A DNA stretch of 64,000 bases from Laetmonice hystrix (Eukaryota): positions 27,838,001-27,902,000 of the forward strand of contig OZ249438.1 of assembly GCA_965235115.1 (NCBI GenBank). Direction: 5' to 3'. The position numbers and the translations under genes were made by a program. Shown in pieces: positions 1 to 64,000 of the stretch (within the stretch, counting starts at the first letter, position 1; every line of letters starts with the position of its first letter). The notes beneath the pieces were generated by a model, which was not told the origin of the DNA, did no database searches, and worked only from the letters and a program-made list of their open reading frames with translations.

Positions 1-182
1 TGTCCTGGAGGGTGGCCTTGACCTCAGAGTCCTGTTTGACCTTGGCAGAAGCATCTGAGAGCCAGCGCTGGAACTGTTGAAAGCTGTCATCATAGGAGGA
101 CCACTGGAGGAGGCGGACCTCCAACTTACGCTGACTGTCAGACAAAGTATCTCCTAACATCTCCCACTTCTCACGTAGTAAC
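1..182 (-). CDS. SYNE1: SYNE1-like rod exon (runs off window)
   Basis: TTACAG acceptor, phase 2; (R)LLREKWEMLGDTLSDSQRKLEVRLLQWSSYDDSFQQFQRWL. Confidence 0.9.
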
Positions 183-3100
183 CTGTAAGTATGGAAACAT
201 TTTTAACATCTGTCTTACATCATCACCTCTACTATATTTCATTCCAAATATCTTGAAATTAAAACTGGTAGAAAATCAATCATATGGGTCGCAGAATAGC
301 GCAGCTAGCCTTGCATACCTGAGTTCCTGTCGTATGATTTCTCGACCCTCAGCAGTTGTGCTTGGATAGAGGCATTCCCCTGCCTCTATGGTCTGGTGGA
401 CCTGTGGCGCCCCCTGTTCTTTCTCCATCAACAACTCCTGCAAATACAAGGAAATTTATATTTTCAAAACTAAAATGGTTGGGATATTGTCCAAAAATTG
501 AAATAACACTCAAACTACCATTGAATTGCGATGATTGTAGGGATACAGACCTGAATGTGAGCCTGTCTATCCTCGACAACCTGTTTGTCTCCCGTCATGT
601 CAGCGCAGGCAGCCACTTTCTTGGACAGGTCATTGAGCCATCTCACACAGTTATCATAGGATGTCTTGTACTGCTGGTGCTCGCCTACCTGTCCCTCCCA
701 CTTCTCAATCACATCCTGGAGGTTCAAACAAAATTACTTAATCCTAACTTGTCCATGTACAAAGGCCTCAGACATCTACTGTCATGTCCAAATTCTAACA
801 TAGGTCTCCTTGCTCCCATATCAAGTACCAAAGATTTACTCAAAGTAAACACAGATCTCTCAGTGTTCTTAGAACTCCTGTCATGTCAACTAACACCAAC
901 TAACACCTTTCTTGCCAAATGTTCTTTATGATTTTGAATTTAGTGAATGTATTTTGGGCATACATGTATAAGCCTAGTGTGGATTCTACCCATTAGTGTC
1001 ATTGATGCAGATGGATTAATTTAAGAGAAATAAAGAAAGAAAAGGAGTCCTGACCTTGATGGCCTGTTTGAGGGCCTGGTAGCGGGTATTGAGTTGTGCC
1101 GTTTGTGTCACCATCTTTGATTCGCCCAGTTGAAGATGATGCGCTTTCACATTGACGGCTTCAAACAGAGGCTGTTTGGCTGCGATATCCTGCTGCTCGG
1201 CCTGCAACCAAAACAATATAAACCATGGCTATGTGGTACAGGTGTTGTCAACAATCTCAATATATTCACCTACATCAACGCGTACAGGACGGAATTGATA
1301 ACAAAAATTAGCACATGACAAAAAAAAGTGAAAACCTGTACTTTAATTGTGTTTTTTTTTAAGCAAAATTTAAAGATCTTCTATGAGTTCGATATATTTC
1401 ACTGCTTAGGTACTGGTATACATTCAAGACCTGGTTATCAGCATTCTCCACGCTGGGCATATAGTATGAAGTTGATATTCCTAAAAATCTGGTAATATAG
1501 TGCCAGCCTCTGACAAGCGATCAAACTCTATGGTTTCAACCAAACAGATCCACTACACTCATCTCGGAAACAAGACACTTGGAACAGTGTCCTCTCAATG
1601 GGCAATCTATGGAGATTAGCCTTTGTAGGCTATGAACAGGATGAGCACATGATGGTATTGCAAACACACACACTGGATTTCCTACAGGCCTAGGACTATT
1701 AAATGATACATCGGAGGAACTCAGAATAAGTGTGCAAGAGTGTTAGTGGCTGTGTATGGACAGGGCACCTGGAAAGGAGAGAAACTAGAACGCAGATTAA
1801 GGGTAGCAAGCTTAATCTTTACCATTCTATAGTTTATCACCGGTATAATTTATACAGTCTTCTTTGCATCCAATAGGCAATAACTGACATTTTCTATCAT
1901 AGATATAATTTTAAGACCTTTCATAGACTGACCACGCTAAAGCGAGTGCATACAAAAAGGTAAAATGTGCAAATCCGGCAGAAAGGCTAAACTTTGGTTT
2001 TGGGTTCCACAAAAAGAGAGAGAGCCTTAAAAATAATTCTAAATATTCGGTCAAAATGATTCTGGGCACTTAAAGGCTAAGTTCAAGCACTTAGTACGGA
2101 GTCATAGGTCACCAACCCTGAATGACATAACACTGCGCAGGTCGCGCTTTCCTGGCACTGACTCACGACGTGTCGTCAACTCGGACGAGTCAGGGCTGCT
2201 CAGCGCCTCGGTGCGTGCAGTCAGGCCCTGGAACTCAAACTGCTGCAAGCGAGCAGTGTGTTCCAGCGTCTGCACACCAACAGACACAGCAAAGTGCTCA
2301 TCAGTTAACACTTCAACACTGAACCGTCAAACAACAAGAATCAACACCAAACAACAACAATCAAAACCAACCACAAACAGACATAACCACAAACAGCATC
2401 CCAGGGGGATCACAGCATTCAGTCGATTCTTCCTGCAATCTCCCTTCTTTGTGAGATAGCCCAGTGAAGATCACTCCCACATACTGGAATATATTTCCTC
2501 GACTTGTCAGCCGTCTGTGCATGGGAACCCTCTGACCCCCATCCAATGGTGTGAAATATATCTCTTCTACTTTTGTTTTAGTTTATTATATTTTGAGGTG
2601 CTAATACGCCACCACCCCATGCACTGTTAGAAATCATGATCCTCTCCTCATACGCCATGTACTCGGTATTAATGACAAGTCCATTCATTGCTAAATATTA
2701 CCAAACTCCAACACTACATAACAAAAATCAACCAGCTTTCACACACATGACGGCAGCATTTTTATAGACTAGATAACAATAATAGGGTTTAGTTACACGA
2801 ATTCAGAACATATAATCATTAGGCATTCTCTGTGAATCAAAATACCATCACTGACCTTGAACTTTTCCAGCTGAGCCTGTTTGTCCTCCAAGGTCGATTT
2901 GAGTTCATAATCCTTGACCTTGGCATCCATATCCTTGAGCCAGCGGTGAAGGTCATCGTACGTGGCATCGTGTTCCTCCCACAAGGTAAGCACACTGCGC
3001 AGAGCTAATGTGATTTCTGTCAGACGACTTCCATACTTGTCCCAGTCATACTGCAGGGCATCAAGTTCTCGTCGGATCTGCTGCTGACCGGACTGACCAG

Positions 3101-6100
3101 TTTCTGTGATTGTCGTCTCGGCTTGGGTACGTACTGCAGCAATACGCGACTCTCCCTCCTCCTGTGTGGGGAGGAGCTCCTGAAATCACACACTTCCATC
3201 ATCAAACAGTAGAAAAGATAATGCTCATTCTACTTTACCCTTCTCATGTATTATTATGCAACTTGAATTTCCTCCTCATGTGTATAAAGTATGAGGCAAG
3301 TCTAATGAGATCAAGTTTCCACAGAGAACCAAGGTTTTATGGAAGTAAATTTTCTCTAACAGATTTAAGACATACAGAACGTTAGTTGAGGGGGGGGGGT
3401 ACACTCTGCTGTACGACTTATATCTAATGTTCACCTCTAGTTTGTCCAGCTTGTTCTGAATGCTGTGTTTGTCACCAGATGGCTCTGCGCACACATCGAG
3501 TTTGTCTGACTGTGCAGTGAGCCAATCACGAGCCTGCTGGTAGGTGTCGCTGTAGTCCTGGTGGTGAGTGACGTACGTCTCACAGCGCTTCACGTGATCC
3601 TGCAGATAGGGCAGGAGTAGTGAAACACGGTGAACAATTTATGTACACGGGGACTGAGAGAAATTATCACTTTGATTTGTTGCTGTATTTGACACATGGA
3701 CACTTAGAACACATGGAGGCGAGTGTGATAGGAATGTATATGGGATGATCTAAAACTTGCTGAATTAAGAACATAACGAGCACTTTTTGACATGAGCCAC
3801 CATTCCCAATATAAATCAGACACGTCACCATCTGATGACGTCATACCTTGACCGTGTTGCAAGTGTTTCTGTAGCGTTCATGTAACTGGCTGAGGCGGGA
3901 TGCTTCTTTCTCTGTCACCAGATGGCGCCCTTTGTCCTCCACACTCTCAACAATGCTCTGATGAGAGGCTATTTCCTGGTTTAGAGTCTGTGAGAGCAAA
4001 CACAATAATGGCTGTCACAAGAGACGTTCCTGTCACGGGAATGTGGCAAAGAAATAGAGATATAATGAAGTTCAATAATGAATATCTCTCATTATGCAAC
4101 TTCTGATTGCAAACAATATTATATATTAAGACATGTGTATCAAACACTTCATGTTAACCATATAAAGAACTGGTGAGTTCATGGTTAATACAGTAAAAAT
4201 ATCATTATCAGAAAACAGCAGACCACCAGACAGAAGGTTGGCTCATCAAACCCAGTTAATAAACTCTCATGATCTAGTGGACGATATGATGTAAACAATT
4301 AACGTCAACTCAATCCTGCTGGCTGAGTGTCAATCCAGTTACTGCAGCAGTCCGGCCACTAGGGTTAGTGATGTGCAGTTGGGTTAGTTTACAGCCAGGC
4401 CTTAGCTCTTACTACCAATGGCCAAGCAATTATAGGTCAGTTTATTTACTCTGCTCTGAAGAGACCATATTCTATCACAAGGTTAACTCTTATCTTTAAA
4501 TATAGGATGCCAAAATGAAGCGTATTAACAAAGTTCTGTAATCTTTACAACTCGCTCCAACAGCTGAGATTAATGCAAACCTACTGAGATGTTAGCTAGC
4601 GACTGGTAGCTCGACTTATGGTAACCTAGCCACCAAACAGTGAAGACCATTCGTAAAGCTATCCCCAAAAGCACACAAAAAACCCTGAGTGAGAAAACAG
4701 GTTAGAAGCATAGTCATATATAAGGCAAATTGCAGGGTTAGATATTTAAGTAGCTGTCACCCAAGATAGCATCTGTTGGAGAAACCACTACAGCAACAGA
4801 ACAACTTAAATATACCCTGTAATTTTGCAGCATGGTTTTCTTCTCTGCGAGTGTGTTCTTGAGCTCAATGTCTGTCTTCAGATTCTGCTCCACTTCACGG
4901 ATCCATGAGGCGAGCGACGTAAAGCTCTCATCATAGGACGTCCACTGTGCCAGCGCCACCTCCAGGCGGCGTTGGCAATCACTCAGGCCATCACAGTAGT
5001 TTTCCCATGATTCCCGGAGGTTGCGCAGTTCTTGCCGTATGACCTCGCGACCTTCCGTAGAGGTGGTTGGGTAGAGCCTCTCTCCAGACTCCACTGCTTG
5101 ATTGAACTTGACCTGACCTTGGTCTTTCTGGGTCTGTAGGTCCTGCAGACAACAAGCAATGTGATCCATGTGATTAGTCATCTACTCTCATGTATTTACC
5201 TTGTAAATCCTCCCTCTGTAACCACAACTTTCTGGATGAACCCATGGACATTAACATCTCCACTCTACCAGTTCCAACTCTGCCCTGTCCAAACTAGTGC
5301 CATTTGAAGACGTAAAGAAGATCTGTGTCCCTTACCATGAGTTTTTCCAACCATCCTTTGGAAGACTAGCAACCAGACATAAAGAAAAACCTGCGTGCTT
5401 TACCTTAAGATTCTCCAGCCGCCCCTGAAGTATATCTTTATCGCCACTCGTATCTGTGTCAGCTTGAAGAGTGTTCATAGCTGTATCCAGCCAATCACAG
5501 CACGCCTTATGGGCAGTCAGGTAAAGCTCATGATTCTCAACGCTCTCTTGTTGATGCTCCAGGCATCCCTAAACAAATATACAAAACCAACATTCCATTA
5601 GTGTAATAGAAGAATTAATGCGATTTGAAACGAGAGGTTCTATATGTGTACTTGGCATACAGTGGAATCCAGTGTTCCTTCTCACCTGTACTGTGCCGGC
5701 CAGGTTTGTAAACCTATTGCTGAGCTGCTGGGCGTAAGTATTCGTCCTACTGTCTGAAGTACTCTGAGATATTTCAGACGCCTCAGTGACAATCTTCTCC
5801 ATGACAGGTTGGTGGTTGTCCACATCCTCCTGGATAGTCTGAGGACAAAAAAAACTAAACTCACAGCAACACCAGCCACAGAAGGTCATACTTTTCTGGC
5901 CTTCCACCAACAAAATGGGTCTCTAAAATCATTACTAACATATAACTTTCTAGTCTACAATTTCTCGTTGTCTTAAATTATTTTCTACAGACCCTTAAGT
6001 GTGATAAAAAAAGGACTTTGTTCTAAATCAGCAATGTCTATAAAATGTCTGCAATAGGAGATGGATTTTACAACCTCCCCAAACAATACCTTGAAGTTGC

Positions 6101-9100
6101 GGAGCTGGTCGATTTTAGCAGGAAGGTCAGGTTTTAGTCCTGACTCATTCCTGACCTTGACTTCAGTGTCCTTGACCCAGGTTACCATGGCGTCATAACC
6201 CTGGTCGTAACCCTGCCACTGCACCATACAGGACTCGAGCTTCGTCCTAGATCAAACAGGCAGAGGATATCAGACAGGAGAACAGGGCAGACAATAACAC
6301 AGTATGTGATAACAATGTTTATACTATACAATCTCTGTTTTAAAGCAGTGGGTCCATCCCCTTCCCTCCTTATCCTCACGTTTGATGTTCATCAACTCTT
6401 GAAATCCCAAATTATCTGCATGGTATCTACATGCATTATGGATTTACAAGTAGGTCTGTTAAAATAAACATGATAAATTGATTTTTGTGTTGTTCTTACT
6501 TTGCCTGCATCAGTCTGTCCACAAAGGTTTTCCAGTCGTCTGATATCTGAGCCTTCTTCTGTTCAAGTACTGATTTCTTGGTCTGTGGTACGGCCGCCTT
6601 CAACAGGTCCCATTTCTGGGCCGCCACTGACACCTTCTCCTCACCAGAGGGCACGGCTGCCGCCAGTTCTGTCACTGTCGCCAGTTTGGCCTCGATGGCG
6701 TACTTATCTCCGGAAACATCCGAGCACCAGGCCACCTTCTCCTGGGCCGTCGTCTGCCACCGGACGTGGTCAGCCTGGATTTCTTCAGCATGCTGCTCCA
6801 AGGCATGCCACAGAACTTCCTCCACCTACACATACAACAAACAACCAACCTCTACTTAACTTCACCTGTGTACATTTGGAAATATCAGAGGAAAATATTT
6901 TAAAGAAGACTTTCTCCAGCCTGGAATATTTCAATGTACAATGTCCTACTGTTTATGTTTTGAGAGTTATACCTTTGTGGCCTTGTTGGTAGCAGCCGTG
7001 TATTTCTTCTTGAGCACATTGGCGTCCTTACTAAGTGCGGTGGTGTCAGCCGTGTGGTACGCTCCATCCAGGGCAGCAAGCCTATACTCCACGTCCTCCA
7101 GGCGACCTTGGTGGTCCTCCAGCTGACTGTGCAACAACTGCCGCCACAAAACACTACTATAAAACTCCCTCTCCATTCAACAAAAACACTTTTAATCTGT
7201 TAAACGTTAAGATGTAAGCATGCAAACAGGACATTAATGCATCTATAATTTTAACCACTGTGACAGTTTTAATGAAAGCTATTTCCTTACAAACCATAAC
7301 ATGTACTGCCGCTCACCTTTGCCGTTTCGAACCGTTCAACCAGTTGCTCGTCTGTGCCGGTGACGTCATCAATCTCAGCCAGTTTCTCACGGACCTGACT
7401 GACCAAGTTTGTCTGTTCCTCTATCTCCCTGTCAATGGCGTCACGCTGGCTCTGCAATGGTACCAATGTACTACAGCACGGATACAATGTAACATTCAAC
7501 CCATCGTTAGCTGATAATTGACCAGCAACTACTGGCTCAAATTGTTAAATAATTCCTTATTTCTTTATTAACCAGGGACATAATCTGGCAGAATTCACAC
7601 ATGAATATTGTCATCTATGTAATGAGATATTAGCGCATACCTTGAAGTCCATTAGCTTTGTGTCCAGGTCCTCAGCCATGTCTGCTGCCCGGACAAACTT
7701 TTCCTCCAGGGTGGCACAGACCTCTTGTAGGGCAGGTATGGGGCCTGAACTCAGGTCCTCCAGGCTGGCCAGACGACGACCCATGGCGTCAAACACCTCC
7801 TCCGAGGATGGCAGCTCACTCTGTATTCAGACAGACAGTATAAGATCAAACTGGTATAAATTAATTACTTGTAGTAGGAATACACTGTGCTAATGGCTTG
7901 CCTTTCGGATATAAAACAATGACCCAGGAGGGCACTGACACTTGCGTCCAGCCATTCACATACAAGACCCTCTTACAGCACTAGTATTTGGACACTATCC
8001 GTCAGCCCCTCATACCAAACCCCTCACCTTGTACTTCTGTAGGGTGTTTTCAACTGCTACTGCATCCGAGAAGTTGTTGTGGTGCTCGGTGAGACGGGCA
8101 AGGATGGCATCTAACCAGGAGGACACCTCTTCCCGACCACTCTCCACCTGGTCCCAGAATATCACCTCCTCCTCCAGGAGTTCACGGGTCTCCAGTAGCC
8201 TCTGTAACACACACCATCATTTACCACAATTAAACACACACCATCAGTTACCACAATTAAACACACACCATCAGTTACCACAAATAAACACACTCCATCA
8301 GTTACCACAATTACACAGACATTTTTACAATAGTGATATAATAAGACTGAATGTTTCACACTCCTGAATCGAGTCTTTACTTTGATCAGTCTGTACCCAC
8401 CTTGGTGATATTTTTCCAGTCGTTGTTGACTGTCTGAAGGTCCTCCCTCAGTGGGGTAGTGTCAAACTGGGGGAGTGAGTGTACATCCTGGAGTAGTTGC
8501 TTACCCCGGCTATTCACATAGTCCATCTGTCTCTGCTGGCCTCCTACCTCCAGCTCTGTCGTCTGTGTCAAGATTACAAATATAATCAATCCGCTTGACG
8601 GGGAAAAACACTAGGTCTCAGTTACAGCACTGTGCTGGGCGTTTGTATTACAGAAAGATTATACTATTTCTTTCTTGGAATGAGTTAGATTTCTACTTAT
8701 ATTTTATATACCATATATATCATAGAGAGTCCTGCGAGGCCCACCCACCTTGTATCTATTGAGCATGTGTTTGACCTCAGCCTGGCTGTTGAAGGACAGA
8801 TCTTCTTCAAGCAGTGGCTGAGCACTGACCAGAGCCTGTCTGACGGCAGACTGACTGTCCACGTACTGCTGCCAGAGATTGGTGAAAGCAATGCTAGCCT
8901 GGAGGCGGTCGTTTATCTGGGATTGAACCATCTCCCATTCAGTGTCCACCTCGCTCAGACCATCCTGGACGTGAGCTACACGCGAGCTGTCGGCAGCCAT
9001 CAGCTGTCGCCCCAGCTCTCGCAGCGTGTCAAGCTCACTGCTATGTCCCTCCAACTCCTTCTCTAGGTCTTTGATATCCTTGGTCATGTTCCGGAGTCCC

Positions 9101-12100
9101 ACCAGGGAGGGTTGCTGTGGTCTCTGCTCCTGTACCCGCCTCCCAATGCCCTCCACGGCCACCAGCAGGGTTCCCTTGATCTCCTCAAACTTACCCCACT
9201 TGCGGCTGAGCTCATCGAGCTTCCCCTGTCGTTCATTCACCTGAAGCGCGGCCTTCTCACAGAGAGTCAGGGCTGATTGGATCTCACTATGGAAGTGTAG
9301 GATGCGGCGGCTGGTTCTGTCCTTAATAACCATCTGCGCATCCATCATCAGCTGCTCTAGCTGTTTCCCCCTGTGGTCCCACTCACGGAGTGCCGCCTGT
9401 AATTCGGCCATCTCCTTACTGATTGTGTCGATCTCCGCCTGGGTCAGGTCACGTGATTCCAGTCTCTGTACGAGGCCCCGGGTCCGAGACACACAGCCAC
9501 TGTGTACAACCACAAACTTAGACCACTCCTTACAAAGATCTGTACGTGCCTGCGCCAGCACCTGCACGTTTTCATAGGAGGCAGAGAGTGTCTCCTGGTT
9601 AGAGATCAACTCCTTCTCCTCATCCTCGGGGCAGTGATGACACATGGTTGTCACGTCGGCCATGAGTGCCTCAAACCTGGGCTGTTGGTCACCGGCTTCC
9701 TTCAGGATACCCTGTAACACACCGGGCTCAGAATTAATCACAAACTCGCACTAGTACACTCTTATTAGAAGAGAATAAACTATCTAAGCTCCTGATTTTA
9801 ATTTCAAACTTTCCTCTAGATCGGACAGCTCCTATGTTGACTTCAGCACTGACCAGTGTTTACCTGCTTGCTGGATCAGCAGTAGAACACTTACAAGTTG
9901 GTCCAAATTTTGTTTGTTTCTATGGGTTTTCCGTAAATTTAATGGCCTTGACTTTGATCTGTTAAGAAACGTAGAATGCCCAAGCATGACTACATACCTC
10001 TAGTTTACGTGACGTGTCATTGACCTCGTCAGAGTGGACTTCACGTAGGGTATCATGTTTCTTCTGAACTCCGGTAAGCCACTTCTCAAAGTCGCTCCAC
10101 CGGTCCTGGAACTCTTGTCTCTTGAGGAGAGCCTCCGAGAGCTGGTGAGTACGGGTGAGTACAGCCTCACCAAGCTCAGCCCACTTGTTTGTGACGGTCT
10201 GTTGTTTGGCGTTCACCTCTGTGGCACCAACTGGGCTAACAAATGGCGACACCTGGTGGTGATGTTTCTTTAGAGCTGTTAGCTGTCCGTCTGTACTCCG
10301 CATCTCTTCATGCAGGGCCTGTCAATAGACCAACATCAATCTTTGATAAGATGGAAGGAGCTGTAGGAACCTTGAGGCAATGAAGTTCTACCAGTTTACT
10401 ATAGTACAGAGTAGCAGACTGTTACAGAGTGATGATTATTACAAGATAATGAGATCCTGCCTTACCTTGTAGGTACCAAGTTCCCGGTTGAGGACCTCGG
10501 CGTGTATGGAGTGGAGTTTGGGTTCCTCCTGTAATCTCTCCTCCAGGCGTGCCTCCACCAATTCCACCTCATTAACATCCTCCGTGTATGCCGTCCACGC
10601 CTCCAGCGCTCGCAGCACCACCTGGTTGTGATCATCAGAAGTAGTGGCCATGCGGTCCCACCTCTGCTGGAGCCCTTCCACCTGATTAGCGACCTCTGGA
10701 CGCTCCATCATGTGACTGGCCTCAGCCATCAACTGGTCAACAATGTCCTGGTGCTTCTCTTCCTCTCGTAGGAATCTCTGGTGTTGGTCGTACTGGGCCC
10801 GAGCCTCCTCCAGTGTGGGTGAGCGTCCAGCCTCCTGGGCCAGGTATGTCTCCGCCTCTTCCAGCCATGGGAGGAGAATCTCCAGATAGCTCCTGTAAGC
10901 CTGCCAGTGTGTCACACTCGTACTCAGGGTCGTGCTCTCATCCTTGGCCTGGCCGCACAAACTCTCCCATTGACGTCGGAGAGCAGCTAGCCGGGACTTG
11001 ACTGAGGCCGACTCACGTGAACGGAACCCATGGGCTAGTTCACGGCCTTCCTTCTCCAGCTGCTCCAGGTCACCATGGTTACTTGCTATTTCTGTGCTCA
11101 ACTCCTGAAGGTAACGTAAGAGGTCAAACATGTATCACAAAACGTGGCCTACTGACATTTTGTTTCTGAGTTTGTATGACTAATGTTTGGGTGATGGGTT
11201 GGGGTCTCGAGTATCAAAAAATGGGAGGGGGGTGTGTGTTGTTATAATTCTGATCAAATTCTCACGTGTTGCATTTATGCCAAATTAGCAAACTCAATAA
11301 CAGCCAGAGATAATTAATAAGTGATAAACTAACAGTTGCTTCTTTGAATTGATCTTCAGGCGAGTAGTCCAGTTTCCGTAGAGCGTTCAGACTGGCCTCT
11401 TTCTCGTTCAGCCAATCAGCAAACTGCTCTTGGTGTTGATAAAACTGCTTCCACCGTTCCTCTTGTTCCTCTAGGTTGGAGACTTTGCTTGATGTACGTT
11501 CAGCAACGCTGGCCAAGCGTTCCTTCAATGACTTCATGTCATCTTTCAAATCTTTCTGGCCAGCATCACTGGCCTGCTCACTGAGTTCTCGTCCCAAAGT
11601 TTCTAATCGTTCCATTGTAGTATTCAGACTGTTTAGAGATTCAAGAACCTCCTGAAACACACAGAGTATACAGTTTCAAAAGACAAATCAACCGGAAAAC
11701 CTTTTCAAACATAATTGTGTACCTCATACACACACTAATTTCACTGAACTAAAATACTAGTTCCTGACTTTCATATTTCATGTGACTTACTTTGCCAACA
11801 CTCCAGAGTCTACATTACAGAATTATCTTTAGAAAACCCCTCCTGTATATCTGGGATACCTTTTTAGTTGCGAGTTCGCGCTGGATGGCCTCCTGTCCTC
11901 CAGGTGAGGGTGATCGTGCAGCCTCTGCTCCAGCACGTTTCAGAACATCAAGGACCTTCACCTTACACGCCTCGTACTCCTCCCACCTGGCGAGCGCCCC
12001 CTGGAGGAGGCTATAACGGTGGGCAGCCAAGGTGGCCGTCTCCTTCCAGCGGTCCTCCAGGTTAGACACCGTTGTCTCCAGGAACAGGGGAGCGTGGTCC

Positions 12101-15100
12101 TGCTGGAGGAGGTCGTGACCTTGGGCTAGGTCAGACTGCAGTCCTGGAGCCTCCTGGTCAAGGCGAGCCATCAACCCCTGCAACATGGCATTCACATCAT
12201 GTCAGACTACGAACCAACAGAGTTCCTCTAAAACATACATCTGTATCCGTAACAAAAGTTTGCCATTCGAAGTGTTCAGAATAACAAGCCTAAACCCACC
12301 CCTTGCTCTTCCAGCATGACCTTGACACTCTGAGGGTCATCTAACGTCACGTCCTCCTTCATACGCCGTCCAGCCTCTGCAAGCCACTCGGCCCGTTTCT
12401 CCACCACTTCCCGGTACTCGTACGACTTGACAATGATTGATGATCTTGTGTTTGTTATCTCAACGGCTGGCATCAGTTCTTGGTACCTGAGTAGGGACTC
12501 CTCTAGATGGGACCGTTCACTAGCCGGGTCGATATGAGTGGGACCAGCAGTCAGGATGTCCTCTAACTGTCGTACCAATGACTTGGCTTCATCACGGTGC
12601 TGGTCTATATTTCTGACTACACCCTGTCGACAGTATGCAACATTTTACTATGAAATCAGAATGGGAAGAGACTTGTGGCTGAGCATGAGATCAGTATCAT
12701 ATGAGTATCAATTAACTATATAAACACTGACCTTTCCGATCTATCTGTTAGAAAATGCTTGGCTATAAACGCTACAAAGATTTCTTAGAAGTAAAGAAGA
12801 ATGCAGCTGGATGATATATAAGTCTGATATAAATGGAAGGCTTTGCAAAATGACACTTGAAAGCATCTTGAAAGCAATTTGAGCAAACTGACGCTTAAAT
12901 TATTATTTCTATAAAAGTATAGTCAGATAAAATTGCCCCTGCCATGTTTCTTCTTTCTCTTCATTTATGGTAAAAATGCTATGTGACCAAGTTAAAACGT
13001 CCTAAAATATGGTGCATCAAATACTGGTAAGAATGTGCGAGAATATAGTCTATACATAGGTTGCCAAAAACCTGGACAAAAAGGCTTTACCCGTAGCTAT
13101 CCATGTTGGAAGCAAGAGTTTACAAAAAGATTGCTTGCACATACATAGAAGTGTTATTTCTTTGTTGGCTGCTCAGGTCATACGTATAATGAAAGTAGGA
13201 TTACATACATAGTGCCTTTTAATGATAGAAAACATGGTTAGAAATACTAACCATGCTGTAGATGGCAGATTGCAGTCGGGTTACTCCTATATAACATCCC
13301 ATGTTGGTATCACCACTCATTCTGAGATTCTACTCACCTGGAACTTGGCCAGAGTCTGTTTGTACTCTGTGGAGGAAAGTGTTTCCTTCTTGAGTTTTTC
13401 TACCGTTTCTTCAACCTGATTCATCCAGATTTCAAACTCTTTTAATCTGTAAGAGAAACGCCAGATACTTATTCAACTCCGTCAGATAAGATATAACACT
13501 AATTCTTATGCAATGAAAGACTGACACACGCAGCATTGACCAGTACACAATATTGACAAATTTCATAATGCATCTTTCAATGAACATTAATTATTTAACA
13601 GAAAGTTGAGGATCACTTCAAAAATCATATCTTTATTGGCCCAGGAATATTGTCACAAAGTTTAAAGTGTCTATAAAAATGTTAAATGTCAAAGTGTGAA
13701 AACAATGGTTTACCTCTGATTATAGAGCTGCCACTGTCTTGGAATCTCCTCCAATTGTGTGTGTAGGTGGATCACATCTCGAGTGACGCCCTGCCACCTG
13801 TCGAGGTATGTTGTGTATGCTTCAGTCAATGAACTATCAGTGTTGTACTCCGTCAGCTGCTCACCGAGGTCTCGCATCTGGTCGAGACATGCCTCCGTCG
13901 TCACCACTAGACCCGTGTCATCAAACACCGACTGGTAATAAAACATATCTCGTTAAAATCTTACACGTACACTCTCTCCAGGATTATTAGGATTATTGTA
14001 AAAAGGTTTGCTTTTATTGTAATTTCCAGGCAACCAGCTCAGATGGTATTAATGGATGGATACTCGATAGTTCTGACTACAGTATTGGACACTGACGGCT
14101 ACAGGTGCTGCCCCCTGGAGAGACGCTGGCTCACCTTGTGAAGTGCTAGTACCTCCTGGAGTGATACCTTGTGATCAAGCTGAGCTTTCTCCTGAACAAT
14201 CGTCTGTTCAGCTACCCCAACGTTCTGGAGGAACGTTTCCTCCCGTAACTGGAACTCCAGCTGGAACAGCCGGGCTGGCGCATCCTGGAGAATGGTCTGG
14301 CGACACGCAAGAAAGGAATAAAATTACAACTCTCTACAAAACCTGCCGGAAATAATCCTAGGTCTTCAGGTGCATGTGTCATTTTTGTATCAGCTATAAT
14401 CGGTATAATTTCTTGATGTAACGGTGCATAATTTCAGTACACCCCCAGTCGATATCTTCCCAGACAAATCGTGAACAGCGGACGGACAGGTTTCCAGCAC
14501 ACATTGCCACTGTCAGGCTATCAACACTTACCTCCCAACGCTCCTGGAGACTGCTTACACTTTCCTCCAGGTCAGTACGGTCCTCGCCCTCCAGAACGGT
14601 GGCAAGATCCTCCCCGGCCCGGATAAACTGGTCAAAGATTCTCCTGTCAACATGGCTGAAGAATGCCTGAAACAAAACACACCAAATATACAACTTAACT
14701 TTAGCTTGGCTCTGATAGACTTACTGTTTAAGACATGAGACTATTCTAGCCTGACTTCACACCCTGACCCAACCATCTGATTGGTGATAAAGTGACTGAG
14801 CGTTAGTCCCTCACCTTGTGTGAATCAATCAGTTCTTGTGTGTCCTCACGGTTATCTTTGAGCACTGCGTCACCCTGCTCTGCAAACTCCTCAACAGGTT
14901 CCGCTTTCTTCTGCAGGCTTCGCCACAGACTCAGCACCCGCTCCAGCCGTGACTCCCAGCGCTTAGACTCTCCTGTACAGTCCTACACAAACACAGACAT
15001 TGTACATCTGACTCGAACTCTAACAACTCTCACAGGTTTGGTAATCTTTACAGTCTGTAACTTTCAACTATCCCCCCCCCCCCCCCCCAAATCAGCTATT

Positions 15101-18100
15101 GCCTACAAAATAGTTTTTATAGAGAGAATAAACTGTCGGGCGCTGGTTGCCTGACCTGGAAGCGTTTGTTAAGTTGGACCAGGCTCTCCTCCAGCGGGTT
15201 CATGAGGAGGACTGCCCGGCCAGCCTTGGCGATCTTCTCAAACACTTTGTTCTTACTCTCCAACATTCCTTTATAGTAGGTGGTCTGAGAGAAATAATCC
15301 TGTCAACAGAAACAAACTCATCTTTATCAAATCTGACATCTGTAAGGCTGAAACTTGAACCACTTTTACTTAACAAAGACAATGTTTACTAACTTTATTA
15401 ATACATAGGTTGAAATAATTCCTATACAAACTGACCGTGTGTTTTTTGCGCCGTTCCTCCACCATGTTGATGTTTCCATCGATCTTGTGTGAGTCCAACA
15501 AAGCCTTGCCCCCGTCCAACCAGCTCCGTATATCAGAGATTCCGTTTTCCAGAGATTCGATCTTTGGTAACAAGGCAGTCAGAGGTTTCTGTCGCTCGGG
15601 TATGGTCCTCTTCACGTTCACTAGCCTCTCCTTGACCCGTTTGAGTTCCTTGAGCATCTTATTGACCTCCGGTGAGGGTGACCTGTCCTTGGCCAGGTTC
15701 TGAGCCACTTCAGTCACCTTCTTAAAGTCCAACACCTTCTGCTCTTCTTCAGCAAGCGCCCCCTGGAAATTAACAGGAGAACTGTTATATTCAGGCACTG
15801 GTACATGTGCTCACTTTATTTAAATATTTACTCGGATCTTTCAACCTGAATCACTAAATCATAGCTAGAAATCAAGAATGACCACGAAGATTTCCCCTCC
15901 CCATTTAGTCTATATGAACTAATACTTTAACAGTCTGGACAGTTTTGCAAAGGAGGACAGCTTCCGTATGGCTACTGGTTTCCGAATTTTGATGACGTTC
16001 TGGATAATTTACACAGCATCCAACATATCTGGCCCATAACGTACGTCGAGCGCTCGCATGTGCTCCTTCAGTTCGCGAAGATTACAGTGGAGTTGGACTT
16101 GTTGCAGTGCCTCTGTCTGTTCCAGCCAGGTGAGCAGTTTGGCCAGGCCTGCTCGGTACTCCCTCTGGTGGCGTTCGATGGACTGATTCTGAAGAAACGT
16201 CTGCGCTTGCTCGGAGACGTCCTTCCAACTACGATTTGTCAGGAGGAGCTGTTCTTTGATCTCCACTGCGATTGGTTCCCGCACCACGTCAATCAGAAAG
16301 TTACCAGCCTCATTCATCACTGTGTGCTTCTCCTGCCATTTGTCGAGATTATCACAAAAATCCTGCAAACACAAACCTCTCCATTACAACCTTGCTAACG
16401 TGAAGAGAATAGTACATGTACCAGGGTAACCCCAAAATAATTGAGAATACGTTAGGGCCAAATAAAGTTAGAATAAAGAGGATCTCCCATAGTAAGCTAG
16501 AGACGAAGAGAGGTACAGCACATGCACTCGAATATTAAACAAAATTCACTTTCAAAATTATCAATCATACATCAGTACAATTAGAGACTAATATTCTTGG
16601 GATTATACCTTATAACTTGTTGACCAGATGTTCTCCTCCTTAAAACAAGAAAACTGCAGCCCTACACCCTGTGCCTTGTCCCCTTTATATTACTACAGTT
16701 TGGGAAACTATCGTATGTAGAAATGCATGCATGGCAAAATGAATATTGCCTGGCATATGAACAAAAGTAGAAGCTTTAATTCCCCAGTTTTTCTTTCATG
16801 CATTCAACAAGCCAACTGTCGAACAGCGAAGCTAAATCTATGAGAATTTATTTACCAATGACTCTAAATCATCTGGAAACAAATAATAGTCTGTGTTTTT
16901 GCATCGCCGGTAGCTGCCAAATGCACGTATGTAAGTTGGGTTAATTTATTGAATTTTTTAAATGTCGTTAAACAATCTATCATGAGGAACCCAAGAGCTT
17001 TCAGCATTTATAATAATAATTATTCTGAGTACAGTTCAAACCGAGTCTCTCTCATGGCGTAAACAAATCGTATCATTTATACCATAATCACATATTGCCA
17101 TATACGGTAGACATTTTATAAAGTCATGAAAATATTTGCATACAACAATTCTGTCACATGCAGAACAATGCAGACCTCATCTTCTGTTATGTACAAACAT
17201 AATTACTTTAGAATTACATGTACAAATGTATACATATACATGTATAAACTTCAAACTAACAATTACTATGTCATAATTTAGGGTCTTTATTCATTTTAGG
17301 TGATTCAAGGTTTTTAATCTTACTACCGGGAAAAAACTACGGAACCACTCTATATGGACAAACAAACAGTGTTATTCGAATAACTCTGAACTCGGTATCA
17401 GCTATTGAAGAAAGACATTTTAACGGAAAGTCAACTCTTGTCAAAAACGGAACCATCCATGAGAACAACTCGGTAAAAACTACGCGACATGCAATGGGTC
17501 CTTATGATAAATAGATTAAAAATATTGAGAGGTAATAGATCATTAATAGATAAATACATTTGTATATAGAAAATGTATGCAAAATTTCTTTCTTGACATC
17601 TGAATATTCTTTTATCATCTGACATAATGTAAAAGTTAGAGTAACAGGGTATTTTTGACAAACGTTTCAACAAATGTATTCGGGACATGAAACCACAATT
17701 TGGACAGGGCGAAAGACTTGTTTGAAAGACTTTATACTTAAGAAAAAGCAGCGAGTTTACCCAAGCAAATAAATGACTAAAGGGGAAGGTTTGAACCGCT
17801 AAGGTTCTGCCAACTGCTACTGTAACTTGTTTGTTATAACGGTAACGTGGTCGTCCATCTAGCAATGTTGTGCTACACCTAACGGGACATGCTTTGTTGT
17901 TGTTGATGACGAACATATCATTGCAGGCGAAGCGAGACCATCACCATTTGTCAGCCCAACCTTGGTTGGGAACCGTATACCAGGTGCTTGCGGACGCGTG
18001 ACGTGTTATAACGTTAAAACGGCCTCGTCTGACGAGCCATACTTACGCCGAAGAACTTTGTCATGATATTGAAATCGCCATCCTGTTTGTCAAGGGTAAT

Positions 18101-21100
18101 AAGCATTTGTCAGGTTGACAAGTCAGAAACAAGCTGCAGAGGACAGCAACGAAACGAAATATTGCAGAGATCAGCCCTTCATTGCCATCTTTTACAAACC
18201 AACCCCTACATGGTTCCATACACCATTACATGATAGCCAGACTTACTACTGTATGGTTCAAAAAGTGCTGCTTCCTACAGCAGTTTCTCTGCCGAGATAT
18301 TATGTATTGACATTTCTGTGACCGGTGTTACTAAGTCAGGATTTCTCTACGGCCATTGTTACAATCTTAGCACATTCCTGCTGCCTGTCTTACCAATACT
18401 GGGATAGTTTTGTGTTATTCTGGTCTGTGTTAGTATTTCCCCATTTCGGAACAGTTATAGATCAGACCTAGTCGCCCTCTTCACATCTATGGTGTACTCA
18501 TCCATGGTGTACTCATCTATTGCTATGTTTACGTCAATATTTGCCAAGTTTCCAAATTAAGTCTATGCATTTCTGTGCCTTGTACTTTATTCAACATTAA
18601 TGTTTGGCTACAGACTTCTTTTTATACCCCCCCCCCCTCCCCCGATGGCAGTACTCCCAACATAATATCAACTGCTCGGCTGTTCACCAAGGTTGACAAC
18701 GGCAAACTTTTCAATAATGTTGAAGCATGGTGGAAAATCATTCAGATAAACTAAGGAAACAAGAAGTTGCCCGCACGGGCGAGAGTTTGGCAACAGTAGG
18801 AAGCTTCAGCCTGTAGATGGGACGGGACTTAGAGAGGACGCACTGAGAGAGGTTGCTAACCCGGGCAATCATGCAGAGACCAGTACAGACTCATGATGAC
18901 CGTTACTGAGATGACTTTCTCAGACGGACCGAGGGGTCACCAGCTCAACTGGTAGACAGGAGAGCACCACACATCCTTCCCAGACAGTCAGGCTGCTTTC
19001 CTTTTTTTCAGAATGTGAATATTCCAATCATAGCACTTCAAATTTCCTCTAGCTGCGTTTTTTTTCTGATATTCTTGCTCTTAATACCCTAGAGTGTATC
19101 TGATTGCACCTAAAATTTCCTACAAAAACTAAATCTTTTATGAAAAGATGCATTCCTTCAAGCATCTTGTGTCATGTTATTTCGATGGAACCGGTGCAAT
19201 GTACACAGATTTCAAAGGTCTCAACGGTCCAGACTTTCCATAAAGACCTATAGTTACTTACGCCTCTGTCTGCTGGGGATCGCTCAAGTTGACGCTCTGC
19301 CTCCCCCAACCAACCGGTCAGTAAATCACGACACGCCTTGTACCGTGTCCAGTAATCTATCACATTCTCCAACATAGACTGCACGCTGCTGATTTCAACT
19401 TTGACCTCGGACCAACGTGATGTTACCTGTTCCAACGTCTCGTTTACTTGTACTGCTTCGTTAGGATCTGATCCAAAAATAAAAACATTAACGTTTCATA
19501 TTTTAGGGCTGAGCACATGGTTCATCATAATTCAACACTACTAAATCATCAGAAGCACCACCAGGGGTGCGTTTCACAACTATATAGTATTGTCGTATCA
19601 TAAACACCAATGTATTTTCAATGCGGAGTTTTACGCACGACAGGGTTACGATTGTTGTGAAACGCACCCCTGAGCCAATTCCTACATTTGATATCTCGTA
19701 AGCACTGGAGTTTGTATCCAAGTCATATGTAGTAGTATTTCAATCAAGGTTTTACCTTCAGCTGTCTAACAAGTGTACACATGTCATAATAACTTCCAAC
19801 CCTGTCACTCAGTCAGGATCTATATCCCATATAAAACTTACTCTGAGGGTTCTGTCGTTTGTAGACGTCTGCCCGTCTCTTCACGTCTTCATACGTCTTG
19901 TCATACTGCTCAAATAGTTTATTGTCATGGACAAAAGTCTGCAACAAAAATCACATGGCATCGAAATGGATGGCTTCTATCTTATTTTTACTATCATATT
20001 TATTATAATAGTCTGCCGTAAAGGGCCGAGCAAGCCTCTGTTTATGGGGAAAGAAAATGCAGAAAGTTGATTATTTTAATAAGAATAGCTACCGGGGTAC
20101 GTATACATGTATATAAATCTTACCCTAATTACGCCATAAAACGACCAACTTAAATCATTATAATCCATGAAAAAAAGGGGGACAAGATCTCCATTTTATG
20201 AGTATTGAAATATCCATGGTAAGATAATTAATTCCGCTATAATACAGCACTTTGGATCGTTACAGTTAAAACACCCGAAGGCAGTACACCTGATACTGGA
20301 GTCATTTATATTGCCATCACACGGGACACATTCTAGACTAGGTCAGATGAGGTCAGGTCAGTTCAGGTCAAAACAAATCACGTCTTGGTAACACTACGGA
20401 ATTGTTACACCTCTAACACACAATGTACAAGTGTCCATCGTGCATAAGAACACAGTCCTGTCCAAGGTGACAAAACATCGCCTCCGGTACTGACCCCTGG
20501 AGGCAAACCTTGACACTGGAACGATCAGTCCCACTCACCATGTAGTCCGCTAACAGAGGTTCCACTTCCTCCTTGCGGCCATACTGTACTGTCCACGTGC
20601 GTAGCTTGGCTTCAGCTGCCACAAGGAAGGCTAATAATCGATACTTTAACTCCTCGTACTCAAGTCGGCGCCTCATCAACCCAGCGCCCTCACTCAGTTT
20701 GGTGAAGCGGGAGTTCATGTTTTCTAGCTGTGTTCGTGGTAATACCTGGCCCGCCAGGGTTCCGTGAGATTTGATCTGGGTAAACTCCGCCTTCACTCCG
20801 TCTAGATCCTTGAAGAAAAGCTGGAAAACAACGCATCTCTGTCAACATTGAATCTCTTTTATTTCTCTAATCACACTTAGTATTCAACAGTTTGTTCTCT
20901 GCTTTGTCTGGCAACAATAAACAAGTTACATGTACTTGTCTGTCACAATATTGTAGGAGGGCCGGGTTTCCAGCTTTGTTTTCCCCCTTCCTTTCTTTTC
21001 TTTCCTCTAACAAATGTGTACCACAATTAACAAGGACTAAACTGCCTCCTTGGATAATTGTCGTGTTTGAAATCAACACCACACAGATACTGAAACAATC

Positions 21101-24100
21101 CCCGATCAATCATTGCGAACCTAATCAACGTTCCCGTTGTGTGACCGTTCTCACTAACACTCCCCACTTACTAATATATTCTGGTCTACCTTTGGACTCC
21201 CTGGATCACATTACAACCCTTGTAAACCACTGTTAGCTCCAGAGAACCAGGAACATATCAGGCCCTGAACCACACACCAATTGACCGTCAGGGACGTAGC
21301 TTGGCTGAAATAAACTTTTTTCGAGGATGGGGGGGGGGGGGGGGTCTGGTTTGAGGGCATTCTGGGTTGGCACATGAACTGGTAAGGCCCTCACTTTAGG
21401 AAAATGAATTTCTGTTACCTTTTAGAATCTTTTTTAACTTAAATTTACATGTGCCCTAGACCTATGACCACTATCCAGTACATGTATTGCATTTTTTTTT
21501 CATTTCTGGGAAAGAATGTGTAGGGAGTCTCAACAGTGTCAAAGTTTGCAGCCATGCACCTGTATGTAATAGTGACCGTCAGGAGTTGTACATGTCATTC
21601 TGTCACATGTTACCACAGGCCCGCACCACTTAACTCACAACCCACTTTCACTATGTGAATACCTCCAGCTTACAAGTCTCTCACAATGGCTAACATCGAC
21701 CACACGAACGGCTCCTCCAATCACACCTTTTAAGCAAGAAAGCTCTGATGGATAGATCAAATCCGTGATCAAGAAATTAAGATAAAAAGGGCCTTTCTAT
21801 ATATGCTGACACTGAACATGTGGCTGATTGTAAGCTTTCCTTATAACTTTGCACTCCTAACAAAACTTTTTTTTTTACAGAATTTGGACTTTAAGTCTGC
21901 TGATTAACCACTTTTAAAACTTAAACTTATAGGAGATCTAGGTCAAAGTTTAATAGGAGGACCTCTTAATGGTCTGTCAAAAGCCAATCAATCACCAAAT
22001 TGTTTTCCTCCCGGGCCTCACCTTGTGCTCCTCAAGCCTCGTGTGAAGCATATCGGCTGTTTCTTCATCTTTCTCCGCATACTTTAACTCGGCGTCCAGC
22101 ATCTCCTCGGCACGGTAGAGCCAGTCCCCGATCTGACCCAAACGTCCCGGCAGACTACTGTCAAGTTTCCACTGCCAGACGCGCGTTCGTGACGTCACAT
22201 AGTTCCAACGTTGCGCGACGTGCACCCATCTGTCCTCACTAATAGTTAATAACGTCTTCGTCTCAGCTTTCACACGTAATCGTTCGTAGATCTCACACTT
22301 CAACCGCAACTCCTCACGAAACGACAGATATTGCTGTAACATTCAGTCCGAAATTAACTTTAAGGTGTTTTCATTAAACCATGTATGAAATCAAGACAAT
22401 ATCAAGAACTTGGATATGAAAATAATGGGCATGTATATCCCAATCATACACCAATATCTGGTGTATGATTGGGATATATCATGCTGGGTTGTCTTTGTTT
22501 ACAACCTAGACTCTTTATAATTAAATTAACTACATTTGACTGTCCATTGCAGAGATCAATTAAAAAAAACGGAAATAAAGCTAAAGCAAACAATGTTATC
22601 TTTTGTCATCATTTGCTTCAAGTCCCGTGTATCACCCAGAGAAACATACCTTAGCAACATTTACAAGATAAAACGCAACTGTTATCGTAAATGTATACAA
22701 GGTAAATTTTCTAGGGATAAACTAATCTTTTCGGAACGGTTCACACCGCTAAAACTTGAACCGTTCTCTGAACAAACTTAGATTATAGGTTTATCAGTGG
22801 ACTGGTGTGGATGGGACCTTCAGTTATTGAGACCAACAACCCCTTCTACCATCTCTGAGACTGCTAACCTCCTGCCGACGAGTTGTGAAGATTTAATGTG
22901 TATACTGATCTCAAGTTATATCTGTCCTCCCTCACGACCGACCCATCATGATTGTACCCGGTGTTATCAGAGAAATTCACTCGCCTCGATAAGAAGGCGT
23001 TCCCACACCTGCTGTTCACACACTTCAAAATTACCGTCTTCCCTTCACACCTGGGTCGTGCTAACACAGGCTTTATAGTTTATCAAAGATGTTCTCATAA
23101 CATCAACCTTCCCCATCCTTTCATCCTTTCCTTTACGGTACCTGCAGATTGCCGTTCAAAGATTCACGATTTGATCGTTCTATGATCTCTAAAGAGTTAT
23201 CCTAGGTCTATACAATAATCGCCAACCCTTAACTTCTCCATTGTGCTGTCAGCCGTTTCCCTCTGAAGTTAATCTTCAAGTTGTTGATGTAGAGGTTTTA
23301 TTTACACGTACTTAAACGTGCCTGACAATAACTGCTCCATGACAGCCACACTAGTCCCCATCACAATCCTGGCCCCGTCCCCCGGCCGGAGTTCTGTTTG
23401 TATAACTAGTCTCACACCATCAGCTATTTGTGGGTTATCTCCTCGGTAAATAACTCTCACATTATTGTTTACCAGTCAGAGTCCCGGGCCCTAGAAACCC
23501 TAACGTTATCAAGGTATGGTATGCCAGTCTCAACGCTAACAGAATCAACGGTAGGTTAAACCAGGTCATGGAAGTACAGTTACATCCTTATTACATCTTG
23601 TACTAAAGAAACTTTCTCTTTCTTGAAGACACTTTTTCTTATACAGTTCTAAGTGAAGTACAAGATTGTGTAAACTGGTCTGAGAATCCTGAGACGTTGA
23701 TCCCCTCCTCCTCCTCCTCCCTCCTGGAGAGGGCGGGTCACATTTGTCATATTTATTCACTAGTGATCTGGGCTTGGCTGGTCATCTGCTGCTCAGCTTC
23801 AACCAGCCAATCAGGGGTCCTAAAAGGCTAAGCAGAGCTTAAGTTAAGGTCATGCTAACCTTTCTGAAACCGGGCCCTGATTGAGATCCCTATTTTGACT
23901 TATAATTTTAGTATCACCAATATCATATCCATTTACTCGTAAAGAGCCATCTATTAACTGACTGACAGTCGACTACACTACTTACAACTCTAACGTAATC
24001 AGGACACAGTATTACTGGGACTCCCACGCCTGAGGCTGCCAACCGAACCCAACCACTGGCACTCACATAGGTGCAAGTCAACATCTGGCTGTAAACAGTC

Positions 24101-27100
24101 CACAGTAGTAGTGAACAAAAAACGTTAAAACTGCGCCGCCCGCCACCTTTATTAAGATGCCCAGGTAGGATGTCTGGCACACAGTGACTGACACGGACGG
24201 CCAGGTAACCCTGGCGTTAGGAGGTCACTCACAAACACGTTACGTACGTAAACCCCCTGCCAGGTACCATGGTAACATACCCACCATATTGGGGTAAGGG
24301 TTAGGGTGTGGGCAGGCAAATGGGGCGGGGGGGGGGCTAGACATGGAGATAAGTTTGGGGGGGGGGGGGCTGGGTTAGCCTTGGAGATAAGTTTTTGGGG
24401 GCAGGGTTAGACATGGAGATAAGGTTTTGGGGCAGGGATAGACATGGAGATAAGTTTTGAGGGCAGGGCTAGACATGGAAATAAGTTTTTTGGGAAAGAG
24501 CTAGATATGGAGGACATGGAGATAAGTTTTGGGGGGCAGGGCTAGATATGAAGATAAGTTTGGAGGGCAGAGCTAGACATGGCTAGGTTTTTGGGGGAGG
24601 GAGAGACATGGACATAATTTTGGGGGCATGGCTAAGCATGGAGATCAGTTTATTTGATAGGTCTCAGTACGGTTAGGGTTAGGATTATAGTTTCTTACTG
24701 TTAGATTTCATGTAGGTTTACCATGGAGGTCTACCCAGCCGTCCCGTCAAAACGCTACCGGAGGTTATGAAAGTGGGTGGGTAGAAAGCGTAGTGAGATG
24801 TAGCCCTTGGCTGGGTTCAATCCAATGATCGCCACACTCAGTTTTTCATTCATGTACCGGGGCACACCTCCGCCTACAGTCTGTGGTTGTGTTGTTATAA
24901 AACATCAGCTGATCTCCTTTACAATATTGACAATCCCAAACAACGTTTTTTTCATGGCGTTTGCTGCAGAAATAGGTTAACGGTTGGTAAGTTGAGGAGG
25001 TAGTCGCAGCGTCCCTGATTTGGCAGTGTAGTCTCTTTCTCTGCCGTCTCCCAGTCCTGGCCATTTACCAAGTCAGGATAGGGTCACAACACATAACCTG
25101 ACCAAGCAGGACCACCCACAACGACGACAATTATTATCGCATTGGGAGAAATCTACGCATATAAAAATGTTAAAGAAACTGAAAATAGGAACTAAATTCT
25201 ACTTGTTTCCATCCGAGAAGTTTCCCTGCACCCCGGAAGGTTGGGAAACCCCCTACCTCACTGAACGGACCGGGGTACACTGATCCCACCCCCGGTGTCA
25301 CAGGTCCCAATGATCCAGCTGGGGGTTGACCCTATACCACCGGGACCCACTCACACACTCACACAGGGAACCGATTAATACATCGGCTGGCATCCACCCA
25401 ATATCACTCATTTAACACTCGATATCTTTCCCGTCAACTCTGACGGATCAAATGTGGAAAGTTCCTAGATGCCATGAAATTGTCTTATTACAGTAGGTTT
25501 ATAATTGTCGGCCTTTCAGTTTCAACGGGAACTTTAAATATAACTATCAGGAGCGATTGATAATTAATTATGGATATTCAATTTGAGGGTTATTGGTGTG
25601 TGGCTGGACAGTGATGGACACTGTCCTGCTTTAGACCCCGGGTTTATAGATTGGATGGGGGCCATGATGAGGGCTCCATGTCGAGAGTGGGTATTAATAG
25701 CCAGGCCAGAGTCTGACTGACACAGCTGTGCAATAATCTCCACTACTAATATTGAAATGTCATTGTTCCTAATGAGGGCAATAGGTGCTGACTGTAAGCT
25801 GGCGTGAAATGTTACTGCACAAGCTCACAACCTTGTCTGCCGTACTACACTTTTTTATATTAATTTTTTGTGTGAAAATTACGAGTTCGTGGGACGCCCC
25901 ACAGACTGCTGGACTTAACCATGCACTGACTTACTTATCATGCTACACTGGGCGGAATTCTGATTCCGTTCTCTGGCCTACCTGTGTCCTGGGTGGGCTG
26001 GTCTGTGTCTGCCCTGGAGGTCGGCCTGGAGTAAGGGTTGCCCCCGGGGATGAGGTTCCCCGTTCCTCAGCCACATATGAAGTGGGAATGTCTCCTTCCT
26101 CAGTATCACATGAAGTGGGAGTTTCCCCCTCTGACGGGATTCCTCCTTCCTCAGTACCTCCAACTGTCGGAGGTTCCCCCTGTGCGGGGATTCCTCCTTC
26201 CTCAGTACCACCACTTGTGGGGGTTTCCCCTGCCTCAGCACCATCTGGAGAGTGGGTGTCCTCCTGTGATGGGATGCCTCTTTCCTCAGTACTACCACTT
26301 GTGGGGGTTTCCCCTGATTCAGCACCATCTAGAGAGTGGGTGTCCTGTGATGGGATTCCTCCTTCCTCAGTACCACCACTTGTGGGGGTTTCCCCTGTTT
26401 CAGCACTATCTGTAGAGTGGGTGTCCTCCTGTGATGGGATTCCTCTTTCCTCAGCATCTTCTACAGTGGAGAGTTCCCCCTCTAAAGTTCCTCCCCCCTC
26501 AGTACCAACACTTTCCTCCTGTGATTGAGTTCCTCCTTCCCCAGCACCCAGTGTGAGGGGTTCCCCCTCTGATGGGGCTTCCTGCCTACAATCCATACCT
26601 GGCTTTCTCCTTTCTCCTATGTAGCTCACATGTTACAGACACGTGAATACTGTCTTCACATGTTACGGACACGTGGATATCATCTTTACGTTCCACACGT
26701 GGGTACCATCCTCACATGCCGCTGACACGTGGATACCATATTCACGTTACAAACACGTGGATACCATCCTCACATGTTTACTAACACGTGGACTCCCTCC
26801 TCCGGGACGTGACCCGATCACCATGTTACAGGTGCTGTTACAGGTGTGATCAGACAGGTGCCCGTCTATTTACTCCTGCTGATTGAAGTACAGCACACCC
26901 ACACCGCCAGGCCGCCGGATATTCCAGCCCATGTAAACACGTTTACAGTTTTTAGCAACATTCCAACAAACTGTGGCCAACACGTGACACAGCGTCCCAC
27001 GCCTGAATACGATACAATGTGAGCACGCCACAGCCCGCTGGGTCAGACTCACTCAGTCCCGGTACGATGGATCCAAGGCCGTCAATACGTCACGGTGTGC

Positions 27101-30100
27101 ATTATACTCTAATATATGCCATACTCGGCACACTTAAGAGATGCACTGTGTCATTAATGATAGTGTATCTGTACGAAGATGGCTTTCCTTGATTGGAGTC
27201 TGTCATGGACTAACAGTATTGTTGCGTCTGTTATACAGTCATCCCCTGACGCCGGTCTCAGATCCTAACTGGCAGGGATCCGAACACATACAAAGTTACG
27301 ACCGCACGTTACCCGCGGTTTCGGTGGTGGAGACGGTGGTGGTGGCCGGGTATAGTGTCCGTACGGTGGTGGCGGTGGTCTCGGTCTGGTGGTGGTGGTG
27401 GTGGTGGTGGGAGTGACGATATGTCTGTCTACACACCCTCACTCCCCAAAACATTCATTCCGACGTTGAACGACGACCATTAAGGCAGGCCAAATACAGG
27501 TTGTCAGTCGTCAGTCAATGTACGCACTACATTAAGGACGTCATGAGGTTATCTGTACAGGGATCTCGAGTCGGTGATCCAAACACGGTCTGCTCCAGCC
27601 ACCAACACCTCGGAGTACGGGACTACATCGTTTGGCATCAGTGGGCGACCCTCATCTACGGCCCGTCAGTCCTTTACCAATGATGAGGCAGTCTGTAGTG
27701 ACCACCAGCCTCCCGGGCCGGTCAGTCCTTACCAATGATGAGGCAGTCTGTGGTGACTACCAACCTCCCGGGCCGGTCAGTCCTTACCAAGGATAAGGCA
27801 GTCTATGGTAGTGACTACCAGCCTCCCGGGCCGGTCAGTCCTTTACCAATGATGAGGCAGTCTGTAGTGACGACCAGCCTCCCGGACCGGTCAGTCCTTA
27901 CCAATGATGAGGCAGTCTGTAGTGACCACCAGCCTCCCGGGCCGGTCAGTCCTTTACCAAGGATGAGGCAGTCTGTAGTGACTACCAGCCTCCCGGACCG
28001 GTCAGTCCTTTACCAATGATGAGGCAGTCTGTAGTGACTACCAACCTCCCGGGCCGGTCAGTCCTTTACCAATGATGAGGCAGTCTGTAGTGACCACCAG
28101 CCTCCCGGGCCGGTCAGTCCTTTACCAAGGATGAGGCAGTCTGTAGTGACTACCAGCCTCCCGGACCGGTCAGTCCTTTACCAATGATGAGGCAGTCTGT
28201 AGTGACCACCAGCCTCCCGGACCGGTCAGTCCTTTACCAATGATGAGGCAGTCTGTAGTGACCACCAGCCTCCCGGACCGGTCAGTCCTTTACCAATGAT
28301 GAGGCAGTCTGTAGTGACCACCAGCCTCCCGGACCGGTCAGTCCTTTACCAATGATGAGGCAGTCTGTAGTGACTACCAACCTCCCGGGCCGGTCAGTCC
28401 TTTACCAATGATGAGGCAGTCTGTAGTGACTACCAACCTCCCGGGCCGGTCAGTCCTTACCAAGGATAAGGCAGTCTGTAGATATACCAGCCTCCCGGAC
28501 CGGTTAGTCCTTTACCAAGGATGAGGCAGTCTGTAGTGACTACCAACCTCCCGGGCCGGTCAGTCCTTTACCGAGGATGAGGCAGTCTGTAGTGACCAGC
28601 AGCCTCCCGGGCCGGTCAGTCCTTTACCAATGATGAGGCAGTCTGTAGTGACCACCAGCCTCCCGGGCCGGTCAGTCCTTACCAAGGATAAGGCAGTCTG
28701 TAGTGCCTACCAACCTCCCGGGCCGGTCAGTCCTTTACCAATGATGAGGCAGTCTGTAGTGACCATCAGCCTCCCGGACCGGCTAGTCCTTTACCAAGGA
28801 TGAGGCAGTCTGTAGTGACGACCAGCCTCCCGGACCGGTCAGTCCTTACCAATGATGAGGCAGTCTGTAGTGACTACCAACCTCCCGGACCGGTCAGTCC
28901 TTACCAATGATGAGGCAGTCTGTAGTGACTACCAGCCTCCCGGACCGGTCAGTCCTTACCAATGATGAGGCAGTCTGTAGTGACCACCAGCCTCCCGGAC
29001 CGGTCAGTCCTTTACCAAGGATAAGGCAGTCTGTAGTGACTACCAACCTCCCGGACCGGCTAGTCCTTTACCAAGGATGAGGCAGTCTGTAGTGACCATC
29101 AGCCTCCCGGACCGGTCAGTCCTTACCAATGATGAGGCAGTCTGTAGTGACTACCAGCCTCCCGGGCCGGTCAGTCCTTTACCAATGATGAGGCAGTCTG
29201 TAGTGACTACCAGCCTCACGGACCGGTCAGTCCTTACCAATGATGAGGCAGTCTGTAGTGACTACCAGCCTCCCGGGCCGGTCAGTCCTTTACCAATGAT
29301 GAGGCAGTCTGTAGTGACTACCAGCCTCCCGGGCCGGTCAGTCCTTTACCAATGATGAGGCAGTCTGTAGTGACTACCAACCTCCCGGACCGGTCAGTCC
29401 TTACCAATGATGAGGCAGTCTGTAGTGACGACCAGCCTCCCGGACCGGTCAGTCCTTTACCAAGGATGAGGTAGTGACCAGCACCCAGCCTCTAAGTCGG
29501 TAAGCCCGTGTAACCTTACCTCAAGACTGCCTAACAACTGACACTGCCCCCAAATCTGACAGCGGGATTCCTGATATAAGTGAGCAGACAAACGGGTGGA
29601 CAAACACACTTATCAGGTAGGAATGGGGAGGGGCAGGGGTCAGAGAGCTCGATGAGGTCAACCTCATATATACCTGATGTACATACACATAAGGAAGTTG
29701 TCTGAGAGTACACAGGTGAGACAGACGGCCGACACCTGGCTGGTGTATCCCCCCCGATCAGGTGTTTCTTACACAGGTATAGTCTCCATGCAGGCGGACT
29801 CAGACACCTGGTTTATGGCGAGTGTACAATTATTTCACATCACTTGACAATCTCCTCCGTGTACCTTCCATCATCACACCTATTATCACTCCCCTACACC
29901 AAGGATCATCCCATATTATCACTTTCCCAGGCCAAGACTAACAATCAATCCCTAGTCTGCATTCAGTCTCTGAAAGCTACGCTGTATTTTTCCTACGAAT
30001 AACTCGTCGCCTGTGTCACCTGAACACTGCAAAACAGGCATTTCATGGCACAAGCTATATCTAAACTTATAAAGTTTACCTTAATGGGATCCCGTCTGTT

Positions 30101-33100
30101 CTATATGAGCCTTATTCACAACAATTGATTGCGTTCTAAGACTCACCCTACAATCCACAACTTTTTGCATTCTCATTTAACTGCTTCTGTTCACACGTGC
30201 GTCACTGCCTTTCATTCATTTTTTTAAAAAAGCTTAATTTCTTCTTAAATTTCAAATAAACGCAAAATCTGTGACAGAATCAAGAGCTAATTTGCGCATC
30301 CAATCTGTTCACTTTGTGGGGTCTAGCGTGTCGGTCTACACCAAAACATTCACACCCAAAACGTTGGCGACCGACCGTCGTATTGACAACTGGAAAAAGT
30401 AAGCCAGTGATCCATTGCCATGGTGACCCGTTCCCATGGTAACCTGACCATGGTTACCACAAGCAGCAAACGTAGCCAAACGGCCACAATGACTGCTCTC
30501 GTTCCATGGCGGTTACCATGGGGTACAAATAATACAAACACAAACAAATGATGCAACTTCAGCATCTTGATATTAACACATGCCACTGAACACAAGCTGA
30601 ACTCCCGGAATCCGTTTTTACCTTTGGGGGGTTCTCCCCAATTACTACGTGATGACGGGTAATTCTCTGCCGACAAAAACATCATAACACTGTAAGTCAT
30701 ACGGTCTCTGGTGGTTTTACCTTTGGGGGGGGGGGGGTTCTCCCCAATTACTACGTGATGACGGGTAATTCTCTGCCGACAAAAACATGATAACATTGTA
30801 AGTCATACGGTCTCTGGTGGTTTTACCTTTGGGGGGTTCTCCCCAATTACTACGTGATGACGGGTAATTCTCTGCCGACAAAAACATGATAACATTGTAA
30901 GTCATACGGTCTCTGGTGGTTTTACCTTTGGGGGGTTCTCCCCAATTACTACGTGATGACGGGTAATTCTCTGCCGACAAAAACATCATAACATTGTAAG
31001 TCATACGGTCTCTGGGGGTTTTACCTTTGGGGGGTTCTCCCCAATTACTACGTGATGACGGGTAATTCTCTGCCGACAGAAACATCATAACACTGTAAGT
31101 CATACGGTCTCTGGGGGTTTTACCTTTGGGGGGGTTCTCCCCAATTACTACGTGATGACGGGTAATTCTCTGCCGACAGAAACATCATAACATTGTAAGT
31201 CATACGGCTAACTTGGATTCGCCAGTCTGACGATATGTGCGGATGATACTGTTTCTATAATGAAGTGCAGTTATTCATTTCACTTAGAATTTTTGTTCTC
31301 TCAATGAATATTAATTTGTAACTTGTTTAAGTGAACCACGACTCAGCCTGCTGAGTCCCGTTTATACCCGTGACATAGATAAGCCATATCCGTTGGTACA
31401 TCATGTACGATTCTTGCCGGGGATAGGTTCCATAAGTTAACAACATGCCATCTGGTAGATCAGATTCATAATTCATGCTTTAGCTGTAACTGAAACATGA
31501 TGGTGATGTTTTTATACTTGAATACCTGAGTTACGGTCCGGCTCTGGCGCCCACACCACAATAGCCTCATATCGATTAGTTACAGCTTCATGCTTACTCG
31601 AGAATTTAGTTACGATTTTCACCACCAGATGACGCCATGTGACAGCACCTCCAAACGTCTCGCCGTCCATCACCCCACTCGATGTCTTTTCAATTCATGA
31701 ATTTGAACCTCAGTGAAAATCTTCAATAAAACCATTTTCAAACTTCTAGCCCGCATGACCGCCATGTAACCCGATGACCCCGCCCGGACTCAGTGATGGC
31801 CGCCATGTAACCCGATGACCCCGCCCGGACTCAGTGACGGCCGCCATGTAACCCGATGACCCCGCCCGGACTCAGTGACGGCCGCCATGTAACCCGATGA
31901 CCCCGCCCGGACTCATGAAGTGACGGCCGCCATGTAACCCGATGACCCCGCCCGGACTCAGTGCCGGCTGCCATGTAACCCGATGACCCCGCCCGGACTC
32001 AGTGATGGCCGCCATGTAACCCGATGACCCCGCCCGGACTCAGTGACGGCCGCCATGTAACCCGATGACCCCGCCCGGACTCAGTGACGGCCGCCATGTA
32101 ACCCGATGAAGTGCCCCACCCCGCCTGGACTCAGTGACGGCCGCCATGTAACCGGATGACCCCGCCCGGACTCAGTGACGGCCGCCATGTAACCCGATGA
32201 CTCCACCCGGACTCAGTGACGGCTGCCATGTAACCAGATGACCCCGCCCGGACTCAGTGACGGCCGCCATGTAACCCAATGACCCCGCCCGGACTCAGTG
32301 ACGGCCGCCATGTAACCCGATGACCCCGCCCGGACTCAGTGACGGCCGCCATGTAACCCGATGACCCCGCCCGGACTCAGTGATGGCCGCCATGTAACCC
32401 GATGACCCCGCCCGGACTCAGTGACGGCCGCCATGTAACCCGATGACCCCGCCCGGACTCAGTGACGGCCGCCATGTAACCCGATGACCCCGCCCGGACT
32501 CAGTGACGGCCGCCATGTAACCCGATGACCCCGCCCGGACTCAGTGACGGCCGCCATGTAACCCGATGACCCCGCCCGGACTCAGTGATGTTAAGTGGTG
32601 ACTGACTGACCTTGTACTCGGCCTGTCTGTCTGTGACAGGCCGGTCGACGATCTGCAGCACACCGTGAGCGTGGTCAATCCACTTGTTGAGATCTTCATA
32701 CTCCTTCTGTTCGACGTCAGCGAGTCGTCGGGCCTGACCAACCGTCCGCACCAACTACAGGTACCAACATTCTCATCAGTTTACCCTCACAAACATAACG
32801 GGGGTTGGCAAAATACGTTTTTCATCAATTGTACAACCCACAAAGAAAAGTAAAAGATAAAGTATGTTATTACAAGAAGGGGGATAGAAATTGATCCTAC
32901 TTTTTTTCTGACATGATAATATGTGGACAGAAATTGGGATCAATCAAAAGTGAGAGAGCATGGAAAAGACATGAAGTGTATTTGAAGTCTTTATACGGTA
33001 CCTCCATCACATACTAACGAAGATATAAAGAATGACACCCACACTTTACAATTTACCGTCAGTTCACCAAGAGCTTCACACTCCTTGATACAACATAATA

Positions 33101-36100
33101 TAAACTAAGCAACACTATAGCAGATAGCCAACCAGAACATAAAGGAATACCACCAACAAATCCAATCTTTCTCACCTCCACTTCCCTTCTACCTCTCCAG
33201 GTTTCAAGAATTTCTTGAATTCTGTAACTCTTTCAATGATCTCTCTCTAAAGAATACATAGAGGAGACATCCGGGCATGCTCCTCCTCCCGACCCCCCCC
33301 CCCCCCCCCACCAACCCCCAGAAAGATTGGTTTTGCTGATGTCCACACCAAAAGCATCCCTCACCAAATTCAACCATGCAGAATGATTGGTGACGAGTCC
33401 AACCATGCGAGACGACAAGGAGTTGCCGAACCATGCAAAAGAAACCACACCACATTTGAAACAAACAGAAACGATAACAAAAAATAAGCTCTCTATGCAG
33501 TAACAGCAGATTCAACATACTACAAATCAAATAAACATCATAATACTGGCAGTATTTTCACACGGCCGGAACACAAGTTTAATCTATCCGCAGCCATTTT
33601 CAAATAAATATTGGGACGCGGGATGGGTCCGGGGGGGGGGGGGGCGGTATAAACTGAAGGATAACCATGAACTATGTCTATAACTGAAATCAACACAACT
33701 CAGGTAGCAGGAGAGGAGGTCTGGGGAACCATGCTGTTAATATTGGCTTCCAGTCATGGGTCAGTTGAGACAGTTAATCGGGTGGGACGGTGGGAGTGGC
33801 AGTTGCCATGTGTTAAGGAGGATCCTGACAGGCGGACAGTACTGGTTTCGCTGCCAGTTGATGGTCACCCCATGCTGGGTCGTAACTCCAAGTGTATCGT
33901 TAGGTAAGCAGCTTCCTTTTAGTTGAAATGGATGAGAGTCACACCAAGGCATCATCTCACAGAACGTGCTGAGTGAATATAGAACCTTGTCAGTATCTGG
34001 TGTGGTGGTGTCTGCCTCCTCTGTGTATCTCCTGTCAATGGTCAAACACTGTGGCTCCCTCAACTCTCTCCTGGGGCCGTCAACGAGCTGGGTCCGTAAC
34101 TCCACGGGTGCCTGGCTGATGGCATCGGGTAGGGAGTCTATGACCAAGGGTTCCGGGACGTAGGTGACTACACTGGGAAGGACGACGGGCAGGGTGCTGT
34201 AAGGGGGCGGGTCCACTGCCTCTCTGGCCGGTACGGGATGCTGCTCACAACTCTCCGTGACTGGTTCTTTTGTCTGGACCAACCAAACCGAATCATGTTG
34301 GTCCTGTGTGGACCAATCCGATGCCGTGGGACTGAAGGGCCCTGAGGGGTCACCTTCCGAGCTCGTGGAAACAGACGGAAGGCCCTCTATGAACTTACGG
34401 AGTAGTGAGGGACTTGGACAGGGGCTGTGGAAGGTCTGGAGGATAGGCTGAGGGGCTGGGAGCGCACAGATCATCTCGGACGAGTCTGTGAAGTCGGCCT
34501 CGTACGCCTTGTCCTCCTGGCCCCGCGGTCCCCGCTGGAGCGGCCCCGGGCTGAGAGAGGATGAGGAGCCGTGGTCGTCCGAGTCTGGGCTGCTGGGGCT
34601 GACAGGTCGTGGGGTAACGTTAGAACCGCTCAGGTCCTGCTCTGGTTTGAGGTGTTGGTCGTGAGTCACCCTCCGGATAGGTCCAGGACTGAGGGACTTT
34701 GGAACCTCTAGGGTGATGACCTCTGTGGGTTCCTGAGGTCGCTTGATGTACCGTCTCCGGGGATGGTGACCGGGGACCTTGAGTCTGGTCCCGCTGGAGG
34801 AGGAAGTCCTCTTGGTTATAGAGACCTCCTTCTGACTGGTGTCACTGGAGGTAGTAGTGGTGTGGTGAACTCGAGTCCTGCCGGTCTCTGACATGTGAGA
34901 ACCCTCAGCCCGGTAACCTTCCCTCATGTACATGACCAATCTAGAGTCCTGAACCTTCCACTCCTCAGCCCGGGCGGCTAGTTCCTCCCGGGACAGCGTC
35001 CTCTCACCCTGGAATGTCACCTCCGATTCCTTCCTACGCTGGAGTAGTGGAGTCGACTGGGCACTGTGGGATTCCCTGTATATTCTCCTAGACTGTCCTA
35101 CAACACGCCGTGTCATTACGGGAGTTAGAAACGGAGGAATAGAAGGTCTGGCCGCGGGGGGTTGACTTCGGCTACACACTAATTCTGGTTCCGAGTCTGA
35201 GGACAGGAGGGTGTGACCAGCGGTAGGGTGTCGGCGGTGTCTGACCAGGGAAGGACTGAGATGGGCGATCAGTGACTGGGTCTCGTACATCTCCTCCCTG
35301 CTCCTCCCTGTGGTTACTGTCCTCTGGGTCCTCACTGACCGCTCCCGTGTCTCCGAGACCGATGTGTGAGTATCCTGGAGCCGTGGAGGCCGTGTCCGGG
35401 GACTGGACGGAGGCAGACTCCGGTGGGGGACCGTGGGGCTGTGGTGGGCTATAAATGTCTCACCAGATGTCGCTAGTCGACGGCTGACCATGGGACTTAT
35501 GGCACTGAGCATGGCGGGGGTTGAGGGCTGTGGAGGGACCACAGGGGGAAAAAGAGATAAATGATACACTTAGGATACCTCGCCGACACTACAGAAAAAA
35601 TGTGAAGTGTTCAAACATATCGTCATACTGGCATACTATCAAATAAACAGTTTTTTAAAGTCTACTATTCTGAACAAATTAATTACCGATAGATAAAATG
35701 ATAAACTGAACTTTGTATGATTTTGTGAGACATCACAACATTTGGCACTGGACAAGAAAGGCATGAGAAAGCTGAAATCAAAGCTGGGACAGCTAGTCAC
35801 ATTAGTGGATACAGATTACAATACGTGGAGCGTGTGGGATACAGAATAAATCTGTTAAACAGAAATAATTATAGCATGTGATACAGTGCTCTCTGAGGGA
35901 AAACACATTAAACTCATCATATCCTCTTCCGTTTCAGCTATTCTGTCGTGCTGGAGTGACACATTGACAATCTATGACAGCTTTTACGATACCACTAAAA
36001 ATTAAAATAATTTCTGGAAAATAAATCAAATTAATGGCAATAACGGCTGGTGGTAGAGGTCCTGGGTCAAGAGTGCTGTAAGGTAAGTACTGTCGTTCAT

Positions 36101-39100
36101 GTCGAGAGTAGTCCTTACGACCTAACTGTGGGAAATCAAATCAATCAAATGTAAGACAAACCATGGTGAGTGAACATTCTTCCTCCTATAGTAACACCAC
36201 CACGTCCACTGAAGCCATGTCTTTTAGCGCTGATGTCACCCCATCTAAAACCCATCGACAATAATAACCGCTAGCTCCTAGTGTATCCCCACCGATTAGT
36301 GCTGGGTTCAGTTAACATTGACAGTGTACTGTGAGGACGTCAGGGACGGCAGGGATCATGGAGACACGGATGAAGGTCATTAGATCTGCCAGAGGTGTTT
36401 ATCTCCATCTATAATCACTTAATCTGACATCCTAGTGTATCCCCACCGATCAGTGCTGGGTTCAGTCAACATTGACAGTGTACTGTGAGGACGTCTGGGA
36501 CGGGAGGGGTCATGGAGACACGGATGAAGGTCATTAGACCTGCCAGAGGTGTTTATCTCCATCTATAATCACTTAATCTGACATCCTAGTGTATCCCCAC
36601 CGATTAGTGCTGGGTTCAGTCAACATTGACAGTGTACTGTGAGGACGTCTGGGACGGGAGGGGTCATGGAGACCCCGGATGAAGGTCATTAGATCTGCCA
36701 GAGGTGTTTATCTCCATCTATAATCACTTAATCTGACATCCTAGGGTATCCCCACCGATTAGTGCTGGGTTCAGTCAACATTGACAGTGTACTGTGAGGA
36801 CGTCTGGGACGGGAGGGATCATGGAGACACGGATGAAGGAGGTCATTAGATCTGCCAGAGGTGTTTATCTCCAACTATAATCGTTTAATCTGACATCCTA
36901 GTGTATCCCCACCGATTAGTGCTGGGTTCAGTCAACATTGACAGTGTACTGTGAGGATGTCTGGGACGGGAGGGATCATGGAGACCCGGATGAAGGTCAT
37001 TAGATCTGCCAGAGGTGTTTATCTCCATCTATAATCATTTAATCTGACATCTGACGGAAGATCCTTTTACTAAGATGCCCGTGTGAGTGATTTCGAATAA
37101 CTTGACCAATCAGATCCTGTTAGGGATATAAAACGTTTATCTCCATGATTCCTACCAGATCTCCCCTGGTAACGAACGACTGGTTGAAGAGATAACCAAG
37201 GATATATAGAGAACGTGTCATACATTGGCTGTGATCACTGTCTATGAGGACAACATCAGGCTGGCTCCACATACAACAATACCGAACAACTAAAGCGACC
37301 ATGGTAAGAGCTAGAGTACTCCACTACGGTAAACGACCCTTGAGTTGTGAGTGAGTAAAATAAATGACGGTGAAAGCTCATTAAACAACTCGCAGTGCGC
37401 CTACACCGACCAACGTCTGCTTGTGTGAGTAACCAATGCTCATTGTATTGCGAGTAGCGTGGCGCCACCTAGTGGCTAACTGACTCACTATACCCGTGTT
37501 GTATCAATGAGCATTGATTCGGACCACTATGTTACCATTGACCACTGCCTACAAGGATTCCGTTACCTTGGTAACACTGTTAAATTCCCGACTTGGCGTC
37601 GCAGACAGTGGAGAAACGGGCGTTAGGATAGGTGATACCTGCCAGCCATAGTTAGGTCAGACAGAAAGGAAAGTAGATGATTATTTGAATTGGAGATGTA
37701 TTGTTCAGAAACAATATACATGTACATGTACTTATTTTCTGTCGTGTGGCTATAGCTCATCCATAGACTGTTAAATATTTATGCAGCTACTACATTTCGT
37801 ATTGGTCACTTAATGTCTACAGGATCTGTATACAAACGTATTCTACATTTTGTCTTTACCCTTTGTTCTAAATTGCCATACTTCAGTTTTTATAAGGAAA
37901 CTTCAGGTTTTATCAGAAAACACCATCACATGATACTGGGTGTCTTTCACTGCACTTAACATTTAGTTTACTTTCCTGCAAAACTATTAGACAAGCAGGA
38001 TACCTTCAATGTCGTGGTTAAAGACTGATTTTGTTCCGCTGGCTGACCCCCCAACATTGTACTTCTCTCCTAGTAGTAAATAATAAAAGATAACAGTTTG
38101 AAGGTCTCTTCATATCGAGATCTATCTATTCTTCAATTACAAGTTTGATGTCTGATTCATTTTACCGTTTCACTTCCCTGAGGTAACTGTTGTTGTTTTA
38201 ACATTTTCATCCATGATTTGCATGATTTACAGCATTTTACTTTAATTAATATAAGGTTCAAGTTTGAAGCAGAAACCCGTTAATTTACATCCTCACTATC
38301 TACTATCCATCTAAGCTGAAACTTACAATTTAAGAACGAAAGAAAATTATATTAGACTTTCAACAGAATTACCTTTTGAATAATGTTGGCATTGTGAGAT
38401 GAAGTCGGTGAAGACAGAGGTGCAGCCCTCTGGTGCCGTTTCAGAGAGATACATGACACGCCAACCATTGTTAGTCTCAGGAACTGATCATTCACTACGA
38501 AGTCTACGATTTCTTTTGTTCTTACAGTAACTGGGTTGTAATATTCATATAAAAAAAACTATATACATCCCACTGTCACAATGAGAAACTTGACACGTAA
38601 TAAAAAGAATGATAAAATTACGACTACCAAAAAACACAACTTTAACTCTAACCTCAAATATGACGGAACTTTGAATCAAAGAAAGAAACACAAGAATGCT
38701 ATAGACATTGTTAGATGAGATTTTAGACGTTACCTTGGCCACACTGACTGCACCCTGATTTTGGGTGACGGAGATGGGACGAGGAATAGCAAGTGTTGAA
38801 GGTCGCTGTTTATCACCAGCAGCCAGAATGCGGGGGAAAAAGGGGCAAACTATAACAAAATATCTTTCTCTTAACATTCTATTCAAACAATCACTTTCTA
38901 TTTTCACGATTCTGCTAAATATTCTTGTCTATCAACATGATTTCTATCCCAAATGCAGACATCACTACGTGTAATGCCAGAAGCAAGTCCCTACTTATCG
39001 AAAGCGATGATTTGGTCGACAAAACATGACTAATCATGAATTTTTCGCTTCCACAGAACCTCCAAACTAGCAATAATTGTATATCAGTCCAAATCACTAA

Positions 39101-42100
39101 ATGTACATTTTAATGGTACCATATTAAAAGTAGCACGAGTCGAGGTTAGGCATATTTCCTTCCAGTATCGCCAACTGAAATGCAATGAGACACAATATGA
39201 AAGGTTCACGTCTTAAACTCAGACGTGGGTGACCCCTGGTGGTTCACATAGGTACCAATCATATCCTACAGGGGCGCCACCTGATGGCAACAATAAACGT
39301 TCCTCAAGTTCCGACAGTAAACTGAAGCCAACTTTTGTCTGACCCGCGTCTGGGTCTGAGACTAACCGGGTCCGTGTCCTATAGCAAGCAGAATGGAAGG
39401 TATCAAGCATTAGTAGCTGAAAGAAACATTGAGTTTTAGTTAGACGATTTGTTTACTCTGTTGTCCGTGTACTGACCTTCATGGCGCCTGATTCTGGCAT
39501 GTCGGGATCTGGGTAGGCCTTGATAAACTGTGCCACGTACGTCATCACCGACTTCTCGTCTGGTTTCTCTACGTCAACGTCTGCCAGTGCGGAGGGGGAG
39601 AAAATGAGAGTGTCAGACATTTTTACAATGGCTGTAAATCCCCCCCCCCCCCACCCCCTTCAATTTGATCAACCTCGACCAGTATGTGACACTAACATGG
39701 TGAATCAGTGATGTATAACCCATTCAGAACAAATTAATCCATTCCCAATCAACAACTCTATTATGATTGAACCATAATTCTTCACCTAGAAACAGACTCC
39801 ATGCAATTAAATATTATGTTGGCTTATTGATTGCCGGCGGCTGTAGATTGTATGATTTGGTCAGGGTATGGAGGTAGCTCACCTTCAGGATCGAGAAGTC
39901 TCGGTATCCCGAGCTGTGTCTCGGCGGTAGTGAAGGCATTCTCAAGGTTAACTCGGTTAGAATTATGTGGCAGTCTCTCCAAGTCCATCAACTCGGGCCG
40001 GATGTTGTTAATGATGGCACTAAACGCATGACCATCTCGCCAGCTTTTGCCGAAATCTGTCACTTCCACACCGAAACGTCTGACAAAAGGAGAGAGACAA
40101 GGAAATTAGCACCACAAATTAACAAAATAACCTATAACACTTCTTTTATTCAAAGACATCATACGCTGCATAAGCGTTCCATACCAAATTAAACAATGGG
40201 GCACATCAATCAATTTGCCTATTTTTGAGCTCAATCTAATTATTACAATCAAAACAAATGCCTGTTTACTATTGGCCGGTTGCAATATCTTTGTCTAACT
40301 TGACCGTGATATTTTCACGGCCTCAATTTTGTGTTACCTTTCATTAAGGTTCAAACTTTTCTTTACTAAGTGAGCAGTAACCAAAACCACGATTGAGTCC
40401 TAGACATAAGTTGAAAGGACGAGTTCCGAGCAGCAGTCTCACGGGAGTGGAATGTATTCGGTTCTCGCCAGTGCCAATTCCACAGCTACTCCTATCAATA
40501 TTTGATTACTGCAGCCCCGAGACATGTTGTTAAATTAAGACCAACTGTAAACAAAGGGCCGACCATTATACCCTGAGCTATGGCCAAAATAAAACACTCT
40601 AATTACTTGTCAGCCATCGTACCCTGAATGGGCGGCACAAGATTGGGACAATTTCTAAAGCTGACGTAAGAAAAGGTGAAGAAGGAGATCGAGGCAGAAT
40701 TACGCAGGGGTTCATGTGAGGAAGGAAACGAAAAACATACTTTCGAGCAAGCTATGATCAAAACCTCGAGACAACACTAGTATTGGCGAAAATCACATAT
40801 AACATATTCTATTTAAATTTAAGAAGTGGTATTAATTCTACTATCTGTTACGTTTATGAACGTAACATTATTGCCCCTCCACTCAAATATTTGATGCGCA
40901 TATCCATTGAAAGCTAGTCGTTTCTCCCCAGCAATATCGACACTAACTGCCGTGGAATGATCCAGAAGGTCTCTATATATGAACCTTGTCCTCAGTACTG
41001 GGTCAGACGAGTCAGGCAACAGGTTTCAACTTGTAACAAGAGCTCCCCTCCCTAGGCTAGTAAACTTGTCAGGAATCAATCTTAAGCGACTTTTCACACA
41101 CACTACTAACTACCTCCGGAGTTACTGAGAGAAACCTCTCCAATACCGCCGGCAAATATTTGCAATCCGTGCCGTGAATGAAGGAGCGCCCACACAAAAT
41201 ACGTACTAGTCTAGTACATAAGCTTTACTTTACACACTGTTCCTCGATTATACCCAAGTTACTGAGGCAAACACCTGTTTCAGGTGAATCTGTTAAAACA
41301 CAAATTTCTCCAGTTCGCTTATCCAATCTTTAACCACTGAATACCAAGATACTAAATACCAAGAGGTCTACCGAGGGGAGAGACCTTTAATTTTGGCTTG
41401 GCTACTCGGTACATAGTATACAATTCTTGCACCCTCCCAACTGAAATAAACTCAGGCTTGGCTACTCGGTACATAGTATACAATTCTTGCACCCTCCAAA
41501 CTGAAATAAACTCAAAATTAATTGTTTGGAAAGGTTTGGCGGAGGAGAGGAAGGTATGACGGGCTTACTGATAGATCATGTTTAGTAGGTCCTGCTTGGT
41601 TGGCTCTGTAGCCTTTGACACCTGGATGTCTGGGTGGTCCACTGGCTGCAATCCCGCCGCCAAGGGGCAGTCCGCCATTAGGCCGTCCACCAGGGGCGCT
41701 GGGGAGATAGGTTGGAAGGCCCCGGACCCATGTGGGTGGTAGGAGGCCGGGGTGGCGGTTCCCATTGGTCGTCTGACCATCATGACGTCATCACGGCTGG
41801 AAGGTAGCCGCCGCTGTCTGCGCGGGCTGCGGGCGCCCCCTACTGGTGTTCCTTGGCGGTCCTCCTTGTGATGTTTTGAGCCGGTTGTGACGTCCATGTC
41901 CACGTCACTGTCTGCGTCCACCTCCATACTGCTGTCATGGCGGCGGTATGATTCAGGAGATTGGACGTCACGGGGAGAGGGGGTCTTCCCTCGGCGGCTA
42001 CGGGAACTTGACGAAAAGCTCGTGTCGGCGTTGGGGTCAAGTTGTTTCCTCAGCTCCCTAACCTCATGGATCATGTACTTCAACATCTTTTTCTTGTCGG

Positions 42101-45100
42101 ATTTCTTGCCTTCCCGTGCGCTCCCAGGGCGGGAACCCGTACCGCTCCCATCATCCGGGTCGTGGGATCGTTTGGAGGCCCGGGAGGGGGAGGGGGAGGG
42201 GGTTCCCTCCCGGCCATGTGCAGGGCAGGAGACCACCACGGACGGTGGCGAGTCCCCCTGGCGGTCATCACGTGTACCACGCTGTCTCGTGTCCGGATGA
42301 CGTGGAGACCGGTAGCAGACGGGGAGGTCGCCAGGCGAGCGGCCACGTCTATCCCGATGTCTGATCTCCTCCTTCCTGCTCCAGTCGGTGGGGCACGGAG
42401 ACCGGCGGACGTCCACGCTACTCCTACTCCGAGGTACACTCACTGGTCCGCCATCGTCCCTGAATACATGCTCCGAGAACAGGCAGGCTGAGCTAGGTCT
42501 CTTCACACGTCTCTCCTTCCTCTCTCCCTTCCTCTCCCTCTCCTTCCCCTCTGGGTTCCTCTTTCTGGGCCGGGTCTCTCCTAACGCACTCTTTGGTCGC
42601 TTGGTTTTCACAGATTTCTCTGAGGATACGGGAGATGGTGGAAGGCGGGCCTCCTCAGCGTCTGAGGTAAGGGTTGACATGCTGTGAGCCTTAGCAGTCA
42701 TCAGAAGCGTCCAAGTCTGTGAGCCCAGAGATCGCGAAGATCTGCCCATCCCGTCTGGACTCAGGTCTGAGATCCCAAACTCAGGCTGAGACGACATGTT
42801 GGGGGCTATATGATGTCAACTATCACAGCTGTAGCAGTTTTATCACACAATTTTCTTATCACACGATTGAATTTTCTCAAACAAAATGTCATCACATGGA
42901 ACCACGCAAAAAATCTTGTAACATAATCTCAATTATATCCATCTGCAATAGGGTTGGATCACGCTTTCAACAGGCGAGGTGCAATAAAACCGTTCAAGAA
43001 AAGTATCTGATGAAAACAAGTATCTATCACAGTCTGATGAGATTTCCGTGGGTTGTGTTCATCAAGGTCACTGGAGCTGCAGCCATGCCCATGCCCATGC
43101 TCAGAGACCTCTACCGGTGAAACCTTACATCGCCGGTCAACTCATGCCGACCACCACAGTCAACCTCCACCGCTCACTGTCCTTGTCCATCAGACAGCTC
43201 TGTCTCATCCTCTATCTCAGCCGCTGACAGCTCTGTCTCATCCTCTACCTCAGCCGCTGACAGCTCTGTCTTATCCTCTACTTCAGCCGCTGACAGCTCT
43301 GTCTCATCCTCTACCTCAGCCGCTGACAGCTGTGTCTCATCCTCTACCTCAGCCGCTGACAGCTCTGTCTCATCCTCTACCTCAGCCGCTGACAGCTCTG
43401 TCTTATCCTCTACCTCAGCCGCTGACAGCTCTGTCTCATCCTCTACCTCAGCCGTTGACAGCTCTGTCTCATCCTCTACCTCAGCCGCTGACAGCTCTGT
43501 CTCATCCTCTACCTCAGCCGCTGACAGCTCTGTCTTATCCTCTACCTCAGCCGCTGACAGCTCTGTCTCATCCTCTACCTCAGCCGCAGCAGACAGTCAC
43601 ACGTCTCACACATAACTCGCAAAGTTTCCTTAACAGCTACAAAAACAGTTCTAGTCGGGTGAAATGTGCGCTGTGGACCAGAGACCGTGAGGGACCAACG
43701 TTCATTGAGGTGGCACTGGATCCAAGGCGGCATCAGGTCATGGGTCACGTGCTATATGTAGGTCAGGGTGCACGTGGTCATTTGACGTAGATCTGAGTCA
43801 GATTAACGTGAAGATTCCACTGTCGGCCGGGTGTCCACGGTAGATAATACCGTGGCACGAGTGTGATTTATAGTACTGACCCAAGTACAAGAGAATGTAA
43901 CCTCCCCCTTGTAGACAATGATTCCTGGACTCAGACTTATCTCTGTCCGCTCAGACCGAACCAAGCGTCCATGTCAACATTTCTTCTGGAGAAATAAACT
44001 GGACAGATCTAGCCGAGTTTCTTCAGCCAGGCCTGGGATCCTTTATAAACACTAACACGGTCACGAAGACCAGTCATTCCGAACTGAATGCCAAGTACCG
44101 AGCCTCCATACAGAGCTGGCCATCCACAGAGTCCATGTTATTTGCTTACAGAAGTCTGAGACCAGTTGTTGAGGCGTACATGGCAGGTATAACACCAGAT
44201 CCTACGACCCGATACTGTGACCAAGAGACGTGAGTGCCTGGCTGACCGGGAGGTCTACTGCTGCTGACATTGTTAGTGTTGGTCTAATCCAATGGCGCCA
44301 AGACTTGACTTGATCAAGTCTGAACAGGTGTTAACTTCCTACCGCCCATTACCATGTCGGTACCACCTCCCACCCTCTCCTCTCGGTCCTCGCTCAATCA
44401 ATGACCTCTGGGTCAGAATATAAAAACCTTTCCGTCCTCACGTTAAACCAGATGATCTAAGGATCGAGCCGGCAGGTTGGACTTGTAGATCAACTCGGAT
44501 CCACCGTCAGATCTGCCCGACTCTGGCCTCATTCCGGTGCCAACTTGTTACACAATCCTGAACCACTCAACAGACCAACTCAAGTCTTTCTCACTCCAAA
44601 GGCAGTGTGTTGACACAACACACCGAGTTTCACAACTTTCAAATCCTGTCGGTAGAATTTCTGCGGATTGATCAAGGACACCTGACGATCGCGTCTGTCT
44701 TGGAATCACTTTGAAGAGATTATTCATGATAACAGATTGAGAATTTCCAGATCAAACTCTAGTACTCCACTGATCTCTCTTCAGTACTACCTGAAGCATT
44801 CCTGTGTCCTTTGCTGTCCATTCTGAATCGGTTTGTTTGGAAAACAAAAGTTTAAAGTGAGGAAAACTAAAACGCTCAGATCTTACCTGGCGTTCGGTCC
44901 CCGACGTCAGCGTCTCTCATTATGAACGCCAGACGGTGACCACTCTCTTTTCATTTTAACACGAAAATCAATAACTAAAAACCGATAACTCAGTGTGTCC
45001 CTGCTCTGACTGGAAGCTCCTCATGTAATGAATGACCTGCCCCTCCCCCCCCCCCCCCACATGGTCTCCCCCCTACCCTCATTCGAGAAAAATCCAGATT

Positions 45101-48100
45101 TACTACGACGTACGTTACAATATATCATGATATAGAGACGGGAGATGACAAAGATGGTTTGGGAAGGATTGGTGTCCGGTACGAGGACAGAAGCTCTCAG
45201 TGAGATTATAACGGTTTGTAGAAGGTCTGATTGCCAGAGAGGCTTTCATATCCCTGGCCCAATGATATCAGGGATCCCGTGCCCTCTGACCTCTCGGGTC
45301 AATCCTGGCCTGCTCCCGTCCCCGCCTTGAGTATAAAATGATGGCACTGGTCGTAAACTACGGTACTGAACCAACATGGTACGCCTTTATCTTGGTCAAC
45401 TTTTTCTTCTGGTTTCTAATAAAAAAAAACATTTCACGCTCTCTAGCATTACTACCGCGTAACACGTGTTCATAAGGCATTACGACTCTAAGATAAGGAC
45501 AATAAACACGGTTCTTAAAGATATGTAGTTCCTTTTTATTTGGTAGGTAGAAATTCACGCGTGTTTTGCGAGTCCCCAGTCGTTCAATGTGGTTTTTATA
45601 GTGTTGTTCCGTGTGTGCAGTGTCTCCCCACGCTAAGGTAGGGGGCGCTGTAGTGCAATAAGAAGCGCCGGTAGCGCCACCTAGCGTCGGACGCTGCGTC
45701 ATGCCAGAAGACGCAGGTGGCGTGTTGGGGCATGATCCGGGCCCCAATCACACAATGCGAGACGAATTCAATTAACTCTAACAATAGATGGAGTTACAAC
45801 TGCCAATAAAAATCCCTACAAATACCGTCTGTACACTTGGTATAGGCAACAACTGCGTCGAAGTTAATCCATCCCTCAGTGAGCACTTATGGATTCAACA
45901 ACAAATCCAATTTGAGAGTTATTTTAATTCTGTCACTCACAGCTATAAATGGACGTCAAAACCACATATCAAAAAGAACGTCCTCATTATAAGATTTCCA
46001 CGGTCACGCCAAGCTGGCGAACTGGTTCTCCTGATCCCACTTCCAAGGGATCAGATCCAGCTGGCCAGTATCACATATACTTGCCATCGTGTTTGTGTCA
46101 ATCACGATTTTACTGTCGGAATGACTAATGTAGCATTAAGTAATTCTGATGTACAGACTTCCCTGGGTTGTTCCACTAAACACACATTCCATGTTCTTCT
46201 TGATATTCTTCGATAATGTACTGTTGATTTTTTAAGAATCATTTTTTCGAATATGCAGCTGAAATTGGCAAGATATTTGTTCTTGTTTTAAACCTTGTGA
46301 ATACTCGGCTACCTTGGAGACGTTCTAACTACTGATGGACGTAGGCTCAGTGGTCACCCCAGGCAGTTGTTTACCACAGTACAATAGAGTAGAGGCATGT
46401 TGTTCCAATACACCAATCAATAGTGACCTGGGGCGAGGGTTGGCGATTACGTCATAGCCACCATCGATAACCATGAACGCCCACGTAAATCTGGGGTTGG
46501 TTGGAGTGAAGGAGGAATGTCCTTACTGCAGGGCTTTCAATCTAATCCGGCAGCCGGTGGCTCCCCGTCTACAGGTACAACCTTCGCCAGCTACGTGAAC
46601 TCAGCTCACCAAACAAATTGACAGGTTTTTGCCATGATGCAAAAATCACAAGGTCATATGCTCAACATGGCATAAAATCTTGTTAGTAATTACTCAACAA
46701 AGTGATGGCGCCTGACTCTTTAGCCAAATCCCCGTCTAATCAAAAACAATTTAAAAGCCCTGTTAACTGAAACGTACCATTATATTAGAGTAACTTTTCA
46801 GAAGTGTGACTGACAAATATAGAAACTTAAATATAGTCTACAATGTCAATAATATTCTTCTATTTTGAATAAACGGCATGTCTAACTCTGCTGGTCACTT
46901 CATGTCGTTTATGTGGTCGTGGCTGACTGACCAACCACAGCAGGTCCGGCAATCTCTGCGCCAGTTGTCGCCTATTTACCTGGCAACCACCCCGGCCCGT
47001 GCTGGACGGGCGCTGGCAGCGAGCGGCTGGAGGCGGCGGGCTCTGCCGTCACTGAGGGCAGACGTCGGGAGTGGTGGGGGTGGGGGCGGGGTGGGGCCGC
47101 TACCTGCTCCCAAACAACCAATCAGCGCAACCAGCGGCTCAGTGATTAACAAACCCACATTCAGACTTGGCATTTACAGTTAGCGGCCTATGTCCGAGCT
47201 ATCACACCTCCGCCGGGGTTGCTACAGTATATCGTTGTCAACCGCGGTGTCAAGCGACTCCTCAGCCTTATAAACCGAGTGCTGTGTCTACCTGACAGCA
47301 GGAGATCACACGACCAGACCACTTCCCACGACTTCCAGCACGACTCCCACAATCAACCCGGGAACACGAGCAAACACAGGGTCACTCCTTCTGTCGTGGC
47401 TTTTGGTAAAAAACATTGAAAGTCGGAGATTTTGGATTCCATAGTGTTGTTCTGTACACACCGACTAACACCCGGTCAACATGAGTACCCAGGTGAGGAA
47501 AGTCGCCAAGACGAAGCGCCAGGCCCTGACAAAGCAAGCCGAGTTCCTGGTGAAGAAGTACCGCTTCCAGAAAGACGAAAACGAGAAACTTCTCAACCTG
47601 TTCAGTCGGGAAACCAAGGGTAAGAACAAGATGGACCGTAACACGTTCCGTAACGTGCTCCACAACTGTTTCGACATGACAGACGACATCATCATGGACC
47701 GTGTGTTCAAGGCGTTCGACAAGGACAACGACTCCCAGATCAGCGCCGAGGAGTGGATCCGCGGAATGTGTATCTTTCTGAGGGGGACGTTTGACGAGCG
47801 GATCACCTTCTGTTTCGACGTGTATGACATGAACAGTGACGGCTACATATCCCGGGAAGAGATGTTTCACCTGCTCAAACTGTGTATTATCAAACAGACC
47901 GGGGATGAGGACCCAGACGAGGGGATCAAGGAACTAGTTGAGATCGCGTTGAAGAAAGCTGACCAGGACCACGATAACCGAGTATCGTTCGCCGACTACC
48001 AGACCACGTGTCGTCAGGAATCTCTCCTCCTAGAGTTTCTCGGGCAGTGTCTGCCAACTGAAGTGAAGGTGGATGCCTTCGAGTGTCTGCTGAGAGGGGA

Positions 48101-51100
48101 CCCTGATGCCCTCTACCAGAGCGCCAGGCAGGACTGTGAGCAACAGAGCCCCGAGACGGACTGATCAGGGCATTATTTGTGAACATCTTCCTACAAATAG
48201 GTTATCATTTGTGTACTGTATACGGAAGCTGGAAATACAGAAACGTTACATGTATTTTATTGAGATTGATTCTTACACATACTATATGCTTATAATAAAT
48301 GTCTGGACCGTGACATGTGGTTGTACCATTGAACTTGTGGATATTTGTGATCATTCCTGGAATGTATGCCAACAATCGCCAAATTTACGAAATCAAGCCA
48401 GCGTTGTACCAGCTACCAAGGGCGTGTCTATCTATAGGAACATAAGGTAATATAACGGTGAACCTTGCTAAAACACTGCTGATCTATCCCTTAGCCCCCA
48501 CTCCACAGTGGACAAACATGGAATGTTATTCCAGTCATTATCAATCCATCTCTGATGATTATCTATGATAAATATTTGATATCAACTTTGTTCGGTTTAT
48601 CTAAGCTCAGCAAATCTGAGCTCCTTTCCCGTTGCTACGTACACGGACATGTAGAGGTGCACAATAACAAGGTTTCTACAACCAACAATTCCAAGGCAAT
48701 CATCGGCTTATCTTGCCATTAACATTTTTTCCTGGTCAATCCGTTTAGTATGCTCCTTAACCCGGTGTGTGTAGGTCATACCATCAGACAAGACTTACAC
48801 CAGATATTTGCAGAAAAAAAGTGGTAAAATGTCAGTTTTAAGTTATGTACGGATATATCATTTATAAATAAATTGAGATGGCTAATATATGAACCTATCA
48901 TTTCGATGTTGTTTTATATTTGATATTTACCCAGTTAGACCCCACAGGTAATCTACTGTAATATCGCTATCGCTTACAAAGATTTACCGGTACTTGTTTC
49001 TTGGATAACGCCCCCCCCCCCCCCCCAATATGTATCACATATTGTAACTTGAGCTTCGTCTAATTTGAAGTTTTACTCGAAAGTCACGGGTTAAAGGGGT
49101 AATCGCTTTCTGTCTTATCATCACTGGCGAAATTTCCTTGAATTCGAAAAAGAAACAAGACTGATAAATTTGTCTTGAATTTCTCATGGACCCCCATCTG
49201 ACCGAATGCACTCTGTGGCACTGTGGACACAATGTGGCAGGTTTGCCGACTCTAATTTGGCTGCCGTTTGTTCGTCGGTTACCGAGACTAATCCACCATA
49301 ACAAAAAGTCAATCCTGACTGAGTTTGAAGGTGACAAACTTGGCGGCCAGTACTTGACATACGTTTGGAGGCTGTGGCTGAGACGCTGAGTCCATACCGA
49401 CTGTCGAGAACCATTATATACGACCGGCAAACCACCACTTGGTGGCGCTGTTACTCTAAGTACTAGTTTTACTGTGTTCTCCGGCCAACTTAAAAAAACA
49501 ACTTCTTAAAGGGGAACGGTAGGACCTACTGACCGTTCGAGGGTAATAAACCACTGTCGAAGGGCCAGCCCGCTGAGAGAGGGCTCATTACAAACTTATT
49601 ATGCTCCTCCTACTGAATGATGCGTTAGATCACATGACCACGTACTGGTAAATTCAAACTGGCAAACACACAGACCGGGAATCTGAACATAGATTTTCTG
49701 TCAAATATTTCAGAAAAATTAAAGGTTGATTTTTATGTCAAGTGCATATTCTTGGTCCCTGTATCTTCTTCATTTAATAGAACAGTTTTGAAGTGTATCT
49801 ATGTTCTGTTTCTGGTTATTTCGAAAACATCTGAAAAAAAGGGGTGGAGACCTGTCCCATTTCAAATCTGTTGGGCTACTGGGGCAGGTGTATGTTGGTC
49901 CGAAATCCTGTCTCTGTCCATCCTAAGATACATCACAGGTGTCATAAAATCTCATCAAGTTACGAAACCAGCATGGTAATCAGGAACCCTACTGCCTTAC
50001 AACAAATCTAATTACTCGACTACTTTCTCCACTGGGTACGGTCTGGTCTGGTACGATCAGTTAGACCGCCTCAGTATGAACCAATGGTCAGTTGGCGGCC
50101 GTGCCGCATACAGAGTACCGGTGGGGTAGTGCCTGTGATGGTCGGTTGGCGGCCGTGCCGCATACAGAGTACCGGTGGGGTAGTGCCTGTGATGGTCGGT
50201 TGGCGGTCGTGCCGGATACAGAGTACCGGTGGGGTAGTGCCTGTGATGGTCAGTTGGCGGCCGTGCCGCATACAGAGTACCGGTGGGGTAGTGCCTGTGA
50301 TGGTCGGTTGGCGGCCGTGCCGGATACAGAGTACCGGTGGGGTAGTGCCTGTGATGGTCGGTTGGCGGCCGTACCGCATACAGATTACCGGTGGGGTAGT
50401 GCCTGTGATGGTCGGTTGGCGGCCGTGCCGGATACAGAGTACCGGTGGGGTAGTGCCTGTGATGGTCGGTTGGCGGCCGTGCCGGATACAGAGTACCGGT
50501 GGGGTAGTGCCTGTGATGGTCGGTTGGCGTGGTTAGAGACACGGCCGGCTTCGTGCCAAATCGGTCCTCCAGGAGCTTCTCCTACTCTCGTCCCCTCAAT
50601 TCTTAATGACGGAGAGCCCCCCCCCCCCCCGCCCCCTCCTCCTGCCCCGGCCTACATGAACCTTTGCCAGCCTCACGTGTTCTTACGGCAGCAGGAGGAC
50701 TCTGAGGTCTGCAGCAACACACCCACCGCCTGACAAATGTCCTAATTCATCCAATAAAAGTCTACAGCTCCCACAAATTATAAACTGGGGGTTTGGATGC
50801 GCCCTGGAAGTTCTAGGTTTTTACATCAGTGGCAGATACCATAGAAAATGTTGTACTGTCCAGAACTACATCTGACAACAGTGACACACGCTCTGTCCCA
50901 GACATGTCGCCCACACTGCTGCAGGAGGTACTACATTAGTAATAAATGCTTTACCCGTGCTGTGTGACGGAAGTCCTCTATATCTCACTCCGTACGTACT
51001 CTGCCTGTTAATAACAGGACCAATGTATCTAAGTTCTATAATATAAAGTCCCAATCATTCTGATCTCACACGAGTCGTATCTCAGAGTCCTGCATGATTC

Positions 51101-54100
51101 AAATCATGAGCTCAACCTTCCAATATATGGAGAGACGTGAGTGTTGGGACTCAATTCATCCTTTATTATGCCCCTCTAAGCTTTTTATGGTTCACTTCTT
51201 GCTATGTTTTTTTTTCACAGCATACTCGGTAAATCATATGATTAGACTAGAGAAACTCATCCTTCAGTAGTATCTTGAAGGACGACTATAGACAGGATGT
51301 CCTTACTTACCAAGTTTGGATTTAAACTCTATTCTAAGGAACACACCTGGACTAACTCCATTAAGAAATATTTTAATACTTATTCTTGCCAGGCTATGAA
51401 TCCGCGACACTAGATATCCCCCCCCCCCCCCGGGATAGAGATTAGAGGTTGTACTCACTTGGTGACTGCCTTCTGGACCCACATGAGCATGGCCTTCTTA
51501 GCGCCTCCCTTGAACTTCTCCAGGGCGCCTGACCTGGAGCGTTTGGCCGCTGAGCTCTCCTCCGTGGGGGACTGTGCCATCTGTGCCATCATACGTGTGT
51601 TCTCCTCAATCTGAAGATAAACCCAACCCCACAATGATGTAATCTTACCCTGTACATAATTCTGAGGTAATAAAGCAGGTACATGCGAGGACATTCGCTG
51701 TTGGCAGTTTAAACCATTACATTGGAGATTTGAAATCTCAACCTTTGGACCTTAAACATGTGCCTTTCTCTCACATACCGCTACTTCACAATTCCAGCCC
51801 AATCAGTGGTCTGTAAAAGGTGGTTAAGAATTAGATTGAGAAATATGTACAACTAAATTCCAGATTTCTAAGAAACCCAAACCAGTCACACCGGACAAAC
51901 TGATGGCAACAAAGCTGACTGAACTCCTGGTTCAGCTGAACAGCTGACAGAAAAAGACCAGCCTCATCCAGGCTCTGCTTTTTCTTCATTAGCCACACTG
52001 CAGATCTGTGTACATGTTGCATTGGATTGTCAATGCCAGCAAAAAGGCTGAGGTACTGCGCACTATTTGTTGTTTGAAACCACCACAAGAAGCTCTGTCA
52101 GTAGATATGGAAGTCGAAGATTACAAAGTTTCACTGCAGCATGCTCCGCTGTAAGCGTGTAAGCAATGGGGCGGCCCCCTTTGACGGGTCTTTAAACATC
52201 GACGTAATAGCTGCAGGCAAGACATTTTCTATCTTTATAATCAACTAATGAGGGAACTCGGCTTGATTAAAGATTTTCAATAAATTAGCCCTTTTAAGTG
52301 TCCATCAAAGTATATACATCTCTAAGAGTCTCCCTCTTTTGGCTTTCATTTATTTTACTTCTTTTTAGTTATGAAAATATGTCATCCCTGCCATGAGCAG
52401 GAACAGAGATGAAATATTACGAGAAAAATAATCAGGTTGAGTGGCGGTTCAAACAGTATATCTATGGTATCTTAGTATCAGAGTACCATAGATACTCTAC
52501 GGGATCTTATTACAAGGATATCACACGCCTATGGTGACATTCATGGCCATAGTGCTGAGTCTTACTGGCTTATGCCTGGCTAAGGCCACCACAACGGGTT
52601 GGGAGGCCTCCCCCAGCAACGTCGATAAGTACGAAGTCTCTATCTGTCAGAGGTAAAGTTTCAATCAAACAAAAATACATTAATCGTGGGGGTTAACACA
52701 GGGTTACGATTGCTATTGTTACTGCTGCAAAAACGGAGACGAAAAATACATCAATCAAAGCGGATCACAGACACAGTGCCATTATATTAAAGTTCTAGTG
52801 CTCGTGAATGTTTGTGCCGACAGCTGACAGCTGTGCTTGAACGTACAGCTCATCCAAAAAACAAACTTTTTGAGAACTTTTAATATTTTCCGATTTAACT
52901 GAAAACATTTGGTAGAAATCACAGATTCTCATAAGAAAATCTTTTCTATCCTTGATACATGAGTGGTTTCACTTTCTGTGATTTGCACGAGACTCTTTGA
53001 GAAACAGGAACGTAAACATGAGTTTGATGAAGCAGTTTGAATGACAAACCTCCTTGCTTTATTTAGATCTACCGGTGTATATAATTCATCAGCTTTCCCG
53101 TCTCCCCTGGAATTTCTCCAATATTGTTTGTCTATAACATGTGCCTCAGTACCCGTGAAGGATCAAACTTACTCGAGTGAGAGCCCCCCCTCATGAATAT
53201 TTAACTGATACGTTTTCTCAACGACAGGCACGATACGTTAGCGTCATAATACCTGTGCCCCAATCCTTACACTTCATCATTCCCCAAGGATTTACACCAC
53301 TGAATGTTACAACTACCAACTTCAAACATTTGGACCAGAACCCACAGCTTTAGATAAGATCTTCAAAATATTACAATGCCACAACACAACTCCAAGGAAA
53401 TCCCACCTTTTTTTAAGAGGATTTATAAAATTATCAGCCAAATAAACGATTCGCCCAATTCGATAATGAACACATCAAACTCCAAATAAAGGTTAGTTTT
53501 CAACCACAACCATGAACTCTCTCTCAGCGAGATACCTCGACACTATCCTGTTCCCCTGACTGACACCGACTTAGGGAGTCGTTCAGGGAAAACCCCTTGG
53601 GGAGCCGCAGCACTGCTGCCACCTGGTGAACAAAGTGGGCACTAATGTCAATTTGTTTGACTGTCTATCAAAATCTTTATAACAGTGAAAGACAGCTGTC
53701 ACCTAATACCATGGCAGCTAATACCATGAGGTCACGCTGTTTATGAAGCCTACTAAACCTATTTATCCTACCATAATATTAAGTCTTTTCCTAAGGGGGT
53801 TGAACACCCCCCCCCCCCCCCAACATCCTGATAAAGAGGTGACTGACCTGGAAGTAGAGGATGATTGTCCAGATGAGTCCGAGGACGATTGAAGGTTTGC
53901 CATCCACCACATCTGACGGGTTGATGTTCACCAGTTTAATCTGTAACCGTATCATATCATAGCTACAGCACACTGGCAGGACAAAATAGACTTGGGGAAA
54001 TAAACAAATTAGGGAAAACCAAATATTCGTCTATGAAAGTCCACAATTCGGGAAGAAAAGGCCCCGACTAAACGTAGGAACCTCTCTCACAGGACTTTTA

Positions 54101-57100
54101 ATCTTTGCACACTAGTTGTCCCTTTATTGCTTTCTTATTTTGAAACATAAACACTGGAAACATATGAGGCTTTGTCTTCTTAACTATATTAAATTTATCC
54201 CATATTTTCTCTTTTCTTCTTCAGTATCAAAACGTGTATTAGTGTAAAGTCTCCATGCACAATAACTTTTCTAACCATGTATCCGAGATTACAGAAACGA
54301 TTGGATCCTGTCGACATGACAAAGTTTCTGTCATACCTCTGACCGAACATGTCACAGATTACGATTATACACGTGCATGTTAGAACAGTTTGGTCACATT
54401 AACATGTTACCGGTACTCCCATAACATCGGGCCTTAGGGACGTATTCTCCAAACAAACACACGCCATGCCCAACATCAATCCTATATCATAGCATTCTCT
54501 GGTTGTAAACCATGCCATTTCAACAGTCGTTTGATCGTTGTAGCTTGCTACCACGGCAGAAAACACCGTATAACTGGTAACCCCACGAAAATGGTGTTTA
54601 GAAAATCAACCTGGGACCCACATCTGTGGAGATCTACTGTTTGTTTTCATTCAAACTGAGGAACATCACACACAGGAATGGGTGGCGAGAGTTTGAGTGG
54701 ACCCACCAAATCTGGAGCTATCACCTTGACCAGGATCTGAAACACCACCAGCATCGTGTAGCTACACTGTGGGCAACTCGGCAACCACAGACTACTGGGG
54801 GATCATAGGATCATCGAGAGACCAGGGGCCGCTCTTACATCATGTCACATCATCAGAGAATAACTCAGCAACAAAAATATCGGAGAAACAAGTCATAAAC
54901 TTAGGGAAAAACCATTACAATAGTATTGTTCTATAATATAAAGTATGCTTATAAATTTGTCAATATACACCCCGTACTTAGGAAAAAGGCCAATTTTTTA
55001 ATCGCTCCACAGCCCCTTAGACAGTAGATTAATCAAGCCACGTCGCTTACCTTTCTAGTTTCTAGAAACTGTATGGCTTTTGTGATGTTACTGATGTGGT
55101 GAACCCGCTTCATTGGTTTTCCTGGCTGAACTTTCTCCACTGTCTGAAAGTAAAGTACGTGTATGCTAGTTCAGGAAGAGGCGACTTCTAGATTGCACAC
55201 ACATAAATTATTATAGGGGGTCTACGTAAGAAATAAGTCTTTCTGAGGACTCTCCGACTTTAAAGGTGCTATTCGTGAACAAAAATTTTTTTATTTTTTA
55301 TTTTGTTGACGTTTATGTGATCCCATCTATCATGGAAATAGATTCACAACAAAGGAAATCAAAATTTTTCATAGATAACGGCACAAATGGGGCTCTCTCA
55401 GAAGGCCTGTAGAGACCCTGACACGCCCCACCATAGGAAATGGCTCTATCTCGGTGCGCACCGAGATAGGTTTCAAATGCTGCACACAAACTAATAGAAG
55501 GTTTATCAGGCCAATGGTATCGGTAGGAATTTTTTCTAGTACTATGTGCACAATGTATGATAGGAGAAATGCCATTCTGTGCGAGACGAATAGCACCTTT
55601 AACGTCCTCCTATAGACACACCTCGTCTATGTCAGTTTTACGGACTACCGGTATATAATGTGTTGTGACATGGTTTTGTCCGACTATAGTCGACTGTCCG
55701 CTGTGAAAGCTGCTGGGCGCTGTAGTGCGTACAGTTGACCCGAGGGGGCAGCACTTACCAAGGTCTCGCCGGAGAGGACTTCAAGGAGGCCGAGGAGCGT
55801 GATGCCGTCCTTGATATCCTCAAACAGGTCTTCCACCTTCCGCGGAGGCGTCCGCTGGTAACCATGACAACAACATAATGAATATCACTAACACCATTTC
55901 CACGATCCAAACAATATCAGGACAAAAACTTGAAGGAAATTCATAAAATCTATAACCACTGGTAACGCTGCCACCGGCATGTTCAGATCTAAATGTATGT
56001 TAGATGTCAATGAGATATTATGCTAACCGTACAAACATATCGCATGCGGCCATGTGTACAGAACGAACAAGTTTTCGCTGGACATACCCAATACCAGTTA
56101 AATAATTAATCGACGCTGATTTATTACTAGTTCACGCTTCCCTTCAATTAACTCTGGTCAATATTTACTTAAATATAAAATGTTAACCTTATATTCAATT
56201 GGTTTGAAAATCTACTTCAACAGTGAGGCAATTCCGCGAGTTCCGTCCGTTTTCCGCGATCGCGGAAATATTTACATTAACAGTGACGCAATCACAGGAA
56301 CATTTGGCCGCTAAATTTAATGGTTATAACCGGTAACGAGCACGAGAAAAATACCGAAAACATGATGCACTTAACCGATTGCTGTTCCGGTTACGGTCTG
56401 TAGAATGTCACTAACATGTTGCTATAAATCCACGGTCCCCCTCCATAAAGTATTTTCATCTGTTTGTTTTCGGCACCAACATTAGGTGCTGATCCAGGGA
56501 AAGGGGTCTAGGGGGTTAACACGCCCCGGTAAGCCCTTCACAAACTTTAACAAACAGAAACTAAATCACTGTTGCACCCCCTACTTGCCTCATGCATGGG
56601 AACACTCGTGTGACTTCCCCTAAGATTACTGCTGAATACCAAATCTATCCTATTTAACTAATAAATTTTGACGGTGAACCCATCTTTTCAAGAGTTTATA
56701 CTCCTGGTTTAATTATGTGTGGGGTACTGCAAACACCGGGTAAGAGAAGCGCAAAACCTCCGTTAAACAATGCCACGTGGATGGCTTCCCAAGACTCTCA
56801 CCTACACCCCTGAGCTATGTTCACACAATACGACACCCAGATTGCAATGTCTGCTAATTAGGATTCTGTGATTCGTATACCGGAGAGGGGTAATATAATA
56901 TATCTATTTATACAGCCACGCCATTGACAGTCACATCTTGTAAACTCCCAACATTAGCGTTGAGAATAGGGTGGCAGGTCTACATGAACAATACCTCTCT
57001 CGTCCTCAAATGGCTTATGTGGAAATAAACTTGCGCAATTCTCGTTTACATCTACTTTGATAATGTGGGATAAGATGCTTCCATCTGTACGGGTGTGACT

Positions 57101-59517
57101 GGGTGTGAATGGGGCCCAAGTTGTTACCCACAAAGCGCCGACTAACAGGATGTTGTTTGTGTTTTCTTACCTGACATAGGTGTGTGTTTATCCAGTTGGT
57201 AAACGTTTTCTTCTGGACTCGTTCCTGCTCATCTGAAACAACACAGAGAATAGAGCCGTTACAGTGTGATCTCTACTGACGGGCGGTCAGACCTAGTTCT
57301 GGCCCCTTCATCTTACATACAATGGTCATAATACACTTGGTTCTGGATGAAACGTCCTCCTGATTCTGTATCAGGCTCGTTCTGGTTCTGGATGAAACGT
57401 CCTCCTGATTCTGTATCAGGCCCGCTCTAACTATGATATAAAACAAACCATGTACGTCAGTAGTCAGGGATGATGGAACAGCAACAAGGAGTACATCTTC
57501 ATGGATTACAATGATTATCATCCCCTACGTACTTACCATTCAATGAATAAGTACACAAAAAATAGCCAGTCCCTGGCGGTTTAAAAGGTTAGACAATGTC
57601 AATAAATTAAATACCTGTCGAGACAAAGACTAGTGACATGGGTTTAGAAAACCGATTTCTTGGGCACACACTGACTAAACGGGCCTTTGCTGGTCTGGTT
57701 TTTCTCCTATTTCTCACAGCTATAGTTTTTATGAACATCTACTCAAGGCGCCAGTCGAGCATTCTATGATTGAAGAAAAACATCACAAGTTCCTACAACC
57801 AATTTTTGCCGTCACTGCCGTGGGTCAACAGCGAGTCGGCTCGGATACCATGCTGGGTCTTACAGTGTTTATTTCTCTGTTAGGTTTTTAGCTGAAGTAG
57901 ATTCGGTAAGGGTTACCGTTACGATTTGAGTGGCGCAGCAGATGGTGCCCCGAAATGTCAGCTTTCACATCTGACCAACTTATCACTGATTACAATCAGG
58001 CAGGAAAACACATCCATACTCCCATAGATCGCGAGTGTAAATCTTCTCAATCCTCCAATCAAGAACAAGTCACCAAACATCCATACTCCCATAGGTCGCG
58101 AGTGTAAATCTTCTCAATCCTCCAATCAAGAACAAGTCACCAAACATCCATACTCCCATAGGTCGCGAGTGTAAATCTTCTCAATCCTCCAATCAAGAAC
58201 AAGTCACCAAACATCCATACTCCCATAGGTCGCGAGTGTAAATCTTCTCAATCCTCCAATCAAGAACAAGTCACCAAACATCAACAATACTCCCATAGGT
58301 CGCGAGTGTAAATCTTCTCAATCCTCCAATCAAGAACAAGTCACCAAACATCCATACTCCCATAGGTCGCGAGTGTAAATCTTCTCAATCCTCCAATCAA
58401 GAACAAGTCACCAAACATCCATACTCCCATAGGTCGCGAGTGTAAATCTTCTCAATCCTCCAATCAAGAACAAGTCACCAAACATCAACAATACTCCCAT
58501 AGGTCGCGAGTGTAAATCTTCTCAATCCTCCAATCAAGAACAAGTCACCAAACATCCATACTCCCATAGGTCGCGAGTGTAAATCTTCTCAATCCTCCAA
58601 TCAAGAACAAGTCACCAAACATCCATACTCCCATAGGTCGCGAGTGTAAATCTTCTCAATCCTCCAATCAAGAACAAGTCACCAAACACGTTTAACATAA
58701 TGGACTTTGTCCTTTCCCGTCCCTTATGCCTACATTGTCCAAACATAGGAAAACATGGCATATACACATAGCATTACTATTATCAACAACAAAGAGCTAA
58801 TTCATAACTTCTTCACTCCTTAAAACGAGCACATGATTGGCAAACTCATCATTTCTTTCTGCTTACCGCCACCTGTCCATGTACTTATTACCAACATATT
58901 CATTCGTAAACAGGCGAGTAATTCTCGCCAGGATCATTTACTGGTCCAAAACCATACTATTTCACCTGTAACCTTTCTGTCAATCATATGTCACTGCCCC
59001 ATTTACTACATCGCAAAACGTATTGTTAACCCTTGTCTACCCACTACCAGTATCATTCATTAACCTACAAAATTGACGATCTTATAAAATATTGTCTCCA
59101 CAAAAATCAATGAACCAGCTCAGAACAGGTCCGTCAACTTATTTCTCCTCAAATTATGTAATAATAAATAACTGAAAAAAACACAGTAGTGCAATCTCCT
59201 GGATTTACATATTATTCTGCATCTGTTAAAGTTCAAAGTTTAAACAGCCCAGCTCCATCCACCACTAGAATGCCATCTCCCTGCTACAATCAATTGGACC
59301 TAGACTCACTGAGCGTGTCCACCTCCAGGTAGAACACCTGTACCCCGGCGGCCAGTCGACACCGGGGACAGTCGGCGTGTCGGCGGGGAGACCGTCGGCC
59401 ACCCCGGTACATCCTCCTCACTTCCCGGGGACGGCGGCGGGCCGGACGGCGGCGGGGGTGAAGGGGTCGGTGGACCGGGTGGCGGCAGAGATCACAACAC
59501 ACCACCCCGCCCCACAT
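1..59517 (-). CDS. SYNE1: Nesprin-1/MSP-300-like giant spectrin-repeat protein with N-terminal tandem CH domains; multi-exon, 3'-partial (continues past base 1)
   Basis: 44 GT-AG exons join in frame (about 9.7 kb CDS). The N-terminus EQERVQKKTFTNWINTHL...[33 protein letters not shown]...DFGKSWRDG...DVDVEKPDEKSVMTYVAQF and the first rod segments ([55 protein letters not shown]) match nesprin-1 as I recall it, not spectrin, dystrophin or plakins. Confidence 0.95.
319..437 (-). CDS. SYNE1: SYNE1-like rod exon
   Basis: [21 protein letters not shown]...YPSTTAEGREIIRQEL; phase 0-2; absent from ORF track. Confidence 0.9.
551..715 (-). CDS. SYNE1: SYNE1-like rod exon
   Basis: CCAG/GTCTGT; DVIEKWE...RQAHIQ; 165 bp, phase 0-0. 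Confidence 0.9.
1055..1201 (-). CDS. SYNE1: SYNE1-like rod exon
   Basis: [22 protein letters not shown]...KQAIK; phase 0-0. Confidence 0.9.
2167..2269 (-). CDS. Candidate alternative (mutually exclusive, poison or terminal) spectrin helix-B exon
   Basis: Long TG-rich tract ending GTGCAG, then TLEHTARLQQFEFQGLTARTEALSSPDSSELTTR, then a GTGAGT donor in phase 1. Alternatives: weaker phase-0 donor at 2116, or read-through to the stop at 2102. Confidence 0.45.
2856..3179 (-). CDS. SYNE1: SYNE1-like rod exon
   Basis: [21 protein letters not shown]...QLEKFK; 324 bp. Confidence 0.9.
3435..3599 (-). CDS. SYNE1: SYNE1-like rod exon
   Basis: [19 protein letters not shown]...LDKLE; 165 bp. Confidence 0.9.
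3847..3987 (-). CDS. SYNE1: SYNE1-like rod exon
   Basis: [22 protein letters not shown]...RYRNTCNTVK; 141 bp; absent from ORF track. Confidence 0.9.
4816..5142 (-). CDS. SYNE1: SYNE1-like rod exon
   Basis: [21 protein letters not shown]...LQNYR; 327 bp. Confidence 0.92.
5404..5568 (-). CDS. SYNE1: SYNE1-like rod exon
   Basis: TTTAG/GTAAAG; GCLEHQQES...LENLK; 165 bp. Confidence 0.9.
5686..5838 (-). CDS. SYNE1: SYNE1-like rod exon
   Basis: [21 protein letters not shown]...AGTVQ; 153 bp. Confidence 0.9.
6090..6246 (-). CDS. SYNE1: SYNE1-like rod exon
   Basis: TCTAG/GTATTG; (K)TKLESCMVQW...LRNFK; phase 2-0. Confidence 0.9.
6500..6825 (-). CDS. SYNE1: SYNE1-like rod exon
   Basis: TGTAG/GTAAGA; VEEVLWHAL...RLMQA(K); phase 0-2. 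Confidence 0.9.
6973..7137 (-). CDS. SYNE1: SYNE1-like rod exon
   Basis: [20 protein letters not shown]...KATK; 165 bp. Confidence 0.85.
7317..7451 (-). CDS. SYNE1: SYNE1-like rod exon
   Basis: [21 protein letters not shown]...FETAK. Confidence 0.88.
7641..7820 (-). CDS. SYNE1: SYNE1-like rod exon
   Basis: [22 protein letters not shown]...LMDFK. Confidence 0.88.
8028..8201 (-). CDS. SYNE1: SYNE1-like rod exon
   Basis: [21 protein letters not shown]...LQKYK. Confidence 0.9.
8208..8315. repeat. 27-bp minisatellite, about 4 copies
   Basis: Unit TTACCACAATTAAACACACACCATCAG at 8221, 8248, 8275, 8302; abuts the acceptor of exon 8028-8201. Confidence 0.9.
8401..8562 (-). CDS. SYNE1: SYNE1-like rod exon
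   Basis: [21 protein letters not shown]...KNITK. Confidence 0.88.
8749..9711 (-). CDS. SYNE1: SYNE1-like rod exon (963 bp)
   Basis: [21 protein letters not shown]...LNRYK; about 3 spectrin repeats. Confidence 0.93.
9998..10318 (-). CDS. SYNE1: SYNE1-like rod exon
   Basis: [21 protein letters not shown]...SRKLE. Confidence 0.9.
10466..11104 (-). CDS. SYNE1: SYNE1-like rod exon (639 bp)
   Basis: [21 protein letters not shown]...LGTYK. Confidence 0.93.
11334..11651 (-). CDS. SYNE1: SYNE1-like rod exon
   Basis: [21 protein letters not shown]...FKEAT. Confidence 0.9.
11860..12177 (-). CDS. SYNE1: SYNE1-like rod exon
   Basis: TTGCAG (upstream CTGAC branch-like)/GTATCC; GLMARLDQE...LATKK. Confidence 0.87.
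12300..12623 (-). CDS. SYNE1: SYNE1-like rod exon
   Basis: [21 protein letters not shown]...LEEQG. Confidence 0.88.
13338..13446 (-). CDS. SYNE1: SYNE1-like rod exon
   Basis: TTACAG/GTGAGT; (R)LKEFEIWMN...LAKFQ; phase 2-0. Confidence 0.9.
13714..13931 (-). CDS. SYNE1: SYNE1-like rod exon
   Basis: [21 protein letters not shown]...LYNQ(R); phase 0-2. Confidence 0.9.
14135..14296 (-). CDS. SYNE1: SYNE1-like rod exon
   Basis: [21 protein letters not shown]...LALHK. Confidence 0.87.
14532..14666 (-). CDS. SYNE1: SYNE1-like rod exon
   Basis: [21 protein letters not shown]...QERWE. Confidence 0.9.
14815..14982 (-). CDS. SYNE1: SYNE1-like rod exon
   Basis: [21 protein letters not shown]...IDSHK. 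Confidence 0.88.
15156..15284 (-). CDS. SYNE1: SYNE1-like rod exon
   Basis: [21 protein letters not shown]...NKRFQ. Confidence 0.88.
15436..15762 (-). CDS. SYNE1: SYNE1-like rod exon
   Basis: [21 protein letters not shown]...RKKHT. Confidence 0.9.
16045..16362 (-). CDS. SYNE1: SYNE1-like rod exon
   Basis: [36 protein letters not shown]...MRALD. Confidence 0.92.
18047..18082 (-). CDS. Candidate 36-nt cassette microexon or end of an alternative first exon
   Basis: AAACAG acceptor, consensus GTAAGT donor, phase 0-0 like the flanking introns; DGDFNIMTKFFG. Confidence 0.4.
19262..19467 (-). CDS. SYNE1: SYNE1-like rod exon
   Basis: GATCAG/GTAAGT; (N)PNEAVQVNE...PADRG; phase 1-0. Confidence 0.92.
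19562..19672. mobile_element. 111-bp MITE-like element with perfect 19-bp terminal inverted repeats
   Basis: CAGGGGTGCGTTTCACAAC (19562-19580) and GTTGTGAAACGCACCCCTG (19654-19672); no clear TSD. Confidence 0.75.
19842..19938 (-). CDS. SYNE1: SYNE1-like rod exon
   Basis: [28 protein letters not shown]...RQNPQ; phase 0-1. Confidence 0.92.
20539..20820 (-). CDS. SYNE1: SYNE1-like rod exon
   Basis: [21 protein letters not shown]...[10 protein letters not shown]...LADYM. Confidence 0.93.
22022..22333 (-). CDS. SYNE1: SYNE1-like rod exon
   Basis: [21 protein letters not shown]...[23 protein letters not shown]...LEEHK. Confidence 0.93.
24331..24647. repeat. Degenerate minisatellite, unit about 30-33 bp, about 9 copies
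   Basis: Recurring GGGCTAGACATGGAGATAAGTTTT(G)n. Confidence 0.8.
25982..26629 (-). CDS. Candidate alternative first or internal exon encoding an acidic Glu/Gly/Thr-rich repeat (EEGGIP...GETPTS)
   Basis: 228-aa ORF; repeat units of 28/27/28/17/17/11 aa all in frame; phase-0 CAG|GTAGGC donor fits exon 22333; acceptor weak. Confidence 0.5.
26640..26790. promoter_or_regulatory. Array of six CACGTG E-boxes (degenerate minisatellite, unit about 29 bp)
   Basis: CACGTG at 26640, 26670, 26696, 26726, 26754, 26785; function inferred only. Confidence 0.5.
27659..29470. repeat. 55-56-bp minisatellite, about 32 copies
   Basis: Unit ACCAATGATGAGGCAGTCTGTAGTGACTACCAGCCTCCCGGGCCGGTCAGTCCTT(T). Confidence 0.97.
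30414..30525. promoter_or_regulatory. Cluster of RFX X-box-like motifs
   Basis: GTTCCCATGGTAAC at 30430-30443 (full palindromic consensus) plus ATTGCCATGGTGAC, GACCATGGTTAC and GTTACCATGGGTAC. Confidence 0.45.
30616..31207. repeat. Tandem repeat, unit about 99-106 bp, 6 copies
   Basis: Unit CCTTT(G)nTTCTCCCCAATTACTACGTGATGACGGGTAATTCTCTGCCGACAAAAACATCATAACA(C/T)TGTAAGTCATACGGTCTCTGG(T/G)GGTTTTA. Confidence 0.95.
31757..32590. repeat. 41-bp CpG-rich minisatellite, about 20 copies
   Basis: Unit CCGCCATGTAACCCGATGACCCCGCCCGGACTCAGTGACGG; lies about 20 bp into the intron after the donor at 32610. Confidence 0.97.
32611..32754 (-). CDS. SYNE1: SYNE1-like exon, start of spectrin rod
   Basis: [19 protein letters not shown]...EYEDLNKWIDHAHGVL...QAEYK; phase 0-0. 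Confidence 0.85.
33986..35527 (-). CDS. SYNE1: Large (514 aa) Ser/Pro/Arg-rich disordered cassette exon in the CH2-rod linker
   Basis: Pyrimidine tract TCTCTTTTTCCCCCTGTGGTCCCTCCACAG; 1542 bp open; AAG|GTTCTA donor (weak, so the 3' end is less certain); phase 0-0. Confidence 0.75.
36277..37050. repeat. Tandem repeat, unit about 154-157 bp, 5 copies
   Basis: Units start CCTAGTGTATCCCCACCGAT at about 36277, 36431, 36585, 36740, 36897. Confidence 0.95.
37462..37475. promoter_or_regulatory. CTCF consensus motif
   Basis: GCGCCACCTAGTGG; a second site GCGCCACCTGATGG at 39274-39287. Confidence 0.45.
38734..38805 (-). CDS. SYNE1: Candidate 72-nt cassette exon in the CH2-rod linker
   Basis: AAACAG/GTAACG; RPSTLAIPRPISVTQNQGAVSVAK; phase 0-0. 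Confidence 0.6.
39477..39580 (-). CDS. SYNE1: SYNE1-like exon, end of CH2
   Basis: GGCAG/GTCAGT; (D)VDVEKPDEKSVMTYVAQFIKAYPD...AMK; phase 1-0. Confidence 0.95.
39883..40079 (-). CDS. SYNE1: SYNE1-like exon, CH2 core
   Basis: [31 protein letters not shown]...LGIPRLLDPE; phase 2-1. Confidence 0.96.
41396..41515. repeat. 60-bp direct duplication
   Basis: GGCTTGGCTACTCGGTACATAGTATACAATTCTTGCACCCTCC(C/A)AACTGAAATAAACTCA twice. Confidence 0.9.
41569..42797 (-). CDS. SYNE1: Alternative N-terminal coding exon (about 410 aa, Arg/Ser/Pro-rich) splicing into CH2
   Basis: AAC-ATG start, 1229 bp open, ends CA|GTAAGC in phase 2, matching the acceptor at 40079; ends with CH helix-A-like TKQDLLNMIYQ. Confidence 0.78.
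43192..43590. repeat. 33-bp minisatellite, about 12 copies
   Basis: Unit TGACAGCTCTGTCTCATCCTCTACCTCAGCCGC. Confidence 0.96.
44887..44920 (-). CDS. Candidate short upstream first exon for the 410-aa N-terminus
   Basis: ATA-ATG MRDADVGDRTP then G|GTAAGA; phase 1 joins the TAG acceptor at 42805 in frame (…P-A-P-N-MSSQ). Confidence 0.35.
46975..47280 (+). promoter_or_regulatory. Putative promoter of the nested calaxin gene
   Basis: GC box and G-tracts 47076-47096, CCAAT 47118-47122, TATAAA 47269-47274, X-box half-sites TGGCAAC 46981-46987 and GTTGCT 47218-47223. Confidence 0.55.
47481..48164 (+). CDS. EFCAB1: Calaxin (EF-hand calcium-binding domain protein 1); intronless, nested antisense in the nesprin intron
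   Basis: 227-aa ORF with DRNTFRNVLH..FDMTDDIIMDRVFKAFDKDND, FLRGTFDERITFCFDVYD, EDPDEGIKELVEIALKK, ESLLLEFLGQCLP; three EF loops (DKDNDSQISAEE, DMNSDGYISREE, DQDHDNRVSFAD). Confidence 0.95.
   Translation: MSTQVRKVAKTKRQALTKQAEFLVKKYRFQKDENEKLLNLFSRETKGKNKMDRNTFRNVLHNCFDMTDDIIMDRVFKAFDKDNDSQISAEEWIRGMCIFLRGTFDERITFCFDVYDMNSDGYISREEMFHLLKLCIIKQTGDEDPDEGIKELVEIALKKADQDHDNRVSFADYQTTCRQESLLLEFLGQCLPTEVKVDAFECLLRGDPDALYQSARQDCEQQSPETD
48294..48299 (+). terminator. Polyadenylation signal of the calaxin gene
   Basis: AATAAA 130 nt after the stop, followed by GT-rich sequence. Confidence 0.5.
50085..50530. repeat. 54-bp minisatellite, about 8 copies
   Basis: Unit GGTCGGTTGGCGGCCGTGCCGGATACAGAGTACCGGTGGGGTAGTGCCTGTGAT. 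Confidence 0.96.
51459..51610 (-). CDS. SYNE1: SYNE1-like exon, CH1-CH2 linker and CH2 helix A
   Basis: [20 protein letters not shown]...GGAKKAMLMWVQKAVT(K); phase 0-2. Confidence 0.95.
53848..53940 (-). CDS. SYNE1: SYNE1-like exon, end of CH1
   Basis: [43 protein letters not shown]. Confidence 0.97.
55051..55143 (-). CDS. SYNE1: SYNE1-like exon, CH1
   Basis: [43 protein letters not shown]. Confidence 0.95.
55260..55602. mobile_element. Non-autonomous DNA transposon (Kolobok-like MITE) with TTAA target duplication
   Basis: TTAA-AGGTGCTATTCGT ... ACGAATAGCACCT-TTAA; 13-bp TIRs, 335-bp body; TTAA with RR termini is the Kolobok pattern. Confidence 0.8.
55759..55854 (-). CDS. SYNE1: SYNE1-like exon, CH1
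   Basis: [44 protein letters not shown]. Confidence 0.96.
57171..57232 (-). CDS. SYNE1: SYNE1-like exon, start of CH1
   Basis: TTTCAG/GTAAGA; xEQERVQKKTFTNWINTHLCQ; phase 1-0. Confidence 0.95.
57341..57421. repeat. Short direct duplication, period 45 bp
   Basis: TTCTGGATGAAACGTCCTCCTGATTCTGTATCAGGC twice. Confidence 0.85.
57537..57572 (-). CDS. Candidate 36-nt phase 1-1 microexon just upstream of CH1
   Basis: CTAAC branch, CTTTTAAACCGCCAG acceptor, ATG|GTAAGT donor; open as (R)TGYFLCTYSLN(D). Confidence 0.55.
58009..58687. repeat. 67-bp minisatellite, about 10 copies
   Basis: Unit CCATACTCCCATAGGTCGCGAGTGTAAATCTTCTCAATCCTCCAATCAAGAACAAGTCACCAAACAT. Confidence 0.97.
59310..59517 (-). CDS. 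SYNE1: Candidate first coding exon of the CH1-containing isoform
   Basis: GC-rich island; GCC-ATG at 59517 (alternative ATG at 59412); MWGGVVCCDLC...MYRGGRRSPRRHADCPRCRLAAGVQVFYLEVDTL then A|GTGAGT, phase 1 matching exon 57232. Confidence 0.7.
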
Positions 59518-60251
59518 GGCAAGGTAACCGGGTAGTGATCCAATAACGGCATTTATAACTGTTGGTGTGATCAATGATAACAAGTGTTGGAGTCACCATT
59601 CCCGCTGGCACCGCTTACACAGAGAGCAGAAGATGCTGGAGTCACAGGAAAACTTGGAATATTTAAACGTACCACCTGTTTGCCACAGATATGGATGGTA
59701 CAGCAACAAATAGCACTTCGAGAATCCAGACAATATTTGCCGTACATTCCGTCCAAACAACAGCTTCACAAAAAGGTAGACAATGCACATCAAAATAGAG
59801 ATTCCATATTAAGTTCCACCAGTCGTGTCAAACACCAGCAGCCATGTGTCCATCATCTATTCCGCCTTTCAACTCTTCCAAGCTGTGCATTAGATTCACA
59901 TTTTGTAGAAGAGTTCCATAAAATCTCTGTATATCACAAGCACACATATTCAATAATTCATTATATGTGTACCGATATGATGATCACAATATATGTATGA
60001 CAATCCGTATGAGTATATGTGTGAAAGTTATTATAATCATCAGAACCTCTATGATGCCGGCGGCTGAGGTTGGAATGATCAAAGATACGGGTCACTTGTT
60101 ACTATGACCACTGGTCATGGTAAGACTGGTTTGTAAAATACTGGTGGTACACCTGCTACTGCTGACGGTACACTGACCAGACTGCTGTGTCTACATGAAC
60201 CACACTGATCCAGAGATCGGAGGCTGGTGTCTGGAGGATTCAGTCACCCTA

Positions 60252-60286
60252 TGGTCTGGTCTGGTCTGGTCTGGTCTGGTCTGGTG
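60252..60286. repeat. (TGGTC)n microsatellite
   Basis: About 7 copies. Confidence 0.9.
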
Positions 60287-60678
60287 CTGTGGTAGCCTCA
60301 GACGACTCTGGGATGTGTAGGCCCAGTCTAACGACCACAGTGCTCACACATGCCTCATGACAATCAATCGTACCAACGTCCTCGTACACGTACGACTATA
60401 TACGTCAGGTTATATTTACCTATTCTAGCTTTTCTAGACCTCATAAAAATACCTGAATGGCAGCTGAATATTCATCAAATAGTCATTCTCCCGTGTAGGT
60501 TTTTCAGTATTCCCTTATTTTATTAACCTCCTAAAGTGTCCGTAATTTTCAAACCGTATGGGCAGACTCATCATGGTTGGATCACGTCAGTCGCCGGACT
60601 AGAGTGTCTGATCACATGCACTCCGGAAGACTCATTCAGCCTCGCCACAGTCTGCCAACAAAGAACATTCTTCACAAT

Positions 60679-60692
60679 GTTTCCATGGCAAC
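60679..60692. promoter_or_regulatory. RFX X-box
   Basis: GTTTCCATGGCAAC, full consensus, about 1.2 kb upstream of the candidate first exon. Confidence 0.45.
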
Positions 60693-62625
60693 CACTCCTC
60701 TGCTTGCCTTCCAGGAATCGTTGATATCACAAACCTGCCTTGTTGGCCTTTTCCTGCTAGTTTGGCTGTTCAATATATTCATTAATACCAGACGACCCCA
60801 CAAAGTGGTACTGCATGGACCACCAGACACACTGCATTCTACAATCTTCTGCTGCAAGGATCCGTTCGTTAAAACAAGGCTACCATTCAAACCTTTGTGA
60901 CTTTGAGTACTCTTCCCGCCAGTGGTGGGGGTGTCTGGTATATTATTACAGGTAGACTGCACCGTCTACAGATGAGAGCCAATTTTTATTGGCCGTAGAT
61001 CTTTGGTTGGGATCACAATTACATACTTTATGACATAGAATTTCGAAGTCGTCACATAATCACTCAGGAGGTCCTTCTGGTATTTCTGTCCCGATATGAA
61101 TCCATTATGAAGACAAATATGAGGAAATAGAGATGAAGTTATGATGACCAGATTCTAGAAAATCCTGCGGTCCCTTTCCCGCGTTTAACGAGTTTGAGAT
61201 GCATCTACCATCATGATATCTGTGCTAATTTCTGACCGTTACAAACAAAGCTGGGAGCCTGCGGGAGATCCACAACGGCAGCTGGCTGGCTCTCTGGCTG
61301 CTGTGTCTGGTACTGCCCCCTGCTGGGGATCGACATCACTAGAACTCCTCACCCGTACACTGTTGCCTCTGAGGAGCACCGTCGAGTTCAGCCTAACGTG
61401 ACTCCGCCAATCATAAACATATGGGGGGGAGGGGATTCTGAGAGTTACACCTTGAGGAAACCAATCCCCAAACTACAACGTTACCTGCGGCTCTGCCTTA
61501 AATCCGACATGTTTTCCTTAACAAAAAGTCGGATGACAATGAGTGAGGTAGTGAGTTTGAACCTGTGCACGAATCTTGTTAGGATTTACAATGATCCGTC
61601 GATAAGAGCCACTGATCCGGCTGATATTAAGGAGAGGTACGATAATCCTGACAATCACGGGACCACTTCGCTGTCACGTAACCGGAGATACGCTGGAGAT
61701 AATCCTTGCTAATCCTTGTATGGGTGAAAGTTATCTTCAAGTGATTCAAATTAACATGATGGGTTTACAAAGACGTGTATCTATGACAGCCGGCAAAAAC
61801 AAAGCACAAATAGTAAATCCTGGGCGCTGCACGGTACCACGGCAGCTGCTTATCACAAAGATGAAGAATGCTGCTCATCACAAATCTATATGTCACAGTG
61901 TCGTGGCGAGATGAGTGCCCGACCCGCCTCGTCAGGTTGTACCTCGCACCGTGAATCCTGCCGGCACCGACCGGCGGCACTGAACGGACCGGCGGGAAAC
62001 TGACGCCAGGGGGCGCGGCAGGGCACGGTATGAGGTACGGTCGTCACAGGGCAGGTAGCGGGCCCGCTTCTTCTACCAGATGGTGCACCTTATAACATTT
62101 GGGGTGGAGGTGCGGGGTGGGGTGGAGGCTCGGGCCAAGAATGGAGGGGGGGGGGGATGAGGTCCTGGAGGTTGCCTCGGCACCCATGGAACTCTCTGTC
62201 TGACAAGCTCAAGCTTCCTTACAAGCATCAAATTACATCAAACTATCAGTGCATTGTGTTAATAGACAGGAATTTCATGAACCTTTGGAATTATTACTTC
62301 AAGAGCGCCTCCAGAAGCAAGTGAGTCGGTTACATGCTGCTTCACCAAATGTCATTGTGTCATTCATTGACTACCGCAAGAGGAGACATGCTTACAGGTC
62401 TTGGGCTCGCTCCCTGTACCCTCACAAAGTCACAGAAATCCTGCCCCTGCACCCCCACCTCCAGCTCGGGACACGCCTTACCACGGCCTGTCAATCATAG
62501 CTGTCAATCACGGACATGAACATGACGTGTGCCGTGTTTATATACGACCAATTCATCCACATCAACAATACCTCCAGCACGCACGCCAAGAACGCTGAGA
62601 AACAGGGAAAAGTATACACTACAGC

Positions 62626-63127
62626 TCTGATCCCGTTATCAGTCATTACATACACCGATCCCGTTATCAGTCATCACATACACCACAGCTCTAAAGTCGT
62701 TATCAGTCATCACATACACCACGGCTCTGATCCCGTTATCAGTCATCACATACACCACGGCTCTGATCCCGTTATCAGTCATCACATACACCACGGCTCT
62801 GATCCCGTTATCAGTCATCACATACACCACGGCTCTGATGCCGTCATCAGTCATCACATACACCACGGCTCTGTTCCCGTTATCAGTCATCACATACACC
62901 GATCCCGTTATCAGTCATCACATACACCACGGCTCTGATCCCGTCATCAGTCATCACATACACCACGGCTCTGATCCCGTTATCAGTCATCACATACACC
63001 ACGGCTCTGATCCCGTTATCAGTCATCACATACACCACGGCTCTGATCCCGTTATCAGTCATCACATACACCACGGCTCTGATCCCGTTATCAGTCATCA
63101 CATACACCACGGCTCTGATCCCGTTAT
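62626..63127. repeat. 36-bp minisatellite, about 13-14 copies
   Basis: Unit CTCTGATCCCGTTATCAGTCATCACATACACCACGG, with a few truncated units. Confidence 0.96.
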
Positions 63128-64000
63128 TCACCACTCAGTCTCACCTGAGAAAATTATCCTTTAACCTGGGCAACTTAGGGGCCGATCCAGGGGGCTATGG
63201 GGGCTTCAACCCCCCAACCCCAACCCCACCCCACCCGCCCCAATCCGTATGCTATAGATAGCACATAGATTGATTCTGACACGGGCAATGACTTGCTGAG
63301 GGTGTTGATAGGGTCACCAACCCTGCTGTTGGTGTTGTCAAGGTCTCCCTAAACCTGATTCGGTGGTTGCCATTGGCTACCACGTAATAGGCCTGGTCCA
63401 CTGGCCCGGCCGGCATTACAAAGGAGCCGTATTGTTGCTGACATCTTGAGTCCACGTTTGTGCCATGTGGTTCCAATGTTTGCGCCTGTTACCTGAGTAG
63501 TAGTATGAACTTTCCCGCATCCCCTGGTCCCTCTCTGTCCACAGGATACTAGAGAATGGTGGATCCTAACCTTGACCTTCACCAAACCCCAGGTGAGCAC
63601 ATTGTGAGGTTTGTACAGGTGGAGATGATCACTTTAAGTCGGTGCTGGTTCCACACTGGCAGTTTGTCTCCTGCTGGAAACATCACCAGATCGGCTCCAC
63701 TGTCTGGGTATGGGGGAGGGGGCTGGGGGGTTGGGGGCTGGGGGGAGAGGAGGACAGTTTTATTTCCCGATGTTACAAACTCTACAAACTCACATGAGCT
63801 TGGCTTACGTTACAAAGTGTTATGGCTTCATTTCAACTCTTTCATTTGGAAAAAACCGGAGACCATAGATTAAATAATGCTCACGGGTGTATGGATCCAG
63901 AGAAAAAGCGGACAACCAATGAAGGAACCCCTCAACCCTAACTCGACCCGGCATCCAACCCCCTCTCTCTCTCTCTCTGACCTCTGTCAGGACACAGTCC

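Follow-up and report, generated by a model that had tools for sequence, protein, structure and literature searches.

The reading frame located in the CH2-splitting intron is best explained as an alternative first coding exon that is conserved and belongs to a nesprin-1/2-type gene; it would be spliced to the CH2b exon. We assign to this reading a probability of about 0.7. It is drawn from the DNA sequence of the window (the whole stretch of 64,000 nucleotides analysed here) and from its comparison with other lineages. The features concerned are listed in Table 1.

Table 1. Features of the alternative exon and of the CH2 exons in the window (a slash marks an exon/intron edge)
Feature	Position	Strand	Remarks
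Candidate promoter or 5'UTR	42798..43110	(-)	Four sense TGTGATA and a conserved ~40-nt block
Alternative first coding exon	41569..42797	(-)	1229 nt; ATG 42797-42795; 409 full codons + 2 bases
Invariant 20-residue block KKxMLKYMIHEVRELR[KR]QLDP	42033..42095	(-)	Residues 235-255; invariant columns in alignment A2, modelled amphipathic helix
C-terminal helix KQDLLNMIYQ	41569..41597	(-)	Residues 401-410; modelled helix 401-409, candidate stand-in for CH2 helix A
Donor GTAAG, phase 2	41564..41568	(-)	Stop TAA 41567-41565 inside
Canonical CH2a exon (...GGAKKAMLMWVQKAVTK)	51459..51610	(-)	CH1-CH2 linker and CH2 helix A; donor AA/GTGAGT, phase 2
CH2b exon	39883..40079	(-)	Common to canonical and alternative forms; acceptor TTTTGTCAG/A, donor AAG/GTGAGC; Pfam CH E 1.2e-12
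CH2c exon (DVDVEKPDEKSVMTYVAQFIKAYPD...)	39477..39580	(-)	CH2 end; spliced frame stays open

Host gene

Judged from its exons, the host is a giant nesprin-1/2-type gene. According to the Pfam CH matches and the exon boundaries, a tandem CH1-CH2 actin-binding domain is present at its N-terminus. The CH1 exons are located near 57.2 kb (VQKKTFTNWIN), 55.8 kb and 53.9 kb, and the last CH1 exon matches Pfam CH with an E value of 1.3e-04. Nesprin-type spectrin repeats were also found, with 60.2 and 41 bits for PF25034 Spectrin_SYNE1 (cut-off 35) and 66 bits for PF00435 Spectrin, and the spectrin-repeat exons lie on the minus strand between 4.7 and 16.4 kb. Using a 345-aa spectrin-repeat exon as the protein query, three matches were obtained, none of them with names. 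The CH exons of the host may resemble those of human nesprin-1, a lead towards SYNE1 rather than SYNE2. The host gene extends beyond the window at its 3' end.

A calaxin-like single-exon gene is nested in the CH2-splitting intron, antisense to nesprin. In the lineage L002, an antisense calaxin-like gene is present too.

Exon and splice sites

The ORF list of the window contains an ATG-initiated ORF of 410 aa at 41565..42797 of the minus strand. In a preliminary description of this DNA, a 1229-bp ATG ORF was reported within the CH2-splitting intron, ending at a consensus GTAAG donor in phase 2 and joined in frame, through TKQDLLNMIYQ, to the next CH2 exon. The ORF was confirmed to the exact base, from 42797 to 41569. 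The exon/intron edge at 41569 reads CA/GTAAGC, and the donor overlaps the TAA of the ORF. As this in-frame TAA is within the donor, unspliced RNA would terminate there. The GTAAG and the phase of the donor were as described, but the donor departs from the full consensus with A, not G, at -1 and with C at +6. Thus, it is a good donor that falls short of the full consensus. The CH2a donor and the donor of the alternative exon have the same phase (both 2).

On the acceptor side, CH2b supplies one base at 40079, which completes the split codon. The predicted join is ...KQDLLNMIYQ-RFGVEVTDFGKSW, and the frame stays open across CH2b and CH2c, in agreement with the in-frame join described before. Taken from the sequence alone, with donor, acceptor and phase fitting one another, the best reading is an in-frame splice from 41569 to 40079. 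In the window, an in-frame stop is present 7 codons 5' of the ATG. The G+C content of the exon is 60.5% against 46% for the window, and the T content in the ORF region is 16%.

Homologues in other lineages

Using protein searches, homologues of the ORF were detected in six other lineages, with lengths of 262-586 aa. Matches with E values from 5e-33 to 3e-05 were obtained among 1.84 billion cluster representatives. A search with the motif region only added the homologues P0007 and P0008, and a profile search of a word-indexed collection, where low-complexity words dominated, returned known matches only. Loss or frameshift of the ORF in relatives had been named beforehand as part of the outcome contrary to the proposal; the ORF was open in all six. 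Including the window, seven lineages have the frame open, and the encoded sequences are 27-46% identical. The exon is single-copy in its own genome, and a transposon or repeat origin is thereby ruled out.

The alignment A2 comprises seven sequences, and the comparison at the DNA level comprises six lineages (the window, L002, L003, L006, L008 and L011). In L002 and L011, the homologue sits between the CH2a and CH2b exons, i.e. in the same intron as in the window. An orthologous CH2b exon is found downstream of the ORF in L002, L003, L008 and L011, and orthologous CH2c exons are found in L002, L003 and L008. In the lineages with flanking DNA, the ORF is always on the nesprin strand and 0.8-5.9 kb upstream of CH2b.

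The start of the ORF has a conserved context. The base at -3 of the ATG is A in all six lineages with DNA, the base at +4 is G in five of the six, and an in-frame stop is located 3-14 codons before the ATG in every case. The stop just before every ATG, together with the A at -3, indicates that the ATG is a translation start and not part of an internal cassette exon, which the stops rule out.

The end of the ORF is conserved as well. In all six lineages, it has the form G/TAA and makes a phase-2 donor GTAA followed by G, A or T. The last codons vary across the lineages (CAG, AAG, GAG and ACG), and the G/TAA is held regardless. In all the CH2b acceptors compared, the first single base completes the codon, so that the phase is compatible. 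These results sustain the earlier view of the ORF as a coding exon with its own ATG in the intron splitting CH2, and show that it is conserved.

Head protein

The head encoded by the exon is rich in Ser, Arg and Pro and is basic, with a net charge of +21. According to the AlphaFold2 prediction on A2, it has two helices, at residues 233-253 (pLDDT ~94) and 401-409 (~90), and the remainder is disordered. The preliminary description had proposed a basic disordered head with a short coiled coil, and both features were recovered: all but the two helices is modelled as disordered, and the 'short coiled coil' corresponds to the only block of the exon that is invariant in A2. The homologues in A2 have in common the N-terminus MxS.PE, the invariant block, the sequence F.PISPAP and the helix-like tail. 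No occurrence of the invariant-block motif string was found in a literature search. Neither the ORF nor any of the seven homologues matched a Pfam family, a PDB profile search gave no match, and nothing usable came from a feature search of the ESM Atlas. The invariant block is likely a partner-binding or docking site. The NLS-like clusters KRPK, RKR and KKK pointed out previously are not conserved in position, except for RP[KR]SA in four sequences, and the NLS reading is thus left without comparative support. That the head could anchor nuclei to a structure other than actin is offered as pure inference.

The last residues of the head were said to mimic the helix A that they replace. A helix is indeed modelled there, and the hydrophobic pattern is alike: counted back from the junction, the tails in A2 are hydrophobic at -7 and -3 in seven of seven sequences, and at -6 in six of seven. 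However, the tail helix is located four residues nearer the junction than the canonical helix A, and the conserved Trp of the core is absent. Thus, the chimeric CH2 may not fold as a normal CH domain.

Proposed isoform and alternative explanations

From the features described above, we infer the splicing and the expression of the exon, the extent of the isoform, the folding of the chimeric CH2 and a partner of the product. The transcript would begin upstream of 42797, and translation would start from the exon ATG. The exon would then be spliced to CH2b, and the nesprin frame would continue. The product would have neither CH1, nor the CH1-CH2 linker, nor the native CH2 helix A. These parts would be replaced by a disordered basic head of ~400 residues, and the last 9-10 residues of the head would form a short amphipathic helix placed to substitute for helix A. 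At the sequence level, the first exon begins downstream of the CH1 exons, consistent with the isoform proposed previously, which has no CH1 and supplies its own part of CH2. The invariant 20-residue helix would most likely dock a conserved partner. As in MACF1a3 and the CH2-only BPAG1 isoforms, actin binding by the proposed isoform may be weak, and the head may redirect the N-terminus to another partner.

It is possible, though we consider it rather doubtful, that the exon is spliced to CH2b in a short isoform consisting of the head and CH2, with an early 3' end and no KASH, as in human p56CH-Nesp1, instead of a giant isoform of the nuclear envelope. No observation argues directly against it. 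This is a sub-case of the proposed splicing and overlaps with it. Human nesprin-1 and -2 give rise to many short variants, CH-only forms among them, in which alternative starts and alternative ends are combined (PMC3388047). No tie between the exon and the 3' end of the gene was observed.

Less probable still is a free-standing single-exon gene in the nesprin intron. Such a gene would encode a disordered protein of 262-586 aa ending at the TAA, and the GTAA would be incidental; in a mixed form, spliced RNA would give the nesprin isoform and unspliced RNA the head alone. All the homologues are recorded as stand-alone ORFs ending at the TAA, but such records are accounted for by gene callers that ignore introns. 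The calaxin-like gene is an example of a single-exon gene already nested in the same intron. No protein crossing the exon-CH2b junction was found among the matches in the 1.84 billion cluster representatives, a collection seemingly poor in annotated vertebrate proteins, and the runs X1-X3, which are genomic DNA and continuous across introns, show no joints. However, G and TAA are kept as GTAA in the one fitting phase in all six lineages, for which there would be no reason in a free-standing gene. The chance that five further lineages keep the G at -1 and the TAA in a free-standing gene is estimated at ~4e-6, assuming ~0.3 and 0.28 per lineage. The constant nesprin strand, the constant position upstream of CH2b and the resemblance of the tail to the helix A that it would replace also argue against such a gene.

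Coding constraint

A check of the dN/dS type had been suggested. Within the species, 16 variants were found in the exon using the DNA runs X1-X4, 9 synonymous and 7 non-synonymous, whereas a split of about 4 to 12 is expected (24% synonymous; P = 0.006). This synonymous excess indicates coding constraint. Two of the 16 variants are in the invariant block, both synonymous, and the sole indel in the exon is a 3-nt insertion, which is in frame. The variant density of the exon, ~1.3%, is no lower than that of the adjoining intron, and the constraint is thus weak outside the conserved islands. The differences between L008 and L009 (3/3) and between L003 and L004 (2/2) are also synonymous, but little weight is given to these counts, which are biased since the contigs were picked by exact protein identity.

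In 2000 first-order Markov simulations with the same T-poor composition, the open frame averaged 163 aa and was at most 409 aa long, and none reached 410 aa. The remaining five frames across the exon have 8-20 stops. That the ORF is a frame open by chance, the remnant of a repeat or transposon, or a pseudo-exon in decay within G+C-rich, T-poor DNA is effectively refuted: stops are rare in T-poor DNA, one simulation in 2000 stayed open for 409 aa, and the ORF has no Pfam, PDB or Atlas match, but the ORF is single-copy, syntenic and open in seven lineages with an invariant block, an excess of synonymous variants, and conserved start and donor contexts.

A search of sequencing runs with the ORF and with a constitutive spectrin-repeat control exon matched one study, and no RNA runs of the organism are on record. 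The sample X4 (58 Mb of contigs) contains one 151-nt contig on 42594-42744. As the kind of this sample is unclear, the contig was not counted as expression.

Relation to known isoforms

In models of giant nesprins, the far end is assumed to bind actin via CH1-CH2, yet mouse, fly and worm are reported to be only mildly affected when the CH domains are deleted. In plectin, the first exons (1, 1a, 1b, 1c, 1d, 1f and others) supply short isoform-specific heads that retarget the giant cytolinker. The plectin first exons join upstream of CH1 and the full actin-binding domain is kept, whereas the predicted product of the nesprin exon loses CH1.

The analogy with the alternative first exons of plectin and dystonin, drawn in the preliminary description, holds, and MACF1a3 and the CH2-only BPAG1 isoforms are the closest precedents. 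MACF1a3 (ACF7 isoform 3) and CH2-only BPAG1/dystonin, giant linkers of the spectrin superfamily, start inside the region coding for the actin-binding domain, resulting in a CH2-only N-terminus with an isoform-specific head, and they bind actin more weakly than the forms with CH1 and CH2 (PMC3352950, PMC5979291). Similarly, the nesprin exon starts downstream of the CH1 exons, has its own ATG and is predicted to give a CH2-only product. There are three differences. The present host is of the nesprin type and not a spectraplakin. At 262-586 aa, the present head is much longer, and no similarity to any described head was detected. The present splice is inside CH2 and drops helix A, which is apparently replaced by that of the exon.

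Human nesprin-1 and -2 belong to the same family as the host, and their many isoforms are likewise produced via alternative 5' and 3' ends (Rajgor et al., 2012, PMC3388047; Duong et al., 2014, PMC3981789). Among the 5'UTRs of human nesprin-1 given in the text and the partial Table 1 of PMC3388047, none begins before intron 14/15, and the variants with CH domains described there rely on the start that lies farthest upstream. Among the variants given in the text and the partial Table 1 of PMC3388047, which covers nesprin-2 after its early rows, none has its start within the series of CH exons or is missing CH1 alone.

If the proposed reading is true, nesprin rods would gain a second N-terminal specificity, with CH1 dropped and a head containing a perfectly conserved putative docking helix added, and the 20-residue helix would be a concrete bait for a partner search. 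The exon would also be a case in which a splice inside a CH domain is tolerable provided that helix A is supplied by the exon joined to it. For annotation, the 1.2-kb coding first exon is not findable via known domains.

Upstream region

The sequence TGTGATA is found 29, 49, 65 and 233 nt before the ATG in the window, always in the sense direction. A sense cluster precedes the ATG in each of the six lineages. Together, the 500-nt stretches before their ATGs contain 18 sense copies against 0.39 expected, and no antisense copy (P ~4e-24). Farther upstream in the window, a conserved block of ~40 nt at 43071-43109 contains three GCATG and is 87% identical to that of L002. We suggest, tentatively, that the exon is an ancient, undescribed N-terminal module of nesprin, that its helix docks a partner other than actin, and that it has its own promoter with the TGTGATA cluster, arranged head-to-head with the calaxin-like gene. 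A scan for bacterial-type promoters was also made, which is irrelevant for a nesprin gene.

Host gene and predicted in-frame junction with CH2

The host is a giant nesprin-1/2-type gene. CH1 exons are followed by the CH2 exons, and the many spectrin-repeat exons past a 602-aa open exon match Pfam Spectrin_SYNE1 with 60.2 and 41 bits (cut-off 35). The CH exons presumably resemble those of nesprin-1. Searches returned no named relatives from collections that seem poor in annotated vertebrate proteins. The 602-aa exon has a homologous 503-aa counterpart in L002, and open exons lie at the equivalent position in L011 (1589 aa) and L003 (>900 aa); L002, L003, L006, L008 and L011 are related loci from other lineages. 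Thus, a large disordered insert separates the actin-binding domain of the host nesprin from its spectrin rod.

The 410-codon frame reported in the preliminary description was confirmed, together with its donor, phase 2 and open join to the exon CH2b. The TAA closing the frame sits within CA/GTAAGC (slash, exon end), and therefore the exon of 1229 nt ends two bases into a codon. The canonical exon CH2a (...GGAKKAMLMWVQKAVTK) ends at AA/GTGAGT in the same phase. CH2b is preceded by TTTTGTCAG, and its single first base completes the codon. The alternative join reads ...KQDLLNMIYQ-RFGVEVTDFGKSW, and the frame is open across CH2b (Pfam CH match, E 1.2e-12) and CH2c. At the donor of the alternative exon, position -1 is A and position +6 is C, which makes it good, short of perfect.

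Features of the candidate alternative exon, its intron and the neighbouring exons (window positions)
Feature	Position	Strand	Remarks
CH1 exons	about 57.2, 55.8 and 53.9 kb		host gene
CH2a	51610..51459	-	canonical CH1-CH2 linker and CH2 helix A
Tandem array	50084-50529		54 nt x 8.3 copies, 96% matching
Calaxin/EFCAB1-like ORF	47481-48164	+	227 aa, single exon; E 9e-63 to PDB 7rro calaxin; Pfam EF-hand
Tandem array	43193-43587		33 nt x 12 copies, 96% matching
TGTGATA cluster	42798-43297	-	also 500 nt upstream of ATG in L002, L003, L006, L008, L011; often CTGTGATA(A/G), overlaps WGATAR
Block of about 40 nt, GGTCTCTGAGCATGGGCATGGGCATGGCTGCAGCTCCAG	43071-43109	-	three GCATG; about 275 nt upstream of ATG
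Candidate alternative first exon	42797..41569	-	ATG at 42797; TAA at 41567-41565
Tandem duplicate of 60-nt unit	41395-41514		98% identical; 50-170 nt downstream of donor, before CH2b
CH2b	40079..39883	-	
CH2c	39580..39477	-	
602-aa open exon	33761-35569	-	after CH2; Ser/Pro/Thr-rich, disordered, no Pfam match

Homologues and conserved position

The frame showed no match to Pfam families, PDB chains or Atlas clusters. Four homologues were found among 1.84 billion cluster representatives (E 5e-33 to 3e-05), and a search with the motif region gave two more. With lengths of 262-586 aa, the homologues share the start MxS.PE, an invariant block KKxMLKYMIHEVRELR[KR]QLDP, F.PISPAP and a helix-like tail; RP[KR]SA is present in four of the aligned sequences. 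Their identity to the window frame is only 27-46%, whereas the CH2b exons of the loci that carry them are 66-80% identical, indicating that the head evolves fast outside the conserved islands.

Open homologues are present in other lineages, and in L002 and L011 they lie between CH2a and CH2b. The order in L002 (last CH1 exon, CH2a, antisense calaxin-like gene, homologue, CH2b, CH2c, 503-aa exon) is identical to that of the window. L011 has the last CH1 exon, CH2a (...KKTLLGWAQKAVTK), the homologue and CH2b, and the homologue precedes CH2b and CH2c in L003 and L008.

Start and splice signals

Signals were compared in six lineages (the window, L002, L003, L006, L008 and L011). The frame ends with ..G/TAA directly after two coding bases in all six, as GTAAG (three), GTAAA (two) or GTAAT (one). 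The last codons vary (CAG, AAG, GAG, ACG), and hence this end does not simply reflect a single inherited sequence. We estimate the chance of five further lineages keeping both the G before the stop and TAA at about 4e-6, assuming rough per-lineage chances of 0.3 for G and 0.28 for TAA. The CH2b acceptor opens with a single codon-completing base in the window and four loci (L006 falls short of CH2b). The ATG has A at -3 in 6/6 lineages and G at +4 in 5/6. A coding cassette continuing from CH2a was ruled out, since an in-frame stop is present 3-14 codons upstream of the ATG in every lineage.

The conserved start and splice signals are the strongest argument for a predicted alternative first exon. 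The N-terminus lacking CH1 and joining CH2 in frame, as proposed earlier, is well supported by this comparative evidence, and we give a probability of about 0.7 to the reading that the frame encodes it. As further proposed in the preliminary description, the isoform may be giant, carry an NLS and anchor nuclei to something other than actin. A free-standing gene nested in the nesprin intron is an unlikely explanation of the same open frame, as such a gene has no reason to hold a G before its stop, or to use only TAA. An artefact, either a chance frame or a repeat, is highly improbable: the frame is conserved, searches of the 627-Mb genome with the protein and with a seven-sequence profile found it as a single copy, and 410 open codons were not attained in any of 2000 composition-matched simulations. 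A single simulation came to 409, so that an open frame by itself counts for only about 1 in 2000. The G+C content of the exon is 60.5% against 46% for the window, and its other five frames contain 8-20 stops.

The splicing, expression, tissue, 3' extent and function of the alternative isoform are inferred. Run searches with the frame and, as a control, with a constitutive spectrin-repeat exon matched no run recorded as RNA for this organism, and the sequencing runs placed on the window showed no splice joints. In the run X4 (58 Mb of contigs), one 151-nt contig lies on 42594-42744, which is not counted as expression.

Variation within the species

The sequencing runs X1-X3 span the introns continuously at 30-50x and must therefore be genomic DNA. 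About 1% of their sites deviate from the reference, and overall the variant density of the exon is not below that of the intron. Exon variants were taken from contigs. Among 16 of them (four more lie outside this set), 9 are synonymous and 7 non-synonymous, where codon content predicts 24% synonymous (P = 0.006; P = 0.026 if 30% is assumed). Both variants in the invariant block are synonymous. The sole exon indel is a 3-nt in-frame insertion at 41608 in the X3 contigs, which changes SKATEP to SKAITEP 13 codons before the exon end. In the neighbouring 1.5-kb intron, the indels measure 2, 12, 1, 3 and 1 nt.

Predicted structure of the head

According to AlphaFold2 with the seven-sequence alignment, the mean pLDDT is 48.5, and two confident helices are predicted, one for the invariant block (residues 233-253, pLDDT about 94) and one for the tail (401-409, pLDDT about 90). 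Counted from the junction, positions -7 and -3 are hydrophobic in 7/7 tails and position -6 in 6/7. The window tail KQDLLNMIYQ aligns with the canonical helix A segment KKAMLMWVQK, but it is located four residues nearer to the junction and lacks the core Trp. It is therefore plausible that the exon tail, as proposed earlier, would substitute for helix A.

Comparison with known isoforms

The closest known systems are the CH2-only isoforms MACF1a3 and BPAG1/dystonin, which bind F-actin more weakly, and whose purpose is still open (PMC3352950, PMC5979291). The human nesprin-1 alternative 5'UTRs considered here, from one catalogue, begin at intron 14/15 or later, and the CH-containing variants described there use the most upstream start (PMC3388047). 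A survey of fly isoforms gives start sites at exons 1, 3, 18 and 21 and sorts the isoforms by the presence of CH domains (PMC8616381). The invariant motif string did not occur in the literature text searched. The alternative exon may already be present in RefSeq or Ensembl isoform models.

Upstream region and rest of the intron

In the 500 nt preceding the ATG, the six lineages carry 4, 4, 1, 2, 2 and 5 copies of TGTGATA in sense and none in antisense orientation (total 18 against 0.39 expected, P about 4e-24). The GCATG block has 87% identity to its counterpart in L002, which lies about as far from the ATG. The cluster and the block point to a dedicated regulatory region, a putative promoter or 5'UTR. 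These candidate features fit an autonomous first exon, short of proof of a transcription start.

The genome contains one further, near-identical copy of the block at G000:C3:27806131-27806162 (+), locus L013. This copy has the opposite orientation and lies about 32 kb ahead of the window, within the same gene or close to it. The calaxin-like gene is nested in the nesprin intron that contains the alternative exon, but is encoded on the other strand; the two are arranged head-to-head, with 4.7 kb separating their ATGs. L002 keeps this arrangement, with a 226-aa calaxin-like ORF 4.4 kb from the ATG. A regulatory region is possibly shared by, or bidirectional between, the calaxin-like gene and the alternative exon. 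Both tandem arrays of the intron yield long spurious ORFs in several frames.

What the first reader, a model, noticed from the sequence alone, without database searches (positions are those of the whole stretch)
47481..48164. Intronless calaxin gene nested antisense in the CH2-splitting intron (probable retrogene)
Seen: a complete single-exon ORF with intact EF loops, a compact upstream promoter signature and a downstream AATAAA. Established: calaxin/EFCAB1 is a Ca2+ sensor of outer-arm dynein in sperm flagella and motile cilia, and the vertebrate gene is multi-exon. Inference: a retrocopy that gained a promoter, possibly sperm- or cilia-specific, with an acidic C-terminal extension (LYQSARQDCEQQSPETD). 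No poly-A remnant or TSD is visible, so the insertion would be old. Its transcription converges on and could interfere with the CH1 isoform while leaving the promoter near 43-45 kb unaffected, which would be a possible isoform switch.
Basis: partly seen in the sequence, partly recalled or inferred. Interest (0 to 1): 0.75.

Follow-up and report, generated by a model that had tools for sequence, protein, structure and literature searches.

The report
Old intronless calaxin copy inside host intron
This is a real, intact, intron-free extra copy of the cilia and sperm calcium sensor calaxin, lying backwards inside an intron of a large actin-binding gene. The animal looks like an annelid worm, not a fish, and the copy is old, conserved and most likely made by retroposition, so it is a tidy but fairly ordinary case.

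Summary
Window 47481-48164 (+) is a complete 227-codon single-exon calaxin/EFCAB1 gene with three intact Ca2+ loops. It matches solved calaxins at E about 1e-62, against 1e-19 for the next EF-hand family. It lies antisense in the intron that splits the CH2 domain of a minus-strand CH1-CH2 gene.

The same genome has two more calaxin genes.
- C12 keeps the intron positions shared with Nematostella and sits head-to-head with NMT, as in Nematostella and Haliotis. It is the ancestral locus.
- C6 has three coding exons.

The window gene lacks all six ancestral introns and sits elsewhere, so it is a derived, most likely retroposed, copy. The trees favour the C6 lineage as its closest kin, but AU tests do not exclude C12.

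It is old. Two other species carry an intact single-ORF orthologue (62-68% amino-acid identity). One lies between the same host exons. The other shares a conserved intronic marker about 4.5 kb upstream. Synonymous sites are saturated and dN/dS is at most about 0.13.

My trees place this genome's calaxins with annelids and outside vertebrates, so the genome is not a fish. Expression and the proposed isoform-switch interference could not be tested, because only DNA runs exist. Verdict: new member of a known kind, modest interest.

The parts
47481..48164 (+). Single-exon coding sequence (227 aa plus stop) of a calaxin/EFCAB1 paralogue. EF loops at residues 80-91, 116-127 and 161-172; variable acidic/Gln-rich tail after about residue 205.
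   Evidence: Intact single-ORF orthologues P0001 (L013:10001-10681) and P0002 (L014:4532-5221).
47084..47274 (+). Candidate core promoter motifs: GC box 47084-47089, CCAAT 47118-47122, TATAAA 47269-47274. This is a sequence observation only.
   Evidence: Not conserved in L013 or L014, and no RNA data exist, so use is unproven.
48294..48299 (+). AATAAA, 130 nt after the stop codon: candidate polyadenylation signal.
   Evidence: L013 has ATTAAA at +276; L014 has none within 500 nt.
51458..51751 (-). Open segment holding the host-gene exon immediately upstream (in host orientation) of the intron that contains the calaxin gene. The conserved part is about 51458-51611. It is inferred to carry the CH1-CH2 linker and the start of CH2.
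   Evidence: Conserved in L013:12847-12984 at 67% aa identity. No Pfam or PDB match of its own, so its role is inferred from its neighbours.
39827..40105 (-). Host-gene exon that starts at about position 21 of the CH2 domain, on the far side of the intron holding the calaxin gene.
   Evidence: Pfam CH positions 21-86, E 1.4e-12. Aligns to the CH2 of beta-spectrin, plectin and MACF1. 79% aa identity to L013:3388-3591.
41568..42815 (-). Alternative first exon of the host gene (subject of another finding) in the same intron. It lies head-to-head with the calaxin gene, about 4.7 kb away.
   Evidence: Open segment with a conserved block matching L013:5013-5120; earlier finding s1-344600. Not studied further here.

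Best explanation
The window gene is a functional, ancient retrogene-type paralogue of calaxin, the EF-hand Ca2+ sensor and stabiliser of outer-arm dynein in motile cilia and sperm flagella.

Proposed history (inferred):
- The ancestral annelid calaxin gene survives on C12, next to NMT, and still has the six old metazoan intron positions.
- A spliced mRNA of that gene, or more likely of its early duplicate now represented by the 3-exon C6 gene, was reverse-transcribed.
- The copy inserted antisense into the CH2-splitting intron of a CH1-CH2 spectrin-superfamily gene.
- It acquired expression signals and has been kept under purifying selection since before the split of at least three species.

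Likely function (inferred): the protein keeps full-length calaxin similarity and all three Ca2+ loops. It therefore most likely still binds Ca2+ and outer-arm dynein or its docking complex, probably in a subset of ciliated cells or in sperm alongside the other two paralogues.

Shown here: gene identity, intron absence, paralogues and their intron maps, ancestral synteny, orthologous nesting, and selection.

Inferred only: the retroposition mechanism, the identity of the parent, expression, and the dynein-related role.
For: (1) Identity: PDB calaxins at E 9e-63 against 1e-19 for other NCS proteins. EF loops are intact, including the EF2 Glu.

(2) Paralogues: C12 has introns in codon F29, at R74/V75 (phase 1), in codon F110, at K138|Q139, at A160|D161 and after the CLPxxK motif (window numbering). 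These match Nematostella in position and, where determined, in phase. Capitella shares them except the K|Q intron, which it lacks, and has one extra intron near its N-terminus. C6 keeps only the R74/V75 intron and has a private GC-AG intron at K150|E151.

(3) Ancestral locus: NMT lies head-to-head about 3.5 kb from the C12 gene, as in Nematostella and Haliotis. The window copy is therefore the relocated one.

(4) Trees: (C6,(window,(P0001,P0002))) gets 98/97 in a 49-row careful tree and 90/73 in a 63-row tree. The three intronless genes together get 100/91. C12 falls inside an annelid clade with Capitella and Ridgeia (95-96/93-94). Vertebrates are excluded at 98-100.

(5) Age and synteny: in L013 the orthologue lies between the same host exons, in the same order and orientation. 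L014 shares a 29-nt, 97%-identical marker about 4.5 kb upstream.

(6) Selection: dN is 0.18-0.29. dS is 1.9 or saturated, so dN/dS is at most about 0.13. All three ORFs are intact. The one heterozygous coding SNP, 47981 A>G, is synonymous.

(7) The retrocopy is as similar to outgroup calaxins (mean 59%) as C12 is (59.7%), and more so than C6 (53.7%).
Against: No poly-A remnant or target-site duplication survives, so retroposition is inferred only from the wholesale absence of introns together with relocation. C6 has itself lost five of the six old introns, so stepwise intron loss does happen in this subfamily. AU tests do not reject alternative placements: window clade with C12 excluding C6 has p 0.13, and C6 with C12 has p 0.15. 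The parent is therefore unresolved. There is no transcript evidence: the only runs holding the stretch are genomic DNA at even 30-57x depth across the intron. The promoter motifs are not conserved among orthologues, and an X-box search gave only a one-mismatch hit at chance frequency. The dynein-related function rests on homology alone.
Confidence: 0.7

Rival explanations
1. A DNA-level duplicate (segmental or other) of a calaxin gene that landed in the host intron and then lost all its introns one by one, with no RNA intermediate.
For: The sister paralogue C6 has lost five of six ancestral introns and gained a new one, and Capitella lost one. Intron loss is therefore active in this family. 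No poly-A or TSD is seen.
Against: All six introns are absent in all three known orthologues, with no intermediate. The copy is a bare coding unit nested inside an unrelated gene, with no flanking paralogous sequence, which is the usual signature of retroposition. Intron loss is itself generally thought to use cDNA recombination.
Confidence: 0.2
2. An ancient intronless calaxin-2 lineage shared across Spiralia, or an ancestrally intronless gene, and not an annelid-lineage retrocopy.
For: Patella caerulea has a single-exon calaxin. It shares the 'LG' (instead of 'FG'), 'RF' and 'KELVEI' states with the window clade and grouped beside it in the first trees. An AU test did not reject Patella plus the intronless three as a clade (p 0.22).
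Against: With gastropods added, Patella sits with Lottia inside a 100/99 gastropod clade. Its Haliotis and Babylonia members are multi-exon, and the Haliotis gene is NMT-linked, so they are canonical orthologues. Patella's intronless state is therefore an independent event. No other named spiralian protein carries the signature among the 120 best hits. Ancestral introns are shared from Cnidaria to Annelida.
Confidence: 0.06
3. A processed pseudogene or chance ORF with no function.
For: No transcript evidence is available.
Against: The 227-codon frame is intact in three species whose synonymous sites are saturated. dN/dS is at most about 0.13, and all Ca2+ ligands are kept.
Confidence: 0.02

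Closest known systems
Calaxin (EFCAB1/CLXN; Ciona calaxin PDB 5X9A; bovine and human calaxin in the outer-arm-dynein docking complex, PDB 7RRO and 8J07)
   Same: Full-length alignment at about 55-60% identity. Three canonical Ca2+-binding EF loops, including the EF2 glutamate needed for Ca2+ binding. Similar length. No Gly2 for myristoylation.
   Different: It is a third, intronless paralogue in a genome that also keeps the canonical NMT-linked gene. It carries clade-specific substitutions (LLLE-F/L-LG instead of LLLEAFG; RF instead of HF; GTFDE; MNSDG) and a variable acidic tail of about 15-20 residues. Axonemal binding is untested.
Functional retrogenes nested antisense in host-gene introns (a well-known class in animals)
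   Same: An intronless copy of a multi-exon gene, relocated from the ancestral locus, lying wholly inside an intron on the opposite strand, with an intact ORF under purifying selection.
   Different: It is so old that poly-A, TSD and UTR similarity are gone. Its closest paralogue (C6) is itself intron-poor, so the direct parent is ambiguous.
Patella caerulea single-exon calaxin (P0095)
   Same: An intact intronless calaxin away from the NMT locus, with several of the same residue changes.
   Different: It belongs to the gastropod canonical calaxin clade, is not nested in the same host gene (nearest annotated gene is a sortilin-type receptor 9 kb away), and is an independent event.

Membership tests
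Calaxin / EFCAB1 (NCS-type EF-hand sensor of outer-arm dynein) | Full-length sequence similarity to experimentally defined calaxins that clearly exceeds similarity to other NCS, KChIP or calcineurin-B proteins | tested here: met
   E 9e-63 to 2e-61 to 7rro_I3, 5x9a_A and 8j07_m0, against 1.3e-19 for the best non-calaxin. Falls inside the calaxin tree.
Calaxin / EFCAB1 (NCS-type EF-hand sensor of outer-arm dynein) | Three functional Ca2+-binding EF loops (EF1-3), including the last Glu of EF2 (zebrafish E130, Ciona E118) | tested here: met
   Loops DKDNDSQISAEE (80-91), DMNSDGYISREE (116-127, E127) and DQDHDNRVSFAD (161-172). Role of the Glu from PMC11178939.
Calaxin / EFCAB1 (NCS-type EF-hand sensor of outer-arm dynein) | Binds outer-arm dynein or its docking complex in the axoneme | not testable with these tools
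   Needs biochemistry or localisation. No RNA or protein data exist for this organism.
Retrogene (functional processed retrocopy) | Lacks all introns that the parental or ancestral gene has | tested here: met
   Six ancestral positions are present in own C12 and in Nematostella; Capitella shares all but one of them. All are absent from the window ORF and from P0001 and P0002.
Retrogene (functional processed retrocopy) | An intron-containing parent or paralogue exists elsewhere in the same genome, and the copy is not at the ancestral locus | tested here: met
   C12 (at least 6 coding exons, head-to-head with NMT as in Nematostella and Haliotis) and C6 (3 exons). The window copy is on C3 inside an unrelated gene.
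Retrogene (functional processed retrocopy) | Insertion scars: 3' poly-A tract and target-site duplications | tested here: inconclusive
   None visible within 500 nt. Neutral sites are saturated between orthologues, so such scars could not have survived. Their absence neither supports nor excludes retroposition.
Retrogene (functional processed retrocopy) | Intact ORF under purifying selection (as opposed to a processed pseudogene) | tested here: met
   dN 0.18-0.29, dS at least 1.9 or saturated, dN/dS at most about 0.13. Intact in 3 species.
Retrogene (functional processed retrocopy) | Transcribed from its own promoter | not testable with these tools
   No RNA run is indexed. X1-X3 are genomic DNA contigs.
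Nested antisense gene in a host intron | Lies wholly within one intron of the host gene on the opposite strand, conserved in relatives | tested here: met
   Host CH exons on the minus strand lie on both sides. L013 has the same order and orientation. L014 shares the upstream intronic marker.

The most novel reading that the evidence does not exclude
This annelid lineage runs three specialised calaxins. The nested retrogene is as well conserved as the canonical C12 gene and better than C6. It could be the main outer-arm-dynein Ca2+ sensor of one ciliated cell type, for example sperm as opposed to larval ciliary bands. Its antisense position could couple its expression to the choice between the CH1-containing and CH1-skipping isoforms of the host actin-binding gene.
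Probability: 0.1. Interest if true: 0.5.

Novelty: new member of a known kind. Interest (0 to 1): 0.3.

Why it matters
Calaxin is usually treated as a single-copy dynein regulator. The papers I could search describe no animal paralogues. A lineage with three intact calaxins, one of them an old retrogene, offers a natural experiment on how the Ca2+ control of ciliary and flagellar waveform can be split among cell types. It is also a clean worked example of dating a retrogene when its insertion scars are gone, using conserved intron positions, ancestral NMT microsynteny and orthologous nesting. Beyond that it is an ordinary kind of event.

Tried and rejected
1. Expression. The look-up of sequencing runs found no RNA run. 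The three runs that hold the stretch come from one sample and cover the gene and its intronic flanks alike, so they are genomic DNA and say nothing about transcription.

2. Cilia-type regulation. An RFX X-box scan gave a single one-mismatch hit at -506. Such hits occur 41 times in the 64-kb window, and none was found in the orthologues' upstream 800 nt. Rejected as evidence.

3. Promoter conservation. blastn of the whole intron against L013 and L014 found only the coding region and one unrelated 30-40-nt block. TATA, CCAAT and GC boxes are not shared.

4. Assigning the parent. AU tests left every alternative standing, with p between 0.13 and 0.33.

5. A pan-spiralian intronless calaxin-2 family. 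This was suggested by Patella and dropped after gastropod sampling and gene-structure and NMT-synteny checks.

6. It does not fit my trees.

7. Not done:
- ESM Atlas features only repeated 'EF-hand/EFCAB1' and gave no taxon.
- A words look-up for calaxin in earlier findings returned nothing.
C6-type orthologues in other species therefore remain unsurveyed.
- The first and last small exons of the C12 gene were not located.
- I did not verify that the host gene is a nesprin, only that it has CH1-CH2 exons.
Full report
**What is there.** The plus strand at 47481-48164 holds a 227-codon ORF, and the open frame extends only four codons above the ATG. Pfam sees EF-hand pairs. Against the PDB, the best matches are bovine, human and Ciona calaxin (7rro_I3, 8j07_m0, 5x9a_A) at E 9e-63 to 2e-61 over residues 13-210. 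The next family, the KChIPs, scores only 1e-19. The three Ca2+ loops are canonical: 80-91, 116-127 and 161-172. E127 corresponds to the last residue of EF-hand 2. Mutating that residue (zebrafish E130A, Ciona E118A) abolishes Ca2+ binding (PMC11178939).

They are short and are not conserved in the orthologous loci. I record them as candidates only.

**Host gene.** Minus-strand segments are conserved in a related locus. Those at 55687-55884 and 53794-54030 match CH-profile positions 19-49 and 75-108, which is CH1. The segment at 39827-40105 matches CH positions 21-86 and aligns to the CH2 domains of beta-spectrin, plectin and MACF1. The conserved exon within 51458-51751 lies between them and has no match of its own. 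It is head-to-head with, and about 4.7 kb from, the alternative first exon at 41568-42815. I did not test whether the host is a nesprin.

**What organism.** My evidence disagrees.
- In three trees, all of this genome's calaxins fall outside a vertebrate clade supported at 98-100%.
- The canonical copy (C12) sits in a clade with Capitella, Ridgeia and unnamed sequences at 95-96/93-94.
- Other agents' notes on this genome say spiralian, probably annelid.

I treat it as an annelid-type genome.

**Paralogues and intron maps.** A six-frame search of the whole genome (627 Mb, 35 contigs) finds only two other calaxin-type loci. The remaining hits are other EF-hand genes at 42% identity or less.

The C12 locus (about 10468262-10473304, plus strand) has at least six coding exons. 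Its first and last small exons were not located.

| Intron | Position (window numbering) | Phase |
|---|---|---|
| 1 | in codon F29 | 1 |
| 2 | R74/V75 | 1 |
| 3 | in codon F110 | 1 |
| 4 | K138\|Q139 | 0 |
| 5 | A160\|D161 | 0 |
| 6 | after CLPTDK | 0 |

Mapping the annotated proteins of Nematostella and Capitella onto their loci shows these same positions. Capitella has lost the K|Q intron and has one extra intron near its N-terminus. The positions are therefore ancestral to Metazoa.

The C6 locus (30513100-30514963, minus strand) encodes a 211-aa protein in three exons. It keeps only the R74/V75 phase-1 intron and has a private GC-AG intron at K150|E151. All three paralogues keep intact EF loops.

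**Which locus is ancestral.** The Nematostella and Haliotis calaxin genes each lie head-to-head with N-myristoyltransferase. In this genome the only NMT matches are at C12:10463833-10464658 on the minus strand, about 3.5 kb from the C12 calaxin exons. C12 is therefore the ancestral locus, and the window gene on C3 is a relocated copy with none of the six old introns. That combination is the classical signature of retroposition. The scars (poly-A, TSD) are absent, which is expected given the age shown below.

**Closest kin.** Careful maximum-likelihood trees give (C6,(window,(P0001,P0002))) at 98/97 with 49 rows and 90/73 with 63 rows. The three intronless genes form a clade at 100/91. They share derived states with C6: LLLE-x-LG instead of LLLEAFG, RF instead of HF, GTFDE, MNSDG. 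C6 retains an ancestral intron, so it cannot descend from the intronless gene.

The favoured order is a DNA duplication of C12 to a proto-C6, followed by retroposition into the host intron. AU tests reject neither the window clade with C12 excluding C6 (p 0.13) nor C6 with C12 (p 0.15). They also do not reject an origin inside the annelid calaxin clade (p 0.30-0.33). The parent is therefore favoured, not proven. The three own copies are about equidistant (55-59% identity), so these are old events.

**Age, synteny, selection.** The protein database holds just two close relatives: P0001 (226 aa) and P0002 (229 aa), at 62-68% identity over aligned codons. Both are encoded as single ORFs on genomic contigs.
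- In L013 the gene lies between the same host exons, in the same order and orientation. Eleven collinear matches have host-exon identities of 38-86%.
- L014 is too short to reach the exons, but its first 29 bases match window 43081-43109 at 97%. The same block lies 4.0-4.5 kb upstream of the gene in all three loci.

Pairwise dN is 0.18-0.29. dS is 1.9 or not computable because of saturation, so dN/dS is at most about 0.13. The only heterozygous coding variant in the sequenced individual, 47981 A>G, is synonymous (CGA to CGG). The gene is as similar to outgroup calaxins (mean 59%) as C12 is (59.7%), and more so than C6 (53.7%). It is a maintained protein-coding gene, not a pseudogene.

**A side lead that was followed and closed.** Patella caerulea's calaxin is also single-exon and shares some of the same residue states. 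That raised the idea of an ancient intronless spiralian lineage. A second protein search showed that it belongs with the gastropod 'calaxin-like' proteins. Haliotis and Babylonia members of that group are multi-exon, and the Haliotis gene is NMT-linked. With gastropods in the tree, Patella joins Lottia inside a 100/99 gastropod clade, apart from the window clade. Calaxin has thus become intronless independently at least twice.

**What could not be shown.** No RNA run is indexed for this organism. The three runs that hold the stretch are one sample's genomic DNA, with contigs spanning gene and intron at even depth. An X-box scan and a search for conserved promoter sequence gave nothing above chance. 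The papers I could search describe calaxin as an opisthokont dynein Ca2+ sensor and OAD stabiliser. They mention no animal paralogues or retrogenes.

**Verdict.** The retrogene reading is largely supported once the taxon and the parent are corrected. The regulatory speculation is untested. This is a new member of known kinds (the calaxin family; an old nested retrogene), of modest interest.

Noticed in passing
window 43081-43109 (also L013:5970-6008, L014:1-29): A 30-40-nt non-coding block is 87-97% identical across three species whose synonymous sites are saturated. On the host (minus) strand it reads three tandem GCATG(G) units, the (U)GCAUG Rbfox-type motif. It lies about 270 nt upstream of the alternative first exon 41568-42815, so it may be a conserved splicing or promoter element of the host gene.
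   Followed up: partly
G000:C6:30513100-30514963 (-), loci L015/L016: A third calaxin paralogue of 211 aa in three coding exons. It keeps only the ancestral R|V phase-1 intron and has a private intron with a GC donor at K150|E151. It is the fastest-evolving copy. It could be a semi-processed retrocopy or the result of cDNA-mediated intron loss.
   Followed up: partly
G000:C12:10463833-10473304 (loci L023/L024); L027; L029: Head-to-head NMT-calaxin microsynteny is conserved between a cnidarian (Nematostella), a gastropod (Haliotis) and this genome. It is a handy marker for the ancestral calaxin locus.
   Followed up: yes
L026/L028 (Patella caerulea, GCA_036850965.1): Patella's calaxin is a single 645-nt exon away from any annotated NMT gene, while the Haliotis and Babylonia orthologues are multi-exon. 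This looks like an independent intronless (probably retroposed) calaxin that may have replaced the parent in limpets.
   Followed up: partly
window about 49028-50616: Many Logan contigs join or break at these two points, with different sequences beyond them, and depth rises several-fold. This indicates a multi-copy repeat or transposable element of about 1.6 kb inside the same host intron, 0.9 kb downstream of the calaxin gene.
   Followed up: no
window 41569-42797 (earlier finding s1-344600): The follow-up note on that finding calls the host a 'fish giant nesprin gene'. The calaxin trees, the NMT synteny and other notes on this genome point to an annelid-type spiralian, so that taxon statement should be rechecked.
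   Followed up: partly
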